In this document: positions 1 through 64,000 of the stretch, piece after piece | How the letters are laid out: every line of letters begins with the position of its first letter | Numbering within the stretch: the stretch's first letter is position 1 | Source of the DNA: an uncultured Planctomycetota bacterium | GTDB lineage: Bacteria > Planctomycetota > Planctomycetia > Pirellulales > Lacipirellulaceae | Direction of reading: 5' to 3' | NCBI GenBank assembly: GCA_963719315.1 | Contig: CAVRBU010000005.1 | Coordinates: forward strand, 128,001 to 192,000 | DNA length: 64,000 bases | Notes under the pieces: model-generated | Told to the model about the DNA's origin: nothing | Databases searched by the model: none | What the model saw: only the letters and a program-made list of their open reading frames with translations | Position numbers and translations under genes: made by a program

Positions 1-206
1 ACGCGAACGTACAGCCGCCCTTCGCCGCGGATGTATTGCGTGGCAGCAACACGTCCGGCTTCGATCGTCTGGGCGCTCACCCAGCCGCCTTCGACTGCCT
101 GCAATCCGAACTCGCCAAAGACAACGCGCTGTCCGCGCGTGGCGTTACCTTTTATACGCCCTCTTTGGCTTTTTCGGTGCTTGACCCTCTTGGGCATCAG
201 CGCCAT
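1..206 (-). CDS. rplP: 50S ribosomal protein L16 (N-terminal part, runs off window)
   Basis: Manual translation from ATG at 206: MALMPKRVKHRKSQRGRIKGNATRG...; follows rpsC in S10 order. Confidence 0.93.
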   Translation of the reverse strand, partial: MALMPKRVKHRKSQRGRIKGNATRGQRVVFGEFGLQAVEGGWVSAQTIEAGRVAATQYIRGEGRLYVR

Positions 207-840
207 CGGTCTCGTCCTCGTACATGCCTTGGTTAATCCACACCTGGACGCCAATATGGCCCTGGGCCGTTTTGGCTTCCACAAAACCGTAATCGATTTT
301 CGCCCGCAACGTGCTCAGCGGAATCGACCCGGAGATTTGCTTCTCGCGTCGGGCCATTTCGGACCCGCCCAACCGGCCGGCCAATTGCACCTTGATGCCT
401 TTGGCCCCGGCTTCCATCGTTGTATCCAGCACGCGCTTCATCGTGCGGCGGAAACTGGCTCGCTTGGCGAGTTGCTCAGCGACTTCCTCGGCCACGAGAT
501 GCGCTTGCAACTCAGGACGCGTGATTTCCTCGATCTTGATGTTGATCCGCCGACCCACCAAGCTCTGCAATTCGTCTTGCAACTGATCGACCTGCTGGCC
601 CTTGCGACCGATGATTACGCCCGGCCGGGCCGCGTGAAGGACGACCTTCACTTCGTCCCGGGTCCGCTCGATCTCGATCTTGGGGATGCCGGCAAACTTG
701 TATTTCTCCGTGACGTACTTGCGGATCTTGTGATCTTCCAACAGCAACTCGGCAAACTCCTTCTTGGAAGCGTACCAGCGGCTCTTCCAGCCGATCATAA
801 TGCCGGTGCGAAAACTAACTGGATTGATCTTTTGACCCAT
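145..840 (-). CDS. rpsC: 30S ribosomal protein S3
   Basis: MGQKINP...GRLGGSEMARRE; S10 synteny. Confidence 0.98.
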   Translation of the reverse strand: MGQKINPVSFRTGIMIGWKSRWYASKKEFAELLLEDHKIRKYVTEKYKFAGIPKIEIERTRDEVKVVLHAARPGVIIGRKGQQVDQLQDELQSLVGRRINIKIEEITRPELQAHLVAEEVAEQLAKRASFRRTMKRVLDTTMEAGAKGIKVQLAGRLGGSEMARREKQISGSIPLSTLRAKIDYGFVEAKTAQGHIGVQVWINQGMYEDETDGADAQEGQAPKKPKRAYKR

Positions 841-853
841 GAGTGAACTTCCG

Positions 854-910
854 TTTAGCGCCGGCGGCTACGCCGGTTCAGATAGATTCGGCGTTGCCGC
901 CGACGCCAAA
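854..910. repeat. Intergenic REP-like palindrome (TTTAGCGCCGGCGGC...GCCGCCGACGCCAAA)
   Basis: Imperfect inverted repeat; related copy at 3652-3713. Confidence 0.7.
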
Positions 911-927
911 AGCTTTGTTTCTCCGTG

Positions 928-1254
928 CTACTCCACAGTAATACTAATATGTGCACTTCGCCGTGCCACGACGTGCGCCATGCCGCGGGCGCGGGGTCGC
1001 ATCCGCTTGAACATGGGTCCGCCATCGACTCGGGCGTCTTTCACCACGAGGCCGCCGACATTCGGGGCCCGCAAGTCTTCGGCGTTGCCAAGCGCGCTTC
1101 GAATCAACTTCTCGAGCATCCGCGCACCGCGTTGCGGCTGATAGCGTAGGATCGCGAGCGCATCATCGACTGCTTTGCCGCGAATCAAGTCCGCCAGCGG
1201 TCGCACCTTGCGGGCGCTGATCCGAGCATGCCTGTGTATTGCTTTGTAAGCCAT
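928..1254 (-). CDS. rplV: 50S ribosomal protein L22
   Basis: RISARKVR...KRMRPRARG motifs. Confidence 0.98.
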   Translation of the reverse strand: MAYKAIHRHARISARKVRPLADLIRGKAVDDALAILRYQPQRGARMLEKLIRSALGNAEDLRAPNVGGLVVKDARVDGGPMFKRMRPRARGMAHVVARRSAHISITVE

Positions 1255-1257
1255 GGA

Positions 1258-1560
1258 TTAACCCTTTGAAGGACCGCCCGCCGCGGCCGATTCCTTCTTG
1301 CCCTTGCCGCCGTGGCCGCGGAAGCTCCGCGTGGGAGCGAATTCGCCGAGGCGGTGACCGACCATGTCTTCGGTGACAAATACTTTCAAGTGCATTTTGC
1401 CGTTATGCACCATGAACGTGTGGCCAACGAATTCGGGGACAATCGTGCAGGCCCGCGCCCACGTGGTAATGGGATCTTTGATTCCGCGATCGTTCAACTT
1501 ATCGACCTTGCCGAACAGTTTCGCGTCGACGTACGGACCTTTTTTGAGTGAACGACCCAT
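1258..1560 (-). CDS. rpsS: 30S ribosomal protein S19
   Basis: MGRSLKKGP...[11 protein letters not shown]. Confidence 0.98.
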
Positions 1561-1566
1561 GTTTCA

Positions 1567-1656
1567 TTAGCTGTTAGCTGTTAGCTGTTAGCTGTTAGCC
1601 AGAATCAAGACCGATGCCTTTTCTGGCTAACAGCTAAAAGCTAAGAGCTAAGAGCT
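1567..1656. repeat. Inverted heptamer array, (TTAGCTG)n family
   Basis: (TTAGCTG)4-TTAGCCAGAA, loop, TTCTGGCTAACAGCTAAAAGCTAAGAGCTAAGAGCT. Confidence 0.9.
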
Positions 1657-1670
1657 TATCTCCTACTTAC

Positions 1671-2534
1671 CTACTTTGTTATCAGTTTCTGTACACCGTA
1701 GCGTCGACTGCGACGGCGGCGGACGATTGCTTGATTGGATGCTTTGCGGCGATCGCGCGTCATGCCGCCCTTGGCACTCTTGCCGGTCGGGCTCACGGGG
1801 TGACGGCCACCTTTGGTGCGACCTTCACCACCACCATGTGGATGGTCGATCGGGTTCATCGCCGTGCCGCGATTGTGGGGCTTGCGGCCCAACCAACGTC
1901 GGCGGCCCGCCTTGCCCCACACGATCGCGCTCTGATCGGGATTGCTGGTCGAACCGATCGTGGCCCGGCAGGCGGAGGGGATGCGACGAATTTCACCGCT
2001 GGGCAGCGAAATCTGCGCCCAACCACCTTCGCGAGCCATCAATGTTGCGCTCGTGCCGGCGCTGCGGCACAGCGTGCCGCCCCGGCCGGATTGCAACTCG
2101 ATGTTATGGATTTCCATCCCCAGCGGTATCTTGGTCAGCGGCAAGCAGTTGCCGACCGTCGGCGGGGCGTCGTCACCACTCACTACGGTGTCGCCAGCCT
2201 TCAAACCGTTCGGAGCGACGATGTAGCGCTTCTCGCCGTCCACGTAGTTCAAAAGCGCGATGCGGGCCGTGCGATTCGGATCGTATTGGATCGAATCGAC
2301 CTTGGCAGGAATGCCGTCTTTATTGCGGCGGAAGTCAATCAACCGAAAGCGGCGCTTGTGCCCACCGCCGCGGAACCGCGACGTGATGATACCTTGGTTA
2401 TTGCGGCCGCCCGTTTTCGTTTTGGAGCGCAGCAGCGATTTCTCCGGCTTGGCGCCCTTCGTCAACTCGGCGAAATCGCTGACGGTCGCGCCACGACGGC
2501 CCGGTGTGGTCGGATTGTATTTGCGGATACCCAT
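1671..2534 (-). CDS. rplB: 50S ribosomal protein L2
   Basis: [19 protein letters not shown] motifs. Confidence 0.99.
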
Positions 2535-2538
2535 GTTT

Positions 2539-2609
2539 GGAGTCGAGAGCTAAGAGTCAAGGGCCGAGGGCCAGAATTCTGGCACTAGACCCTCAACCCT
2601 GGACCCTCG
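2539..2609. repeat. Inverted heptamer array, (GAGTCGA/GGGTCAA)n family
   Basis: GAGTCGAGAGCTAAGAGTCAAGGGCCGAGG-GCCAGAATTCTGGC-ACTAGACCCTCAACCCTGGACCCTCG. Confidence 0.8.
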
Positions 2610-2615
2610 TCCTTC

Positions 2616-2930
2616 CTAGAAGAAATCAATCCTGTGTTCTTTATCCAACGTCACGATCGCCTTTTTCCACGAGGCTGTGCGAGCAAAGTGAACTCCCGAT
2701 TTGCGGGGTTTGCCTTTGCGAGTCTGCGTGTGCACGCTCACCACGGTTACGCTAAACAGTTCATGCACGGCACGGCGAACATCGGCCTTCGTCGCCAGGC
2801 GATGGACCTCGAAGGCGTATGCATTGTTCCGCGTCGAGCGGTGCATACCCTTTTCCGTCACCAACGGCCGCAAGATGATCTGATGCGGCTCGAGGAAGAT
2901 CGATGTCGTTTGTGGGATGGCACGTGGCAT
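2616..2930 (-). CDS. rplW: 50S ribosomal protein L23
   Basis: PLVTEK...WKKAIVTL. Confidence 0.97.
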   Translation of the reverse strand: MPRAIPQTTSIFLEPHQIILRPLVTEKGMHRSTRNNAYAFEVHRLATKADVRRAVHELFSVTVVSVHTQTRKGKPRKSGVHFARTASWKKAIVTLDKEHRIDFF

Positions 2931-2967
2931 GTGTTATTCGTTCAATTCGGTGGGGGCAAATCGGAGA

Positions 2968-3633
2968 CTACGCCTTGGAAGCGATTTCCGCTTCGCCCTT
3001 GTTTTTCTTGGCTGCTTCAACGAGCGAATCCAACGCGGCTTTCGTGACCAACAACCGCCGCGACGACAACACATTCAACGCATTGAGCTCGGCGGCCGGA
3101 GCGACTGAAATACCAGCGATGTTGCGGGCGCTGCGGTACACATTGGCGTCGTGCCTCGCGGTGGTCACCAACAGCGAATCGCCTGGCTTGTAATCCAGGT
3201 GATTGAGTATGGCCACCATGTCCTTGGTGCGCGGTTCGCCAATCGCCAAATCGTCGATAACGATCAATTCATCGTCCCGCACCTTGGCGGCCAACGCCAT
3301 GCGCGTGGCCGCCTGCAGCGCTTTCCGCGGCAAACGGTAAGAGTAATCGCGATTGTGAATCCGGTGGATGTGCCCGCCGCCGCGACGGATGCCGCTCCGC
3401 TTCGAGCCGGCCCGAGCGTTGCCCGTGCCCTTCTGGCGATACATTTTCTTGGTCGAACCGGCCACGCGGCCACGCGACTTCGTCTGGTGCGAACCTTGCC
3501 GCAGATTCGTCTGGTACATGACGACTGCGTCGTGCAGCAACTGCTTATTGATGCGCAGAGCGAAATCGGTGGGTTCGACGTTGTACGTCCCCACTTTCTT
3601 TCCTTTGCGATCGTAGATGGTAAGCTTGGGCAT
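2968..3633 (-). CDS. rplD: 50S ribosomal protein L4
   Basis: QKGTGNARAG motif. Confidence 0.98.
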   Translation of the reverse strand: MPKLTIYDRKGKKVGTYNVEPTDFALRINKQLLHDAVVMYQTNLRQGSHQTKSRGRVAGSTKKMYRQKGTGNARAGSKRSGIRRGGGHIHRIHNRDYSYRLPRKALQAATRMALAAKVRDDELIVIDDLAIGEPRTKDMVAILNHLDYKPGDSLLVTTARHDANVYRSARNIAGISVAPAAELNALNVLSSRRLLVTKAALDSLVEAAKKNKGEAEIASKA

Positions 3634-3651
3634 GTTACGTTTTGGGAGGCC

Positions 3652-3713
3652 TTTAGCGTCGTCGGCAGCGCCGAATTTGTTCGTTGCAGTCCGGCATTAT
3701 CGCCGACGCTAAA
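3652..3713. repeat. Intergenic REP-like palindrome (same family as 854-910)
   Basis: TTTAGCGTCGTCGGCAGCGCCG...CGGCATTATCGCCGACGCTAAA. Confidence 0.7.
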
Positions 3714-3716
3714 CTC

Positions 3717-4406
3717 TTACTTCACCATGTTCGTTGCACGTATCACGATATAACCGCCGACGGGGCCCGGCACTGCGCCACAAATCAGAAGCAAATTGTT
3801 TTCGGTATCCACCTTTAAGACCTTCTGGTTGCGGACCGTCTTGGTGACGTTGCCGTGTTGGCCCGGCATCCGCTTGCCTTTGACGACGCGGCTGGGGAAG
3901 GCGCTGGCGCCCGTACCGCCGAGTGCGCGGTGACACTTCTTTACGCCGTGCGTGGCCCGTTGGCCGGAGAAATTGTGCCGACGAATCGCGCCGGAAAAGC
4001 CGCGGCCTTTGCAAATTGCCGTGACATCAACAGACTTTACGTCGGCTAGCGTATCGATTTTGACCTGGCCGCCGACGGCCAATTCGCCGGCTGGACCGCG
4101 GATTTCGCGGACAAAACGCTTCGGCTCGCAGCCGGCCTTGGCCAGCAATTCGACGCCGCCTGCCGATCGCTTTTTGGATCGCTTGCTGTCGAGCTTGGCA
4201 ACATGACCACGTACACTTCGGCCAGCTAAGCGGCGGGGCTTATCGGCGAAGCCCAATTGTACGGCCTCGTACCCATCTCGTTCGACGGTGCGGAGTTGCA
4301 GCACGTCGCACGGGCCGGCCTGGATGACCGTCACCGGGACTACCTGCCCAGCCTCGTCGTAGAGCTGCGTCATCCCGACCTTGCGGCCGAGTATTCCAAT
4401 TGCCAT
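3717..4406 (-). CDS. rplC: 50S ribosomal protein L3
   Basis: GRKVGMTQ, KGRGFSG, GAVPG motifs. Confidence 0.98.
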   Translation of the reverse strand: MAIGILGRKVGMTQLYDEAGQVVPVTVIQAGPCDVLQLRTVERDGYEAVQLGFADKPRRLAGRSVRGHVAKLDSKRSKKRSAGGVELLAKAGCEPKRFVREIRGPAGELAVGGQVKIDTLADVKSVDVTAICKGRGFSGAIRRHNFSGQRATHGVKKCHRALGGTGASAFPSRVVKGKRMPGQHGNVTKTVRNQKVLKVDTENNLLLICGAVPGPVGGYIVIRATNMVK

Positions 4407-4496
4407 CGGAGTGTACCTTTGGTCATTTGCCCCGCGGGAGACACGCGATCTAATCTCGCGCCTTACCCGCTTGGCATCCGGTCATGTCTTCGCTTT

Positions 4497-4551
4497 TGTT
4501 TGTCAGTCGTCAGTGGTCCGTGGCTGATTTGCAACGGACAACGGACTACGA
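4497..4551. repeat. Inverted heptamer array, (GTCAGTG/CAACGGA)n family
   Basis: TGTCAGTCGTCAGTGGTCCGTGGC...GCAACGGACAACGGACTACG just after the rpsJ stop. Confidence 0.65.
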
Positions 4552-4554
4552 TCC

Positions 4555-4878
4555 TCAACCGCTCGTCGCTTTGATTTTGATATCCACCCCGGCCGGCAGG
4601 CTCAACTTGTTGAGCGCTTCGATCGTTTTGGCCGTGGCCTGGACGATATCGATCAGCCGCTTGTGCGTGCGGATTTCGAACTGCTGCCGGGATTTCTTGT
4701 CCACATGCGGGCTGCGGAGCACCGTGTAGCGCTCAATTCGCGTCGGCAACGGGATCGGCCCATGCACGATCGAATTGGTCCGCTTGGCCGTATCGACAAT
4801 CTCCGCCGCGCTTTGATCCAGCACCGAGTGGTCGTACGCTTCCATGCGGATGCGAATAATTTCCTTTGAAGTTGCCAC
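4555..4878 (-). CDS. rpsJ: 30S ribosomal protein S10
   Basis: [10 protein letters not shown]...GPIPLPT...[12 protein letters not shown] start at 4878 inferred. Confidence 0.97.
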
Positions 4879-4992
4879 GTATGAACTTCCCTCAGCCGCC
4901 ACCGGCACCAGTTATCAAACAGCCCAAAATCCGCTTCCCCGGCGGCATTAAGCGCAATCGCCTTCGCCGCGCAATCTCATGGGGAACTGGTG

Positions 4993-5022
4993 ATGATACC
5001 GCTCGCAGAGAAACACTGTCAA
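4993..5022 (-). promoter_or_regulatory. Putative sigma70 promoter of the S10 operon
   Basis: TTGACA-18 nt-TATCAT on the minus strand. Confidence 0.6.
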
Positions 5023-5072
5023 CGCCATCGATTGTGGATCCACAGGAATTTCTTTCCTGGTTTGCAACGGCG

Positions 5073-5154
5073 GGGGTGGCTGGGGTCAAGTCCGCCGCGG
5101 CGGAGGAGCCCCCAGCGTGCCGGTGCTCGGAAGTCCTCCGACCCCAGCTGCCCT
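5073..5154. repeat. REP-like palindrome (GGGTGGCTGGGGTC...GACCCCAGCTGCCC)
   Basis: Related copy at 63110-63180. Confidence 0.65.
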
Positions 5155-5190
5155 TACCATATCGAGCAAAGATTTTCTGGATAAGAACCA

Positions 5191-5229
5191 TTGACCGCGA
5201 CGAACTAGTGTATTACTATACCAATACAC
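5191..5229 (+). promoter_or_regulatory. Promoter with overlapping YtrA-type GntR operator
   Basis: TTGACC-17-TACTAT; palindrome GTGTATT-N8-AATACAC (5208-5229) abutting the ATG. Confidence 0.7.
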
Positions 5230-5625
5230 ATGGCCGACGCACCTACTCTTTTCGAGATCAATCCAAATTCCGGTGTGCCGATTTACCGGCAAATCGTGGA
5301 TCAGGTCCAAGCCCTGGTCACCGGCGGCCTGCTTCGTGAGGGCGATCTTCTTCCCAGCGTCCGGCAAGTGGCGCAAGAGGCGGCCATTAATCCAATGACG
5401 GTCAGCAAGGCCTACTCGCGGCTGGAGGCCGAGGGCGTTGTCCGCCGAGCCCGCGGTCTGGGGATGCAGGTTCTTCCGCCGTCCCAAAACGGATCGCTCG
5501 ATGCACGGAAACAGCAATTCCGTGAAACGATTGAGCCGGCGCTTCAGCGTGCCCGGCAACTGGGCCTCAACCCGAAGCAAATCCGGGAAGTCATATCCTC
5601 CCTTATACAGGATCAACAACCATGA
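5230..5625 (+). CDS. GntR (YtrA subfamily) transcriptional regulator
   Basis: PIYRQI...LPSVRQVA...INPMTVSKAY wHTH; short C-terminus; precedes an ABC ATPase. Confidence 0.93.
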   Translation: MADAPTLFEINPNSGVPIYRQIVDQVQALVTGGLLREGDLLPSVRQVAQEAAINPMTVSKAYSRLEAEGVVRRARGLGMQVLPPSQNGSLDARKQQFRETIEPALQRARQLGLNPKQIREVISSLIQDQQP

Positions 5626-6512
5626 ACGATGCTGTGCTCCGCGCCGACCGCTTGCGAAAAAGCTTCGGCGGAAAAGAAGTGCTGCGGGGCGTCGACCTCG
5701 CCATTGAACCGGGCACGGTCCTCGGCCTGTTGGGCGCCAACGGCAGCGGCAAGACAACGCTCATCAAATGCGCGCTAGGCCTGTTGCGTGCGACCTCGGG
5801 CAGCGTCACGGTGCTCGGCGAAGATTCATGGAATCTTTCGGGGACGGCAAAAGCGCGGCTCGGCTACGTCCCGCAGGAAGTGACGAGCTATCCTTGGATG
5901 CGTGTCAGACAGGTAATCGCCTACACGGCTGCGTTCTACGAGCGATGGAACCACGAGTTCGTCGCCACGCTGTGCGAGCGGTGGCACGTGCCGCTCGAAG
6001 ACCGCGTCGGCGCGCTCTCTACCGGCCAACTACAAACGGTGGGGATCGTTTTGGCGCTTGGCCATCAGCCCGAACTGCTGGTGCTGGATGAACCGGTGGC
6101 CAGCCTCGACCCCTCGGCCCGGCGGCAGTTCTTGCGGACGCTCCTGGAGCTGCTGCAGGACCAGAAGCAATCGATCCTGTTCAGTACGCACATCACGAGC
6201 GATCTGGAGCGAGTGGCCGAACGGGTTGCAATCTTGGGCGACGGCAAAATCCGCTTCCACGGCGAGTTGGGTGAGCTCAAAGACCGCGTCAAACGCCTGC
6301 GAATCACGGCCCGGCGCGATCTGCCGGCCAGTTTCGCCGTGCCCGGCGCGTTGCGGTGCGAAGTGGTCGGGGCACATGCCACGGTGAGCGTGGCCGATTT
6401 CGACGAACGGCTCGTCGCCCAAATGCGCCACACCTGGAACGCCGATGTGTCGGTGAATGACCTCAACCTCGAAGAAATCTTTTTGGAGATGCACGATGGC
6501 GCTGCAAATTGA
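5622..6512 (+). CDS. ABC transporter ATP-binding protein (YtrB-like)
   Basis: Walker A GANGSGKT, LSTGQ signature, LLVLDEP. Confidence 0.95.
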   Translation: MNDAVLRADRLRKSFGGKEVLRGVDLAIEPGTVLGLLGANGSGKTTLIKCALGLLRATSGSVTVLGEDSWNLSGTAKARLGYVPQEVTSYPWMRVRQVIAYTAAFYERWNHEFVATLCERWHVPLEDRVGALSTGQLQTVGIVLALGHQPELLVLDEPVASLDPSARRQFLRTLLELLQDQKQSILFSTHITSDLERVAERVAILGDGKIRFHGELGELKDRVKRLRITARRDLPASFAVPGALRCEVVGAHATVSVADFDERLVAQMRHTWNADVSVNDLNLEEIFLEMHDGAAN

Positions 6513-6765
6513 ATCGACTTCTTTCAGCGACCGGCTGAGTTCGCTCGAAGCGTGGATTTGGCCGATGACGGCCGCTATTGTGGTCGGCGGCGCGCTCGTG
6601 TTTTCGAGCTTGGTCGGCCTGTTTTGGCTGGCGGCTCACCCGGTTCAACAATCGACAGTGATCTGGGTGCAACCGCCAACGAGCGCCGCATCCGCCGAAG
6701 AACAACCTGTCGCGGCGAACGCGACCACTGCGCTGGAGAATCGCGACGATGCTCGAACAAATTAA
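6496..6765 (+). CDS. Small single-pass membrane protein
   Basis: ATG after GGAG; one hydrophobic helix; overlaps both neighbours. Confidence 0.6.
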   Translation: MALQIESTSFSDRLSSLEAWIWPMTAAIVVGGALVFSSLVGLFWLAAHPVQQSTVIWVQPPTSAASAEEQPVAANATTALENRDDARTN

Positions 6766-8148
6766 GCAAGTCGGCATGACGTACGTGACGCAGCGCTACC
6801 TGTGGTGGGGGCTCGGGCTCTTGAGCCTCATGTGGCTGCCCAATTTCATACTCGTGGTGGGCAGGCGTCCAGGGGTGGATGCCGCGTCACCGATGTTGTT
6901 CGCGATTGGCATGCCGATGTTTATCTTGCTGCCATTTCTGGTTGGCCAAATCAAAATGCAGTTCGGCCATTCGCGCGCTCGATTGATGCCGCAGTTTTTT
7001 CCGGCGCACCTCGTCGTATTAGGCAGCATTTTGCTGACGGCGTTCCTGCTCTATCCGTGGCTCTTGGCTAGTTTATCCAGAGTAGAGCCGCTAGGGCTGA
7101 TCGCGCTGGCACTGGCCATCGGCGTGCCGGCTATATGGGGCGTGCATCTAAATCGCTTTTCCGCAACGCTGATCTCGCTCGGAGTATTTTACAGTTTGCT
7201 CACCGACTGGGGTCTCCATTGGTGGATCATTGATGCCTCCTCGCACCGGGGAGTGCACGTACTCCTCGTCGCGGCTGGAGTGTTTCTTGCAATTGCCTGG
7301 CTATGGCGACTTTGCGAACTAACGGAGGAAATGCCCGACTACCAAAACATGTATGCGCTCATGCTGGCTCGTCGCACCGGCTCCGAAGCGATCGAACAAC
7401 GCCGCATCGTGGCCGCGCAGGTTCGGCGCAATCAGTTGCTCGCCAGGGTCGGTGACTGGTGGTTTGACCGGTTAGGCGGCTACTACGGCGGCAGCAAAGC
7501 TGGCCTGGCTCGGATCTTGCGCTACGGCTTTGCGGCGAACCCGATCGAAGTGCAGGCTCTGTACATGGTGGTCATGATCATCGCGGTCGGCCTGTTCTTG
7601 AGCAGATTCAGTATCCTCGCGAAAGCGGGCGCCAACTTTGCGCGCTGTTTTTCTTTATTCAATTCTCTGTTCTCCTTCCCGCCCAAACCGCGGGCGAGAT
7701 GATGGCTCAACGGCGGCCACGAATCTCTTGGGAAATGCTGCTTCCCATATCGCGATCCCAATTGATCGACGGACTATTCGCCGCGTCGATTCGCAATGCA
7801 TTTACCTTGTGGATAATGATGAACGGCGCGCTTTTGGTCGTAATTAGTCTGATGGAAAATCAAATATCGCCGGGATCGCTGGGCATGTTTCTGTTGATGT
7901 CCGCCTCGACGATGTTTGCCGCATTGGGTGTAGCGTTGCGAATTGCGGTTTGGCCATCGATGGCCAAGCGGCTGACCGTATTGTTCGTCAGTTGTATCGT
8001 TTTCCTCGGGCCGATGGTGGCGTGGTGGAATTTACGGGAAACGGTCGGCGATTGGCCATTCGCTGTGGCAGCCCTAGTTGTGGTCGTGCTAGGCGCCGGA
8101 TTGATCTACGAAGCCCGCCGGGCGTGGCTGCGGCTCGAAGCCGGATAG
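6749..8148 (+). CDS. ABC-2-type permease-like membrane protein, frameshift near 7640
   Basis: Multi-TM; shifted frame ALFFFIQFSVLLPAQTAGEMMAQ joins ORF 7699-8148. Confidence 0.7.
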
Positions 8149-8241
8149 CTCGATAAGACTCAAAAGCCATAGCCGCGGTGCTACGGTCGCCGCGGCGACC
8201 CGTGCCCTGCGGCGCGTAGCATCCCGGCTATAATAGAGTTT

Positions 8242-9456
8242 ATGAAACTCCTCCGCGTCCACCAAAAACTGGTCTCGAACCCGATCGCAGATATTCGCGC
8301 AGCTGTGCGCGAGCAACTCGATGGGCTGGGACTGAAAGTGCCGCAAGGCGATGTCGGCATCACCGCCGGCAGCCGTGGCATTGCCAATATCGCGGCCATC
8401 ACGCACGCGGCCGGCGATTGGCTTCGCGACCACGGAGCCCGACCGTTTCTATTCCCCGCGATGGGCTCTCACAACGGCGGCACCGCCGAAGGGCAGCGGG
8501 CGATGATCGAATCGCTCGGCCTCACGGAGCAAGCGATGGGCATGCCAATCCGCGCATCGATGGACGTCGCGAAGCTCGGCACCGTTTCGACCGGCGACGT
8601 CTGGATGGACCGCATCGCTTTCGAGTCGGACGGCGTGCTCGTCTTGAATCGCGTCAAGCTCCACACCTGCTTCTCCGGGCCGGTGCAGAGCGGGCTTACG
8701 AAGATGATGGTCGTCGGCATGGGCAAAACGCCTTCCGCCACCACGTTCCACTCCGCCCCCACGCCGCAGATGAAAGAGATGTTGCTGGAGATGGGCCAGG
8801 TCGTGCTGGACTCCGGCAAGATTTGGGCCGGACTCGCGATTCTCGAAGACGGCTACGACCAAACGGCCGAGCTACACGCTGTGCGACCAGCCGATATCCT
8901 GCGACGCGAGCCCGAACTCGTCGAACGGCATCGCCACTATTTCCCGCGACTACCGCTCGACCACATCAACGTGCTGGTGGTCGATGCGATCGGCAAGACG
9001 TTCAGCGGCACGGGGATGGATACGAATGTCATCGGCTACCGCGGCGTGCGCGATGGCGAGGACCTCACCAAACCGGTCATTCACCAGATTGCGGCCCTAT
9101 CGCTGGCCGAGGCATCGCACGGCAACGCGATCGGCGTCGGCCTCGCCGACTTCATCACTCGCCGCCTCCGCGACGCCATCGACGAGCAAAAGACGTTCCT
9201 CAATACCTTCACCACCGGCCACATGGGCCGGGCAAAAATCCCGGTCGCGCTCCGCGATGATGAAGCGCTCTTTCAGATACTCGTAGAGCGGTACGGCGAG
9301 CAAGGCTGGCTCATCATCCCCAACACGTTGCACCTGGAAACCCTGTACGCCAGCCCCGATTTGCGCGATTCGCTGGAAGCCAATCCGATCTGCTCAATTG
9401 ATTCGGAGCCTGTGGAACTGACATTCAAGGAAGGTCGGCAGCAGTTGGTCTTTTAG
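8242..9456 (+). CDS. LarA/lactate-racemase-domain (DUF2088/DUF362-like) protein
   Basis: GSRGIANI, PAMGSHNGG, NRVKLHT, GKTFSGTGMDTNVIG motifs. Confidence 0.8.
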   Translation: MKLLRVHQKLVSNPIADIRAAVREQLDGLGLKVPQGDVGITAGSRGIANIAAITHAAGDWLRDHGARPFLFPAMGSHNGGTAEGQRAMIESLGLTEQAMGMPIRASMDVAKLGTVSTGDVWMDRIAFESDGVLVLNRVKLHTCFSGPVQSGLTKMMVVGMGKTPSATTFHSAPTPQMKEMLLEMGQVVLDSGKIWAGLAILEDGYDQTAELHAVRPADILRREPELVERHRHYFPRLPLDHINVLVVDAIGKTFSGTGMDTNVIGYRGVRDGEDLTKPVIHQIAALSLAEASHGNAIGVGLADFITRRLRDAIDEQKTFLNTFTTGHMGRAKIPVALRDDEALFQILVERYGEQGWLIIPNTLHLETLYASPDLRDSLEANPICSIDSEPVELTFKEGRQQLVF

Positions 9457-9801
9457 AGGTTGGCCCAGAGAGTCCAATTTTCCGTGGCTACAAACGGCTC
9501 GGCTGTCGCCACACTGACCTCCACTCCGGCAGGGATGGATGCCAGCGGGAGCAGTGGAGCGACTATTGTTTGTTTCGTTGCGGGACGACTTCTATGCTGG
9601 GAAAGCCGCCCAAAGGTGAAAAAAACGGGCGGCCCACCAGAAAAAATCCCTGAAACTATCGCCGATTAGGTTGACTTTTTGTCCCACCCGGATTAGGCTC
9701 GCTTTTGGAACCGGTGAGGGGGCAATCGGTAAGTAGGTGCCGGCACCGTCGGCGCTCCGAGTTTCTTCTCTTCAGGCCCGTGGCCAAAGGAGTCGCTAAT
9801 C

Positions 9802-10530
9802 ATGTACACCCCATACAGGCGGATCGCGTCGTGCGTAGCCGCGCTGGTCGCTGCCGTGGTATTCGCTGGCCCCGCAGGAGCACAAATGTCGGGAGTGCCT
9901 GCCGGCGTCGGCAACGACCCGCCCGAAGGCCCATTTGTGTTCGACAATGGTATGGCGATGGTAATGAGCCCAACGGGCGGTCCCATTCCCATCACGATCG
10001 ATCCAAACGCTCCGCCGTGGATCAAGACTTTTCAAATCCCGCCCGGCACGACGATTATTCCCGGCCAGACCTTTCCAGTCTGGGAAAAGTTGTTGATTAT
10101 TCCACCGCCGCCCACCAGCGGCCCGCCGTTGCCACTAACAGATTGGCACGAGCACATTCACGGTTCGAATCCGCCCGGTTTGCCGTTTGGCTGGGCAGGT
10201 GGAACCTTGGCTGTTCACAATCCGACAGATCCCGATGGGCTTCCACCACTAGTGCAAGTCCCCGGCATGGTCGATCCAACGGACCCAACTGGTATTTGGT
10301 TTGACATATCTCACTTCCCACCGATACCGATTCCGCCCAACGGCCTGCCGGTTTGGATCCACAAGGAGTTGGTTTACAACGGCGCCGTGGTGCTAACACC
10401 AAGCACAGCCCCGCTCAGTATTGTCGTCTGGGAGCACCCGACCACCACGCCGGAACCCAGCTCGATCGTGTTGGCTGGTCTCGGCGGCTTGGCGTTGCTG
10501 GCCAGGCGACGGCGGCTGGCTCAAAAGTAA
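9802..10530 (+). CDS. Proline-rich secreted PEP-CTERM protein
   Basis: Signal peptide; C-terminal PEPSSIVLAGLGGLALLARRRR. Confidence 0.9.
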   Translation: MYTPYRRIASCVAALVAAVVFAGPAGAQMSGVPAGVGNDPPEGPFVFDNGMAMVMSPTGGPIPITIDPNAPPWIKTFQIPPGTTIIPGQTFPVWEKLLIIPPPPTSGPPLPLTDWHEHIHGSNPPGLPFGWAGGTLAVHNPTDPDGLPPLVQVPGMVDPTDPTGIWFDISHFPPIPIPPNGLPVWIHKELVYNGAVVLTPSTAPLSIVVWEHPTTTPEPSSIVLAGLGGLALLARRRRLAQK

Positions 10531-10711
10531 GTCGCGAATCAACTGCTTTGCGCCAGGTTGTGCGCTTTTGTGCTGACCGTCTGCGCGGTGGATGGGAGCG
10601 GACTTCGCTCCCATTCGCCGTCGGCTGGCATGGATTGCCCTACCATCTCGCAAAGCCGCCTCATAGCGGTGATTCGCCACGGCAGCTCATCGCACTGACT
10701 CCCGCCGGGCA

Positions 10712-11143
10712 TCATTCGATTCTTCCGAGTACGAGAGATAACAACAGCAGGCACAGCACGCCGGCCGTGATGAGCGTGTACACTCGATCGCCCTGATAGA
10801 TAAAGGCGAAGATCGAGACCGCCACGCGTACGACGGGTGTCGCGATTAGCACCAACAGGCCCAGCGTGACGATCGCTTCGCCCCGCAGGTCGCGCAAGCC
10901 GCCGGCCAGCGCGTGGAGCGCATGAGGAAACGGGCTATTTGGCGCCGTCAGTCGTTCAAGCTCGGCGGATTGTGAGAAGTAGGCCGGGTGTTGGACGAAC
11001 GTGATGATCGTCCCCAGGACGATCAGCGATAAGCTGGCGATCACGCCGCCGCGCAGCAAATTGCTGATCAAGAGTTCGACACGGCGAACGCGCGGGTCTA
11101 GCTCGGCGTCGTACGGCGGCAATTTGTTGGCCTGGCTCATCAT
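10712..11143 (-). CDS. DUF1634-type membrane protein
   Basis: LLRGGV...LGLLVLIATPVVRV; ATGA overlap with the upstream TauE stop. Confidence 0.8.
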   Translation of the reverse strand: MMSQANKLPPYDAELDPRVRRVELLISNLLRGGVIASLSLIVLGTIITFVQHPAYFSQSAELERLTAPNSPFPHALHALAGGLRDLRGEAIVTLGLLVLIATPVVRVAVSIFAFIYQGDRVYTLITAGVLCLLLLSLVLGRIE

Positions 11144-11986
11144 CCGCGGATTCCCTTCCACAGCATTTGCGCCGATACAAGCAGCAAAACCGCTACGAAC
11201 ACGATCCGGACCGTCGAGCTTTGCAGTTTGGGCAGCAGCCGCGAACCGCCGACCGCCCCCAACAACACCCCGACCGCCACGGGCGCCGCGATAAACGGAT
11301 CGATTTCGCCGCGCATGAAATAAACTCCGGCGCATAGCGGCCGCCGTGACGCCAATCATGAAATTGCTCGTGGCGGTCGAGACCTTGATCGGCATGTGCA
11401 TCGCCAAATCCATCGCCGGTACCTTCAATGCACCGGAGCCAATGCCCAGCAGCCCACTAATCGCGCCTGCGACGTACATCAACGCCAATCCGATCCGCGT
11501 GCTCACCACGCGATAGACGATTTCCCGGCCCAGACGCTCGTCGTAGTAGCTGCCATGAAGCCGCAAGTAATCGGCCCACGGCGCCGGTTTGGCAACCACC
11601 CGCTCGAATTCAGGATCTCGAAGTTTGCGAATCATCACCAGCGAGGAGTACCCCAGCACCACGCCGAAGATGATGTACAGCCAGCGGGCATTCAGCAGCC
11701 CGGCCAGATATGCGCCCGTGAGGGCGCCGGACGTTGTCGCCAACTCCAGCACCATGGCGACGCGCATGTTCGTGAGCCGATCGCGAACGTAGGATGCCGC
11801 CGCGCCGCTGGAGGTCGCAATCACGGACACGATCGACGCCCCGATTGCGTAGCGAATGTCGATGTGAAACAGCAGCGTGAGGGCGGGGATCACGATCACG
11901 CCGCCGCCCAGGCCGAGCAGCGAACCCAGAGCGCCGGCCGCAATGGAAATCACAAACGCCAGGACAGCGAATTCAAGGGGAGTCAT
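11140..11986 (-). CDS. TauE/SafE sulfite-exporter family protein, frameshift near 11335
   Basis: GSLLGLGGG, SGLLGIGSG, STATSNFMIG; C-terminus continues in the frame of ORF 11140-11355. Confidence 0.85.
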
Positions 11987-12075
11987 CGCGCGACAGGCTC
12001 AGTTGTGGCCGCATCACGGACAGTATTCCCATCAGATCTAGCGGCCGAGCGAAGCGTAATCTAGGACTTCCCAGA

Positions 12076-13488
12076 CTACAAGCCGCGTCGATGGCCGCCG
12101 GCGGGACGGCGGCGGCGCTGGATTCGTTTCGCGGGCCTACCACCACCGCCAGTCGTAGCGGATGCGTATTCACGCGCCGGGCCGCGTGGTTTGGATGCGG
12201 CGCCGCGTGACGGTCGTGCGCCCGCTCGCGGCCCGTTGGATCTCGCCCTGCCTTGATACGGTTGATCGTGTTGGCCGCCAGCCTCGCGTTTGTAGACGGG
12301 CTGGTCCTGTTCGACGTGAATTGTCTGGCGCGTGAGGCGTTCGATTTGTCGAAGTTGATCGCGCTCGTGGCGGCCACAGAACGATGTGGCGATTCCGGTC
12401 GCGCCGGCTCGACCCGTGCGGCCGATGCGGTGGACGTAAATCTCAGCCACCTCGGGCAATTCGTAGTTAATCACGTGCGAGATGCCCTGCACGTCCAAGC
12501 CACGGGCGGCGATGTCGGTCGCCACCAGCACCGGCGGGCGGTTCGATTTGAACGCATCCAGTGTGCGTTGCCGCACGCTTTGGCTCTTGTTGCCGTGGAT
12601 GGCCGCGGCGCGAATGCCGGAGCGGTCCAGGTGCTTCACGATCTTGTCGGCCCCGTGCTTCGTGCGGGCGAATACGAGCGTGCGGGTGAAGGCCGTGTTC
12701 TGCAGAAAGTGTACCAGCAATTGAGGCTTGTTCTGTTGCTCGACGAAGTACACCGAATGCTCCACCAACTCCGCCGGCGTGGCGACGGGGGCCACTTGAA
12801 TATGCGTCGGATCGTTGAGCCACTCGCTGGCCAGCTTGCGAATTTCCGGCGGCATCGTGGCCGAGAACATCAGCGTTTGACGGTTTTTCGGCACAGTAGC
12901 CACGATTTTCCGCAACGGCACGATGAAGCCCATGTCCAGCATCTGGTCGGCTTCGTCGAGAATCAGAATCTCGACGTTCCGCAGATTGATGTGGCCCTGC
13001 TCCATCAGGTCGAGCAGCCGGCCGGGCGTGGCCACGAGCACGTCGACACCGTTCTGCAAGGCCTTGACCTGCGAACCCTGCCCGACGCCGCCGTACACCA
13101 CGGTGTAACGCAGGCCGGTGAATTGGCCGTAGGTCTTGAAGCTTTGCCCGATCTGCACGGCCAGTTCGCGCGTGGGCGCGAGGATCAGCGAACGAATTGG
13201 TCGTCGATCGGCCCGCGGATACGAATCGCGAGACTTGCCGTTTGTTTTGTTTTTCGGCACCGAGCCGTTGGCAAGCGCCGGACTGACGCTGGTGCTCAAA
13301 CGATGCAGCGTGGGCAGCGCGAACGCGGCTGTTTTGCCGGTGCCGGTTTGGGCGCAACCCATCAGGTCGCACCCGGCGAGCACGGGCGGAATCGCCTGCA
13401 GTTGGATCGGCGTCGCCGTGTGATAGCCCTCGGCGCGAACGGCGCGAAGCAGCGAGTCGGCGAGGCCCAGTTGATCAAAAGTTTCCAC
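12076..13488 (-). CDS. DEAD-box RNA helicase (RhlE-like)
   Basis: Q motif, AQTGTGKT, DEAD, SAT, HRIGRTGR. Confidence 0.96.
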   Translation of the reverse strand: METFDQLGLADSLLRAVRAEGYHTATPIQLQAIPPVLAGCDLMGCAQTGTGKTAAFALPTLHRLSTSVSPALANGSVPKNKTNGKSRDSYPRADRRPIRSLILAPTRELAVQIGQSFKTYGQFTGLRYTVVYGGVGQGSQVKALQNGVDVLVATPGRLLDLMEQGHINLRNVEILILDEADQMLDMGFIVPLRKIVATVPKNRQTLMFSATMPPEIRKLASEWLNDPTHIQVAPVATPAELVEHSVYFVEQQNKPQLLVHFLQNTAFTRTLVFARTKHGADKIVKHLDRSGIRAAAIHGNKSQSVRQRTLDAFKSNRPPVLVATDIAARGLDVQGISHVINYELPEVAEIYVHRIGRTGRAGATGIATSFCGRHERDQLRQIERLTRQTIHVEQDQPVYKREAGGQHDQPYQGRARSNGPRAGARPSRGAASKPRGPAREYASATTGGGGRPAKRIQRRRRPAGGHRRGL

Positions 13489-13854
13489 AGATTGTACTTT
13501 CTTCCCTCACAGGGAACTTGTCTTGCTTGCGACGCAGACCTAGCGCGGAGCGGAAGTATCGTCGCAATGCTGATTACGAAAAAGGCTCGACCGCTGAACA
13601 TCAGCAGGAACCCAGAGGAGCAAGAGAATCAGTCGCGGTCGTAAGCAAGAGATACCGGGGCGTTGTATTGGAGGCCCCGATGGCCGCTGCAATCGAATTC
13701 GAATGAACCTGGCTCGGCAAGTTGCCAACGCCGGTCTCGCACCTAAGTTGTTATTCCAAGGATAGCACAAACGGGGGGCCGGTCAAGAGCGATTCGGCCT
13801 GCCAGCAGGTAAAGTACCACAATTCCGCTCGATTTGTGGAGGATATGCGCGGAG

Positions 13855-14463
13855 TCATGGAAAAGCGCTGCACTTGCACTCCCACTCAAGCTTTTCTGCC
13901 AGCACCATTTGAGTCACTTCGTCCCATGTGTTGGCCCGCGGGTCGGGCAGGTGCTCATTCGTGGAGTTCGTGAAGACGATCGTTTTGGCCCCTTCGGCCC
14001 GCAACCGCTCGACGTTCGTCGGCGAATCTTCGACGTACAGGTCGGCGCCGACCGCCGTTTTTTCTTGCATGAAACACAAGTCCCAATAGGGAATATCGTG
14101 CCGGTCGAGCCACTGGATCGTCTGACTGACCGCAATCTGGTGGAAGTATTTGATGAACAATCGATGCGTGATGATGCGGATTCGCACGCCGGATTTCGAC
14201 AGCTTACGCAGCGCCTGCGGCGCTCGGGCGGTCGGCGGAAGCTTCAGGAAAAGCTCTCGCTGCATCACGGCGAATTTGTGGAGTGCGTCGTAGCCGCCCG
14301 GCGCTTGATCGACTCCCCACTCCGCGAGCCCCCACGATACGCGCTCGGGCAGCGAGTCGAGCGCAACACCCAACCACTCGGCCGCAATCGGCCGTAGGCC
14401 GCCATAAAAATCAGCGACGACGCCGTCGAGGTCGACGCCAAAAACGAAGGAACTATCTGCCAT
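13855..14463 (-). CDS. HAD-family 5'(3')-nucleotidase (NT5C-like)
   Basis: DLDGV motif, YVEDSP. Confidence 0.85.
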
Positions 14464-14470
14464 GTCATGA

Positions 14471-14549
14471 AGGATACAGGATGCAGGATGCGGGGGCAGG
14501 GATGGCGTTCCATTGCCTTGCCCCTGCCTCCCGCATCCTCAATCCTCAA
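14471..14549. repeat. Inverted heptamer array, (AGGATGC)n family
   Basis: AGGATACAGGATGCAGGATGCGGG...CCCGCATCCTCAATCCTCAA abutting the fusA stop. Confidence 0.75.
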
Positions 14550-16680
14550 TTACGACTCTCCCAAAAACTTCTGCAACACATCTTCCGGCGCCGGCGCGTA
14601 CGTGCTCGGTTCCATCGAGCAACTGGCCCGGCCTTGGCTGAGCGAGCGCATTGCGCTGGAGTAGCCGAACAAGTTGGCGAGCGGCGCCTCGGCATGCAGC
14701 ACGGTAGCCGTGCCGCGCGATTCGGTGCTGTGGATAATTGCGCGGCGCTGTTGCAAATCGCCCACGAGGTCGCCGACGTGCTCGTCCGGCGTGCTGATTT
14801 CGAGCTTCATAATGGGCTCGAGCAGCACCGGCCCAGCGGCCCGCAGCGCTTGATCGAAAGCGTGGTTCGTGGCGGTGTGGAAGGCAATTTCGGACGGGCC
14901 GTTCTCGCCTACCTCGCCGCCAAGTACGGTCACTTTCAGCCGCATCAACGGGAAACCCAGCAGGCCGCCACCCTGCCCTGAGCTTTCCAGTTCTTCGAGC
15001 ACGACGGTGAGCATGTCGCTCGGCAGACCATGCTGCGGCGAATTTGTCACCGTGACCGGCCCAAGGCCCTTTTCGAACGGTTCGACTCGCACTCGCACTT
15101 TTGCCGCGTGATTCGTGCCCTGAATCATACGGCTGCATTCGCCGACCGCCTCGGCCGACCGCGCAACGGTTTCGCGATAGCTCACCCGAGGTTTGTGAAC
15201 CTTCACATTCAGGCGATAATCGCGCTGCAATTTGTGCTGCACGATTTCCAGGTGCAACTCGCCCATGCCGCTGATGAGCGTTTGGCCCGTTTCGGGATTT
15301 TCTTCAGCGCGGAATGTGGGGTCCTGCTTGCGAAGCATGGTCAACGTCTCGGCCAGCTTCTTGCGGTCCTCCGTGCTCTCGGCTTCGATCGCCATCGAGA
15401 TGACCGTTTCCGGAAAATCGATCGACGCCAACAGAATCGGTTCGCGTGTGTCGCACAGTGTGTCGCCCGTGATCGAATCACGCAGGCCGATGACGCCGAC
15501 GATGTCGCCCGCGCGGGCTGAATCGAGCTGCTCGTCCTTCTTGCTGGCGTGAATTCGCCAGAGCTGGGCAACGTTCTCCTTCTTATCGCGCGTCGAATTC
15601 AATACGCGCGAATTCGGGTCCAAAGTGCCGGAGTAGACGCGCACCCATGAAAGGTCACCCGTTTTGTAGGGCTGAATCTTGAAGACGAGCCCGCAAAACG
15701 GCTCGGTGGGATCTGGCTTGCGGCGAATCGTGTTTGTTTGCTCGCCGCCACATTCGGCCGCCTTTCCTTTCCCCTTGTGCTTATGCTGCAAGTCCACGCC
15801 CTCGACCGGCGGAACATCGGTCGGGTTCGGCAGGTACGCCGCCACCGCATCGAGAATCGGCGCCACCCCCACGCCGTGCAACGCGGAACCGCACAGCACG
15901 GGTTGAATCTGAAGGTGCACCGTCGCCTCGCGGAGAACCTTGTGAATGAGCGATTCCGGAATCGGCTCTTCGGCTAGCGCCAACTCCATCAATTCGTTGC
16001 TGTAATTGTAGAGCGATTCGAGCAACTTCTCACGCCATAGTTGGGCCTCGCTGGCAAGCTCGTCGTCGGGGATCTCGGCCGCGATGATCTTATTGCCTTC
16101 CTTGCCCTCCGGGAAAGTAAGCAGCTTCATTCGCACGAGGTCGATCACGCCGCAAAATGGATTGGCCGTATGGGCAGGCCCCAACCCAACGGGAATTTGC
16201 AGCGCGACCGGATTCGCGTCCAGCCGGCTGCCGATTTCCGTGAACACTGCTTCGAAATCGGCGCCTTCGCGGTCGAGCTTGTTGATGAACGCCAGCCGCG
16301 GCACTTTGTACTTATTGGCCTGCCGCCACACCGTTTCGCTCTGCGCCTCGACACCCTCCCGGGCGCTGAAACACCACCACGCCGCCATCCAGCACGCGCA
16401 GGCTCCGCTCCACCTCGGCCGTGAAATCGACGTGGCCCGGCGTATCGATGAGGTTGATGATGACGTCCTTCCACGGAAACTGCACGCAAGCCGAATAAAT
16501 CGTGATGCCGCGCTCGGCCTCCTCCGGATCGTCATCCGTCGTCGTAGTACCCCGATCCACCTCGCCCGCACGATGCTTAGCACCACTGGCAAAGAGCATC
16601 CGCTCCGTGACCGTGGTCTTCCCGGCATCGATGTGAGCAATGATGCCGATGTTGCGAATTTTTTCGAGAGGGGGAGTCAT
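14550..16680 (-). CDS. fusA: Elongation factor G (divergent domain IV), +1 frameshift near 16370
   Basis: [23 protein letters not shown]; one extra T in GTGTTTCAGC breaks VVVFSA. Confidence 0.9.
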
Positions 16681-16703
16681 TAGCCTTAAAGCGCAACGCT
16701 CGC

Positions 16704-17022
16704 TTAGGGTTGTTCGTATGTGATCGTTTTTAGATGTGACGTTAGCGGGCTCGGTGCAGGCAAATCAGCTGACCCAAATGGTGTTTCGAGCGGAGCATTG
16801 AGGTCCAAGTAATGAAAGAAAAACGCAAACGTTGTGTGACCTTTTATTTCCAACCTTCTCTCATCATACGCGACTTGCCAATTGGCTTTAGGCTGATTGG
16901 CTATCGCTTGCGCTACTTTTCCAAAATCGAATAGCGTCAGACCCCATTACTTCGATTTCAATTAAATGCACCGGCTCGCTCGCGGCTACCGAATGTACAC
17001 CCAAGACCTTGATCTGCGTCAT
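16704..17022 (-). CDS. Hypothetical protein of about 105 aa, frameshift near 16932
   Basis: [18 protein letters not shown]...; shifted frame FDFGKVAQ...NWQVAYDE...AFFFHYLDL...YEQP stop. Confidence 0.6.
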
Positions 17023-17091
17023 CAAACACCTCACAAGCGTGCGCAAAGCGCGTAAAAAAAGCCGGGGACCAAAGGCTGAGGCTCGTTTGAA

Positions 17092-17126
17092 CCCCAGCCC
17101 CCAGTCCCCAGCCTCCAGTCCCCCGA
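17092..17126. repeat. Heptamer array (CCAGTCC/CCAGCCC)n, single arm
   Basis: CCCCAGCCCCCAGTCCCCAGCCTCCAGTCCCC directly after the rpsG stop. Confidence 0.7.
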
Positions 17127-17597
17127 CTACCACGCAAAATGCGCGAACGCCTTGTTGGCATCCGCCATGCGATGCACGTTTTCGCGGCGGCTGACGGCCG
17201 CGCCTTCGCGATTGAACGCGGCCACGAACTCATCGGCCAGTTTCTGAGCCGTGGGCCGGCCTTTCTTTTCGCGGATCGCCAACAGCACCCAGCGGATCGC
17301 CAGCGACTGTTGCCGCGTGCGGTTCACCTGCATTGGGACCTGATAGGCGGCGCCACCGACACGCTTGCTGCGGACTTCGATCGAAGGCTTCACGTGCTCC
17401 AGGGCCTGCGTGAAAACCTCGATCGGCTCCTTATCCGGCACGCGCTTCTTCACGATTTCGAGCGCATCATAAAACACGTTCTGCGCAACGCTTTTCTTGC
17501 CGTCGTACATGAGCGTGTTGATGAACTTCGAAGCCAGGAGCGAGCCGTACAACGGATCGGGCTTGAGCTGTTTGCGGCTGGAGGTGATTCTTCCCAT
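17127..17597 (-). CDS. rpsG: 30S ribosomal protein S7
   Basis: [28 protein letters not shown]. Confidence 0.99.
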
Positions 17598-17631
17598 GGA
17601 CTAATTGGCTTATCGATTTTGCTTAAGTTCT

Positions 17632-17712
17632 ATTTGTCATTGCAAATTTGTAATTTGTCATTGGCCATTTCCGAAATGACCAATTTCAAATGACAGCCGA
17701 CCAATGACCAAT
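17632..17712. repeat. Empty inverted heptamer element (AATGACA family)
   Basis: Two 40-bp arms separated by 1 nt; 37/40 and 31/40 identical to the arms at 30060-30099 and 30504-30543. Confidence 0.9.
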
Positions 17713-17716
17713 CCGA

Positions 17717-18085
17717 TTACGATTTCTTCGCGCCATACCGGCTGCGCGATTTCTTGCGGCCTTGTACGCCCAGCGTATCGCGGGCACCGCGGACGACCTG
17801 GTACCGCACGCCCGGCAAGTCGCGAATACGACCGCCGCGCACGAGTACGATGCTATGCTCCTGCAGCGAATGGCCTTCGCCCGGGATGTACACGGTGACT
17901 TCCTTGCCGTTGGATAGCCGCACGCGAGTGATCTTCCGCAGCGCGGAGTTCGGCTTCTTGGGCGTCATCGTCCGCACCAACAGACACACGCCGCGCTTCT
18001 GCGGGCACTTATCCAACACGGGCGACTTTGAAAACTTCCGCTTCGCCCTCCGCCGCCGGCGGACGAGTTGATTCACGGTCGGCAT
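17717..18085 (-). CDS. rpsL: 30S ribosomal protein S12
   Basis: MPTVNQL...[11 protein letters not shown]...RDLPGVRY. Confidence 0.99.
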
Positions 18086-18133
18086 AACTAGCCTTCTATC
18101 GGGGCATTCGACCAAAACGCGTAGAAACCAATA

Positions 18134-18161
18134 AGTTTACGCCTTTTGAGGGGGCCGTCAA
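18134..18161 (-). promoter_or_regulatory. Putative rpsL promoter
   Basis: TTGACG-16-TAAACT. Confidence 0.5.
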
Positions 18162-18458
18162 GGGCGGGAACGTGATGCCAGCCAGCGATTCAACGATCCT
18201 TCGCTCTCGCCGCTGCGACGCCCAGCTAAAAGACCCTCCACCCCAAGATGCTCGTCTAAGTCGGGCCATTCGATCGCATAGCCATCGCCCAAAATTTGCA
18301 AATTCTGCCGTTCGGCATTGGATCCGTGAAGAAGCCGAGGGTACCACGCCAACGGCACGGCAAAAACTACGACCGTCCGCCAACTCGACGACCAGTTGAT
18401 CAGCGTTCAGGCTCACATTCACCACGATCGGGTCTACTTCAAGCACCAAAGTAGTCAT
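18158..18458 (-). CDS. DUF2442-type protein, frameshift near 18362
   Basis: LVVELADGR / VPLAWYPRL...IEWPDLDEHL. Confidence 0.8.
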
Positions 18459-18560
18459 GCCACGCCTCAATAATGGTCTGTTGATATTGTACCGCGAATC
18501 GCTCCAACTCGTTCAGTTCATGGACCGCAATCCACGATTCTTGGCGAGTGAAATCGGCTC
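18439..18560 (-). pseudogene. C-terminal remnant of a DUF4160-type partner gene
   Basis: ...HELNELERFAVQYQQTIIEAWHDYFGA stop; no 5' half. Confidence 0.6.
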
Positions 18561-18572
18561 GCCGTAAGCTAG

Positions 18573-19670
18573 CTACTCAATCTTCGCTTTCGACGCCACT
18601 TCGGGCGTCGCCGACGCATCCACAAACACATCCACTTGCTGCCCGACGAACAGCCGTTTGTCGCCTCCGTCCACGGCGTAGATAACTTGCAGCACGCGCG
18701 TATCGACCCGCTCCGTGTTGTCACCCGTGAGCGATTTTTTGGGAATCACATAGGGCTCGATCCGCACGAATCGCAGCGGGAAGAAATCCTTCGATTGCCC
18801 TTTGAGCGCGGCCTTGGCCGGCGCACCAGGCTTGAAACGCGGAATGTCGTACTCGTCGATATCGACGCGCACGTGAAGTTGCTTCGTGCTGCCGAGCACG
18901 ATGAGCGCCTTGTCGGGCGGCGCACCGACGAACTCGCCCGGCCGCACGTTCACTTGCAGCACCTCGCCGTCGACGAGGGCCTTTACCGTCAGCCGATCCA
19001 CTTCGATTTGGGCCTCCTCGACCTGCGCCTTTTCGCGATCGACCGCCGTTTTGGCAACGTGTAGCTCGGGTTGCCAAGTGCCGGCTTTCAGCAGATTGTA
19101 GTCGGCGACCGCTTTATTGTAGCGCTCGCGGGCGGCGATGGCGTTCTGCTTACGCTCCTGAAATTCCTCCTCCGACATCGTCCGATCGGTCACGAGCTTT
19201 TCGCCGCGGGCCCATTGCTGTTCCCAGTTGTCCCAATCGGCTTTGGCCTCGCGAACTTTGGCCTCGGCGGCGGGAAGTTCTTCCGGTCGCGGCATCGATT
19301 CCAGGCGTTCGAGCGAAGCCATCGTGTCGGCGAGCATTGCCTGTCGAACGGCCAGTTCGGCCTTGCGATCGCGATCGTCGATCCGGAACAGCGGCGTTCC
19401 CGCCTTCACACGCTGGCCCACTTTCACGAACACCTCGACCACGATGCCGGGAAGCGGAGCACCGATCGAAATGTTTTCGGTCTCCGGCTCGACCATCCCG
19501 GCGCCGGCTACGGAATTCGGAAACGGGTTTGCCGCCGGTTGAATCGGGGGCGGCACCACCGGCATCCGCTGCGTCGCTTGGGCCATATACCTTACGGCAA
19601 ATGCGATCAGCCCGACGGCTACGATCGGCAACCCAAACTTCGTGAACAGGTTTAGTAGTTTGTTAAGCAT
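18573..19670 (-). CDS. HlyD/DevB-like membrane fusion protein
   Basis: N-terminal TM, lipoyl-like VKVGQRVKAG, coiled coil, RVDTRVLQVIY. Confidence 0.92.
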   Translation of the reverse strand: MLNKLLNLFTKFGLPIVAVGLIAFAVRYMAQATQRMPVVPPPIQPAANPFPNSVAGAGMVEPETENISIGAPLPGIVVEVFVKVGQRVKAGTPLFRIDDRDRKAELAVRQAMLADTMASLERLESMPRPEELPAAEAKVREAKADWDNWEQQWARGEKLVTDRTMSEEEFQERKQNAIAARERYNKAVADYNLLKAGTWQPELHVAKTAVDREKAQVEEAQIEVDRLTVKALVDGEVLQVNVRPGEFVGAPPDKALIVLGSTKQLHVRVDIDEYDIPRFKPGAPAKAALKGQSKDFFPLRFVRIEPYVIPKKSLTGDNTERVDTRVLQVIYAVDGGDKRLFVGQQVDVFVDASATPEVASKAKIE

Positions 19671-19716
19671 GGGAAGAGGCTCTTCATCAATTGCGTTCGC
19701 GGTACGACGCGAACTG

Positions 19717-20445
19717 CTACGCGATTAGTGCGCGCTCCTTTGCGTCTTGTCTTTCCAGCGAAACGATTCGCCCATCGTCCATCCGCGCGAGCGTATCGGC
19801 AAACTCGAAAATGCGGCTGTCGTGCGTGACGATGATCACCGCGCGATCTCCCTCAATGGCGTTGCTCCGCAGCAGTTCCAAGATCGTGTGACCGGTATGG
19901 GCATCGAGCGACGAGGTCGGCTCATCGCACACAAGCAAATGCGGGTGGTGAATGAGCGCGCGGGCGATGGCGACCCGTTGCTGCTGGCCGCCGGAGAGCT
20001 GGCCGGGCAAGTTATTGGCGCGATCAGCCATGCCCATTTTGTCCAACAGTTCATTTGCCGCCGCCAAAGCAGCCCAGCGCGAATACCCCTGAATCACGAG
20101 CGGCACGGCCGCGTTTTCCGCCGCCGTGAGCGCCGGCAGCAGATTGAATTGCTGGAAGACGAAGCCCACGTTCGTCCGGCGAAACGCCGTCCGCCGCCAC
20201 GACGACAGCAGCGTGAGATCGCTGCCCAGTGCGAGCACACTCCCTTTCGTGGGCCGCAGAATGCCAGCCACGATCGAAAGCAGCGTCGTCTTGCCGCAGC
20301 CGCTCGGCCCGACAAGCATGGTTAGCTTGCCGGGATACACTTCGAGATTTACGCCCCGCAGCGCGTGGACTTCGGCGTTGCCGCTGCCGTAGACCTTCAC
20401 GACGTCGCGACATGCGATTAGCGGTTGTGATTTGTCGCCGTTCAT
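19717..20445 (-). CDS. ABC ATP-binding protein (DevA/LolD-like)
   Basis: [21 protein letters not shown]. Confidence 0.95.
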
Positions 20446-20450
20446 CGCGA

Positions 20451-21590
20451 TTACCCTTGGAAAACGACGGCCGGCTCAACGACCATCACGCGCTGCATGC
20501 TCAACAAACTCGACAGGATGCTGATCGCGCCGACCGCCAGCCCCGTGCCGATAAACACTTCCGGCGGCATGTAAAACGCGAGCTTCGAGCCGGGCGAGGT
20601 GGCAAACTTGCCGAACCACGTGGCGGCCCCAATGCCCAGCCCGAAACCGATGAGACTGACCAACATCGCTTGCAGCAGGATCATGCCCATCAGCGACCAG
20701 TTGCCGGCGCCCATCGCCTTGAGCGCGCCGTATTGCTTGATGTTCTCGATCGTAAACAAGTAAAACGTCTGGGCTGCGATCGCCGTGCCGACGATGAAGC
20801 CCAGCGCCACCGTGATGCCGAAATTGAACGGAATGCCCGTCTTCCGCATGAAATACATCATCGTGATCCACTCGAACTGCTTGCCGGTGACTGCCCGCAA
20901 ACCGGTTTGCTCTTGAATTCGCTTGCAAACTTCGTCGACTTTCAGACCCGGTTCGCCCTGGGCCAAGATAAACGACAACACCTTGCGTTCGGGCGGCACG
21001 AAATCGAGCGCTTGCGTGTACCGCGTGTACGCGACTGGAAAGGTTTGGAACGTGCGGCTGGCCTTACAAATGCCGACGATTTCGGCCACATGGTCGTTCA
21101 TTTCAAAGCGTTTGCCGATCCGCGGCTTCTCCCCCGGCCAAAGCAGCTCGTAGCCTTCGAGGTCCATAATTACGGCATCCGGCTTGCGGAGATCGAATAT
21201 GCTGCCGAGGATCATGTGCGTCGGCGCGCCGACCAGAGTGGCGTCGTCCAAGCCCAGCAAAATCGTTTGCTGGAAGTTGCCGTCCTCCAATCGCGACCGG
21301 GTGAGGCCTTTGTACAGTCGCACGGCCCACGACACACCCGACACACCGCGAACGCGGTACAAATCGTTTTCGGAAAGTGGCTTTACGTCATCCGAAAACT
21401 GGACATTGGGATCCATCACCCATATGTCGGCCCCCTGGATATCGCGAATCTGTCCGCTGGTTTGCAGCATCAGGCCGCAAAAGATCGAGGCCTGCTGCGC
21501 GATCAACAGCGACGCGAACGCGATGCCCAGGATGATTCCCAGATATTTACCGCGATTGCCGGTGAGCATTTTGAGCGCGATCCAACTCAT
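20451..21590 (-). CDS. FtsX/MacB-type ABC permease (DevC-like)
   Basis: TM, periplasmic domain, 3 TM; YGALKAMGA motif. Confidence 0.9.
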   Translation of the reverse strand: MSWIALKMLTGNRGKYLGIILGIAFASLLIAQQASIFCGLMLQTSGQIRDIQGADIWVMDPNVQFSDDVKPLSENDLYRVRGVSGVSWAVRLYKGLTRSRLEDGNFQQTILLGLDDATLVGAPTHMILGSIFDLRKPDAVIMDLEGYELLWPGEKPRIGKRFEMNDHVAEIVGICKASRTFQTFPVAYTRYTQALDFVPPERKVLSFILAQGEPGLKVDEVCKRIQEQTGLRAVTGKQFEWITMMYFMRKTGIPFNFGITVALGFIVGTAIAAQTFYLFTIENIKQYGALKAMGAGNWSLMGMILLQAMLVSLIGFGLGIGAATWFGKFATSPGSKLAFYMPPEVFIGTGLAVGAISILSSLLSMQRVMVVEPAVVFQG

Positions 21591-22237
21591 CTTACGGCTC
21601 CAGTGCTCGGGGCGCGAGACGCTCGATCGATCGACGCCAGCGAAAAGTCGGTGATGTGCCGCGCTAACCGCTCAATGTCGAGCGCAGCGTACTCACCCGC
21701 ACTCAGCAGATTGCGAATAACCGGATCGGCGAAGTGATAGAACAAGCACTGGCCGACGATGCTGAATGCCGTCAGTCGCAGTTCGTCGTTCGTCGCTTCG
21801 ACGGGCAGCAACTCGCGCAGAATTTTTAGCAGGATTTCGAACTGCGGCCGAATCGACGACTGCACGAGTTCCGCGCAGGCGGCCGTTGGATTCGCCATCT
21901 CGCGCATCATGAGCTTCGAGTGCCAGGTCCCGTCGGGACCGGTGCGGACGCGGCGAATGAACGTAATGATGAAATCCGCCAGCTTTGTTTCCGCCCGCGT
22001 GTCTTCCGACCATGGGGGCAGCGGAAATTGCTCCATCCGCCAGTGATGCGCCTGGACAACGGCCTCGACATACAGCCGCTGCTTATCGCCGAAGTAATAA
22101 TTCACGGCGGCCACATTTGCCCCGGCCCGCTGGCAGATGTCCCGAATCGTCGTGCCGTCGAATCCGCGCTCGGCAAAAATCTCGCCTGCAGCAATTGCGA
22201 TCCGCTCTCTCGTCGTATCCGATTCGCCGATTGCCAT
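21587..22237 (-). CDS. TetR-family regulator (CerR/CecR-like C-terminus)
   Basis: FAERGFDGTTIRDICQRAGANVAAVNYYFGDK HTH. Confidence 0.93.
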   Translation of the reverse strand: MAIGESDTTRERIAIAAGEIFAERGFDGTTIRDICQRAGANVAAVNYYFGDKQRLYVEAVVQAHHWRMEQFPLPPWSEDTRAETKLADFIITFIRRVRTGPDGTWHSKLMMREMANPTAACAELVQSSIRPQFEILLKILRELLPVEATNDELRLTAFSIVGQCLFYHFADPVIRNLLSAGEYAALDIERLARHITDFSLASIDRASRAPSTGAVR

Positions 22238-22252
22238 GGAAATACCACTAGA

Positions 22253-22311
22253 AAACGACCGTTTCAAACATCTGTTTCAATCAAGTGTATCTGAAACGAT
22301 TGGTGTGTCAA
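22253..22311 (-). promoter_or_regulatory. TetR operon promoter and tandem operators
   Basis: TTGACA-16-TACACT; palindromes AAACGACCGTTT and AAACATCTGTTT downstream. Confidence 0.65.
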
Positions 22312-22363
22312 GCGGTCCGCCCACGGAAAAAGAGGGGGCGCGTCCAAAGGAGTAGGTCTAGGC

Positions 22364-22393
22364 GTAGGGTGTGTCGAGTCCGCGAGACACACC
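22364..22393 (+). repeat. GTAG-family REP
   Basis: GTAGGGTGTGTCGAGTCCGCGAGACACACC, identical to 25537-25566. Confidence 0.9.
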
Positions 22394-22602
22394 ATCCGGC
22401 TGAATCCAACTGTCCGCCGCGCACCGATATCAACATTCACCCCTGGCCGATGCAAGGCGATAGAGCTGTTTCTCGACCGATTTGCGGAACCGTCATAAAT
22501 CCGATAAACTATTACTAATACTATTGCAATGTCATTGTCGATTATAGTACAATACATTATATCGGGATAATTAAGATTGTTCTCTCAGTGAAGGACCAGA
22601 GA

Positions 22603-23121
22603 ATGTCGCAAGATCAAGTAATTGTTGTGTTTACGGATGAGAGTGCTGAACGGATTCTCCTTAAGGGGGGAACGTCGGCTTGGCGATTGAAGCCAAATCA
22701 CGCTCGTCAGTGTAGCTACGTTCTTTGTACCCGCAACGTGAACGGTAACGGGGGTAGAGGACCGGTAGAGCATTACACCGGCTTTCTGATGGGTAAGCTA
22801 GCAGATGTTGTTTCCGTTCCAGGTTCCCACAACGGCGATCGCTATTTGGCTCAATTTAGTGAATACGCGCACGTCAACATTCCTGACGCATGGAATAAGG
22901 GCGATCGAAACCCGATACGATATTCAGCCCTTGAAGAGATCGCAGTTGACGCATCATCTCTGAAATGGAAACCGATGCCAGCGCCGGCCGAAAGCGGCGG
23001 CAATTCCGAACCCAGTGAGCGCCCGGCACTGGCCGCGCTTACGTTGCAAGAGGCAAAGATGGGATTAGCGGTGACGTTTGGAGTGAAACCAGAAGCGATC
23101 GAAATCACGATTCGAGCGTGA
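22603..23121 (+). CDS. Hypothetical protein, lower GC
   Basis: AAGGA SD; C-terminal LTLQEAKMGLAVTFGVKPEAIEITIR. Confidence 0.75.
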   Translation: MSQDQVIVVFTDESAERILLKGGTSAWRLKPNHARQCSYVLCTRNVNGNGGRGPVEHYTGFLMGKLADVVSVPGSHNGDRYLAQFSEYAHVNIPDAWNKGDRNPIRYSALEEIAVDASSLKWKPMPAPAESGGNSEPSERPALAALTLQEAKMGLAVTFGVKPEAIEITIRA

Positions 23122-23443
23122 TCTACCCCGTTAACGGCGTCATATTTCCTCTGACAATGTGTGGGCCAATGCTGATGGTTGGCAAGCGCGAGTTCGTTCG
23201 CGGGACCGACGCCATTGCATTTATCGAGCGGCTAATAGAGCGAGCCGCCGCTGTTTGATAACTGGATTCGCCGCTGCACGCCGCGAGCGGACATCAACAT
23301 TCATCCTTGGTCGGAATGGGAGGCAAGGGAATTATTTCTCGACCGATTCACCGAACTGACGGGATCGTGAAACGGCGCTTAGTCCCGTTGCGTTAATGAA
23401 AGCTTCGGTGCTGCCACGATATTCCGCTAATCGCGGTTTTCGA

Positions 23444-24841
23444 CTAGGGCACTCCAAACGTCTTCAGTTTTTCTCCGTTAGTCGCATCCCAGAGAATTGC
23501 GGCATTGCCCATAGCTGTGAGCACTTTCCGACCATCCGGACTGAATGCAACGCACGGCGGGACACCCTTAAATGTCCTCAGTTTTTCTCCGCTGGCGGCG
23601 TCCCACAGAATAGGGGTCCCATTTTTGGAGCCGGTAAGCACTTGACGACCGTCCGGACTGAATTTGCCAGAATCCCCGTCGAAAGTCCTCAGCTTGCGGC
23701 CCGTGACAGCGTCAAATAGTGTTTCGGCATCGTCCGCCGTGCCGATCAGCACTTGATGTCCGTCCGGGCTAAAAGCGACGGAGAATACAGCATAAAATAT
23801 CTCGTCGAATGTTCTGAGCTTCTTTCCGTTGGCGGCGTCCCACAGTATGGCGGGCGTTGAGCCAGTGAGAACCTGCCGACCGTCCGGGCTAAATGCGATG
23901 CTCTCTACAGCAGCAAACTTTTCGCGTCCGCGCGCATCGAAGGTTCGTATCCTTTGTCCGGTTGCCGCGTCCCAAAGGATTGCACTTCCATCCGTTGAGC
24001 CAGTGAACACCTGACGACCATTTGGACTGAACGCGACGGAGATTACTTCCTCGGTGTGGCCAAGAAACGTCTGTAGTTTTTGCCCGCTGGCTGCGTCCCA
24101 CAAAATAGCATTATTCTCGAATGAGCCGGTAAGCACTTGGCGGCCATCTGGACTGAATGCGACGGAAGTTACCACGTCCGAAATCTCAAACGTCCTGAGC
24201 TTACGCGCGGTGGCTGTATCCCAAAGGATGGCAGTGTTGTCGTCTGAACCGGTGAGCACTTGTCTTCCGTCGGCGCTAAACGCAACAGATTCTACAGACT
24301 CTTTGTGCCCCTCGGGCGGCCCGGCGGCTGGTGGCGCTGAGTACTTACCCTCCTCCGCTGGAGCACTGCCATCGGCGCTTTGTTTGACGCTCAGTGGTTT
24401 CGGCTGAGGTGCCGGTCCCGGAACATTTGCTTCCTTGTTGTTGGGTGCAGCCGTGTTGGGAGCCTCGCTTACGGGAGGCGAGGACTTCCGTCCTGTCTGT
24501 AGGAACGTAGCACAAGCAAATCCGAGTAAGATGCAAGCCACAAACCCCGCAGTTATCAGTGCGATCTTGAAGAAACGGTCCATCTTCGTCGCGCCTTGCA
24601 CTGTATTATCTGCAACGCTTTGCTCGCGGACTTCATTCACAGCGGCCGATTTTGCGGGAATGGGCGATTGCCCAGCAGTAAATAGCCCCTTAATTTGTGA
24701 AGCTGTGCACCACTCGGCCATGTCGGCTCGGCGGACTTTGTCGGTGGCTGTGAGTCGGCCTGAGGAGGCCAGCTGCTTTAGGACGGTTGCTTCAATTGGC
24801 CCAGATGTTCGGCCGTCGATGAGGTAGAACCATTTCGCCAT
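23444..24841 (-). CDS. GYF_2(DUF4339)-TM-WD40 repeat protein
   Basis: WFYLIDGRTSGP N-domain, TM helix, seven AFSPDG..LTGS..LWD repeats. Confidence 0.88.
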   Translation of the reverse strand: MAKWFYLIDGRTSGPIEATVLKQLASSGRLTATDKVRRADMAEWCTASQIKGLFTAGQSPIPAKSAAVNEVREQSVADNTVQGATKMDRFFKIALITAGFVACILLGFACATFLQTGRKSSPPVSEAPNTAAPNNKEANVPGPAPQPKPLSVKQSADGSAPAEEGKYSAPPAAGPPEGHKESVESVAFSADGRQVLTGSDDNTAILWDTATARKLRTFEISDVVTSVAFSPDGRQVLTGSFENNAILWDAASGQKLQTFLGHTEEVISVAFSPNGRQVFTGSTDGSAILWDAATGQRIRTFDARGREKFAAVESIAFSPDGRQVLTGSTPAILWDAANGKKLRTFDEIFYAVFSVAFSPDGHQVLIGTADDAETLFDAVTGRKLRTFDGDSGKFSPDGRQVLTGSKNGTPILWDAASGEKLRTFKGVPPCVAFSPDGRKVLTAMGNAAILWDATNGEKLKTFGVP

Positions 24842-24991
24842 GATCCGCTTTCTTATTCGCGCGGACTAACGTGGTAGGATTGCGCGGCCAGGTCTCTGTT
24901 TTCAGCGGGGTTTATTCTAACCAGCCGCAATCGGATCGCAAGTATTGTCGAGATTGCAAATAGGCTGGCAATGGCGTGTCTCACTCACCAC

Positions 24992-25527
24992 TCACTCGCC
25001 CCATTCGGGATCGTCGTAGCCGGGGGCTGGGTCCTCTCGGCCCCAATCGAGCGTGTATTCGCCGGCTTCGACGTACCGGTGGAACGACGACCATTGCCAG
25101 TCCTTCACGCTCGTGACCAAGCCGTGCTTCTTTGGATTCCAATGCGTGTAGTCGACACATCGCTTGAGATCGTCTTCGTCATCGACGGTGTGCTCCCAAA
25201 AACGCTTTTGCCAAACGCCGCGCATGCCATGATCGGCGCGAGCGCGACTGGCGCAGTTCACGGCCGCCTTGGCCGAGGAAGCTCCGCGTGAACGCTTCTT
25301 TGATCTTTTGAAGGCGCAGGGAATACCGGCTGTCGCCGCGCGGCAAAGTACACGCAGTGTGCCAATGGTCCGGCAGCAACACGATCGCCACGATTTCAAA
25401 GGGCCACTTCTGGTGAACTTTTTCGATTGCCTCGTGCAGGCAGGTGCGGGCGAGATCGCTTGTGAGAAATCGGCGACGCCGGTACGTCACTACTACCCTG
25501 AACATAATTCCGCCGGTAGTTCGCCAT
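24992..25527 (-). pseudogene. REP-associated tyrosine transposase (RAYT), disrupted
   Basis: MANYRR, LPDHWH (HUH), WQKRFWEH, DYTHWNP; multi-base deletion after codon ~11 and frameshift near 25255. Confidence 0.88.
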
Positions 25528-25536
25528 GTGATTGAT

Positions 25537-25620
25537 GTAGGGTGTGTCGAGTCCGCGAGACACACCATAACAATTCCATCCCTAAATTGGTGTGTCTCGC
25601 CAAGCCTCGACACACCCTAC
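25537..25620. repeat. Inverted REP doublet (REPIN-like)
   Basis: REP 25537-25566 and inverted REP 25589-25620, between the rpoC stop and the RAYT start. Confidence 0.9.
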
Positions 25621-25630
25621 TCGCCTCGCC

Positions 25631-30010
<4,380 letters not shown>

Positions 30011-30059
30011 ATCTTTCGCTCCTAACGTGGTCGAAGCGGGGCGTGATCGGTTAAAACAA

Positions 30060-30542
30060 ATTTGTCATTGCAAATTTGTCATTTGTAATTGGTCATTTCG
30101 GGGGCGGAGTGATGGATTCCGGTCTTGCTGGTTCTTGACGAGAACTCTGCGCGCAGTCGATAATGATTGCCCCAGGATTCGGCATAGCTGATCTGATTCG
30201 TCAAGCACATCGGAAAGCATATTTTCTGAGATCGATCCTGAACGCGCGATCAAACGAAGCCAATATCTAGTTTCACGAAGCTCTTTAAGTGCGATGCTTA
30301 ACTTATGTACGAAATCCCTTCGACTCTCCGCGGCTCGTCCTTCTTCATAATTCGGCGCCGGCGAAGTTCCCGATCGTATTATTTGACTTGCGATATGCCG
30401 ACCGAGTCTTGAATCCGGCAATGAATCGGCAACTTTCCCAATCCGCGCCGCAAAATCCAACAATCGGTCCGCTAATTCATCAGGTGTCACTTAGGTTCCT
30501 TCTGAAATGACCAATGACAAATGACAAATTTGCAATGACAAA

Positions 30543-30543
<1 letters not shown>
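30060..30543. mobile_element. Four-helix-bundle cassette bounded by 40-bp heptamer-built inverted arms
   Basis: Arms 30060-30099 and 30504-30543 are 39/40 complementary; mobility is inferred, not shown. Confidence 0.6.
30065..30490 (-). CDS. Four helix bundle protein (23S rRNA IVP / bAvd-like)
   Basis: QIIRSGTSPAPNYEEGRAAESRRDFVHKLSIALKELRETRYWL signature. Confidence 0.93.
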   Translation of the reverse strand: MTPDELADRLLDFAARIGKVADSLPDSRLGRHIASQIIRSGTSPAPNYEEGRAAESRRDFVHKLSIALKELRETRYWLRLIARSGSISENMLSDVLDESDQLCRILGQSLSTARRVLVKNQQDRNPSLRPRNDQLQMTNLQ

Positions 30544-34253
<3,710 letters not shown>

Positions 34254-34542
34254 AGGATTCGTTACTCCATCTCAGAGCGCGATGCGGCCGGACTGCAAGA
34301 CAAGCGAGCCGCGCGACGAACGAAGCGCACAGCCGCGAGCGGCAGTTTCGACCGACATGCAGAATTAAGAAACAAGCGATCGGGGAGGCTCATGCAAACT
34401 GGCGCCAAAATTGGCGGACCATGTGGACCGCGCCGGAGGAAAACCGAACCATCGACGGATGTTTGGATGCCTGGGGCAACACCCCGAACTATCCAACCGG
34501 GGCCTAGCCCCAGCTACCCGCCGACTGCCAACACTGCGCCGA

Positions 34543-34950
34543 TTACTTGATCGAGCAGGTAGCGCCGGCTTCCTCCAACTCGGCTTTGAGCTTTTCGGCG
34601 TCTGCCTTGGAGAGGCCTTCCTTGACCTTGCTCGGCACGGCTTCAACCAGATCCTTGGCCTCTTTGAGACCCAGGCCGGTCGCCTGTCGAACCACCTTGA
34701 TGACGCCGATCTTTTTATCGCCGAAACCTTCCAAAACGACATCGAACTCCGTCTTTTCGACAGCCGCGGCCGCGCCGCCGCCACCGTCTGCCGGGCCGGC
34801 CATCATCACGGCCCCACCGGCCGCCGGCTCGATGCCGTGGACGTTTTTCAAATAGTCGCTCAACTCCTTGGCCTCTTTCAGCGTGAGGCCTACGATCTGA
34901 TCGCCCAACTTCTTGGTCGTATCAGTAAATTCCATCGTCGCGGTTGTCAT
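34543..34950 (-). CDS. rplL: 50S ribosomal protein L7/L12
   Basis: EKTEFDV...GLGLKEAK. Confidence 0.98.
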
Positions 34951-35016
34951 GGTTCGTACTCACCTTTCTCGTACTGGGTCGCAAATGCTGATTGATTTTA
35001 TGGGTACTGGGCAAAC

Positions 35017-35095
35017 GTTGGTTGGGTCGAGACTTCGAGACCCACCGGGTTTTTCCCATCGTATTGGTGCGTCTCGCGGACTCGACGCACCCTGC
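35017..35095. repeat. Diverged REP doublet between rplJ and rplL
   Basis: 35066-35095 reverse complement GCAGGGTGCGTCGAGTCCGCGAGACGCACC. Confidence 0.8.
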
Positions 35096-35099
35096 ATGC

Positions 35100-35630
35100 T
35101 TACTCTGAGGCTTCGCCCTCTTCACTCTTCTTCTTGATCTGGCTCGCCAATTTGGCACCGGCACTGAGCAATTGAGCATTCAATGTAGCTCCGGGACCAA
35201 GGATCTGGCCGCTCAAAATGCTCAACTGCTCCAATCGGTTCGGCCACTTGCTGACGGCCTTAACCTGGTCCGCAGCCAGCGGCTGACCATCCATCACGCC
35301 GCCCTTCGGCACGAACGGCTCGAACGCCTTGTCCTCGGCGATGTGAATGACCTCTTTGGCCAGCGAAATAATGTCTTCGCCGCCCCAAATCAATGCCATC
35401 GTCCCTTGCGCGGCTTCGAACGCCGGCGCGAAGCGGGTCCCTTCGGTCGCCCGCCGAGCCAAACTGTTCTTCACCACCAGCAAGTGGATGTTCTTTTTCC
35501 GCAGCCGCTGTCGCAGCGCGACGTTCTTCTCGTTTTTCAGACCGATCACATCGACTAACAGCGCGTCTTCCACACCATCCAGCCGATTGCGAAGGTCCTT
35601 CGTGATTAAGTCTTTGACGTATTTGCTCAT
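35100..35630 (-). CDS. rplJ: 50S ribosomal protein L10
   Basis: VVKNSLARRA; synteny. Confidence 0.96.
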   Translation of the reverse strand: MSKYVKDLITKDLRNRLDGVEDALLVDVIGLKNEKNVALRQRLRKKNIHLLVVKNSLARRATEGTRFAPAFEAAQGTMALIWGGEDIISLAKEVIHIAEDKAFEPFVPKGGVMDGQPLAADQVKAVSKWPNRLEQLSILSGQILGPGATLNAQLLSAGAKLASQIKKKSEEGEASE

Positions 35631-35655
35631 TGTGTCTGACTGAGACCTCTTTCTC

Positions 35656-36336
35656 CTACACTGCTAACCGCACACTCGGGCTCATCGTGCCGCTGATGTG
35701 GACCCCTTTGATGAAGGTGCCCTTCACCGAGCCCGGCTTCAGCGCGACGACTTTGTCCAAAAACGCTTGAATGTTGTCCACGAGCTTCGGTGCATCGAAG
35801 CTCATTTTGCCGACGACGGCCTGCACGATGCCGGCCTTGTCGTTGCGGAATTCCACTTTACCCGCTTTGTACTCGCCCACCGTTTTGCCGATTTCCGGCG
35901 TCACGGTGCCGGCCCGCGGCGACGGCATCAGCCCGCGCGGACCCAGGACTTTGCCTAGCGGGCCGACGAGCTTCATCATGTCCGGTGCGGCGATGCAGGC
36001 GTCGAACTCCGTCCAGCCGCCTTTGATCTTGTCGGCCAGGTCTTCTTCTCCCACAAAATCGGCGCCGGCGGCCTTGGCTTCTTCCGCCTTTGCACCCTTG
36101 GCGAAAACGACCACGCGCTGCTGCTTGCCGATGCCGTGCGGCAACACGATCGAGCCACGAATCAATTGCTCGGCCTGCGTGTTGTCGATGCCCAGTCGGA
36201 TCGCGACCTCGACCGACTGATCGAACTTCGTGGTGTCGAAACCCTTGAGTGCCTTGACCGCTTCCGGCAACGGCAACGGATCTTCGACCTTCCGCTTTTC
36301 CGCCAGGGCCCGATATCGTTTGGATTGTTTTGCCAT
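35656..36336 (-). CDS. rplA: 50S ribosomal protein L1
   Basis: [10 protein letters not shown]. Confidence 0.99.
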
Positions 36337-36341
36337 AGTTG

Positions 36342-36402
36342 GGTGTCGGATGTCAGGTGTCGGGTGTCAGATTTCTGATTCCGACACCTGACACCTGACA
36401 CC
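36342..36402. repeat. Inverted heptamer array, (GGTGTCA)n family
   Basis: GGTGTCGGATGTCAGGTGTCGGGTGTCAGA-TT-TCTGATTCCGACACCTGACACCTGACACC. Confidence 0.88.
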
Positions 36403-36412
36403 TCTTTCTTTT

Positions 36413-36838
36413 TTAACCTTTAACCTCTAATCCCATGCTGCGGGCTGTGCCGGCGACCATGTTCACTGCGTGATCGACGTCGCTCGCGTTGAGGTCGGCC
36501 ATTTTGATTTTGGCGATCTCCTCCATTTGGGCCCGCGTCACTGACCCGACTTTTTCCTTATTCGGAACCGGCGAGCCCTTGGCGATGTTGGCCGCCTTCT
36601 TGAGCAGCACGGCCGCCGGCGGGCTCTTGGTGATGAACTCGAACGAGCGATCGTTGTAAACCGTCACCACGACAGGAATCATCATCCCGCCCGCCTCGCG
36701 AGTCCGCTCGTTGAACTGCTGCACGAACTGACCCAGGTTGATGCCGTACTTGCCGAGCGAAGTACCAACCGGCGGCGCCGGCGTAGCCTGCCCGCCCGGA
36801 ATCTGAAACTTCGCCATGCCTGCAAATTGTTTTGCCAT
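36413..36838 (-). CDS. rplK: 50S ribosomal protein L11
   Basis: ATPAPPVG...GTARSMG. Confidence 0.99.
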
Positions 36839-36846
36839 TTTTTTGA

Positions 36847-36925
36847 AGCTGTTAGCTGTTAGCCATTAGCTATTAGCCAGAAGATTCGATTCTGGCTAAT
36901 AGCTAACAGCTAAGAGCTAATGGCT
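36847..36925. repeat. Inverted heptamer array, (TTAGCTG)n family
   Basis: AGCTGTTAGCTGTTAGCCATTAGCTATTAGCCAGAA-7 nt-TTCTGGCTAATAGCTAACAGCTAAGAGCTAATGGCT. Confidence 0.9.
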
Positions 36926-36929
36926 CTCC

Positions 36930-37793
36930 TCACACTGCTTCGATCTGCCAATATTCCAACTCAACCTGCGTGCTGCGGCCGAAGATATGAATCAGCACCG
37001 TTACGCGGCCGCTGGCTTCGTCGATCTTTGCCACTTCGCCTTCGAAGTTCTCGAAATTACCTTCCTTCACCTTGATCTTGTCGCCAGCCGAGAACTTGAT
37101 GTCGAGCTTGGGCGATTCGCTGGTTTCCTCTTCCTTGGTCTGCACAATCCGGGCGACTTCGCTGGCCAGCATCGGCGTCGGCTTGCCGCCGGCGCCCGTG
37201 AAATCCCCCACGCCCGCCGTCTCGCGCACCGCGAACCACGTGTCGTCGTTGATGTGCATGTGCACGACGATGTAACCCGGATACAACTTCCGCTCGACGA
37301 CTTTCTTCTTGCCCCCTTTGAATTCCGTCACTTTTTCGGTGGGCACGATCACCTGGTCGAAGAAGCGATCGTACCCCTCGATGCGCATCTTCCGCTCCAA
37401 GGCCTCGGCAATCGTGCGCTCGCGATTGCTTTGGACCTTGAGGATGTACCAATCCATGCTAGTGTCTTCGGGCTCCTCCGGCGTCAACTCGACCGGCTGT
37501 CGTCGGGCGATCGCCGCCGTGGAATTCTCCGCTTCAACGCTCGCGGGCTCTTCGATTTCCACCGACTCGTCTGGTGCCGACTCGTCGCTTTCGACATCGC
37601 TCTCGGCCGAATCGGCGTCGCCCGCTTGAGCTTCGTCCGCCGCTTCCGCCTCCGGGCCATTCGTTTCACCCGACGATTCGACAACGGACTGCTGACCGTT
37701 GGATTGCGCAACCTCGGACTCCTCGAGCGCGGTATCGTCGCTGCGATTACTCACCGCGTCGTCGGCCACGAATGCTGGATCGTCGTCGGTCAT
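36930..37793 (-). CDS. nusG: Transcription termination/antitermination factor NusG with acidic N-terminal extension
   Basis: WYILKV...KLYPGY, KOW, IFGRST. Confidence 0.96.
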   Translation of the reverse strand: MTDDDPAFVADDAVSNRSDDTALEESEVAQSNGQQSVVESSGETNGPEAEAADEAQAGDADSAESDVESDESAPDESVEIEEPASVEAENSTAAIARRQPVELTPEEPEDTSMDWYILKVQSNRERTIAEALERKMRIEGYDRFFDQVIVPTEKVTEFKGGKKKVVERKLYPGYIVVHMHINDDTWFAVRETAGVGDFTGAGGKPTPMLASEVARIVQTKEEETSESPKLDIKFSAGDKIKVKEGNFENFEGEVAKIDEASGRVTVLIHIFGRSTQVELEYWQIEAV

Positions 37794-37834
37794 TGTTACT
37801 TTGCACGCAGGCTGGAAGCCGGGCTACTCGCCCC

Positions 37835-38311
37835 TCACCCAAACACCCAACTAACGAACGAATCGATTCCATCCAAGATAAATTTCAATACGGCGTCATA
37901 CGCGAACAACAGACCCGCCAGGAAAAAAATGACCAGGATGACCACGAGCGACGCGCGGAATAATTCGGCCCGCGACGGCCACGACACCTTGTTCATCTCC
38001 CCTTCGACCGAAATCAAAAAATCCGCAAAGGTCGGCATCTGCACCACACGGAAACTGGCCCATAGTCCAACGGCCAGCACCCCCAGCGGAATGAAATACT
38101 TGACCACATTCTGTTGGGCAGTCGTCCAATCCGGCTTGTCGCTCACGTAGCCACCCATGTACCGGCTCAAGCTCCAAGCACCGAGGGCAACGATTATCGC
38201 AAAGGCCCCAAAGGTCGCCTGCCGAGCTATGCGACCCTGGTTCCGTTTGTACAAACCAAAGCTAAACAGCTCGTGGAATATGCTGCCAAAGCCCGTCGTA
38301 TCGTTAGCCAC
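37835..38311 (-). CDS. secE: Preprotein translocase SecE
   Basis: EMNKVSWPS motif; 3 TM; tRNA-Trp-secE-nusG synteny. Confidence 0.95.
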   Translation of the reverse strand: MANDTTGFGSIFHELFSFGLYKRNQGRIARQATFGAFAIIVALGAWSLSRYMGGYVSDKPDWTTAQQNVVKYFIPLGVLAVGLWASFRVVQMPTFADFLISVEGEMNKVSWPSRAELFRASLVVILVIFFLAGLLFAYDAVLKFILDGIDSFVSWVFG

Positions 38312-38400
38312 GATTGGTCACTACTCCATTAATAGATTGCGTCGTAGCAAACTCGATCGAAAAAACATCCGCCGCTTTCCATCCCACCGATATATTCAAA

Positions 38401-38476
38401 TGGCAGGGGTGGTGGGACTCGAACTCACAACCCCCGGTTTTGGAGACCGGTGCTCTGCCAATTGAGCTACACCCCT
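38401..38476 (-). tRNA. tRNA-Trp(CCA)
   Basis: Cloverleaf, anticodon loop CTCCAAA, encoded CCA end. Confidence 0.97.
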
Positions 38477-38477
38477 G

Positions 38478-38556
38478 GGGCAAGGGGGAAGGATGAAGCA
38501 GGAAAACGGAAGGAACTCTTAATTCCTTCCCCCTTCCACCCTCCGCCCTCCACCTT
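38478..38556. repeat. Degenerate inverted heptamer array, (GGATGAA/CCTTCCA)n family
   Basis: GGGGAAGGATGAAGCAGGAA...TTCCTTCCCCCTTCCACCCTCCGCCCTCCACC. Confidence 0.6.
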
Positions 38557-38562
38557 AATATT

Positions 38563-39762
<1,200 letters not shown>

Positions 39763-39891
39763 TGTTAATTCCTGACTGACAACAAATAGGAGTCGAAAAA
39801 GGGTTGATCTAAAATTACAATCATCGAGTCATCGACCGCGAGCAACGGTTATCTCGCTCTAACAGCAAAGTTGTTTCGCCGCGGCGAACAA

Positions 39892-39964
<73 letters not shown>

Positions 39965-39971
39965 AGGAATC

Positions 39972-40066
39972 AAGCTATTAGCTATTAGCCTTTAGCTGTT
40001 AGCTCAAACTTCTGTTTCTTGCTTCTTCTTTCTGGCTAAGAGCTAACAGCTAATAGCTAACAGCTT
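39972..40066. repeat. Inverted heptamer array, (TTAGCTG)n family
   Basis: AAGCTATTAGCTATTAGCCTTTAGCTGTTAGC...TTCTGGCTAAGAGCTAACAGCTAATAGCTAACAGCTT. Confidence 0.88.
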
Positions 40067-40072
40067 CCCCAA

Positions 40073-40143
40073 AGCGGGTGAAGGGAATCGAACCCTCGTC
40101 ATCAGCTTGGAAGGCTGTCGCTCTACCATTGAGCTACACCCGC
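40073..40143 (-). tRNA. tRNA-Gly(TCC)
   Basis: Cloverleaf, loop CTTCCAA. Confidence 0.96.
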
Positions 40144-40148
40144 ACAAT

Positions 40149-40241
40149 GGTCGAGGGCTGAGGGTCAAGAGTCGAGAGCCAACAAAACGCCCCGCAGCAG
40201 CGTGCGTTCTGGCTCTCGACTCTCGACTCTCGACTCTCGAC
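40149..40241. repeat. Inverted heptamer array, (GAGTCGA)n family
   Basis: GGTCGAGGGCTGAGGGTCAAGAGTCGAGAGCC...TTCTGG(CTCTCGA)4. Confidence 0.88.
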
Positions 40242-40253
40242 GTTCTTCTTCAT

Positions 40254-40336
40254 TGGGGAGTGCAGGATTCGAACCTGCGAAGGCATAAGCCATCAGATTT
40301 ACAGTCTGACCCGTTTGACCGCTTCGGTAACTCCCC
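40254..40336 (-). tRNA. tRNA-Tyr(GTA)
   Basis: Cloverleaf with long variable arm, loop CTGTAAA. Confidence 0.96.
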
Positions 40337-40625
40337 GCGCTCGTTCGCAACTCGCCGCCGAGCCGCAACGCTGAGGACCGACTCGCCACGCTCGTCGAGG
40401 GCGACAGCGCTTTCGCAAGCGCTATTTCACCGCACTCGTCGAACGCTACTGGCTGGATGCCACAAAGTCGCGATCGTCCGAAACTTCGCAGACCACACTC
40501 ACACGACAGCGCCTGCCAATCGTCACGGCTTGCCCGCCCCGTGCGGGGCCACTCACCGCGGCGAACTCCACTCACCCGATCTCAAATCCGCCGCGCTCAC
40601 CCCACATCACGTCCACGTTTCGACG

Positions 40626-40698
40626 AGCTAGCGGAGGGACTTGAACCCACAACCTGCTGATTACAAATCAGCTGCTCTACCAATTGAGCTACGCTAGC
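40626..40698 (-). tRNA. tRNA-Thr(TGT)
   Basis: Cloverleaf, loop TTTGTAA. Confidence 0.96.
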
Positions 40699-41089
40699 GC
40701 ACAGTGGGGCAAACACGTGCGAATCAGTTAATATACCGGTCCAACGGCCCGCCGCAAGGGCGGCTGGCGAGAGATTTGCAGGGGTGAGCGGAAACTCTTT
40801 ACGACCGCCTATGTGAGTCAACGGATTAGATTCTGTGATTTCACCATGAGGCAGTCAAATCACTAGCCCTCGGCAGCGCCAAGACAAATCTTCTATTTAC
40901 AAGAAATTCGGTCGGCTAGCACATCCGTATGCAGCAGATACGCGTTGTGTGTTGCTTCAGTTTAGCCAGTTTAGCCTACGACGTCGCTCCAGCAATCGCG
41001 CGGAATTAACATTGCTTTGGTTTGTTCGAAACCCTGGCACAAGAATTTAAGGAGATCCGGTCAGTCTCAAAAACGACAACGCACACACT

Positions 41090-41263
41090 CTATCGCCCGC
41101 GACCAAACCATACGACAAATGGAAGAAGTATCAACCACGAAATTGCCGAGACCGCAACGGGGACCTTTATTAAGCGGAGGAGCATTTCGACCACTACATC
41201 GAAATGCGATCCAGTTCCGCCCATACCTCGCAAGTCGACAATCAGGAAGCTCAACCAAAATAA
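41090..41263 (-). pseudogene. 3' half of IS-interrupted membrane-protein gene
   Basis: Joins in frame to 45044-45249 once the element and one TSD are removed. Confidence 0.7.
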
Positions 41264-41284
41264 GGTAGTGGGCCAGTTTGCCTG

Positions 41285-42133
41285 CTAAAATTTTTCCGAA
41301 TGGCACGCGGCCGGCAGTAGTTCTACTATGTCCCGAATCGTCCATGTGCGTTTTGCGATTCCGATTGCCCGCGCAGGAGTCGTTTTCAGCGTCATGTGCC
41401 TGCGAACAAAGTTGTGGTGCATGAAGTCTAGGGCAATCGAATAGGCGAGATTCTCGGCCTTCTTGCTGAAAGCATTCGTGAGCCGTGTAAAGCGGCGATT
41501 CTTCATGCGAATGTTGAGGTTCTGTCGCTCGGCATAACTGGTCGAAACGTAATCGGGGTCGGGGTCGCCGTCGATCCGCCGCTTCTCAGCCCCAAGGCAT
41601 TTGCCGGGGCTGTACCGCGTATCTGGCTCGCCTTCCGTGCCGTACAGCTTGATTAGCTGGGCATAGTCCACCGCTCCACCTAAGTACGTCTCCACGGCGC
41701 CCAGGTACACCCGGTTGCCATCCGTCGTCAGTTGCACACGGTTAGCCAAGCGGTCCGCAACGTCGGAAATAAACGCATGGGCATTGGCAGCGTCGCGCGC
41801 TCCGAGCTTCCAGCTAACCATGAGCTTCGTTTCGGCGTCCATCGCGGTCCAAGTCCACATTGAACCGACGCCGGGCATGCCACGCATTTTCTCTGGCAGA
41901 TTCTTCTCCTTGGCGTAGCAGAAACACCAAATTTCGTCGCATTCCAGGCGATTGCACGGCAAGTTGCGGAGAACGGCGTCCTGATATTCCAGGCAGGCCT
42001 CGCCAACCATGCCCAAGAGCTTCAAAACCGTGTCTTTGGCTACCCCCGTCATGCGGACTGTCGAGCGGATCGAACAGCCTTCAACTAGGGCGGAAACCAC
42101 GGAAACTCGCTTTTCGGTGCTTAGTATATTCAT
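41285..42133 (-). CDS. IS1-like DDE transposase
   Basis: N-terminal HTH (EGCSIRSTVRMTGV), ECDEIW, TTDG, ERQNLNIRM..RRFTRLTNAFSKK. Confidence 0.9.
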   Translation of the reverse strand: MNILSTEKRVSVVSALVEGCSIRSTVRMTGVAKDTVLKLLGMVGEACLEYQDAVLRNLPCNRLECDEIWCFCYAKEKNLPEKMRGMPGVGSMWTWTAMDAETKLMVSWKLGARDAANAHAFISDVADRLANRVQLTTDGNRVYLGAVETYLGGAVDYAQLIKLYGTEGEPDTRYSPGKCLGAEKRRIDGDPDPDYVSTSYAERQNLNIRMKNRRFTRLTNAFSKKAENLAYSIALDFMHHNFVRRHMTLKTTPARAIGIAKRTWTIRDIVELLPAACHSEKF

Positions 42134-42139
42134 GCCCAT

Positions 42140-42240
42140 ATTATGCGTGACCGCTCTCGCATTGTCAATGGCTATTTGTGAAATTGTGAAACATGATTGC
42201 ACAAACATGACTTGACGGCGGGAAAAAGGTTCGATATGAT
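42140..42240. promoter_or_regulatory. Back-to-back sigma70 promoters (transposase and higBA)
   Basis: Minus: TTGACA-17-CATAAT, 6 nt before the transposase ATG; plus: TTGACG-17-TATGAT. Confidence 0.7.
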
Positions 42241-42274
42241 CTATTGTGGAGGTGCGGCAGATCGGAATGAGAGG

Positions 42275-42583
42275 ATGGATGCCCGACACGACGATCCTGA
42301 GCTAGAAAAGGCGGAAACCGACCCTAACTATAAGGGAGGATTGGACTTAAAGCGGGTGCGCGCCCTTCGGAAGGTAATGAACATCGTTCGGAACTACATC
42401 CGGAATGAGAGCCAGCTTCGCTTCTATCCCGGTTTGAATTACGAGCCATTAAAGGGGAATCGCAGTCACCAACATTCCATGAGACTTAACGATCAGTGGA
42501 GGCTAATCATCGAAATCGAAAAGAGACCAGGACCAAACAATAATGTCTGCGTCGTGAAAGGAATCGAGAAACATTACGAGTAG
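42275..42583 (+). CDS. higB: HigB/RelE-family toxin
   Basis: YEPLKGNRSHQHSMRLNDQWRLI motif; GAGAGG SD. Confidence 0.88.
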   Translation: MDARHDDPELEKAETDPNYKGGLDLKRVRALRKVMNIVRNYIRNESQLRFYPGLNYEPLKGNRSHQHSMRLNDQWRLIIEIEKRPGPNNNVCVVKGIEKHYE

Positions 42584-42597
42584 GAAGGAAGGACGCG

Positions 42598-43734
42598 ATG
42601 GCGATATTCGTAACGGCCGAACCGTTTCATCCCGGCGAGTACCTCAGCGATATGTTGACGGCGCTGAGCTGGACGCATGATGACTTGTCCGCCGTAACTG
42701 GAATCAGCCGCCGACAAATAATTAACTTGATCCAAGGCAAGTCTGGCATCACGCCGGAAACAGCAATCAAGCTTGCTGCTGCGTTTGGCGAAGGCCACGA
42801 CGCAATGGGGTGGATGAACCTACAGTCTGCGTATGAGCTTTCGCTGACCGCGCAAAAGGATCGAGGTATTGAGCGTCGTGCCGCCATCTTCAAGTGGATG
42901 CCTGTTCGCGAACTTAAGCGCCGCGGATGGATTACTGAGTTGGACAATGTTGCCGCCCTTGAGTCGGACGTTTGCAGGCTTGCGCAGACTCCAGGAGTGA
43001 ATGAGCCATCACGATTGAGAGTCGTTGCTCGCAAAAGCACCACATACGAAACAGAAACGGGTACTCAGCTTGCGTGGTATGGTCGCATATACCAACTTGC
43101 GCAGGGCGCACCCGCCGCTCGGTATTCTGCGGGCAACATTGATGCTGGATTGCCGGACCTATTGAAACTGGCGGCGTACCCTGAAGATGCCCGGCGTGTT
43201 CCAAAGGTACTAGCAGAAATGGGAATTAGGCTTGTGCTCGTAGAGCACCTTCGGCACACCAAGGTGGATGGTGCGGCGCTGTGGTTGGACGAAGAGCGCG
43301 AATCAAGCCCCGTTATTGGCCTCTCGTTGAGATATGACCGGATCGACAATTTCTGGTTCACGCTTCTCCATGAGATCATGCACCTGAAAAACAAAGACGA
43401 GCCACACATTGACGAGGACACTCTGTCGATTCAGAGACGGGACGATCTACCGCCATACGAAATTAGGGCCAATCGCGAGGCGGCGGACAAACTGATTGCA
43501 CCACAAAAGTTAGAGCAATTCATTGCGACCAATAAGCCGTTTTATTACGAGGCCAGGATCGTGCAATTTGCACAGCACAAAGGCGTTCACCCAGGAATCG
43601 TTGTCGGACAACTGCAAAATCATCCGAAGTCAGGTTTCGACTTCAAGCAACTGCGAAAGTTGCTCGCCAATGTCCGCGAATTCCTTTTGGGAAATGCTAT
43701 TACTGATGGCTGGAAATTCAGGCCAAGCAATTGA
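42598..43734 (+). CDS. higA: HigA-type HTH antitoxin fused to ImmA/IrrE-like metallopeptidase
   Basis: HPGEYL...ITPETAIKL..W.NLQ; RYDRIDNFWFTLLHEIMH (HExxH), E..AN. Confidence 0.9.
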   Translation: MAIFVTAEPFHPGEYLSDMLTALSWTHDDLSAVTGISRRQIINLIQGKSGITPETAIKLAAAFGEGHDAMGWMNLQSAYELSLTAQKDRGIERRAAIFKWMPVRELKRRGWITELDNVAALESDVCRLAQTPGVNEPSRLRVVARKSTTYETETGTQLAWYGRIYQLAQGAPAARYSAGNIDAGLPDLLKLAAYPEDARRVPKVLAEMGIRLVLVEHLRHTKVDGAALWLDEERESSPVIGLSLRYDRIDNFWFTLLHEIMHLKNKDEPHIDEDTLSIQRRDDLPPYEIRANREAADKLIAPQKLEQFIATNKPFYYEARIVQFAQHKGVHPGIVVGQLQNHPKSGFDFKQLRKLLANVREFLLGNAITDGWKFRPSN

Positions 43735-44240
43735 GGTTCAAGATGATTGGTGAACTTGCCATTAATTACGGCGAAAGCCTACAGCATTACGCTGATGAAT
43801 ATTTCGAGGAATCCAAAAAGGAGTGCGCGACCGCTAGAGAAATCGCGGTTTGGTTAATTCAAACCGGCCGATGGGAAGCGCCGCCCGATGTAACGATCCG
43901 CCAGTGTCGCGAGGATGTGGCGAGGGCAATGCGCGAGCAGTATATCAGGGATGATCGCGGCCGGTCTGTTAGAGCGAAACACGTCGCTCGTCTCACGCAG
44001 GGCGGGCAGCAAAGGCACATGTGGGCAGATATTCGGCGAACCAATCGCGAGTTTATGGAAACCGCATTGCAGCAACGCCGGTGCCAGATTGTTGGCGATT
44101 GTCGGCAGCTTAAGTTTGACGCCGACTACTACAACGATGCGAACCCAGACGAAGAGCCGATCCAGATGTTCTTTGACTTCACAGACGAGTTGGAGCAAGC
44201 AGAACTTCCGACTGAATACCCACCCAAAAAACCACGTTGA
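43731..44240 (+). CDS. Hypothetical protein cotranscribed with higBA
   Basis: Overlaps the higA stop; 169-aa ORF; start uncertain. Confidence 0.75.
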   Translation: MRFKMIGELAINYGESLQHYADEYFEESKKECATAREIAVWLIQTGRWEAPPDVTIRQCREDVARAMREQYIRDDRGRSVRAKHVARLTQGGQQRHMWADIRRTNREFMETALQQRRCQIVGDCRQLKFDADYYNDANPDEEPIQMFFDFTDELEQAELPTEYPPKKPR

Positions 44241-44318
44241 AAGGAACAAAGGCGACGACACTCGTTTGGAAACCCCACACTCTCACCGGCGCCCACGTCG
44301 AGAATGGAGGTGAGGCAT

Positions 44319-44422
44319 ATGTCGAAGTGTCCCCCACCGGCACCCAAAAAGCCTGGGCCGAAGACCGTTCCCGTGCGCCGCACAGACGGTCCCCTCCCAG
44401 GCCAGCAAAGCCGTGTAAGTAG
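44319..44422 (+). CDS. Putative Pro/Lys-rich micro-protein (probable frameshift near 44377)
   Basis: SD GGAGGTGA at 44306-44313; MSKCPPPAPKKPGPKTVPVR then PHRRSPPRPAKPCK. Confidence 0.4.
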
Positions 44423-44493
44423 GCGCATGTCAGCGCCGGCGAGTGCCTCCGCCCTCCATTATACGACATTCAGTTAAATCGCGCCAATCGAGG

Positions 44494-44747
44494 TCAACTC
44501 GCGCTTTCCTTGTCTTTCCATCGCGCCTTTGCGGCCTTCCGCGCGCTCTCACTCCGCTGTTCTTTCGTGAGCTTCGCCGCGCCGCTTTTCCGCCTTTCAA
44601 CCCGCCCTTGCGCCCGAGGGCAACGGCGGCCGGATTCTTTTTCTTAGGCTTCTCTGGCGGCGCGGCTGCGCCAGTGGCCTGATCGACGATGGCACGGGCA
44701 ATCTGGTTGAAATCCTTGGCTGGCTTCTTGCGTGAGCGGTTTGGCAT
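44494..44747 (-). CDS. Small basic KGG-motif protein, 1-nt deletion near 44582
   Basis: KNPAAVALGRKGGLKGGKA / AAKLTKEQRSESARKAAKARW; TATACT 6 nt before ATG. Confidence 0.8.
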
Positions 44748-44826
44748 GGCTAAAGTATAACCCACCGCCACGGATTGGCAATTAAATTGTTTCGTCCAGT
44801 CCACATTTAGCCGATCCTGGAGGTAT

Positions 44827-45024
44827 ATGATGGCAAAGAAACGAAAAGCCACGCCGCGACGCACGCGACGTATTCGCGATGACGCATCTATTCCAGCCGC
44901 CGAGCGCGCCATCGAGAAGACGATGGGGTTTCCAGAGGGCTCGATCAAGCTGATGTATCCGAGCGGCCGGAAGGCACGAGCCGATTCAAACGTAGAGCAT
45001 TTCCGAAAGCGGTGGAAAGCTTAG
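44827..45024 (+). CDS. Small basic hypothetical protein
   Basis: GGAGGT SD; stop 2 nt inside the right TIR. Confidence 0.75.
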   Translation: MMAKKRKATPRRTRRIRDDASIPAAERAIEKTMGFPEGSIKLMYPSGRKARADSNVEHFRKRWKA

Positions 45025-45043
45025 TTCAAACTGGCCCACTACC

Positions 45044-45249
45044 CAAAATAAAGAAGCCGCTACCCACGTGGCGGCACCCCATAACAGCCACGCCCTATAC
45101 ACACTTCTTAGTTTGGCAGTTGGATACAAACGAACGCATACCGCGGCAGGAAACGCGAACAACGCGATCATAACGCAAAAAGGAAACACTTCGTCCCAGA
45201 AGATGAACTCGTCAGCACCAGCAGTCGAAAGTACCACGAATTGCCTCAT
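45044..45249 (-). pseudogene. 5' half of IS-interrupted membrane-protein gene
   Basis: MRQFVVL...two hydrophobic helices ending at the TSD. Confidence 0.65.
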
Positions 45250-45291
45250 GTTGTGAGCGAGTTTCTTTATAGCCAAGACAGCTTATTCAAC

Positions 45292-45736
45292 TCAGCTACC
45301 AGGCCAATTCAGCCGCCAACATAATGCCAAGAAGAGTGCGGTCATCGTGCCGCACGTTCCTTGGCGGGAATCCAAAACGCAGCACAAGAAAAGATCGCTC
45401 GCATTCGTATAGCGAATTCGCTTGGCTTCACGCTGATCTTCACGGTAATCCACTCGCAGCACCCTTCCGATGAACCAGCACAACAGCGCAAGAGCGGTCG
45501 TTCTGCCACGATCGACGGTCCTGGCGAAAGCGCACGTAGGCACCGGGAATTTGCTTGCGAACCGCAGCCGCCCAACGGTCGGCAAGCCCGACGTACTTGC
45601 CAATATCGAGATTAGCAAGCGATGGAATCCCCCTTGGCTGGCCCCGCCAAGTACATGATTACCGGATCGACGCGGGCATTTCGTCGTCCGACATCCCGAT
45701 CAACTGGCAAACGCCCGGATCCTGCGAGTCTGCCAT
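45292..45736 (-). pseudogene. Degenerate transglutaminase-like gene fragment
   Basis: DLFLCCVLDSRQGTCGTMTALFLALCWRLNWP motif; broken frames. Confidence 0.4.
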
Positions 45737-45957
45737 TACTCACTCCCGCTTCGCAAACAACTTCCGGTCATTGCTCCGGGAGTATGTTATAGCGTGGGAT
45801 TTGCAAATTGGAAGAATCTTCGCTCGAAAATAACAATGCCAAACGCAGACGCCTTTTTTTCCGAGAAATGTCCAGTCGTTGACTTCAAATTCGTTTAGCA
45901 GTGATAGCATAAAAAAATCGGCAGCGTTCACGAGGAACGCCGCCGATTGAGTTTCCC

Positions 45958-46020
45958 GTAGCAACAGGCGGCTCGCCTGTTGCGGTTATTCAGGCGGCGA
46001 CAGGCGAGCCGCCTGTCGCA
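45958..46020. repeat. REP doublet (GTAGCAACAGGCGGCTCGCCTGTTG and inverse)
   Basis: Inverted pair just after the sigma factor stop. Confidence 0.75.
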
Positions 46021-46029
46021 GGGTTTGCT

Positions 46030-47697
46030 TCATAGCGTATCGAGCAGGATTTTTTCCTCTTTCGCCGCTTCGCGCAGCTTCGAGAGAGCCCGCGCTTCGA
46101 TCTGGCGAATCCGCTCTTTGGTCACGCCCAGTGAGGCCCCGACTTCCTTAAGAGTCTGAGGCTCCTGCGAATGATCCAGGCCGAACCGCCCGATGATGAT
46201 CTTCTGCTCTCGCTCGTCGAGCCTGCGTAGAATCCGTTCGATTTGGGCCTCGCGCGTGTTTTGTGCGCCTTCTTCGACCAGCGGATTGCCGCGGTGTTCC
46301 TGCGTCGCCGCGAACAACTCGTCCTGGCTCGTGCGGAATCGATCGCGATGCTTGAACTCGCCCGGAATCGTCCTTGCGAAATTCTTCATAATCGCCCAGC
46401 TCGCATACGTGCTGAACTTGAAGCCGCGGGCGAAGTCGAATTTTTCGACGGCCCGTAGCAACGACATATTTCCATCGCTCACCAGCTCGAAGAAGTTCTG
46501 ATCTGGCGTGACGTGCCGCTTCGCGATCGATACGACGAGTCGCAAATTGGCCCGCGCGATTTCGTTCTTCGTCGCCACCGCTTGCAGATGCAGCGATTCG
46601 ATCTCGTCCATCAAGCTGGACTTCGGCTGTGCCGGGTCGAGCTCTTGGCGAAGTTTGTCGGCTCGATACTTCAAGAAGTTATACTTGCGGAACAAGTGCG
46701 CTTCCTGCTCGCGGGTCAGCAGCGGCATTTCATACAAGCTAGCCAGGTAGGGCGGCAGGCCCGCCGGGCGGCGCGCCTTTTTGGTCGGCACATCGCTGTC
46801 CGGCATCGGCCCCAAGCACGCCTTCTCCGCCCCCTTGCGGCTGAACCGCGGATTGGGGATGTAATCGAGCGGCAACTCCTTGATCCGGGCGGCCCGAACT
46901 TCGTTGATGACGCGATAGATCGTCGTCTTCGTGCGGCCGAACTGCTTCATCAGCTTGTCGACGGACGTCCCGCGCTTGAAACCCTGGTAAATGCGGGTCT
47001 TTTGCAACTCGGTGAGTGGCCCGTTCAAGTCCGGAAAAATCGCCAGTTCCGGATGCTGCTTGTCGAACTGCCGGATCGTCGAGCGGATCGTCTCCACGCT
47101 GCGACCAGCCCGCTTGGCCAGCCGGCGGGAAATCTCCGATTGGCCGCCCCCGGAACTCGCCAGGCGGCGAGCGCGGTCGATAATCTCTTGTCGCTGCTCT
47201 TCGGTGAGTTGGCTAAATCGTGCACCGCGGGCCACCCGCTCGTGATTCGACTTCACGAAGCGATCCACGCTGCTGCGCAGAAAGCCCACGCGTTTGCGGC
47301 CATCGAACACCAGCCGACGGCTGACCAGCCCCAACTCGCGCCACCGCGAAATTGTCTTGGTCGAAACGTTGAATTGTTTGGCGAGCTCCTCGACCGTGAG
47401 CACCTGCTCGCCAATATTGTCGGCCGTCATGTCGGCAGAGTCCGACAGATCTTCGACGAACAGCCGCAGATCGTGGCGCAGATCGTCGCCTGTGATCTTG
47501 GCCGAAACCGTTCCGTCCGGCCGATACCCGGTCACCCGAAAGCAGACGTAGTCATACGGGTAAGTCTTCTCGCCGTCGATCTCGGCAATGAGTCGCTCGG
47601 CAGCTTCGACTTGCTGCAGCTTCTTGCCTCGCGGCGCAAAACGGATCTGTTGATCTCGAAGTTCACGTAATGCGGGGGTTTGATATTCTCGTTGCAT
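46030..47697 (-). CDS. Sigma70-family factor with long HTH-rich N-terminal extension
   Basis: Region 2 ANLRLVVSIAK/FKFSTYASW, region 4 TLKEVG..GVTKERIRQIE. Confidence 0.93.
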   Translation of the reverse strand: MQREYQTPALRELRDQQIRFAPRGKKLQQVEAAERLIAEIDGEKTYPYDYVCFRVTGYRPDGTVSAKITGDDLRHDLRLFVEDLSDSADMTADNIGEQVLTVEELAKQFNVSTKTISRWRELGLVSRRLVFDGRKRVGFLRSSVDRFVKSNHERVARGARFSQLTEEQRQEIIDRARRLASSGGGQSEISRRLAKRAGRSVETIRSTIRQFDKQHPELAIFPDLNGPLTELQKTRIYQGFKRGTSVDKLMKQFGRTKTTIYRVINEVRAARIKELPLDYIPNPRFSRKGAEKACLGPMPDSDVPTKKARRPAGLPPYLASLYEMPLLTREQEAHLFRKYNFLKYRADKLRQELDPAQPKSSLMDEIESLHLQAVATKNEIARANLRLVVSIAKRHVTPDQNFFELVSDGNMSLLRAVEKFDFARGFKFSTYASWAIMKNFARTIPGEFKHRDRFRTSQDELFAATQEHRGNPLVEEGAQNTREAQIERILRRLDEREQKIIIGRFGLDHSQEPQTLKEVGASLGVTKERIRQIEARALSKLREAAKEEKILLDTL

Positions 47698-48409
47698 GGT
47701 AACACCTCTTTCTTCTGCTACCGTCGCCTCCTACGTTCTTGTGGTGTTCCGTGCGATTCCTTCGCCCACAGCCGTGTCATTCAATTACGCACCTCAACTC
47801 GGCAAGGTGCGTGATTGTGAGACAAGGCAAATCTGCCAACTGCAGCTTTCGGTTGTCGATCTATTTGCTTACGTGGTTTACCACTAAGTTTTTGCGATTT
47901 TCGAATTCATGTTCTTTCGTCGGTATTGCTGGCGTGGCAACTCAGGCCGGCCCTTCCTTATGGAGCAATTCCGGTGCCGCTATTCCCAAAGTGACCGGTT
48001 TGCTGTCCCAACGCAATTCGCCGCTAGGGGGGAATCCTTGGCAAGTCAAGTCGCAGCAACACAATCCAAGCTGTCATGTTGTACGCATTTAAGTCGAAAC
48101 AGGTCGAGCGAAAGTTCGCGCAATTGGGTAAATTGGACTGATATCTTCCACGTTGAGAGGTAACTGTATCAGATTCATCCACTTATGGTGTATTGGTTTG
48201 CGTCGATTTCTGTGCCTGCGGAGGCCGTGTTGGCGGTTGACCTTCCAACGATGTGGCGGAAGCAACGAATCTTACCCATCTTTACATTTTGGGGCCCAAG
48301 TTACTCAGGCGACTTTTCGGATGGACAGCCGATCTCTTGTTGGACGATTTAGCCGAAAGCGAGCCTGTGCCTAATTGGCAGGCCGTTGTCCTCCAGCAAG
48401 GTTGCAAAT

Positions 48410-49830
48410 ATGTCGTCGCTCCAACATTCTGTTTTCGTGGGCCTGATCCTACTGCTTACCAGCCGAACCGCTTTCAGTGGCGAACGGATCGATCTTTCGC
48501 CTCGCGTCAAAGTGAATTCATTCACACACGTGACCATCCAGCTCGAAGCGGGCGGACACAATCTGCTACGTGCCGGAGCCGCAGACGAAGGCTCGAACAA
48601 CGACAAAGACAAGGCAAAAACAGAGGATCAAAAACTCCCCATTAGCGTTGACGCCAAATTGGCTTACGACGAACGACGCCTTGCCGACGCGGCAACGACC
48701 ACCGAGACCGGCGCACTACTCGCCGCTCGCTACTACGACACGGCCGAAGCCGTCATTAAAGTTGGCGATGGCGGCCGCTCGCCAAAACTGCCCGACGACC
48801 GTCGCCTGATCGTGCTCGAACATGCCACACAGCGGCCCGCTTTGTATTGTGCAGACGCGCCCTCTCGCGCGAGGAGCTCGACCTCATCGACGTGGTCGGC
48901 GACTCGCTGACCGTCGATCATCTGCTGCCTGCGAAGCCTGTATCCGAAGGCGATTCCTGGGCCAACGACGCCTCTGTGATGGCGGCCCTGCTCACGCTCG
49001 ATACGGTCGCGGTGTGCGAAGTGCAGAGCGTGCTCGACGAATCCAACGCGGATTTCGCCAAAATCCGGCTCGCCGGCGTTGTTCACGGCACGGCCGACGG
49101 TGCCGCCACGCAGCAGGAGGTCCGCGGCGTGTATCTGTTTGACCGGCGACAACACCGCATCACTCGGCTGAATCTGGCCATTAAGGAGACCCGCTCGATC
49201 GGCGGCGCCACGCCCGGTCTGGAAGCGGTGGCCAAGGTGCAAATCAACATCGCGCCGATTGAAAAGTCCGTCCACCTCGGCGACGAAGCGGTCACCGAGA
49301 TCAAAGGCCACGACCGCACGCCGGCCCGCGATCTGTCGTTCGAAGCGCCCACCCTGGGCTTCCGCGTGAAACTCGACCGCCAGTGGTACGTAACGGCCGA
49401 GGGCCGCGAATCCGTCACATTACGTCGCGTGGACAACGGCGATCTGGCCGCCCAGTGCACGATTACGCTATTACCGTCCAAATCCGAGGGCCGGCAGACT
49501 TCGCTCGAGCAATTCCAAAAGGATATCACCTATTCGCTCGGCAAAAACTTCGGCGAACTAGTCTCGGCCAAACAGTGGCAAAATGCCGCCGGCCTGTATT
49601 GCTATGCTGTCGTCGTCCGCGGCCTCGTTGAGGAATTGCCCGTCGAGTGGCACTATTACTTGGTCGCCCCGGAAAGCGGGGGCCGCGTATCGGTCGTCGC
49701 GACGATCGAGAAGCCGATGCTCGACCGAGTGGCCAACGCCGATCTCGACCTGGTCGAATCGCTGCAACTGTTCCCTGCTATGCCACCGGCGAAAACGGCC
49801 GCGCAACCCACCGTCAAGACCGTGAAGTAG
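48410..49830 (+). CDS. Secreted hypothetical protein, frameshift near 48858
   Basis: Signal peptide; ORFs 48386-48910 and 48847-49830 join (ADAP / LSREELDLI). Confidence 0.7.
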
Positions 49831-49950
49831 TGAATTAGGGCGAGCAACGCCCACCACGAAATGCGGTCTCCATAAGCCCGACTCGATTGGAGCCCATCGT
49901 TGTACCGCATCGATATCATTGGTCGGCATCGCGCTCGACATTCAGCTTCG

Positions 49951-50071
49951 GGTAGTGCCCTAATTCGCGGCACAACAACCTGCAGCACGGACTTCAGTCC
50001 GTGATTCTCGTACGGGCTGAAGTCCGTGCTGCATGTTTCCGGTCCGAACGGAGTCAAATTAGGGCACTACC
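49951..50071. mobile_element. 121-bp MITE with IS1-like ends containing a REP doublet
   Basis: TIR GGTAGTGCCCTAATT (49951-49965, 50057-50071); TSD CAGCTTCG (49943-49950, 50072-50079). Confidence 0.88.
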
Positions 50072-50177
50072 CAGCTTCGGACATCCTGACTTTCGCCCGC
50101 TCCTTCCGGTATAATCTTCAAGATACTGCTCGCCGGGCTGCCAACCGATTTCTTCTGGGCACGAATAACCAGGTTAA

Positions 50178-50864
50178 GTGATGCAAATCAGAGCGGAAAA
50201 CGATCCTCGCTACTCGCGCAAATTCCTGATCATGGGAATTTGCGCCGTGGGCTTCGCCCTTTACTGTCTATACGACGGTCTGGTCGGCTACCCGGCCCGA
50301 GAGCTGAAAGGTTTTATCCAGTTCAAAACCGACTACGCGAAGGACTTCGCCGATGCCAACCACAAAGAATTGAGTTTGGCTCAATTCGAAGAGAGCGCCG
50401 ACCAAGATCAACGCCTAAAGTGGGAGCAATACGCCGAATCAGGCGATATCCCCACCAAGCCAAAGATTGTCACGCAGTTCATCATGGCCACCGTCGCGGC
50501 GCTCGCCGGCTTGGCGCTTCTGTCGATTCCGCTCCGCGCCCGCGGTCGCTGGATTGAAGCCAACGACTCGGGCATTACGTCCAGTTGGGGCGAAAGTTTC
50601 CAGTTCGACGAGGTGGAGCTCGTCAACAAGCGCAATTGGCGCAAAAAAGGCATCGCCAAAGTTACCTACGTCGCCGGCGGCCGCAGACGCAACTTCGTGA
50701 TCGACGATTACAAGTTCGACCGCTACCCGACGGACGCGATTCTGTACGAACTGGAGCAGCGAATCGACCAGGGACGAATCACCAACGGCCCGCCCGAGCC
50801 GCCGCCCGCGGATCACAGCGAGGAAGCCGGCGCCATGCAAGTTGCGTCGGAAGATCTAAAGTAA
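50178..50864 (+). CDS. Hypothetical two-TM membrane protein
   Basis: Two hydrophobic helices; host-like codon usage. Confidence 0.8.
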   Translation: MMQIRAENDPRYSRKFLIMGICAVGFALYCLYDGLVGYPARELKGFIQFKTDYAKDFADANHKELSLAQFEESADQDQRLKWEQYAESGDIPTKPKIVTQFIMATVAALAGLALLSIPLRARGRWIEANDSGITSSWGESFQFDEVELVNKRNWRKKGIAKVTYVAGGRRRNFVIDDYKFDRYPTDAILYELEQRIDQGRITNGPPEPPPADHSEEAGAMQVASEDLK

Positions 50865-51164
50865 TGGCCAGACTCCCAGGCCCTTTGGCAAACCTTGATA
50901 ACTGGTTTCTTATCGAGAATTCCGCCACCTCCGGGCGGCGAGCGGCCGCGGCCAAAAAAAACTCGTTCGGCATTCCTTGTCAAAGCCCTTGGATCGTAGT
51001 ACGATTGACGCCCGCCGCGGGTAACCTGACTTAAGATCGGCCTACCCAGGCTCTACTCTGATCGACTCGCTCTGCGACCATTTCGCTTGCGCCAAGGAGT
51101 TGCCAATTCATTGCACAACGAGCGCTTTCTTTTTCTCTTCAACCCACTTAACAAGGTAATCGCC

Positions 51165-51551
51165 ATGCCCCCGTCCACCCCCTACGACGAAATCAAGGCT
51201 GCGATCGAAGACGAAACGACTATACCATCCTGGGCGATCCAGGCGTACTACGACGCCGAAACTGAGTTCCGCACGTTTTTGGCCTATGTACTCGGTAAAA
51301 GTCACGCGCATCCGGGCCAGCGCAAATCTGTCTTGGCGTACCAATATGGCGGGCCGCACACGTCGACGGACGACTCCAAGAAATGGCGGTGCTTCAAAGT
51401 AGATTCCTTTAGTTCGCTGTCAAGAATCCCATTTGTTCCCACCCCGGGACTCACTATTCCACCTCCGCTCACGCCGGAGCAACTGAGCAGGCAGAACTGC
51501 GTCGATATTCCAGGTGGCCGCATCGTCCGAAAGGTGATTTACAAACCGTAG
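51165..51551 (+). CDS. Hypothetical protein, possibly a stand-alone WYL-like domain
   Basis: R.F.AYVLG...VLAYQYGG...WRCFKVD pattern. Confidence 0.55.
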   Translation: MPPSTPYDEIKAAIEDETTIPSWAIQAYYDAETEFRTFLAYVLGKSHAHPGQRKSVLAYQYGGPHTSTDDSKKWRCFKVDSFSSLSRIPFVPTPGLTIPPPLTPEQLSRQNCVDIPGGRIVRKVIYKP

Positions 51552-51891
51552 TTCGAGATTCAATCGGAATGACTTTGAACAACGACCAAAAGATTAAGAC
51601 CTATCCCATTATCTCAGGGAATGCTGCAATTGCAGTGCTATCAATTGATTCTGGGATAGGCTCAAAGAAATCAATCATCAAAGCATCCTGTTCACGGAGT
51701 TTTTATCAAATGAACAGCCAAATGATCGCGGCGTGGGGTCGCCAAAATAATGCTTCAGCCGCGGCTCTTGCGGCCGCGCGGGCCAGGTTGGCGGAGTCTC
51801 ACGCTCGCTACGAACGCCGCACGGAGCCGACCAAAGCCATTTATTACCCTTCCAGAATAGATGGGCGCCTGCCGAACAATGCCTCGACGAC

Positions 51892-52503
51892 ATGTGCATT
51901 AAGTCGCTGGACGCCATCGTGACGCGGAACCACTATGGCAGCATCGTGTTGAATGCCCGTCATGCTCTTTTCATCGATGTGGACATGCCCGAAACGAGCA
52001 ACCCACCTCGACAGGCCAGCGAGTTCCGCAGTCGACAGCCCGGACCATGGCAGACCACGTTCAACGATCTTTGCACGGTGTTGGGGAGCGAGCCAGACAC
52101 CGGGTTTCGGATATATCGCACGGCCGCGGGCTTCCGCATTCTCGCGACCACACACGAGTTCGAACCTGGATCGGAATCCGCAAGGGGGCTGATGACTTCC
52201 GTAGGCGCGGATGACGCATTCGTTCGCTTGTGTGGCACTCAGAAAACATTTCGAGCCCGCCTTACGCCCAAACCGTGGCGGTGTGGCGCAACAGAGCCGC
52301 CAAACCAGTTCCCGCGCGAGTCGCTCGATGAGCGGCGGTGCTTCGACGAATGGCTCACACAATACGAGCGCGCCTGCACCCATCGCGCGACATGCCAGTT
52401 TCTGGGGCAGATCGGCCCGGCTGAAACACATACGCACGTTGCCCCCATCATCGAGTTCCACGATCGGCAAACCAAGGCCTTCCAAGCGTTTGAACTAGCG
52501 TAA
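51892..52503 (+). CDS. Hypothetical protein (5' end probably broken)
   Basis: TRNHYG..VLN...FIDVD, YRTAAGFR, FRARLTPKPWR. Confidence 0.65.
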   Translation: MCIKSLDAIVTRNHYGSIVLNARHALFIDVDMPETSNPPRQASEFRSRQPGPWQTTFNDLCTVLGSEPDTGFRIYRTAAGFRILATTHEFEPGSESARGLMTSVGADDAFVRLCGTQKTFRARLTPKPWRCGATEPPNQFPRESLDERRCFDEWLTQYERACTHRATCQFLGQIGPAETHTHVAPIIEFHDRQTKAFQAFELA

Positions 52504-52513
52504 TTACACTCCA

Positions 52514-55500
52514 CTACCGACCTTTCTCAAGCGTCGTCAATTCCTCCTGCGCCTTCAGCCATTCCGACTGCGTCAACCGCCGCGGTTCAAGCATGTCATC
52601 CAATTGAAAGCCGCTTTGCGCCCTGGCCCACGCGCGAACGAATCGCGGATTATCCGGCAACTTCCGTGGAACATCGTAGAATCGCGCCGTGCCATCGACG
52701 CATCGGAACAGAATCACCGAACCCTCGGGGTTGAACAGGCAATCGTTCACCGCAACCTCGTATTGCATGGGTCGCGCCAGCCGCTTGGAACTCAAAACGT
52801 CCCACAGATTCGCCGATCCGTCGTTGCAGATCGTGACCGCAATTCGACCACCCGGGCTCAACGCGACTTTCGATATCCGGTCCGAATGCGGCAGCGGCGG
52901 ACCGAGCGCCAGTCCCGTCTCAGCATTCCACAGGCGGGCTTTTTGATCATCGCTGCCGCTGAGAATCGTGCTCCCTTCTCGACTTATGGTCACTGAATTC
53001 ACAATGCCGTTGTGCTGAAATGATTTTCCGGCAACGCCCGTGCGACTGTCCCACACACGCACCTGCTGATCGCGGCCGCCAGTCACGATTATCCGACCAT
53101 CGCGGCGAAAGGCGGCAACCATGATTCGGCTGTCGTGGTGCAGCGGCTGTGCTGCGGGCTTTCCCGTCTCGAGGCTCCAGACTTGAGCTGTAACGATTTC
53201 GCCCTTGGTGTACCCCACGAGGACCGTCTGTCCATCAGGGCTGCTGGCGAGAACTGCTCTCGAGGCATCAAATTGCAAAGGATTCAAGCGCAGGTCTCCG
53301 GATGGAAAAGCGCGCAATTCAACCGTGAGGGAGGTCTCGTTTGCGCAATGGACGAGCACTCCTTTTCCATCCTCCGTAAAGACCATGTCTTGCACTTCGA
53401 GCTGAAACTTCCAGGGTTCGCCGCGCGGTTCGCCCGTTTGGGCATTCCAGCGCTGTACTCGATTAGCGCTGCCTGTAAGTAAAGTTCTGCCATCCGGACT
53501 GAAAACCACGGTCCGCACTGGGGCGTCATGCGGCAAGGGACTCGCGAGCGACTGAGCAGTCCGGGAGTCCCAGAGACGTGCTGTTTTGTCTTCGCCGCCG
53601 GTCAGCACAACGCGGCCGTCCGGACTGAAAACCGCGGCCTGAATGGCGCCTTGGTGCCGCAGAATTTTGCCGCCACTATCGCTAATATTCCACAGGCGAA
53701 CGGTCCAATCGGCACTCCCCGTCAAGGCTGTATTGCCGTCCGGACTGAACGCGGCGGTCATGACCCAGCCACCATGCTGTAATGGTTCTCCAATCGGCCT
53801 TCCGGTTTCGCTGTCCCACAATCGCGCCGTGTTATCGTGACTTCCGCTGAGCACCTTGCGGCCATCGGGGCTGAACGCCACCGCGTAGACGTTTTTTGTG
53901 TGGGCTGTCAGGTCCACAATGAGCTGTCTCGTTTCGGCGTCCCACAGTCGTGCGGCACTATCGGAGCTTCCGGTAAGCAGTTTGCTGCCGTCCGGACTGA
54001 ATGCGACCGCGTAAGTGGCACGATCTGGAATCGTAGGCAGTACGACTTGAAGAGCTGCTCCCAGTCGTTTTTTCGATGGCACACTCCATAATTGGGCTGT
54101 TCCACCCAACGTCCCGGTCAGCAAAGACTGGCCATCCGGATGAAAAGCAATGCCATAGACCATGCCGCTGTGCTCGAGCGGGTCTCCCATCGGCTCGCCC
54201 GAGGGCGCCTTCCACAATCGGACCATGCTGTCCCGGCCCCCTGTTGCGACGATTCCATCCCGACTGAACGCCACGGCCCAGATCTGGCGCAAGACCCCGT
54301 CCTGCAAGTGCTGCATGGGATCTCCCACGCCAGTTCTCGTTCGGCAATCCCACAACTTGGCCGTTCCGTCTTCACTCCCCGTCAATGCCAGCCTCCCGTC
54401 CGGACTAAACGCGACGGCTCGCACGGAACCATCGTGCGGCAACGGATCTCCGATCGGCATTAGTGTCTGGGCATCCCAAAAGCGTGCCGGGCAGTCGCGG
54501 TCATGGCCGCCGATGAGAATCGTCCTGCCATCGGGGCTAAACGCCGTGGCCAGAACAGCACCGTTCTGCACAATGGGATGCCCGCTGTCGCGAGACCAGC
54601 CGGAGAGCAAGCTGCGGATGGAGCTGCGCAGATGACTCTCGGAGCCAGTCACCTCCTCGTCGCTCGCCGAGAGCTCGTAGGCCCGCGACAGCAAGGCGAT
54701 TCCCTCGGCTATTCTCCCGGCGTTGTATTCTTCGCCAGCGCGCTGAAATAGATTGCCGGCCATTTCATTCTGAACTTCGAGCCGACGGAGCTCCGACTCG
54801 CGTCGCAGTCGACTTTGGCGTACCGCGATGATTGGAGCGATGATCGAAATCGTGACCAGAACCAGCAGTAAAAGAGCAGCTAGCCCCGTTACGTCTGGAT
54901 GGCGTTTGCACCATCGCCAGCCGCGCTCGATCCGCCCCACAGGCCGCGCCAGAATCGGCTCATCCGAGAGATATCGCCTCAAATCGTCGCTCAGTTCGCG
55001 GGCCGTTTGGTACCGCTTCGCCGGGTCCTTTTCGAGGCATTTTAGCGCGATCGTTTCCAGGTCACGGGGCACGTTGGAATCGAGCTTCCGCAGGCTGGGC
55101 GGCTCTTCATCCAAAATCTGCAAGAGCAGCATCCGGATCTCGCCCCGGAAGGGCAGCTCGTTCGTGAGCAGTTTGAATAGAATCACTCCCAAAGAATAAA
55201 TGTCGCTGCGACGATCGGCCCGATGTCCCTCGCCGCGGGCTTGCTCGGGAGGCATGTAGGCGGGCGTGCCTAATAACTGTCCTTCGACCGTTACCGTCAT
55301 TTCGCCGATCTCGCGACGCGCCAGGCCGAAATCGATCACGTAGGGCTCGCCACCGCGATCCAGCATGATATTGCTCGGCTTGACATCGCGATGCACCACG
55401 CCTGCCTCGTGCGCGTGGTGCAGGGCCTCAGCGATCTTGATCACCATTTCGGCAGCCTCGCGAGACGTTAATCGCCGGCCACTGAGCCATTCGCTGAGAC

Positions 55501-55978
55501 TGGCCCCGTCGATGAAGTCAGAGACGATGTAAACCGTTTCCCCTTCTCGTCCCACTTCGTGCACACTCGCGATGCGAGGGTGCTTCAACTGGGCCGCTGC
55601 CCGCGCGTTGCGCAGAAACAGCTCCGTCTCGTGTGAATCAAGCTGCCGCTGCCGGGGAATCTTGACGGCCACATTCCGCTGCAGTTGCGTATCGCGGGCC
55701 TTCCACACGCTCCCGAAACGTCCGCTGCCAACTTCCCGCAACAGCTCGAATCGACCCAGCACCTTCACGCCCGGCCGGTACGAACACGTCGTATCGACGC
55801 TAGCCAGGCTGAAATCTTTGCCGCAGGTAGGGCAGGCGATTTCAGACCATGACATCTCCCCGTCGGACTCGAACGCAGCCAGACAAAATGGGCAACGAAT
55901 CTCCATACGGGCCACCAGACGGCGCAAGCCACCAGGAAGCGGTGGGTCAATACCGTTGATTATCAGTTCGTGACTCAT
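52514..55978 (-). CDS. Ser/Thr protein kinase with Zn ribbon, TM and WD40 repeats
   Basis: CPFC..CPTC, GSGRFG, HRDVKPSN, DFG, GTPAYMPPE, about 14 WD repeats; start may be 55906. Confidence 0.95.
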   Translation of the reverse strand: MSHELIINGIDPPLPGGLRRLVARMEIRCPFCLAAFESDGEMSWSEIACPTCGKDFSLASVDTTCSYRPGVKVLGRFELLREVGSGRFGSVWKARDTQLQRNVAVKIPRQRQLDSHETELFLRNARAAAQLKHPRIASVHEVGREGETVYIVSDFIDGASLSEWLSGRRLTSREAAEMVIKIAEALHHAHEAGVVHRDVKPSNIMLDRGGEPYVIDFGLARREIGEMTVTVEGQLLGTPAYMPPEQARGEGHRADRRSDIYSLGVILFKLLTNELPFRGEIRMLLLQILDEEPPSLRKLDSNVPRDLETIALKCLEKDPAKRYQTARELSDDLRRYLSDEPILARPVGRIERGWRWCKRHPDVTGLAALLLLVLVTISIIAPIIAVRQSRLRRESELRRLEVQNEMAGNLFQRAGEEYNAGRIAEGIALLSRAYELSASDEEVTGSESHLRSSIRSLLSGWSRDSGHPIVQNGAVLATAFSPDGRTILIGGHDRDCPARFWDAQTLMPIGDPLPHDGSVRAVAFSPDGRLALTGSEDGTAKLWDCRTRTGVGDPMQHLQDGVLRQIWAVAFSRDGIVATGGRDSMVRLWKAPSGEPMGDPLEHSGMVYGIAFHPDGQSLLTGTLGGTAQLWSVPSKKRLGAALQVVLPTIPDRATYAVAFSPDGSKLLTGSSDSAARLWDAETRQLIVDLTAHTKNVYAVAFSPDGRKVLSGSHDNTARLWDSETGRPIGEPLQHGGWVMTAAFSPDGNTALTGSADWTVRLWNISDSGGKILRHQGAIQAAVFSPDGRVVLTGGEDKTARLWDSRTAQSLASPLPHDAPVRTVVFSPDGRTLLTGSANRVQRWNAQTGEPRGEPWKFQLEVQDMVFTEDGKGVLVHCANETSLTVELRAFPSGDLRLNPLQFDASRAVLASSPDGQTVLVGYTKGEIVTAQVWSLETGKPAAQPLHHDSRIMVAAFRRDGRIIVTGGRDQQVRVWDSRTGVAGKSFQHNGIVNSVTISREGSTILSGSDDQKARLWNAETGLALGPPLPHSDRISKVALSPGGRIAVTICNDGSANLWDVLSSKRLARPMQYEVAVNDCLFNPEGSVILFRCVDGTARFYDVPRKLPDNPRFVRAWARAQSGFQLDDMLEPRRLTQSEWLKAQEELTTLEKGR

Positions 55979-56221
55979 CGCAAGCAACTAGGCCGCGATT
56001 GCATTGACAATTAGGTCGTTCGTGAGGTTCGGGGATACGCTTTGCGTTTGATAGCGTGTTCCGAGGCTACATTTCGGCCCCAAAATTCCGCTGGCAGCCG
56101 CCGGCTTATTTCAGTAGAGTTCGTCCCCGTTTGGTCGATAACGAGAAGGGGTATTTTGCGCCGACGCGGCGAACGAAAATGCCCTTATCAGTGCATATTT
56201 GATAAGAAATGAGGCGTTGCC

Positions 56222-56914
56222 ATGTGCTCGCTTGAATTCGGTTCCTCGCGCCGGTTGATCGTCTTGATTGCCGTATCCGTTGCGGCCGTAGTGTACGCAC
56301 AGCCCGCCACGGCTCAGTACGTCTACCAGCCGGCGCCCGACTACTACCACAATGATACGGCCTCCGGCACGTTCCTCGGCGGCGCCATGGGCGCAATTAC
56401 CGGCGCGATCATTGGCGGCAAACACCACGGCGGCCAGGACGCCCTCATCGGCGCCGGCGTCGGCGCGGTGACGGGCAATCTGCTCGGCCGATCGAAGGAC
56501 GCCCAGGATGATCGCCGCGCGGCGGCCGGCGCGGCGGCAGTTGGCCAACTAAACCAGCAAGCTGCGGCCATGGCCGTTACGAATTACGATCTGTTGCAAA
56601 TGTCCCACGCCGGAATTAGCGACGACGTCATCATCAGCACGATGCGTTCTCGCGGCGCGCGAATCGACTTGAGTCCCCAAGCTCTGATCGCGCTCAAGCA
56701 GCAGGGCGTTAGCGACCGAGTCGTCGTGGCAGCCCAACAATTGGGAGCGGCGCCCGGTTACTTTCCGCCGACCACGGGAACGACCACGGTGATTAGTGAA
56801 GTACCACCCCCACCGGCTGTGATCGTCGCACCAGCCTACCGGCCGTACGGCTACTACTATCCCCGGCCGTACTACTACCACCATCCGCACACTTACGTGC
56901 GGGTTGGGTTCTAA
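56222..56914 (+). CDS. Glycine-zipper secreted protein
   Basis: Signal peptide, GGAMGAITGAIIG / GAGVGAVTG. Confidence 0.85.
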   Translation: MCSLEFGSSRRLIVLIAVSVAAVVYAQPATAQYVYQPAPDYYHNDTASGTFLGGAMGAITGAIIGGKHHGGQDALIGAGVGAVTGNLLGRSKDAQDDRRAAAGAAAVGQLNQQAAAMAVTNYDLLQMSHAGISDDVIISTMRSRGARIDLSPQALIALKQQGVSDRVVVAAQQLGAAPGYFPPTTGTTTVISEVPPPPAVIVAPAYRPYGYYYPRPYYYHHPHTYVRVGF

Positions 56915-58152
56915 ACCGTCTCAGCCAGCATCGGTTCGATCCGCTCCGCTTTGGCGATCACCACCACGCCGCCGGGCGAAACCACGAAGCCGCGGGCCTC
57001 GTCTTCTTCCGCGTCGAAGCCCACGCGGAAGCCCTCGGGAATCGCGACACCCTTGTCGATGATGGCCCGCCGAATCTTGGCATTGCGGCCGATATTCACC
57101 CGCGAAAACAAGATCGAATCCTCGATCTCCGCGTAACTGTTCACGCGCGTTTGCGGCCCGATGATCGTTCGCGAAACGCGCCCGCCGGAAACGATTGCGC
57201 CGGGACATACGATGCTATCGTGCGCCTCGCCGCACCGATCGTTCGAATCGAACACAAACTTCGACGGCGGCAGATTCGGCTGATACGTCCGCACCGGCCA
57301 GTGGTCATCGTACATGTTGAGCTGCGGCTCGACCGCCGTCAGCTCGATGTTTGCCTGGTAGTACGAGTCGATCGAGCCGACGTCGCGCCAATACGCGTCG
57401 CGCTTGCGGTTCTCATCCATAAACGGATACGCCTGCACGCGGCAATTGCGAATCATCGAGGGGATGATGTTCCAGCCGAAGTCGTGGGCGCTATCCGGCA
57501 GCGTCGCGTCTTTGCACAGCTCATCAAACAAATAGTGGGCGTTGAATACGTAAATCCCCATCGACGCCAAACAGAAGTCCGGGTTGCCGGGGATCGTTTT
57601 CGGCTCGGCCGGCTTCTCTTCGAAACCGACCACCCGATTGCTTTGATCGACCTGCATGATGCCGAATTGCCGGGCCGCCTCCTTGGCCCTCACCCGCAGC
57701 GCGGCGATCGTGGCGTCGGCGTTCGCCTCCTGATGGCAAGCAACCAACTTGCTGTAATCCATCTTGTAAATATGGTCGCCGGCCAGGATCACGACATATC
57801 GCGGCCGTTCCTTTTCGAGCGTGTAGATATTCTGGTAAACCGCGTCGGCCGTGCCCTGGTACCACTGCTCATCAATCCGCTGTTGCGGCGGCACGACGTC
57901 GATGAACTCGCCCAGCTCGCGGCACAAATAATTCCGCCAGCCGAGCGTGATGTGCCGGTCGAGGCTCATCGCCTTGTACTGCGTGAGCACCAGAATGCGG
58001 CGTAGCCCGCTGTTCAGACAATTCGAGAGCGTGAAATCGACGATCCGATAAATACCGCCAAACGGCACGGCCGGCTTGGCCCGATCGCGCGTCAACGGCC
58101 CCAACCGCGACCCCTTCCCCCCCGCCAGTACGACGGCCAATACATCCTTCAT
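56911..58152 (-). CDS. glgC: Glucose-1-phosphate adenylyltransferase
   Basis: LAGGKGSRL, RAKPAVPFGG, WYQGTADAV, SMGIY. Confidence 0.97.
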   Translation of the reverse strand: MKDVLAVVLAGGKGSRLGPLTRDRAKPAVPFGGIYRIVDFTLSNCLNSGLRRILVLTQYKAMSLDRHITLGWRNYLCRELGEFIDVVPPQQRIDEQWYQGTADAVYQNIYTLEKERPRYVVILAGDHIYKMDYSKLVACHQEANADATIAALRVRAKEAARQFGIMQVDQSNRVVGFEEKPAEPKTIPGNPDFCLASMGIYVFNAHYLFDELCKDATLPDSAHDFGWNIIPSMIRNCRVQAYPFMDENRKRDAYWRDVGSIDSYYQANIELTAVEPQLNMYDDHWPVRTYQPNLPPSKFVFDSNDRCGEAHDSIVCPGAIVSGGRVSRTIIGPQTRVNSYAEIEDSILFSRVNIGRNAKIRRAIIDKGVAIPEGFRVGFDAEEDEARGFVVSPGGVVVIAKAERIEPMLAETV

Positions 58153-58283
58153 CGTGCGTATTCCTTTCGGGATGACGTCGTTCTCGGCAGATACTTGCAA
58201 GCACACCGCCCGACGCCCGATGAGTCATTCTATCGCAACATGTGCTACGGCCAAAGGTCTTACTCTCTCTTCGGCGTATCGCG

Positions 58284-60137
58284 TCAGAAATCTGTGAGCG
58301 ACCGTGGTCGCACCGCAACGCGCAGGGCATTAATTACCGCCACGACATCGATTACCTCCTGCGTAATCGCCCCGGCAACGGGCGGCAGATAGCCGGCAGC
58401 GGCAAACAACATGCCCACAATGCTCGCAGCCATACCAAAAAATGCGCTTTGGAGCGCGATCCGTCGCATCCGCTGGCTGATATGCATGAACTCGTCGACC
58501 TTGGTGAGCGAGCTGTCCATAATGACTACATCGGCTGCCTCGGTCGTCACGTCGCTGTTCTGCCCGAATGCAATGCCAACAGTTGCGGCCGTGAGGGCCG
58601 GTGCGTCGTTAATGCCATCGCCGACAAAAATCGTTCTGGCTTTCGCTGTTTCTGCGCGGACGATCTCCAGCTTTTCGCCGGGGCTCTTGCCCGCCTCGAT
58701 TTCGCGAATGCCGACCAGATCGGCCAAGTACTTCGCCTCGGAAGCACGATCGCCCGAAACCAGCATAATGCGTTCTATCTGATGCCGCGGACGCAGGTGG
58801 TCGATAAATGACACGCCTTCACGGCGTGGTGCATCGCGGAAACGATAAGTCGCGGCGTAGCGGTCATCCACAAGTATGACGCATTCCAGTCCTCCGGCCT
58901 GCGGAGGCAGGGAACCAGCTTCATCCGGCCGCTCGGCGGTGAATTGTTTTCGGCTAGTAAGTCGCACCCTTCGGGCGGCCACGATTCCCACCATGCCCTG
59001 GCCCGGCGGTTCGCTGACTTCCGCCACTTCGTGCATCGTCACGCCGCGCTCCCTGCCGGCGTGGACAATCGCCTCGGCCAGTGGGTGCTTCGAGAATTGC
59101 TCTACGCTAGCGACAAGTGACAAAACATCGGTTGCATCCCCACCCGACGCTACGACCTGTTCGACGAGCTTTGGCCGCCCGTACGTGAGCGTGCCTGTTT
59201 TGTCGAAGATCATCGTACGGCAAGTGCTCACGGTCTCTAATGCGGCCGGGTCGCGGACCACGATTGCCCGTTTGGCAGCCAGCGAAATCGACCCTATAAC
59301 TGCCACAGGAATGGCAATTAACAAAGGGCACGGCGTGGCAACGACGATGACTGCCAGAAACCGCACCGCATCGCTGCTGCCCCACCAAGCGGCAATACCA
59401 ATCAATAGCGCGATCGGCGTGTACCAAGCGCCCAACTGATCGCCCAACCTACGGATTCGCGGCCTTTGCTCTTGCGACGTGAGCATGACTCGCATCACGT
59501 TGGCGTATCGGGAGTCCACAGCCAGACGCTCGCTCCGAATCGTCAGCGCCGAGTCTCCATTGACCGCTCCGGAAAGAACTGATGCTCCGGGCGTTTTCGA
59601 AATCATGTACGGCTCGCCCGTCAAATACGATTCATCCATCACGCCGCGCCCGTCAATGACAACGCCATCGATCGGACAGACTTCATGCGGAAAGACGAGC
59701 ACAATATCGCCCACCACAATATCCGCCAAAGGTACATCGTCGATTTTCGAATTCCGTCGGCGATGCGCAACTGTGGGCATTCGCTTGGCAAGCGCTTCGA
59801 GTACCGAGGAGGCACTGCGCACTGCATAGGCTTCTAGTGCTTCGCCGCCGGATAGCATGAGCACCACAAGCGTGGCGGCAAGATACTCTTCGAGAATCAC
59901 TGCAGTAATGATCGAGACGCCCGCGATAAGGTCGGAACCGAACTCACGGCGCGCGAATTTCACCAACAATTCCCAGACCAATGGCACTCCGCCTATCAAC
60001 AACGCGATCCACAGCGGCCAATTCGCCAGATGCTCCAACGGCGTGACAAATCGCAGCACCAGATGAACTGCGATCGCCACAATCGCGATTGATGCGATCG
60101 CAATTTGCTTGAAACGGATGATCGATAGTTTTGGCAC
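58284..60137 (-). CDS. P1B-type heavy-metal ATPase (P1B-5 signature)
   Basis: TGE, TPCP, DKTGT, GDGIND, QEVID; GTG start at 60137 inferred. Confidence 0.93.
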
Positions 60138-60150
60138 ATCTGTCACAGCA

Positions 60151-61235
60151 TCACTCAGCGTATAACTCCACATGCCGTTGAACCATTGTGTCCGCATTAG
60201 AATGCTTGGCGGCACGTCGGGCAGCCTGCAACTTAAGCGAGCCTGCTAATTCGTGATCGCTGAATACTCGGTCTGTATGCTGCGCCGCGCCGCCCGTCCG
60301 GCGCGCGTGCCGAGGGGAATCAAGTAGCCGGTTTCTCCATCCACTACCAATTCGCGATTCGTCGGCGTATTACTGGCGATGGCCGGCACGCCGGCCGCCA
60401 TCGCTTCCAGAATCGCTGCCGACTGGCCCGTGTTTTCGCTGCCGTTCCAGAGCACATCCAGGTGCGGCATGATTCGCCACACGTCATTGCCCTCCCCCAG
60501 AAAATGAATGTGGACGAGATCGCTGGCGAGCCGGGCGTATTCTTCGAGCTGCGCCCGTAGCGGACCGTCTCCGATAACGAGCACGCGCAGATTGTCGTAC
60601 AGCACGCGCAATAAGTCGGCCGCCCAGATCAGGTCCTTCACACGCTTCTCCGGCACCAGTCGCCCAACGACGCCGATCAGCCGCGCGTCGGCTGGCAGCT
60701 TGAGTTCGCGCAGCAGCGCCTCTCGCGACAAATCGCTGGCCCGCGCCGGTTCCACGCCGCTGGGAATTACGTCGAACTTTTCCGCCGGCAATCCGTTCCG
60801 CACACACCACGCGCGCACCGATTCGCTGTTGGTCACATACCTCGCCGCGCGCCGCGCAAAACGGCGCTCCAGCGCCCACTCCCAATCCAGCTTCCAGCGG
60901 TCGATGCGGTACTGGCCGGCAACCAATCGGCAACCGACCGCAAGGGCGCCGAACATGCCCGGCACGGTGTCCCACGTATGTACCACATCCGGCCGCAATC
61001 GGCGCACGTGCCGCACAAGCTGCCAGTCGGCCAACGGGTCGAGCGCCCACCGCCGTGGAATGATCGTCGTTGGAATCCTGGCGGCCGCAAACTCCTCCAG
61101 CCGCGGCGCTCGCCGATCGAGCTCGCACACATGCACATCGAACCCCTGCTGAGCGAGCCCCTTGGCCAGCACGAGCAACTGCGAAGCGGACCCTGTGTAG
61201 TCGAGCGAATCAATGATGTGCAGGATGCGTGGCAT
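60151..61235 (-). CDS. Glycosyltransferase family 4, frameshift near 60285
   Basis: [15 protein letters not shown]; shifted frame gives ...[13 protein letters not shown] stop. Confidence 0.88.
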
Positions 61236-61246
61236 TAATCAAAAAC

Positions 61247-61326
61247 AGACAAGGAGACAAGGAGAACGGGGAGGCAAAGAGATTCGGCTCATCACATCTT
61301 CTCCTTGTCTCCCCCGCTCCTTGCCT
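61247..61326. repeat. Inverted 8-nt-period array (AGACAAGG)n
   Basis: AGACAAGGAGACAAGGAGA...TCTCCTTGTCTCCCCCGCTCCTTGCCT. Confidence 0.75.
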
Positions 61327-61361
61327 TTGCACTAACGTGAGTTCAAAAGTTAAGTGATGGC

Positions 61362-61889
61362 TCATTCAGTGGATAAATCTTCCGGCTCCAACGCCGCCAC
61401 GTACGGCAGGTTGCGAAACCGATCTTCATAGTCCAGTCCGTAGCCCACGACGAATTCATCCGGAATCTCGAACATCACGATATCCGGCTGAATTGGCACT
61501 TCCGAGCGCCCGATCTTACGCATCAGCACGGCGGACCGCAGCGACGCCGGCTCGTGCTGGAGCAGTTGGGCCAGCACCTCGACCAGCGTGTGGCCGGTGT
61601 CGAAGATGTCGTCGATCACGAGCACATCGCACCCCTTCAGCCTGGGAAGCAATTCGCCGAAAACCACCGCAGCCTCGTGGGGCTCGTTCGGGGTGCGGTA
61701 GCGGCTGGACTGAATGAGGGCCACACGGAGCGGCATTTCGAGCTGGCGTATCAAATCGGCCAACAACACCAGGCTGCCGGTGAGAATCGCCACGATCGTG
61801 AGCGGCCGACCGTCGTAGATCGCCGCCAGATGCTCGGCCAACTGGCGTACGCCGTCGCGAATCTGATTGGAGCTAAGAATTTGCTTCAC
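61362..61889 (-). CDS. hpt: Hypoxanthine phosphoribosyltransferase
   Basis: VLVIDDIFDTGHTL, FVVGYGLD; GTG start inferred. Confidence 0.93.
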   Translation of the reverse strand: MKQILSSNQIRDGVRQLAEHLAAIYDGRPLTIVAILTGSLVLLADLIRQLEMPLRVALIQSSRYRTPNEPHEAAVVFGELLPRLKGCDVLVIDDIFDTGHTLVEVLAQLLQHEPASLRSAVLMRKIGRSEVPIQPDIVMFEIPDEFVVGYGLDYEDRFRNLPYVAALEPEDLSTE

Positions 61890-61922
61890 GCGCTCTTCCG
61901 TCCCGCATCGTAGGGTGTGCAC

Positions 61923-62033
61923 TGGTTCGGCGCGGGTCTCCCGACCCCGCCGAAATCGCCGACCGCAGGTCTCAGACCTCCTGGAGACCTTCGGCCACTC
62001 GATGGGTGCGGGGTCAGTAGGCCCGCGCACAAC
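61923..62033. repeat. REP-like composite palindrome
   Basis: GGTTCGGCGCGGGTCTCCCGACCCCGCC...GCGGGGTCAGTAGGCCCGCGCACAAC. Confidence 0.55.
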
Positions 62034-62116
62034 TGTTCTCCCACAAAGGGCCGTCATTCTACGCGAGGCGCAAAGGGTTCACTAGACGGCCGCCGCCCCG
62101 CGCTCGCGATAAGAAT

Positions 62117-62309
62117 GTCTCACGCAAAGGTGCCAAGTCGCAAAGAATTCAAGCAAAAAGCAACTACGCATTGAAAGGGAGGATACGGGAATAACAGAGC
62201 ATCATTTATTCTCCGTTCCCTCTGTCCCTCCTGTTCAAAAAATGACGCTTCTATTCGCATTGCAGGCAGACGCGGCTTTCCTTTGTGCCTTAGCGCCTTG
62301 GCGTGAGAC
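62117..62309. repeat. Nested inverted repeats with about 9-nt period
   Basis: Outer arms 62117-62145/62281-62309; inner arms 62171-62199/62211-62238. Confidence 0.7.
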
Positions 62310-62335
62310 CTGCTTTCGCTTTACAGTCTTAGTTA

Positions 62336-63091
62336 ATGACAAGCGCCGTCGGATTTTGGAGTCAGATCGAACTCGCCGGGCACGCGTGTCGGCTGTATGA
62401 ACCTCCGTCGCCGAGCCCGCACAATTACACGATCGTGTACCTGCACTGCAGCGAGGCCGCATCGCTCCGCGACTATCCACGATTCGTCGAGCAGTTCGAT
62501 CGTCACGGGCTGTGTGTGATCGAACCAGTGACCGGCCGCAGTTGGTGGACCGACCGCATCTGGCCCGAGTTCGATGCGACCATTTCCGCCGAGGCGTTCG
62601 TGCTAAATCACGTGATCCCGTTTGTCTCCGAACATTGGGACTCGCGGCCGCCGCAACTCGCGCTACTAGGCGTCAGCATGGGTGGCCAGGGCGCGCTCCG
62701 CATGGCGTACAAGCACCCCAACATCTTCCCGACCGTCGCCGCGATATCGCCGGCGATCGATTTTCAGAAGCGGATCGATGAAGGCGTCGATCCCGGCCTC
62801 GATTACATGTACGGCGACGCCGAAGCCGCCCGCCAGGACTCGGCCCTCTTGCACATCCACCCGCTCAACTGGCCGCGCAACCAATTCTTCTGCTGCGATC
62901 CGACGGACTACCGTTGGTACGATTCGGCCGATCGCTTGCGGATGAAGCTGTGGTCGCTCGGCGTGCCGTTCGAGTGCGATCTCGAAACCGAAGCCGGCGG
63001 CCACAGCTTCCAGTATGCGTGCCACATGGCCAAACGCGCGGTCGAATTCATCGCCCAAAAGCTCGACCAAGAACGCCGGCGAGTCGTGTGA
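62336..63091 (+). CDS. Alpha/beta-hydrolase (esterase)
   Basis: GVSMGG nucleophile elbow, GGH. Confidence 0.9.
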   Translation: MTSAVGFWSQIELAGHACRLYEPPSPSPHNYTIVYLHCSEAASLRDYPRFVEQFDRHGLCVIEPVTGRSWWTDRIWPEFDATISAEAFVLNHVIPFVSEHWDSRPPQLALLGVSMGGQGALRMAYKHPNIFPTVAAISPAIDFQKRIDEGVDPGLDYMYGDAEAARQDSALLHIHPLNWPRNQFFCCDPTDYRWYDSADRLRMKLWSLGVPFECDLETEAGGHSFQYACHMAKRAVEFIAQKLDQERRRVV

Positions 63092-63109
63092 ACGAAAACG
63101 CCCGACATC

Positions 63110-63180
<71 letters not shown>

Positions 63181-63223
63181 TGAACAACAAATGAAGCACA
63201 ATCGTTTCTTAACTCAAAGTGAA

Positions 63224-63367
63224 AACCGCCAAGCACGCCAAGAGCACAAGTCTTCATTGATTACGATGAAAACGCGATAGACTGCCGCATCGCCCTTTCA
63301 CAAACAAACTGCACGCCAAGTTGATTTCTATCTTAATTCCTTGGCGCTCTTGGCGAACTTGGCGGTT
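63224..63367. repeat. Inverted 9-nt-period array (CGCCAAGnn)n
   Basis: AACCGCCAAGCACGCCAAGAGCACAAG...CTTGGCGCTCTTGGCGAACTTGGCGGTT. Confidence 0.75.
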
Positions 63368-63384
63368 CGCCTTTTCAGTTTGAC

Positions 63385-64000
63385 TTACTTCACCGGCGTC
63401 GGCCGCCGCGCGTTCTGCAAATCACTCGGAGTGATCTCTAGATTCTGAATGCCCTCGACTCTGGCAGCATTTGTCGCGCTGGAATATCGGATTCTGCGGG
63501 CTTCGAGCGGTGGCGAATTCACTCCGGCACTGTTGCGCCGCCAGAGCTTGGCCGGTGTCCGCGTGTCGCCTTCGAGCACGAACACTTGCTTCACCGTGTC
63601 ATAGCTAGCCGAATCGGCTTGCACACTGAACTCGCCCTGTCCCGGAATATGCCCCGCGATCCGCACGTCGCCCGTGGCACGCATTTGCACCGGACCCACC
63701 GGGCGCTGGCCGCCGTCGGTCGGGTTCGCGGCCGCCCGGGCCGCGAGTGGGTCTTCGTTCAGACGCAGATCATCGCTCGTGAGTGTGAGGCAGTCTGGAG
63801 ACAATGTTTCCGGCCGGGCCAGATCAAGTTCTTGCTCCCACGAATCCACCGGGCCATACACGGTGCGCACGCGTTCGTGGAACGTGAGCTCGCGGGTGTA
63901 CATATTGCCGTCGAGTCCGCTGTGAAATTCAACGCGCAGGAAATTCAACTTGTTGCCCGCGCCGTTGGCCGGCGCGGAAGTCGCCGCCGGTTGACCTGGG
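63385..64000 (-). CDS. C-terminal part of a large hypothetical protein (possibly OstA/LptA-like)
   Basis: Open frame running off the window; ATGDVRI...ADSASYD..K. Confidence 0.6.
   Translation of the reverse strand, partial: PGQPAATSAPANGAGNKLNFLRVEFHSGLDGNMYTRELTFHERVRTVYGPVDSWEQELDLARPETLSPDCLTLTSDDLRLNEDPLAARAAANPTDGGQRPVGPVQMRATGDVRIAGHIPGQGEFSVQADSASYDTVKQVFVLEGDTRTPAKLWRRNSAGVNSPPLEARRIRYSSATNAARVEGIQNLEITPSDLQNARRPTPVK

Follow-up and report, generated by a model that had tools for sequence, protein, structure and literature searches.

In the window, by which we mean the whole 64,000-nt stretch of DNA that was analysed, the spacer between rpoB and rpoC holds a small gene enclosed by two inverted arms. 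We refer to the gene as the cargo and to the arms with the cargo as the cassette. According to the repeat finder, the arms at 30060-30099 and 30504-30543 are 40 nt each, 39/40 (98%) complementary and spaced 404 nt apart. rpoB, the cassette, the cargo open reading frame (ORF) and rpoC are all on the minus strand, the identities of rpoB and rpoC are backed by Pfam, and the cassette is located at C5:158060-158543 in the assembly. The TGA of rpoB (30545-30543) shares base 30543 with the 5′ arm, and the cargo stop (30067-30065) lies inside the 3′ arm, as do the final 11 codons of the cargo. The cargo sits at the exact apex of the palindrome, between CATTTC and GAAATG. The features are as follows.

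30543..34253, minus strand: rpoB, the upstream host gene, whose stop codon adjoins the 5′ arm (Pfam)
30504..30543, minus strand: 5′ arm in gene orientation, 40 nt, made of units of about 7 nt (ATTTGTC/ATTGCAA/ATTGGTC); the A of the rpoB TGA is the base of the arm that is transcribed first
30491..30503, minus strand: spacer of 13 nt, AGAAGGAACCTAA, from the 5′ arm to the GTG start; purine-rich and Shine-Dalgarno-like by eye
30065..30490, minus strand: cargo gene, 141 aa, GTG start, four-helix-bundle (4HB) protein of TIGR02436/PF05635; family match at residues 8-112
30060..30099, minus strand: 3′ arm, pairing with the 5′ arm at 39/40 positions (repeat finder and RNA fold)
30011..30059, minus strand: rpoC leader, 49 nt from the 3′ arm to the rpoC ATG, poorly conserved (31/51 between genomes G000 and G004)
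25631..30010, minus strand: rpoC, the downstream host gene (Pfam)
17632..17712, no strand assigned: cargo-less hairpin in the rpsL-rpsG spacer, left arm 37/40 identical to 30060-30099 (count by eye), 1 nt between its arms

The periodicity of the arms was examined by self-matching. At lag 7 the matches were 20/33 for the left arm and 22/33 for the right, values attained by 5/10000 and 0/10000 shuffles, respectively; all other lags from 3 to 12 gave at most 12/34. The heptamer units are imperfect and one of them is ATTGCAA-like. The inverted-repeat score of the cassette was 37. As a null, the best flank-to-flank score was taken at 400 random loci of the same 5.93-Mb genome, scored identically, which gave a mean of 8.6, a 99th percentile of 12 and a maximum of 15.

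Since the ORF list of the window contains no open frame between the arms besides the 4HB gene, there is no space for a transposase gene. Inspection by eye revealed no target-site duplication, either around the cassette or around the dispersed hairpins described below. A search of 29950-30650 with Rfam covariance models gave no match up to an E value of 1, and the window contains no rRNA match, the cassette being between rpoB and rpoC rather than in a 23S rRNA helix.

The cargo protein scored 92.7 bits against TIGR02436 (cut-off 24) and 67.7 bits against PF05635 (cut-off 33.8), and its sole relative in the PDB is 2rld_A (E 5.4e-17). Most of what the initial annotation had read from this locus was reproduced by these analyses, namely the pairing of the arms at their coordinates, the overlap with the rpoB stop at one arm and the cargo stop in the other, the family of the protein, for which both profile scores exceed their cut-offs, and the absence of a transposase and of a clear target-site duplication. 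Its count of about five units per arm is fair, given that the units are imperfect. The suggestion that five units answer to five subunits finds no support, as arm length ranges from 12 to 48 nt among cassettes.

bAvd/Avd, the accessory proteins of diversity-generating retroelements (DGRs), belong to a related four-helix-bundle fold family. A role of the cassette as a DGR accessory gene was considered and rejected, because the genome has only two reverse-transcriptase genes, C5:217803-218465 (~59 kb away) and C18:10790-11452. Contig C18 has no TIGR02436 gene and both reverse-transcriptase genes are far from every 4HB gene. Thus, unlike DGR Avd genes, the rpoB-rpoC cassette has no adjoining reverse transcriptase.

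Paralogous cassettes and period-7 arrays in the same genome

The assembly of this genome (G000; 20 contigs, 58.7% G+C) contains 11 TIGR02436 genes. The inverted-repeat scores of their flanks were 13-37 for ten of them, above the 99th percentile of the null, and 9, or null level, for the eleventh. The repeat unit differs from paralogue to paralogue and includes GGTTGAG, AGCTGTT, CGAGGAG, GAGGGTT, GGTGTCG, GGGTTCA and AGCAGGG among others, as well as one 8-mer. Two paralogues have in-frame stops. The nine intact ones show 22-58% identity to the first sequence of their alignment, so that the paralogues are old. Judged by ORF heuristics, 11/11 of the genes run in the same direction as their upstream neighbour and about 9/11 in that of their downstream one. 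The layout is a recurrent one. Often the stop of the co-directional upstream gene overlaps or adjoins the first unit of the 5′ arm; this arm is followed by a brief stretch rich in purines, then by the ORF and lastly by the second arm, complementary to the first. If the gene downstream runs the same way, its start often falls roughly 0-50 nt past the cassette.

A strict scan of G000 detected 215 period-7 arrays, against 18, 41, 11, 4, 3 and 2 at periods 5, 6, 8, 9, 10 and 11. A relaxed scan detected 336 period-7 arrays, which form 49 inverted pairs within 3 kb. Thirty-seven of these pairs are tight hairpins with loops of at most 60 nt and four have loops of 61-300 nt; two are spaced 301-650 nt, each around a 4HB gene, and six are more than 650 nt apart with long open frames between them. 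Among the pairs found by the relaxed scan, there was no class of cargo other than 4HB. Free arrays with a unit at most one mismatch from a cassette unit numbered 180/327 in G000, a descriptive figure with no null behind it.

The abundance of arrays raises the possibility of coincidence, namely that slippage-prone heptamer arrays, common in this genome at period 7 but not at periods 5, 6 or 8-11, happen to flank a small gene. This reading is already contradicted by the random-locus null, in which 0/400 loci attain the score of the cassette, by the spacing of array pairs, the only two detected at 301-650 nt both being around a 4HB gene, and by the flank lag-7 test in relatives (see below), where, across many phyla, the signal is limited to the sequence right beside the gene. 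Together with the pairing of the flanks of 10/11 paralogues above the null, these results make coincidence extremely improbable.

Heptamer-flanked 4HB genes in other phyla

Relatives were collected by a locus search that took the three closest paralogues as seeds and covered a single genome of each species. It returned 584 confirmed relatives in 600 stretches, of which the best 80 were kept, a set biased to one clade with 43-75% identity to the query. By record title, these best 80 are from Planctomycetota, Verrucomicrobiota, Bacteroidota, Acidobacteriota, Gemmatimonadota, Chloroflexota and Patescibacteria, with several Gammaproteobacteria and Nitrospiraceae also among them. In 20-nt windows within 170 nt of the gene, the mean best self-match at lag 7 was 15.0 upstream and 15.1 downstream, compared with 9.1-10.5 at other lags. 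A match of at least 16/20 at lag 7 was reached by 41/78 upstream and 37/78 downstream flanks, with 0-3 at other lags; the same threshold was reached at lag 7 by 3/77 and 7/76 of the far flanks and by 0/80 of the genes themselves. When the 76 loci with both flanks usable were considered, 23 passed this threshold on both sides, 51 on at least one and 25 on neither.

Pairing between the flanks was assessed by gapped alignment of 90 cassettes, comprising the best 80 relatives and 10 from G000. An arm score of at least 30 was obtained for 62 of them, of which 55 have a 5′ arm rich in purines on the sense strand. The 99th percentile of a mismatched-pair null, itself inflated by units common to loci, was exceeded by 35/79 loci. 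We regard these loci as a widespread class, in which a 4HB gene is found at the tip of a long predicted hairpin made of inverted 7-nt arrays. Two more specific features were examined and dismissed as general properties. GCCAGA/TCTGGC, a candidate inner-arm motif, occurs in only 11-12/62 cassettes and is therefore a subfamily mark, and only 19/62 of the 5′ arms close all three frames, as stop arrays would.

The relationship between arrays and 4HB genes was also examined at the level of genomes. In a phylum sample, 82/151 genomes have the 4HB family. Arrays of (RRGTYGA)x3, the one unit family examined, were found in 11 genomes, all 4HB-positive, and in 0/69 4HB-negative genomes, a count in which relatives are not independent. 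In a unit-agnostic scan, 100-kb samples of four genomes rich in 4HB genes (11-16 each) contained 1, 1, 0 and 0 period-7 arrays, and samples of four 4HB-free genomes (100, 100, 51 and 100 kb) contained 0, 0, 1 and 0; the density in G000 is 5.66 per 100 kb. The notion that 4HB genes are generally accompanied by dispersed arrays is thus unsupported. Since 4HB-rich genomes can be nearly array-free, the large population of free arrays is a trait of the G000 lineage rather than of 4HB genes generally.

States of the rpoB-rpoC junction within the genus

We compared 20 rpoB-rpoC junctions from 19 genomes of the same genus. Eight contain an orthologous cassette, three are empty and nine have other inserts, as listed here.

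Empty, 54-61 nt: G014, G008, G021
Cassette: G004, G019 (frameshifted), G020, G016, G012, G007, G018, G017b
Other insert, GC-rich palindrome: G006, G003
Other insert, nested palindrome of 200-217 nt: G017a, G023, G011
Other insert, small non-4HB ORFs: G009, G002
Other insert, 5′ TTGCAAA array without gene: G015
Other insert, unclassified, with poorly placed boundaries: G022

None of the 20 junctions has a plain arm-arm hairpin without the gene, so that arms and gene are gained or lost jointly. A tree of 1271 nt of rpoB/rpoC flanks has deep supports of 34-78 and is firm locally. In this tree the occupied G018 is sister to the empty G008 with a bootstrap of 100, and the next branches, G021 and G014, are both empty (100 and 85). 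By event count, one gain would explain this clade with fewer events than three losses. G020, with the cassette, pairs with G017a, with another palindrome, at 100, and the cassette-bearing G016 likewise pairs with G006, which has another palindrome, at 86. Because the tree is weak at depth, gain versus loss is settled only locally. In 17 genomes from other families of the order (one without a match), the junction gaps were about 75-230 nt by HSP coordinates, with wide exceptions in G026 (about 850) and G035 (about 340).

The initial annotation had proposed looking for heptamer arms at homologues and for empty sites in relatives. Both were found: inverted arms above the null flank 10/11 homologues in the genome itself, 7-nt periodicity is present in the flanks of relatives from many phyla, and empty sites exist within the genus, the relatives not uniformly carrying the gene at this junction.

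Evolution of arms and cargo

The cargo tree has two deep clades, (G000, G004) versus the other seven, with a bootstrap of 100. Between the clades, nucleotide identity is 54-63% for the cargo and 83-88% for the flanks. The two clades track arm composition, which is of the TTTGTCA type versus the ATTGCAA or AATGCAA type. There are three arm compositions among the nine cassettes, and the stems are paired in all of them, from 33/35 to 45/45. As the stems stay paired across compositions, the unit has changed on both arms in concert.

Cargo dN/dS was calculated for G000-G004 and G018-G017b, the remaining pairs being saturated in dS. For G000 and G004 the amino-acid identity is 0.89, with a dN of 0.059, a dS of 1.80 and a dN/dS of 0.03; for G018 and G017b the dN/dS is 0.06. 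The cargo protein is therefore under strong purifying selection (dN/dS about 0.03). Between the same two genomes, G000 and G004, the arms are 39/40 and 40/40 (79/80) identical, compared with 52/105 third codon positions and 31/51 positions of the rpoC leader. Identity of 79/80 despite synonymous saturation shows that the arm sequence is held, beyond mere pairing; a bare stem does not account for such retention at a dS of 1.8. The retention would reflect either selection or conversion against the dispersed copies present in both genomes.

Cargo-less copies of the arm and the rpsL-rpsG hairpin

The 40-nt arm of the rpoB-rpoC cassette has 18 further matches in the genome at 88-100% identity. Ten of these are two-armed, roughly 81 nt long with loops of 1-3 nt (one of 24 nt), and in eight a single arm was detected. 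Pairing is 39/40 in the stem of the cassette and, by our count, about 34/40 in the empty copies. The composite arm also occurs in genomes of relatives, including dispersed copies in both G000 and G004. The 24-nt loop of the hairpin at C3:290321 was examined as a possible remnant of cargo and rejected, its alignment to the cassette interior being equalled by 326/2000 shuffles and thus not significant.

One of the cargo-less hairpins is in the rpsL-rpsG spacer, where a two-armed heptamer hairpin is found in 12/15 genomes of the genus as well as in G031, from another family of the same order. The unit is GCTGTCA in G004 and GCTGTCA-like in the two-armed G007, GCTATTA in G012, G001, G003 and G015, GGCTGTC in G014, G002, G013, G005 and G010, and AATGACG in G008; in G000 the GGCTGTC unit is mixed with ATTGGTC units. 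The exceptions are G009 and G011, with one-sided arrays, and G006, with two arrays that are mutually unmatched. No hairpin was found in the rpsL-rpsG spacers of G025 and G026, from other families. This comparison shows hairpins that are long-lived, their units being replaced in place with the arms staying complementary.

Hairpins or arrays were also observed at nusG-rplK (36847-36920), after rpsG and between tRNA genes.

One alternative is a host-serving explanation, whereby heptamer hairpins are intercistronic structures conserved in the core operons of this lineage, with a part in processing, stability or attenuation, and the 4HB protein is their regulator, which here would tune the rpoB:rpoC ratio. 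The rpsL-rpsG hairpin, complementary in its arms although its units differ, is consistent with it, as are the hairpins and arrays at other such sites and the purifying selection on the cargo. However, the rpoB-rpoC junction is empty in three members of the genus and contains unrelated palindromes or ORFs in nine, which argues that the cassette is dispensable there. In addition, the orthologue in G019 is frameshifted and two paralogues have in-frame stops. On balance we consider a host-serving hairpin unlikely.

Relationship to known elements

In PMC4990558, the 23S intervening sequence (IVS) in helix 45 of Coxiella burnetii is described as having an S23p ORF, a terminal stem of 28 bp and, in the 5′ arm, tandem heptamers (GACAGAT x3) whose copy number varies between strains. 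Cleavage by RNase III occurs at the first repeat and excision was demonstrated, and the ORF was argued to be decaying and untranslated; ORF-bearing 23S rRNA IVSs in Leptospira are cited in the same paper. The rpoB-rpoC cassette resembles such IVSs in its S23p/PF05635 family, in the basal stem of terminal inverted repeats around an ORF, in the heptamers of its arms and in its size of about 0.43-0.48 kb. It departs from them in their defining location, as the host RNA is the mRNA spacer between rpoB and rpoC and not 23S rRNA. The cargo here is under strong purifying selection, whereas the Coxiella ORF is argued to be decaying, and excision by RNase III, shown there, is predicted here. The initial annotation had described an IVS-like cassette in mRNA. 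Its reading is supported in part, in that the arm-gene-arm layout resembles ORF-bearing 23S IVSs and the cassette is present or absent as a unit; processing, spread and binding of the protein to its arms would be further predictions, and the link between five units and five subunits lacks support.

REP/REPIN elements are hairpin repeats with RAYT (Y1) transposases, and Correia elements are co-transcribed MITEs cut by RNase III. As in REPIN-RAYT systems, the gene is flanked by inverted copies of a genome-dispersed repeat, with 18 other places, ten of them two-armed. The existence of cargo-less hairpin copies and of hairpins that would be transcribed within operons is likewise reminiscent of REP/REPIN and Correia elements. 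In contrast to REPIN-RAYT, the flanked gene is a 4HB gene and not a Y1 (RAYT) transposase, the arms consist of heptamers in tandem whose unit changes from one paralogue to another, and no dispersed population of arrays accompanies the 11-16 4HB genes of the four other genomes sampled (0-1 per 100 kb). Unlike MITEs or insertion sequences, the cassette shows neither a transposase nor, as judged by eye, a target-site duplication.

Intergenic heptamers have been reported from Xanthomonas (GGGAATC, 70-75 convergent pairs) and also from Nostoc, Calothrix, Beggiatoaceae, Microcystis and Bacteroidetes (TAACTGA), according to PMC4692102 and PMC4679880. The arrays described here are similar to those repeats, as portrayed there, in being tandem 7-nt units that are intergenic, often in inverted pairs, and variable in length and sequence between close relatives. 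The terms 'four helix', 'S23' and 'intervening sequence' occur 0 times in those two papers, which make no tie to the 4HB family. In our literature search, which covered neither subscription journals nor supplements, no paper contained 'TIGR02436' and none tied the family to heptamer arms beyond the Coxiella IVS. As far as this search reached, the class of cassettes is undescribed as such.

Several aspects are new here. One is the site in the RNA-polymerase operon, which across the genus is found empty, occupied by the cassette, occupied by a decayed one or filled with something else. Another is that cargo of two clades, each with its own type of arm, occupies a single site, the arms being conserved past synonymous saturation. 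A third is a dispersed cargo-less family with the same composite arm, in combination with the rarity of free arrays in other 4HB-rich genomes. To our knowledge, no function has been assigned to the IVS protein family for over 30 years. The IVS protein and the heptamer repeats of several phyla, each unexplained, are here found in one unit. The site lies in an essential and highly expressed operon, has empty, occupied and decayed versions within one genus and carries a protein under selection, which makes processing of the stem, binding of the protein to the arms and gain of the unit directly testable questions. For annotators, the spacer between rpoB and rpoC and those of other core operons can hold such inserts.

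A model for the cassette

We propose, with moderate confidence, that the cassette is a stem-loop cassette of the 23S-IVS type in mRNA, gained and lost as a unit and presumably cleaved by RNase III. It would have no promoter of its own and be transcribed with the rpoB-rpoC operon. In the RNA, the arms would form a duplex of roughly 40 bp that sets the 404-nt insert apart and places the rpoC leader next to the rpoB stop. RNase III could cleave this duplex, as it does in 23S IVSs, and a cut could separate the rpoB and rpoC messages and either liberate the 4HB message or destroy it. As a guess, new copies may come from recombination or gene conversion through the arms, or from a trans-acting activity.

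We infer co-transcription, the RNA stem and its cleavage from how the genes are oriented, from the lack of room for a promoter, from the predicted fold, from the existence of an RNase III gene in the genome and from the example of the Coxiella IVS. Folding of 521 nt of RNA gave an MFE of -166.6 kcal/mol with a z of -3.52, 0/100 shuffles being as stable, and placed the arms as the basal stem. The RNase III gene of the genome scored 223.6 bits (cut-off 166). Cutting the mRNA of an essential operon might be costly, and the stem could instead be protected rather than cleaved. Of 21 RNA runs, the best contained at most 0.13 of the sampled words; the four runs examined, all of them metatranscriptome contigs, cover conserved parts of rpoB/rpoC only, with almost no depth at 30110-30478. 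A metatranscriptome contig in X4 that joins 30096 to 30500, or arm to arm, was considered as a product of excision and rejected, as it most likely represents the cargo-less hairpin of a relative.

The mismatches in the stems of the 62 cassettes were examined for an excess of wobble pairs, which would point to an RNA stem. With the sense strand as reference, 53 are of the G:U type and 63 of the A:C type, so that the bias is absent and the comparative data fit an RNA stem or pairing at the DNA level equally. In an element acting at the DNA level, the arms would serve as handles for recombination or by forming a hairpin or cruciform in DNA, the RNA stem being incidental, and copies would be made by conversion, recombination or a trans-acting, hairpin-recognising enzyme, comparable to the RAYT transposases of REP/REPIN elements. 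The neutral wobble result agrees with this reading, and so does the composite 40-nt arm at 18 other places, ten of them two-armed, and in relatives. The arm identity of 79/80, alongside saturated neutral sites, would also be explained by conversion among copies. On the other hand, none of the cassettes is linked to a candidate enzyme, and the 4HB fold is not known to be catalytic. Orientation is tied to transcription, with 11/11 cassettes co-directional with the upstream gene and 55/62 of the 5′ arms purine-rich, and four 4HB-rich genomes have only 0-1 period-7 arrays per 100 kb. We regard a DNA-level element as rather improbable.

The 4HB proteins could also be sequence-reading partners of heptamer hairpins, each paralogue matched to its unit and acting in trans on cargo-less hairpins at operon junctions such as rpsL-rpsG and nusG-rplK. 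We offer this as a speculative and, in our estimate, doubtful reading. It is weakened by 4HB-rich genomes that can be without free arrays. It is kept alive by the arms being 79/80 identical, the cargo dN/dS of 0.03, the sharing of units by 180/327 free arrays and the occurrence of (RRGTYGA)x3 arrays in 11 genomes, all of them 4HB-positive, versus 0/69 4HB-negative ones. Conservation of arm and protein likewise speaks for keeping the suggestion of the initial annotation that the protein may bind its own heptad arrays. If true, unit-matched reading would imply a hidden post-transcriptional regulon or a symbiosis of gene and repeat, and would also account for the unexplained heptamers of Xanthomonas, of cyanobacteria and of Beggiatoaceae.

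Interrupted cargo genes between intact arms

Among the 11 TIGR02436 paralogues of the source assembly (G000), two four-helix-bundle genes are interrupted by one in-frame stop each (TGA and TAG; contig C3:281164-281484 and C2:171710-172051), and the arms are intact at both. At the rpoB-rpoC junction of a same-genus relative, G019 (junction L017), a frameshift disrupts the second half of the orthologous cargo gene, while the arms of this cassette pair at 41/42 positions.

Other inserts at the rpoB-rpoC junction

Besides the four-helix-bundle cassette, two further kinds of palindromic insert were found in the rpoB-rpoC spacers of relatives, and small unrelated ORFs occupy others. Structured inserts seem to have a hotspot at this junction.

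Contents of rpoB-rpoC spacers in same-genus relatives (junction in brackets)
Nested hairpin of 200-217 nt: G017a (L005), G011 (L008), G023 (L013)
GC-rich hairpin of 166-171 nt: G006 (L007), G003 (L015)
Small unrelated ORFs: G009 (L014), G002 (L011)

On the 5' side of the G007 junction (L018), the functional 5' arm is preceded at a distance of ~130 nt by a second, partial heptamer array, which suggests a local duplication.

Reverse-transcriptase genes and heptamer arrays elsewhere in the genome

The two reverse-transcriptase genes of G000 (C5:217803-218465 and C18:10790-11452) do not differ in their profile scores and are possibly two copies of a single element; no four-helix-bundle gene lies close to either.

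Heptamer repeats also occur at ribosomal-protein and tRNA genes in the window. A hairpin of AGCTGTT/AGCTAAC heptamers fills the nusG-rplK spacer, and another hairpin of this family is found at 1564-1659.

36416-36838, rplK
36847-36920, 74-nt hairpin
36933-37793, nusG

The rpsG stop codon (17127-17129) is directly followed by a run of CCCCAGT/CCCCAGC-like heptamers (17092-17124), which is G-rich on the transcript strand. Upstream of tuf, the spacers between tRNA genes hold arrays with units of the AGCTAAC and CTCGACT types.

39892-39964, tRNA gene
40035-40065, heptamer array
40073-40143, tRNA gene
40209-40246, heptamer array
40254-40336, tRNA gene

Arrays of many different heptamer units are densely clustered within a few kb at C5:200854-202173 and at C2:2043669-2049169, the latter with at least 10 arrays in 5.5 kb. 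The longest array of the assembly spans 304 nt (C19:13711-14014), its CCCTTAA units passing gradually into CCCTCAA units.
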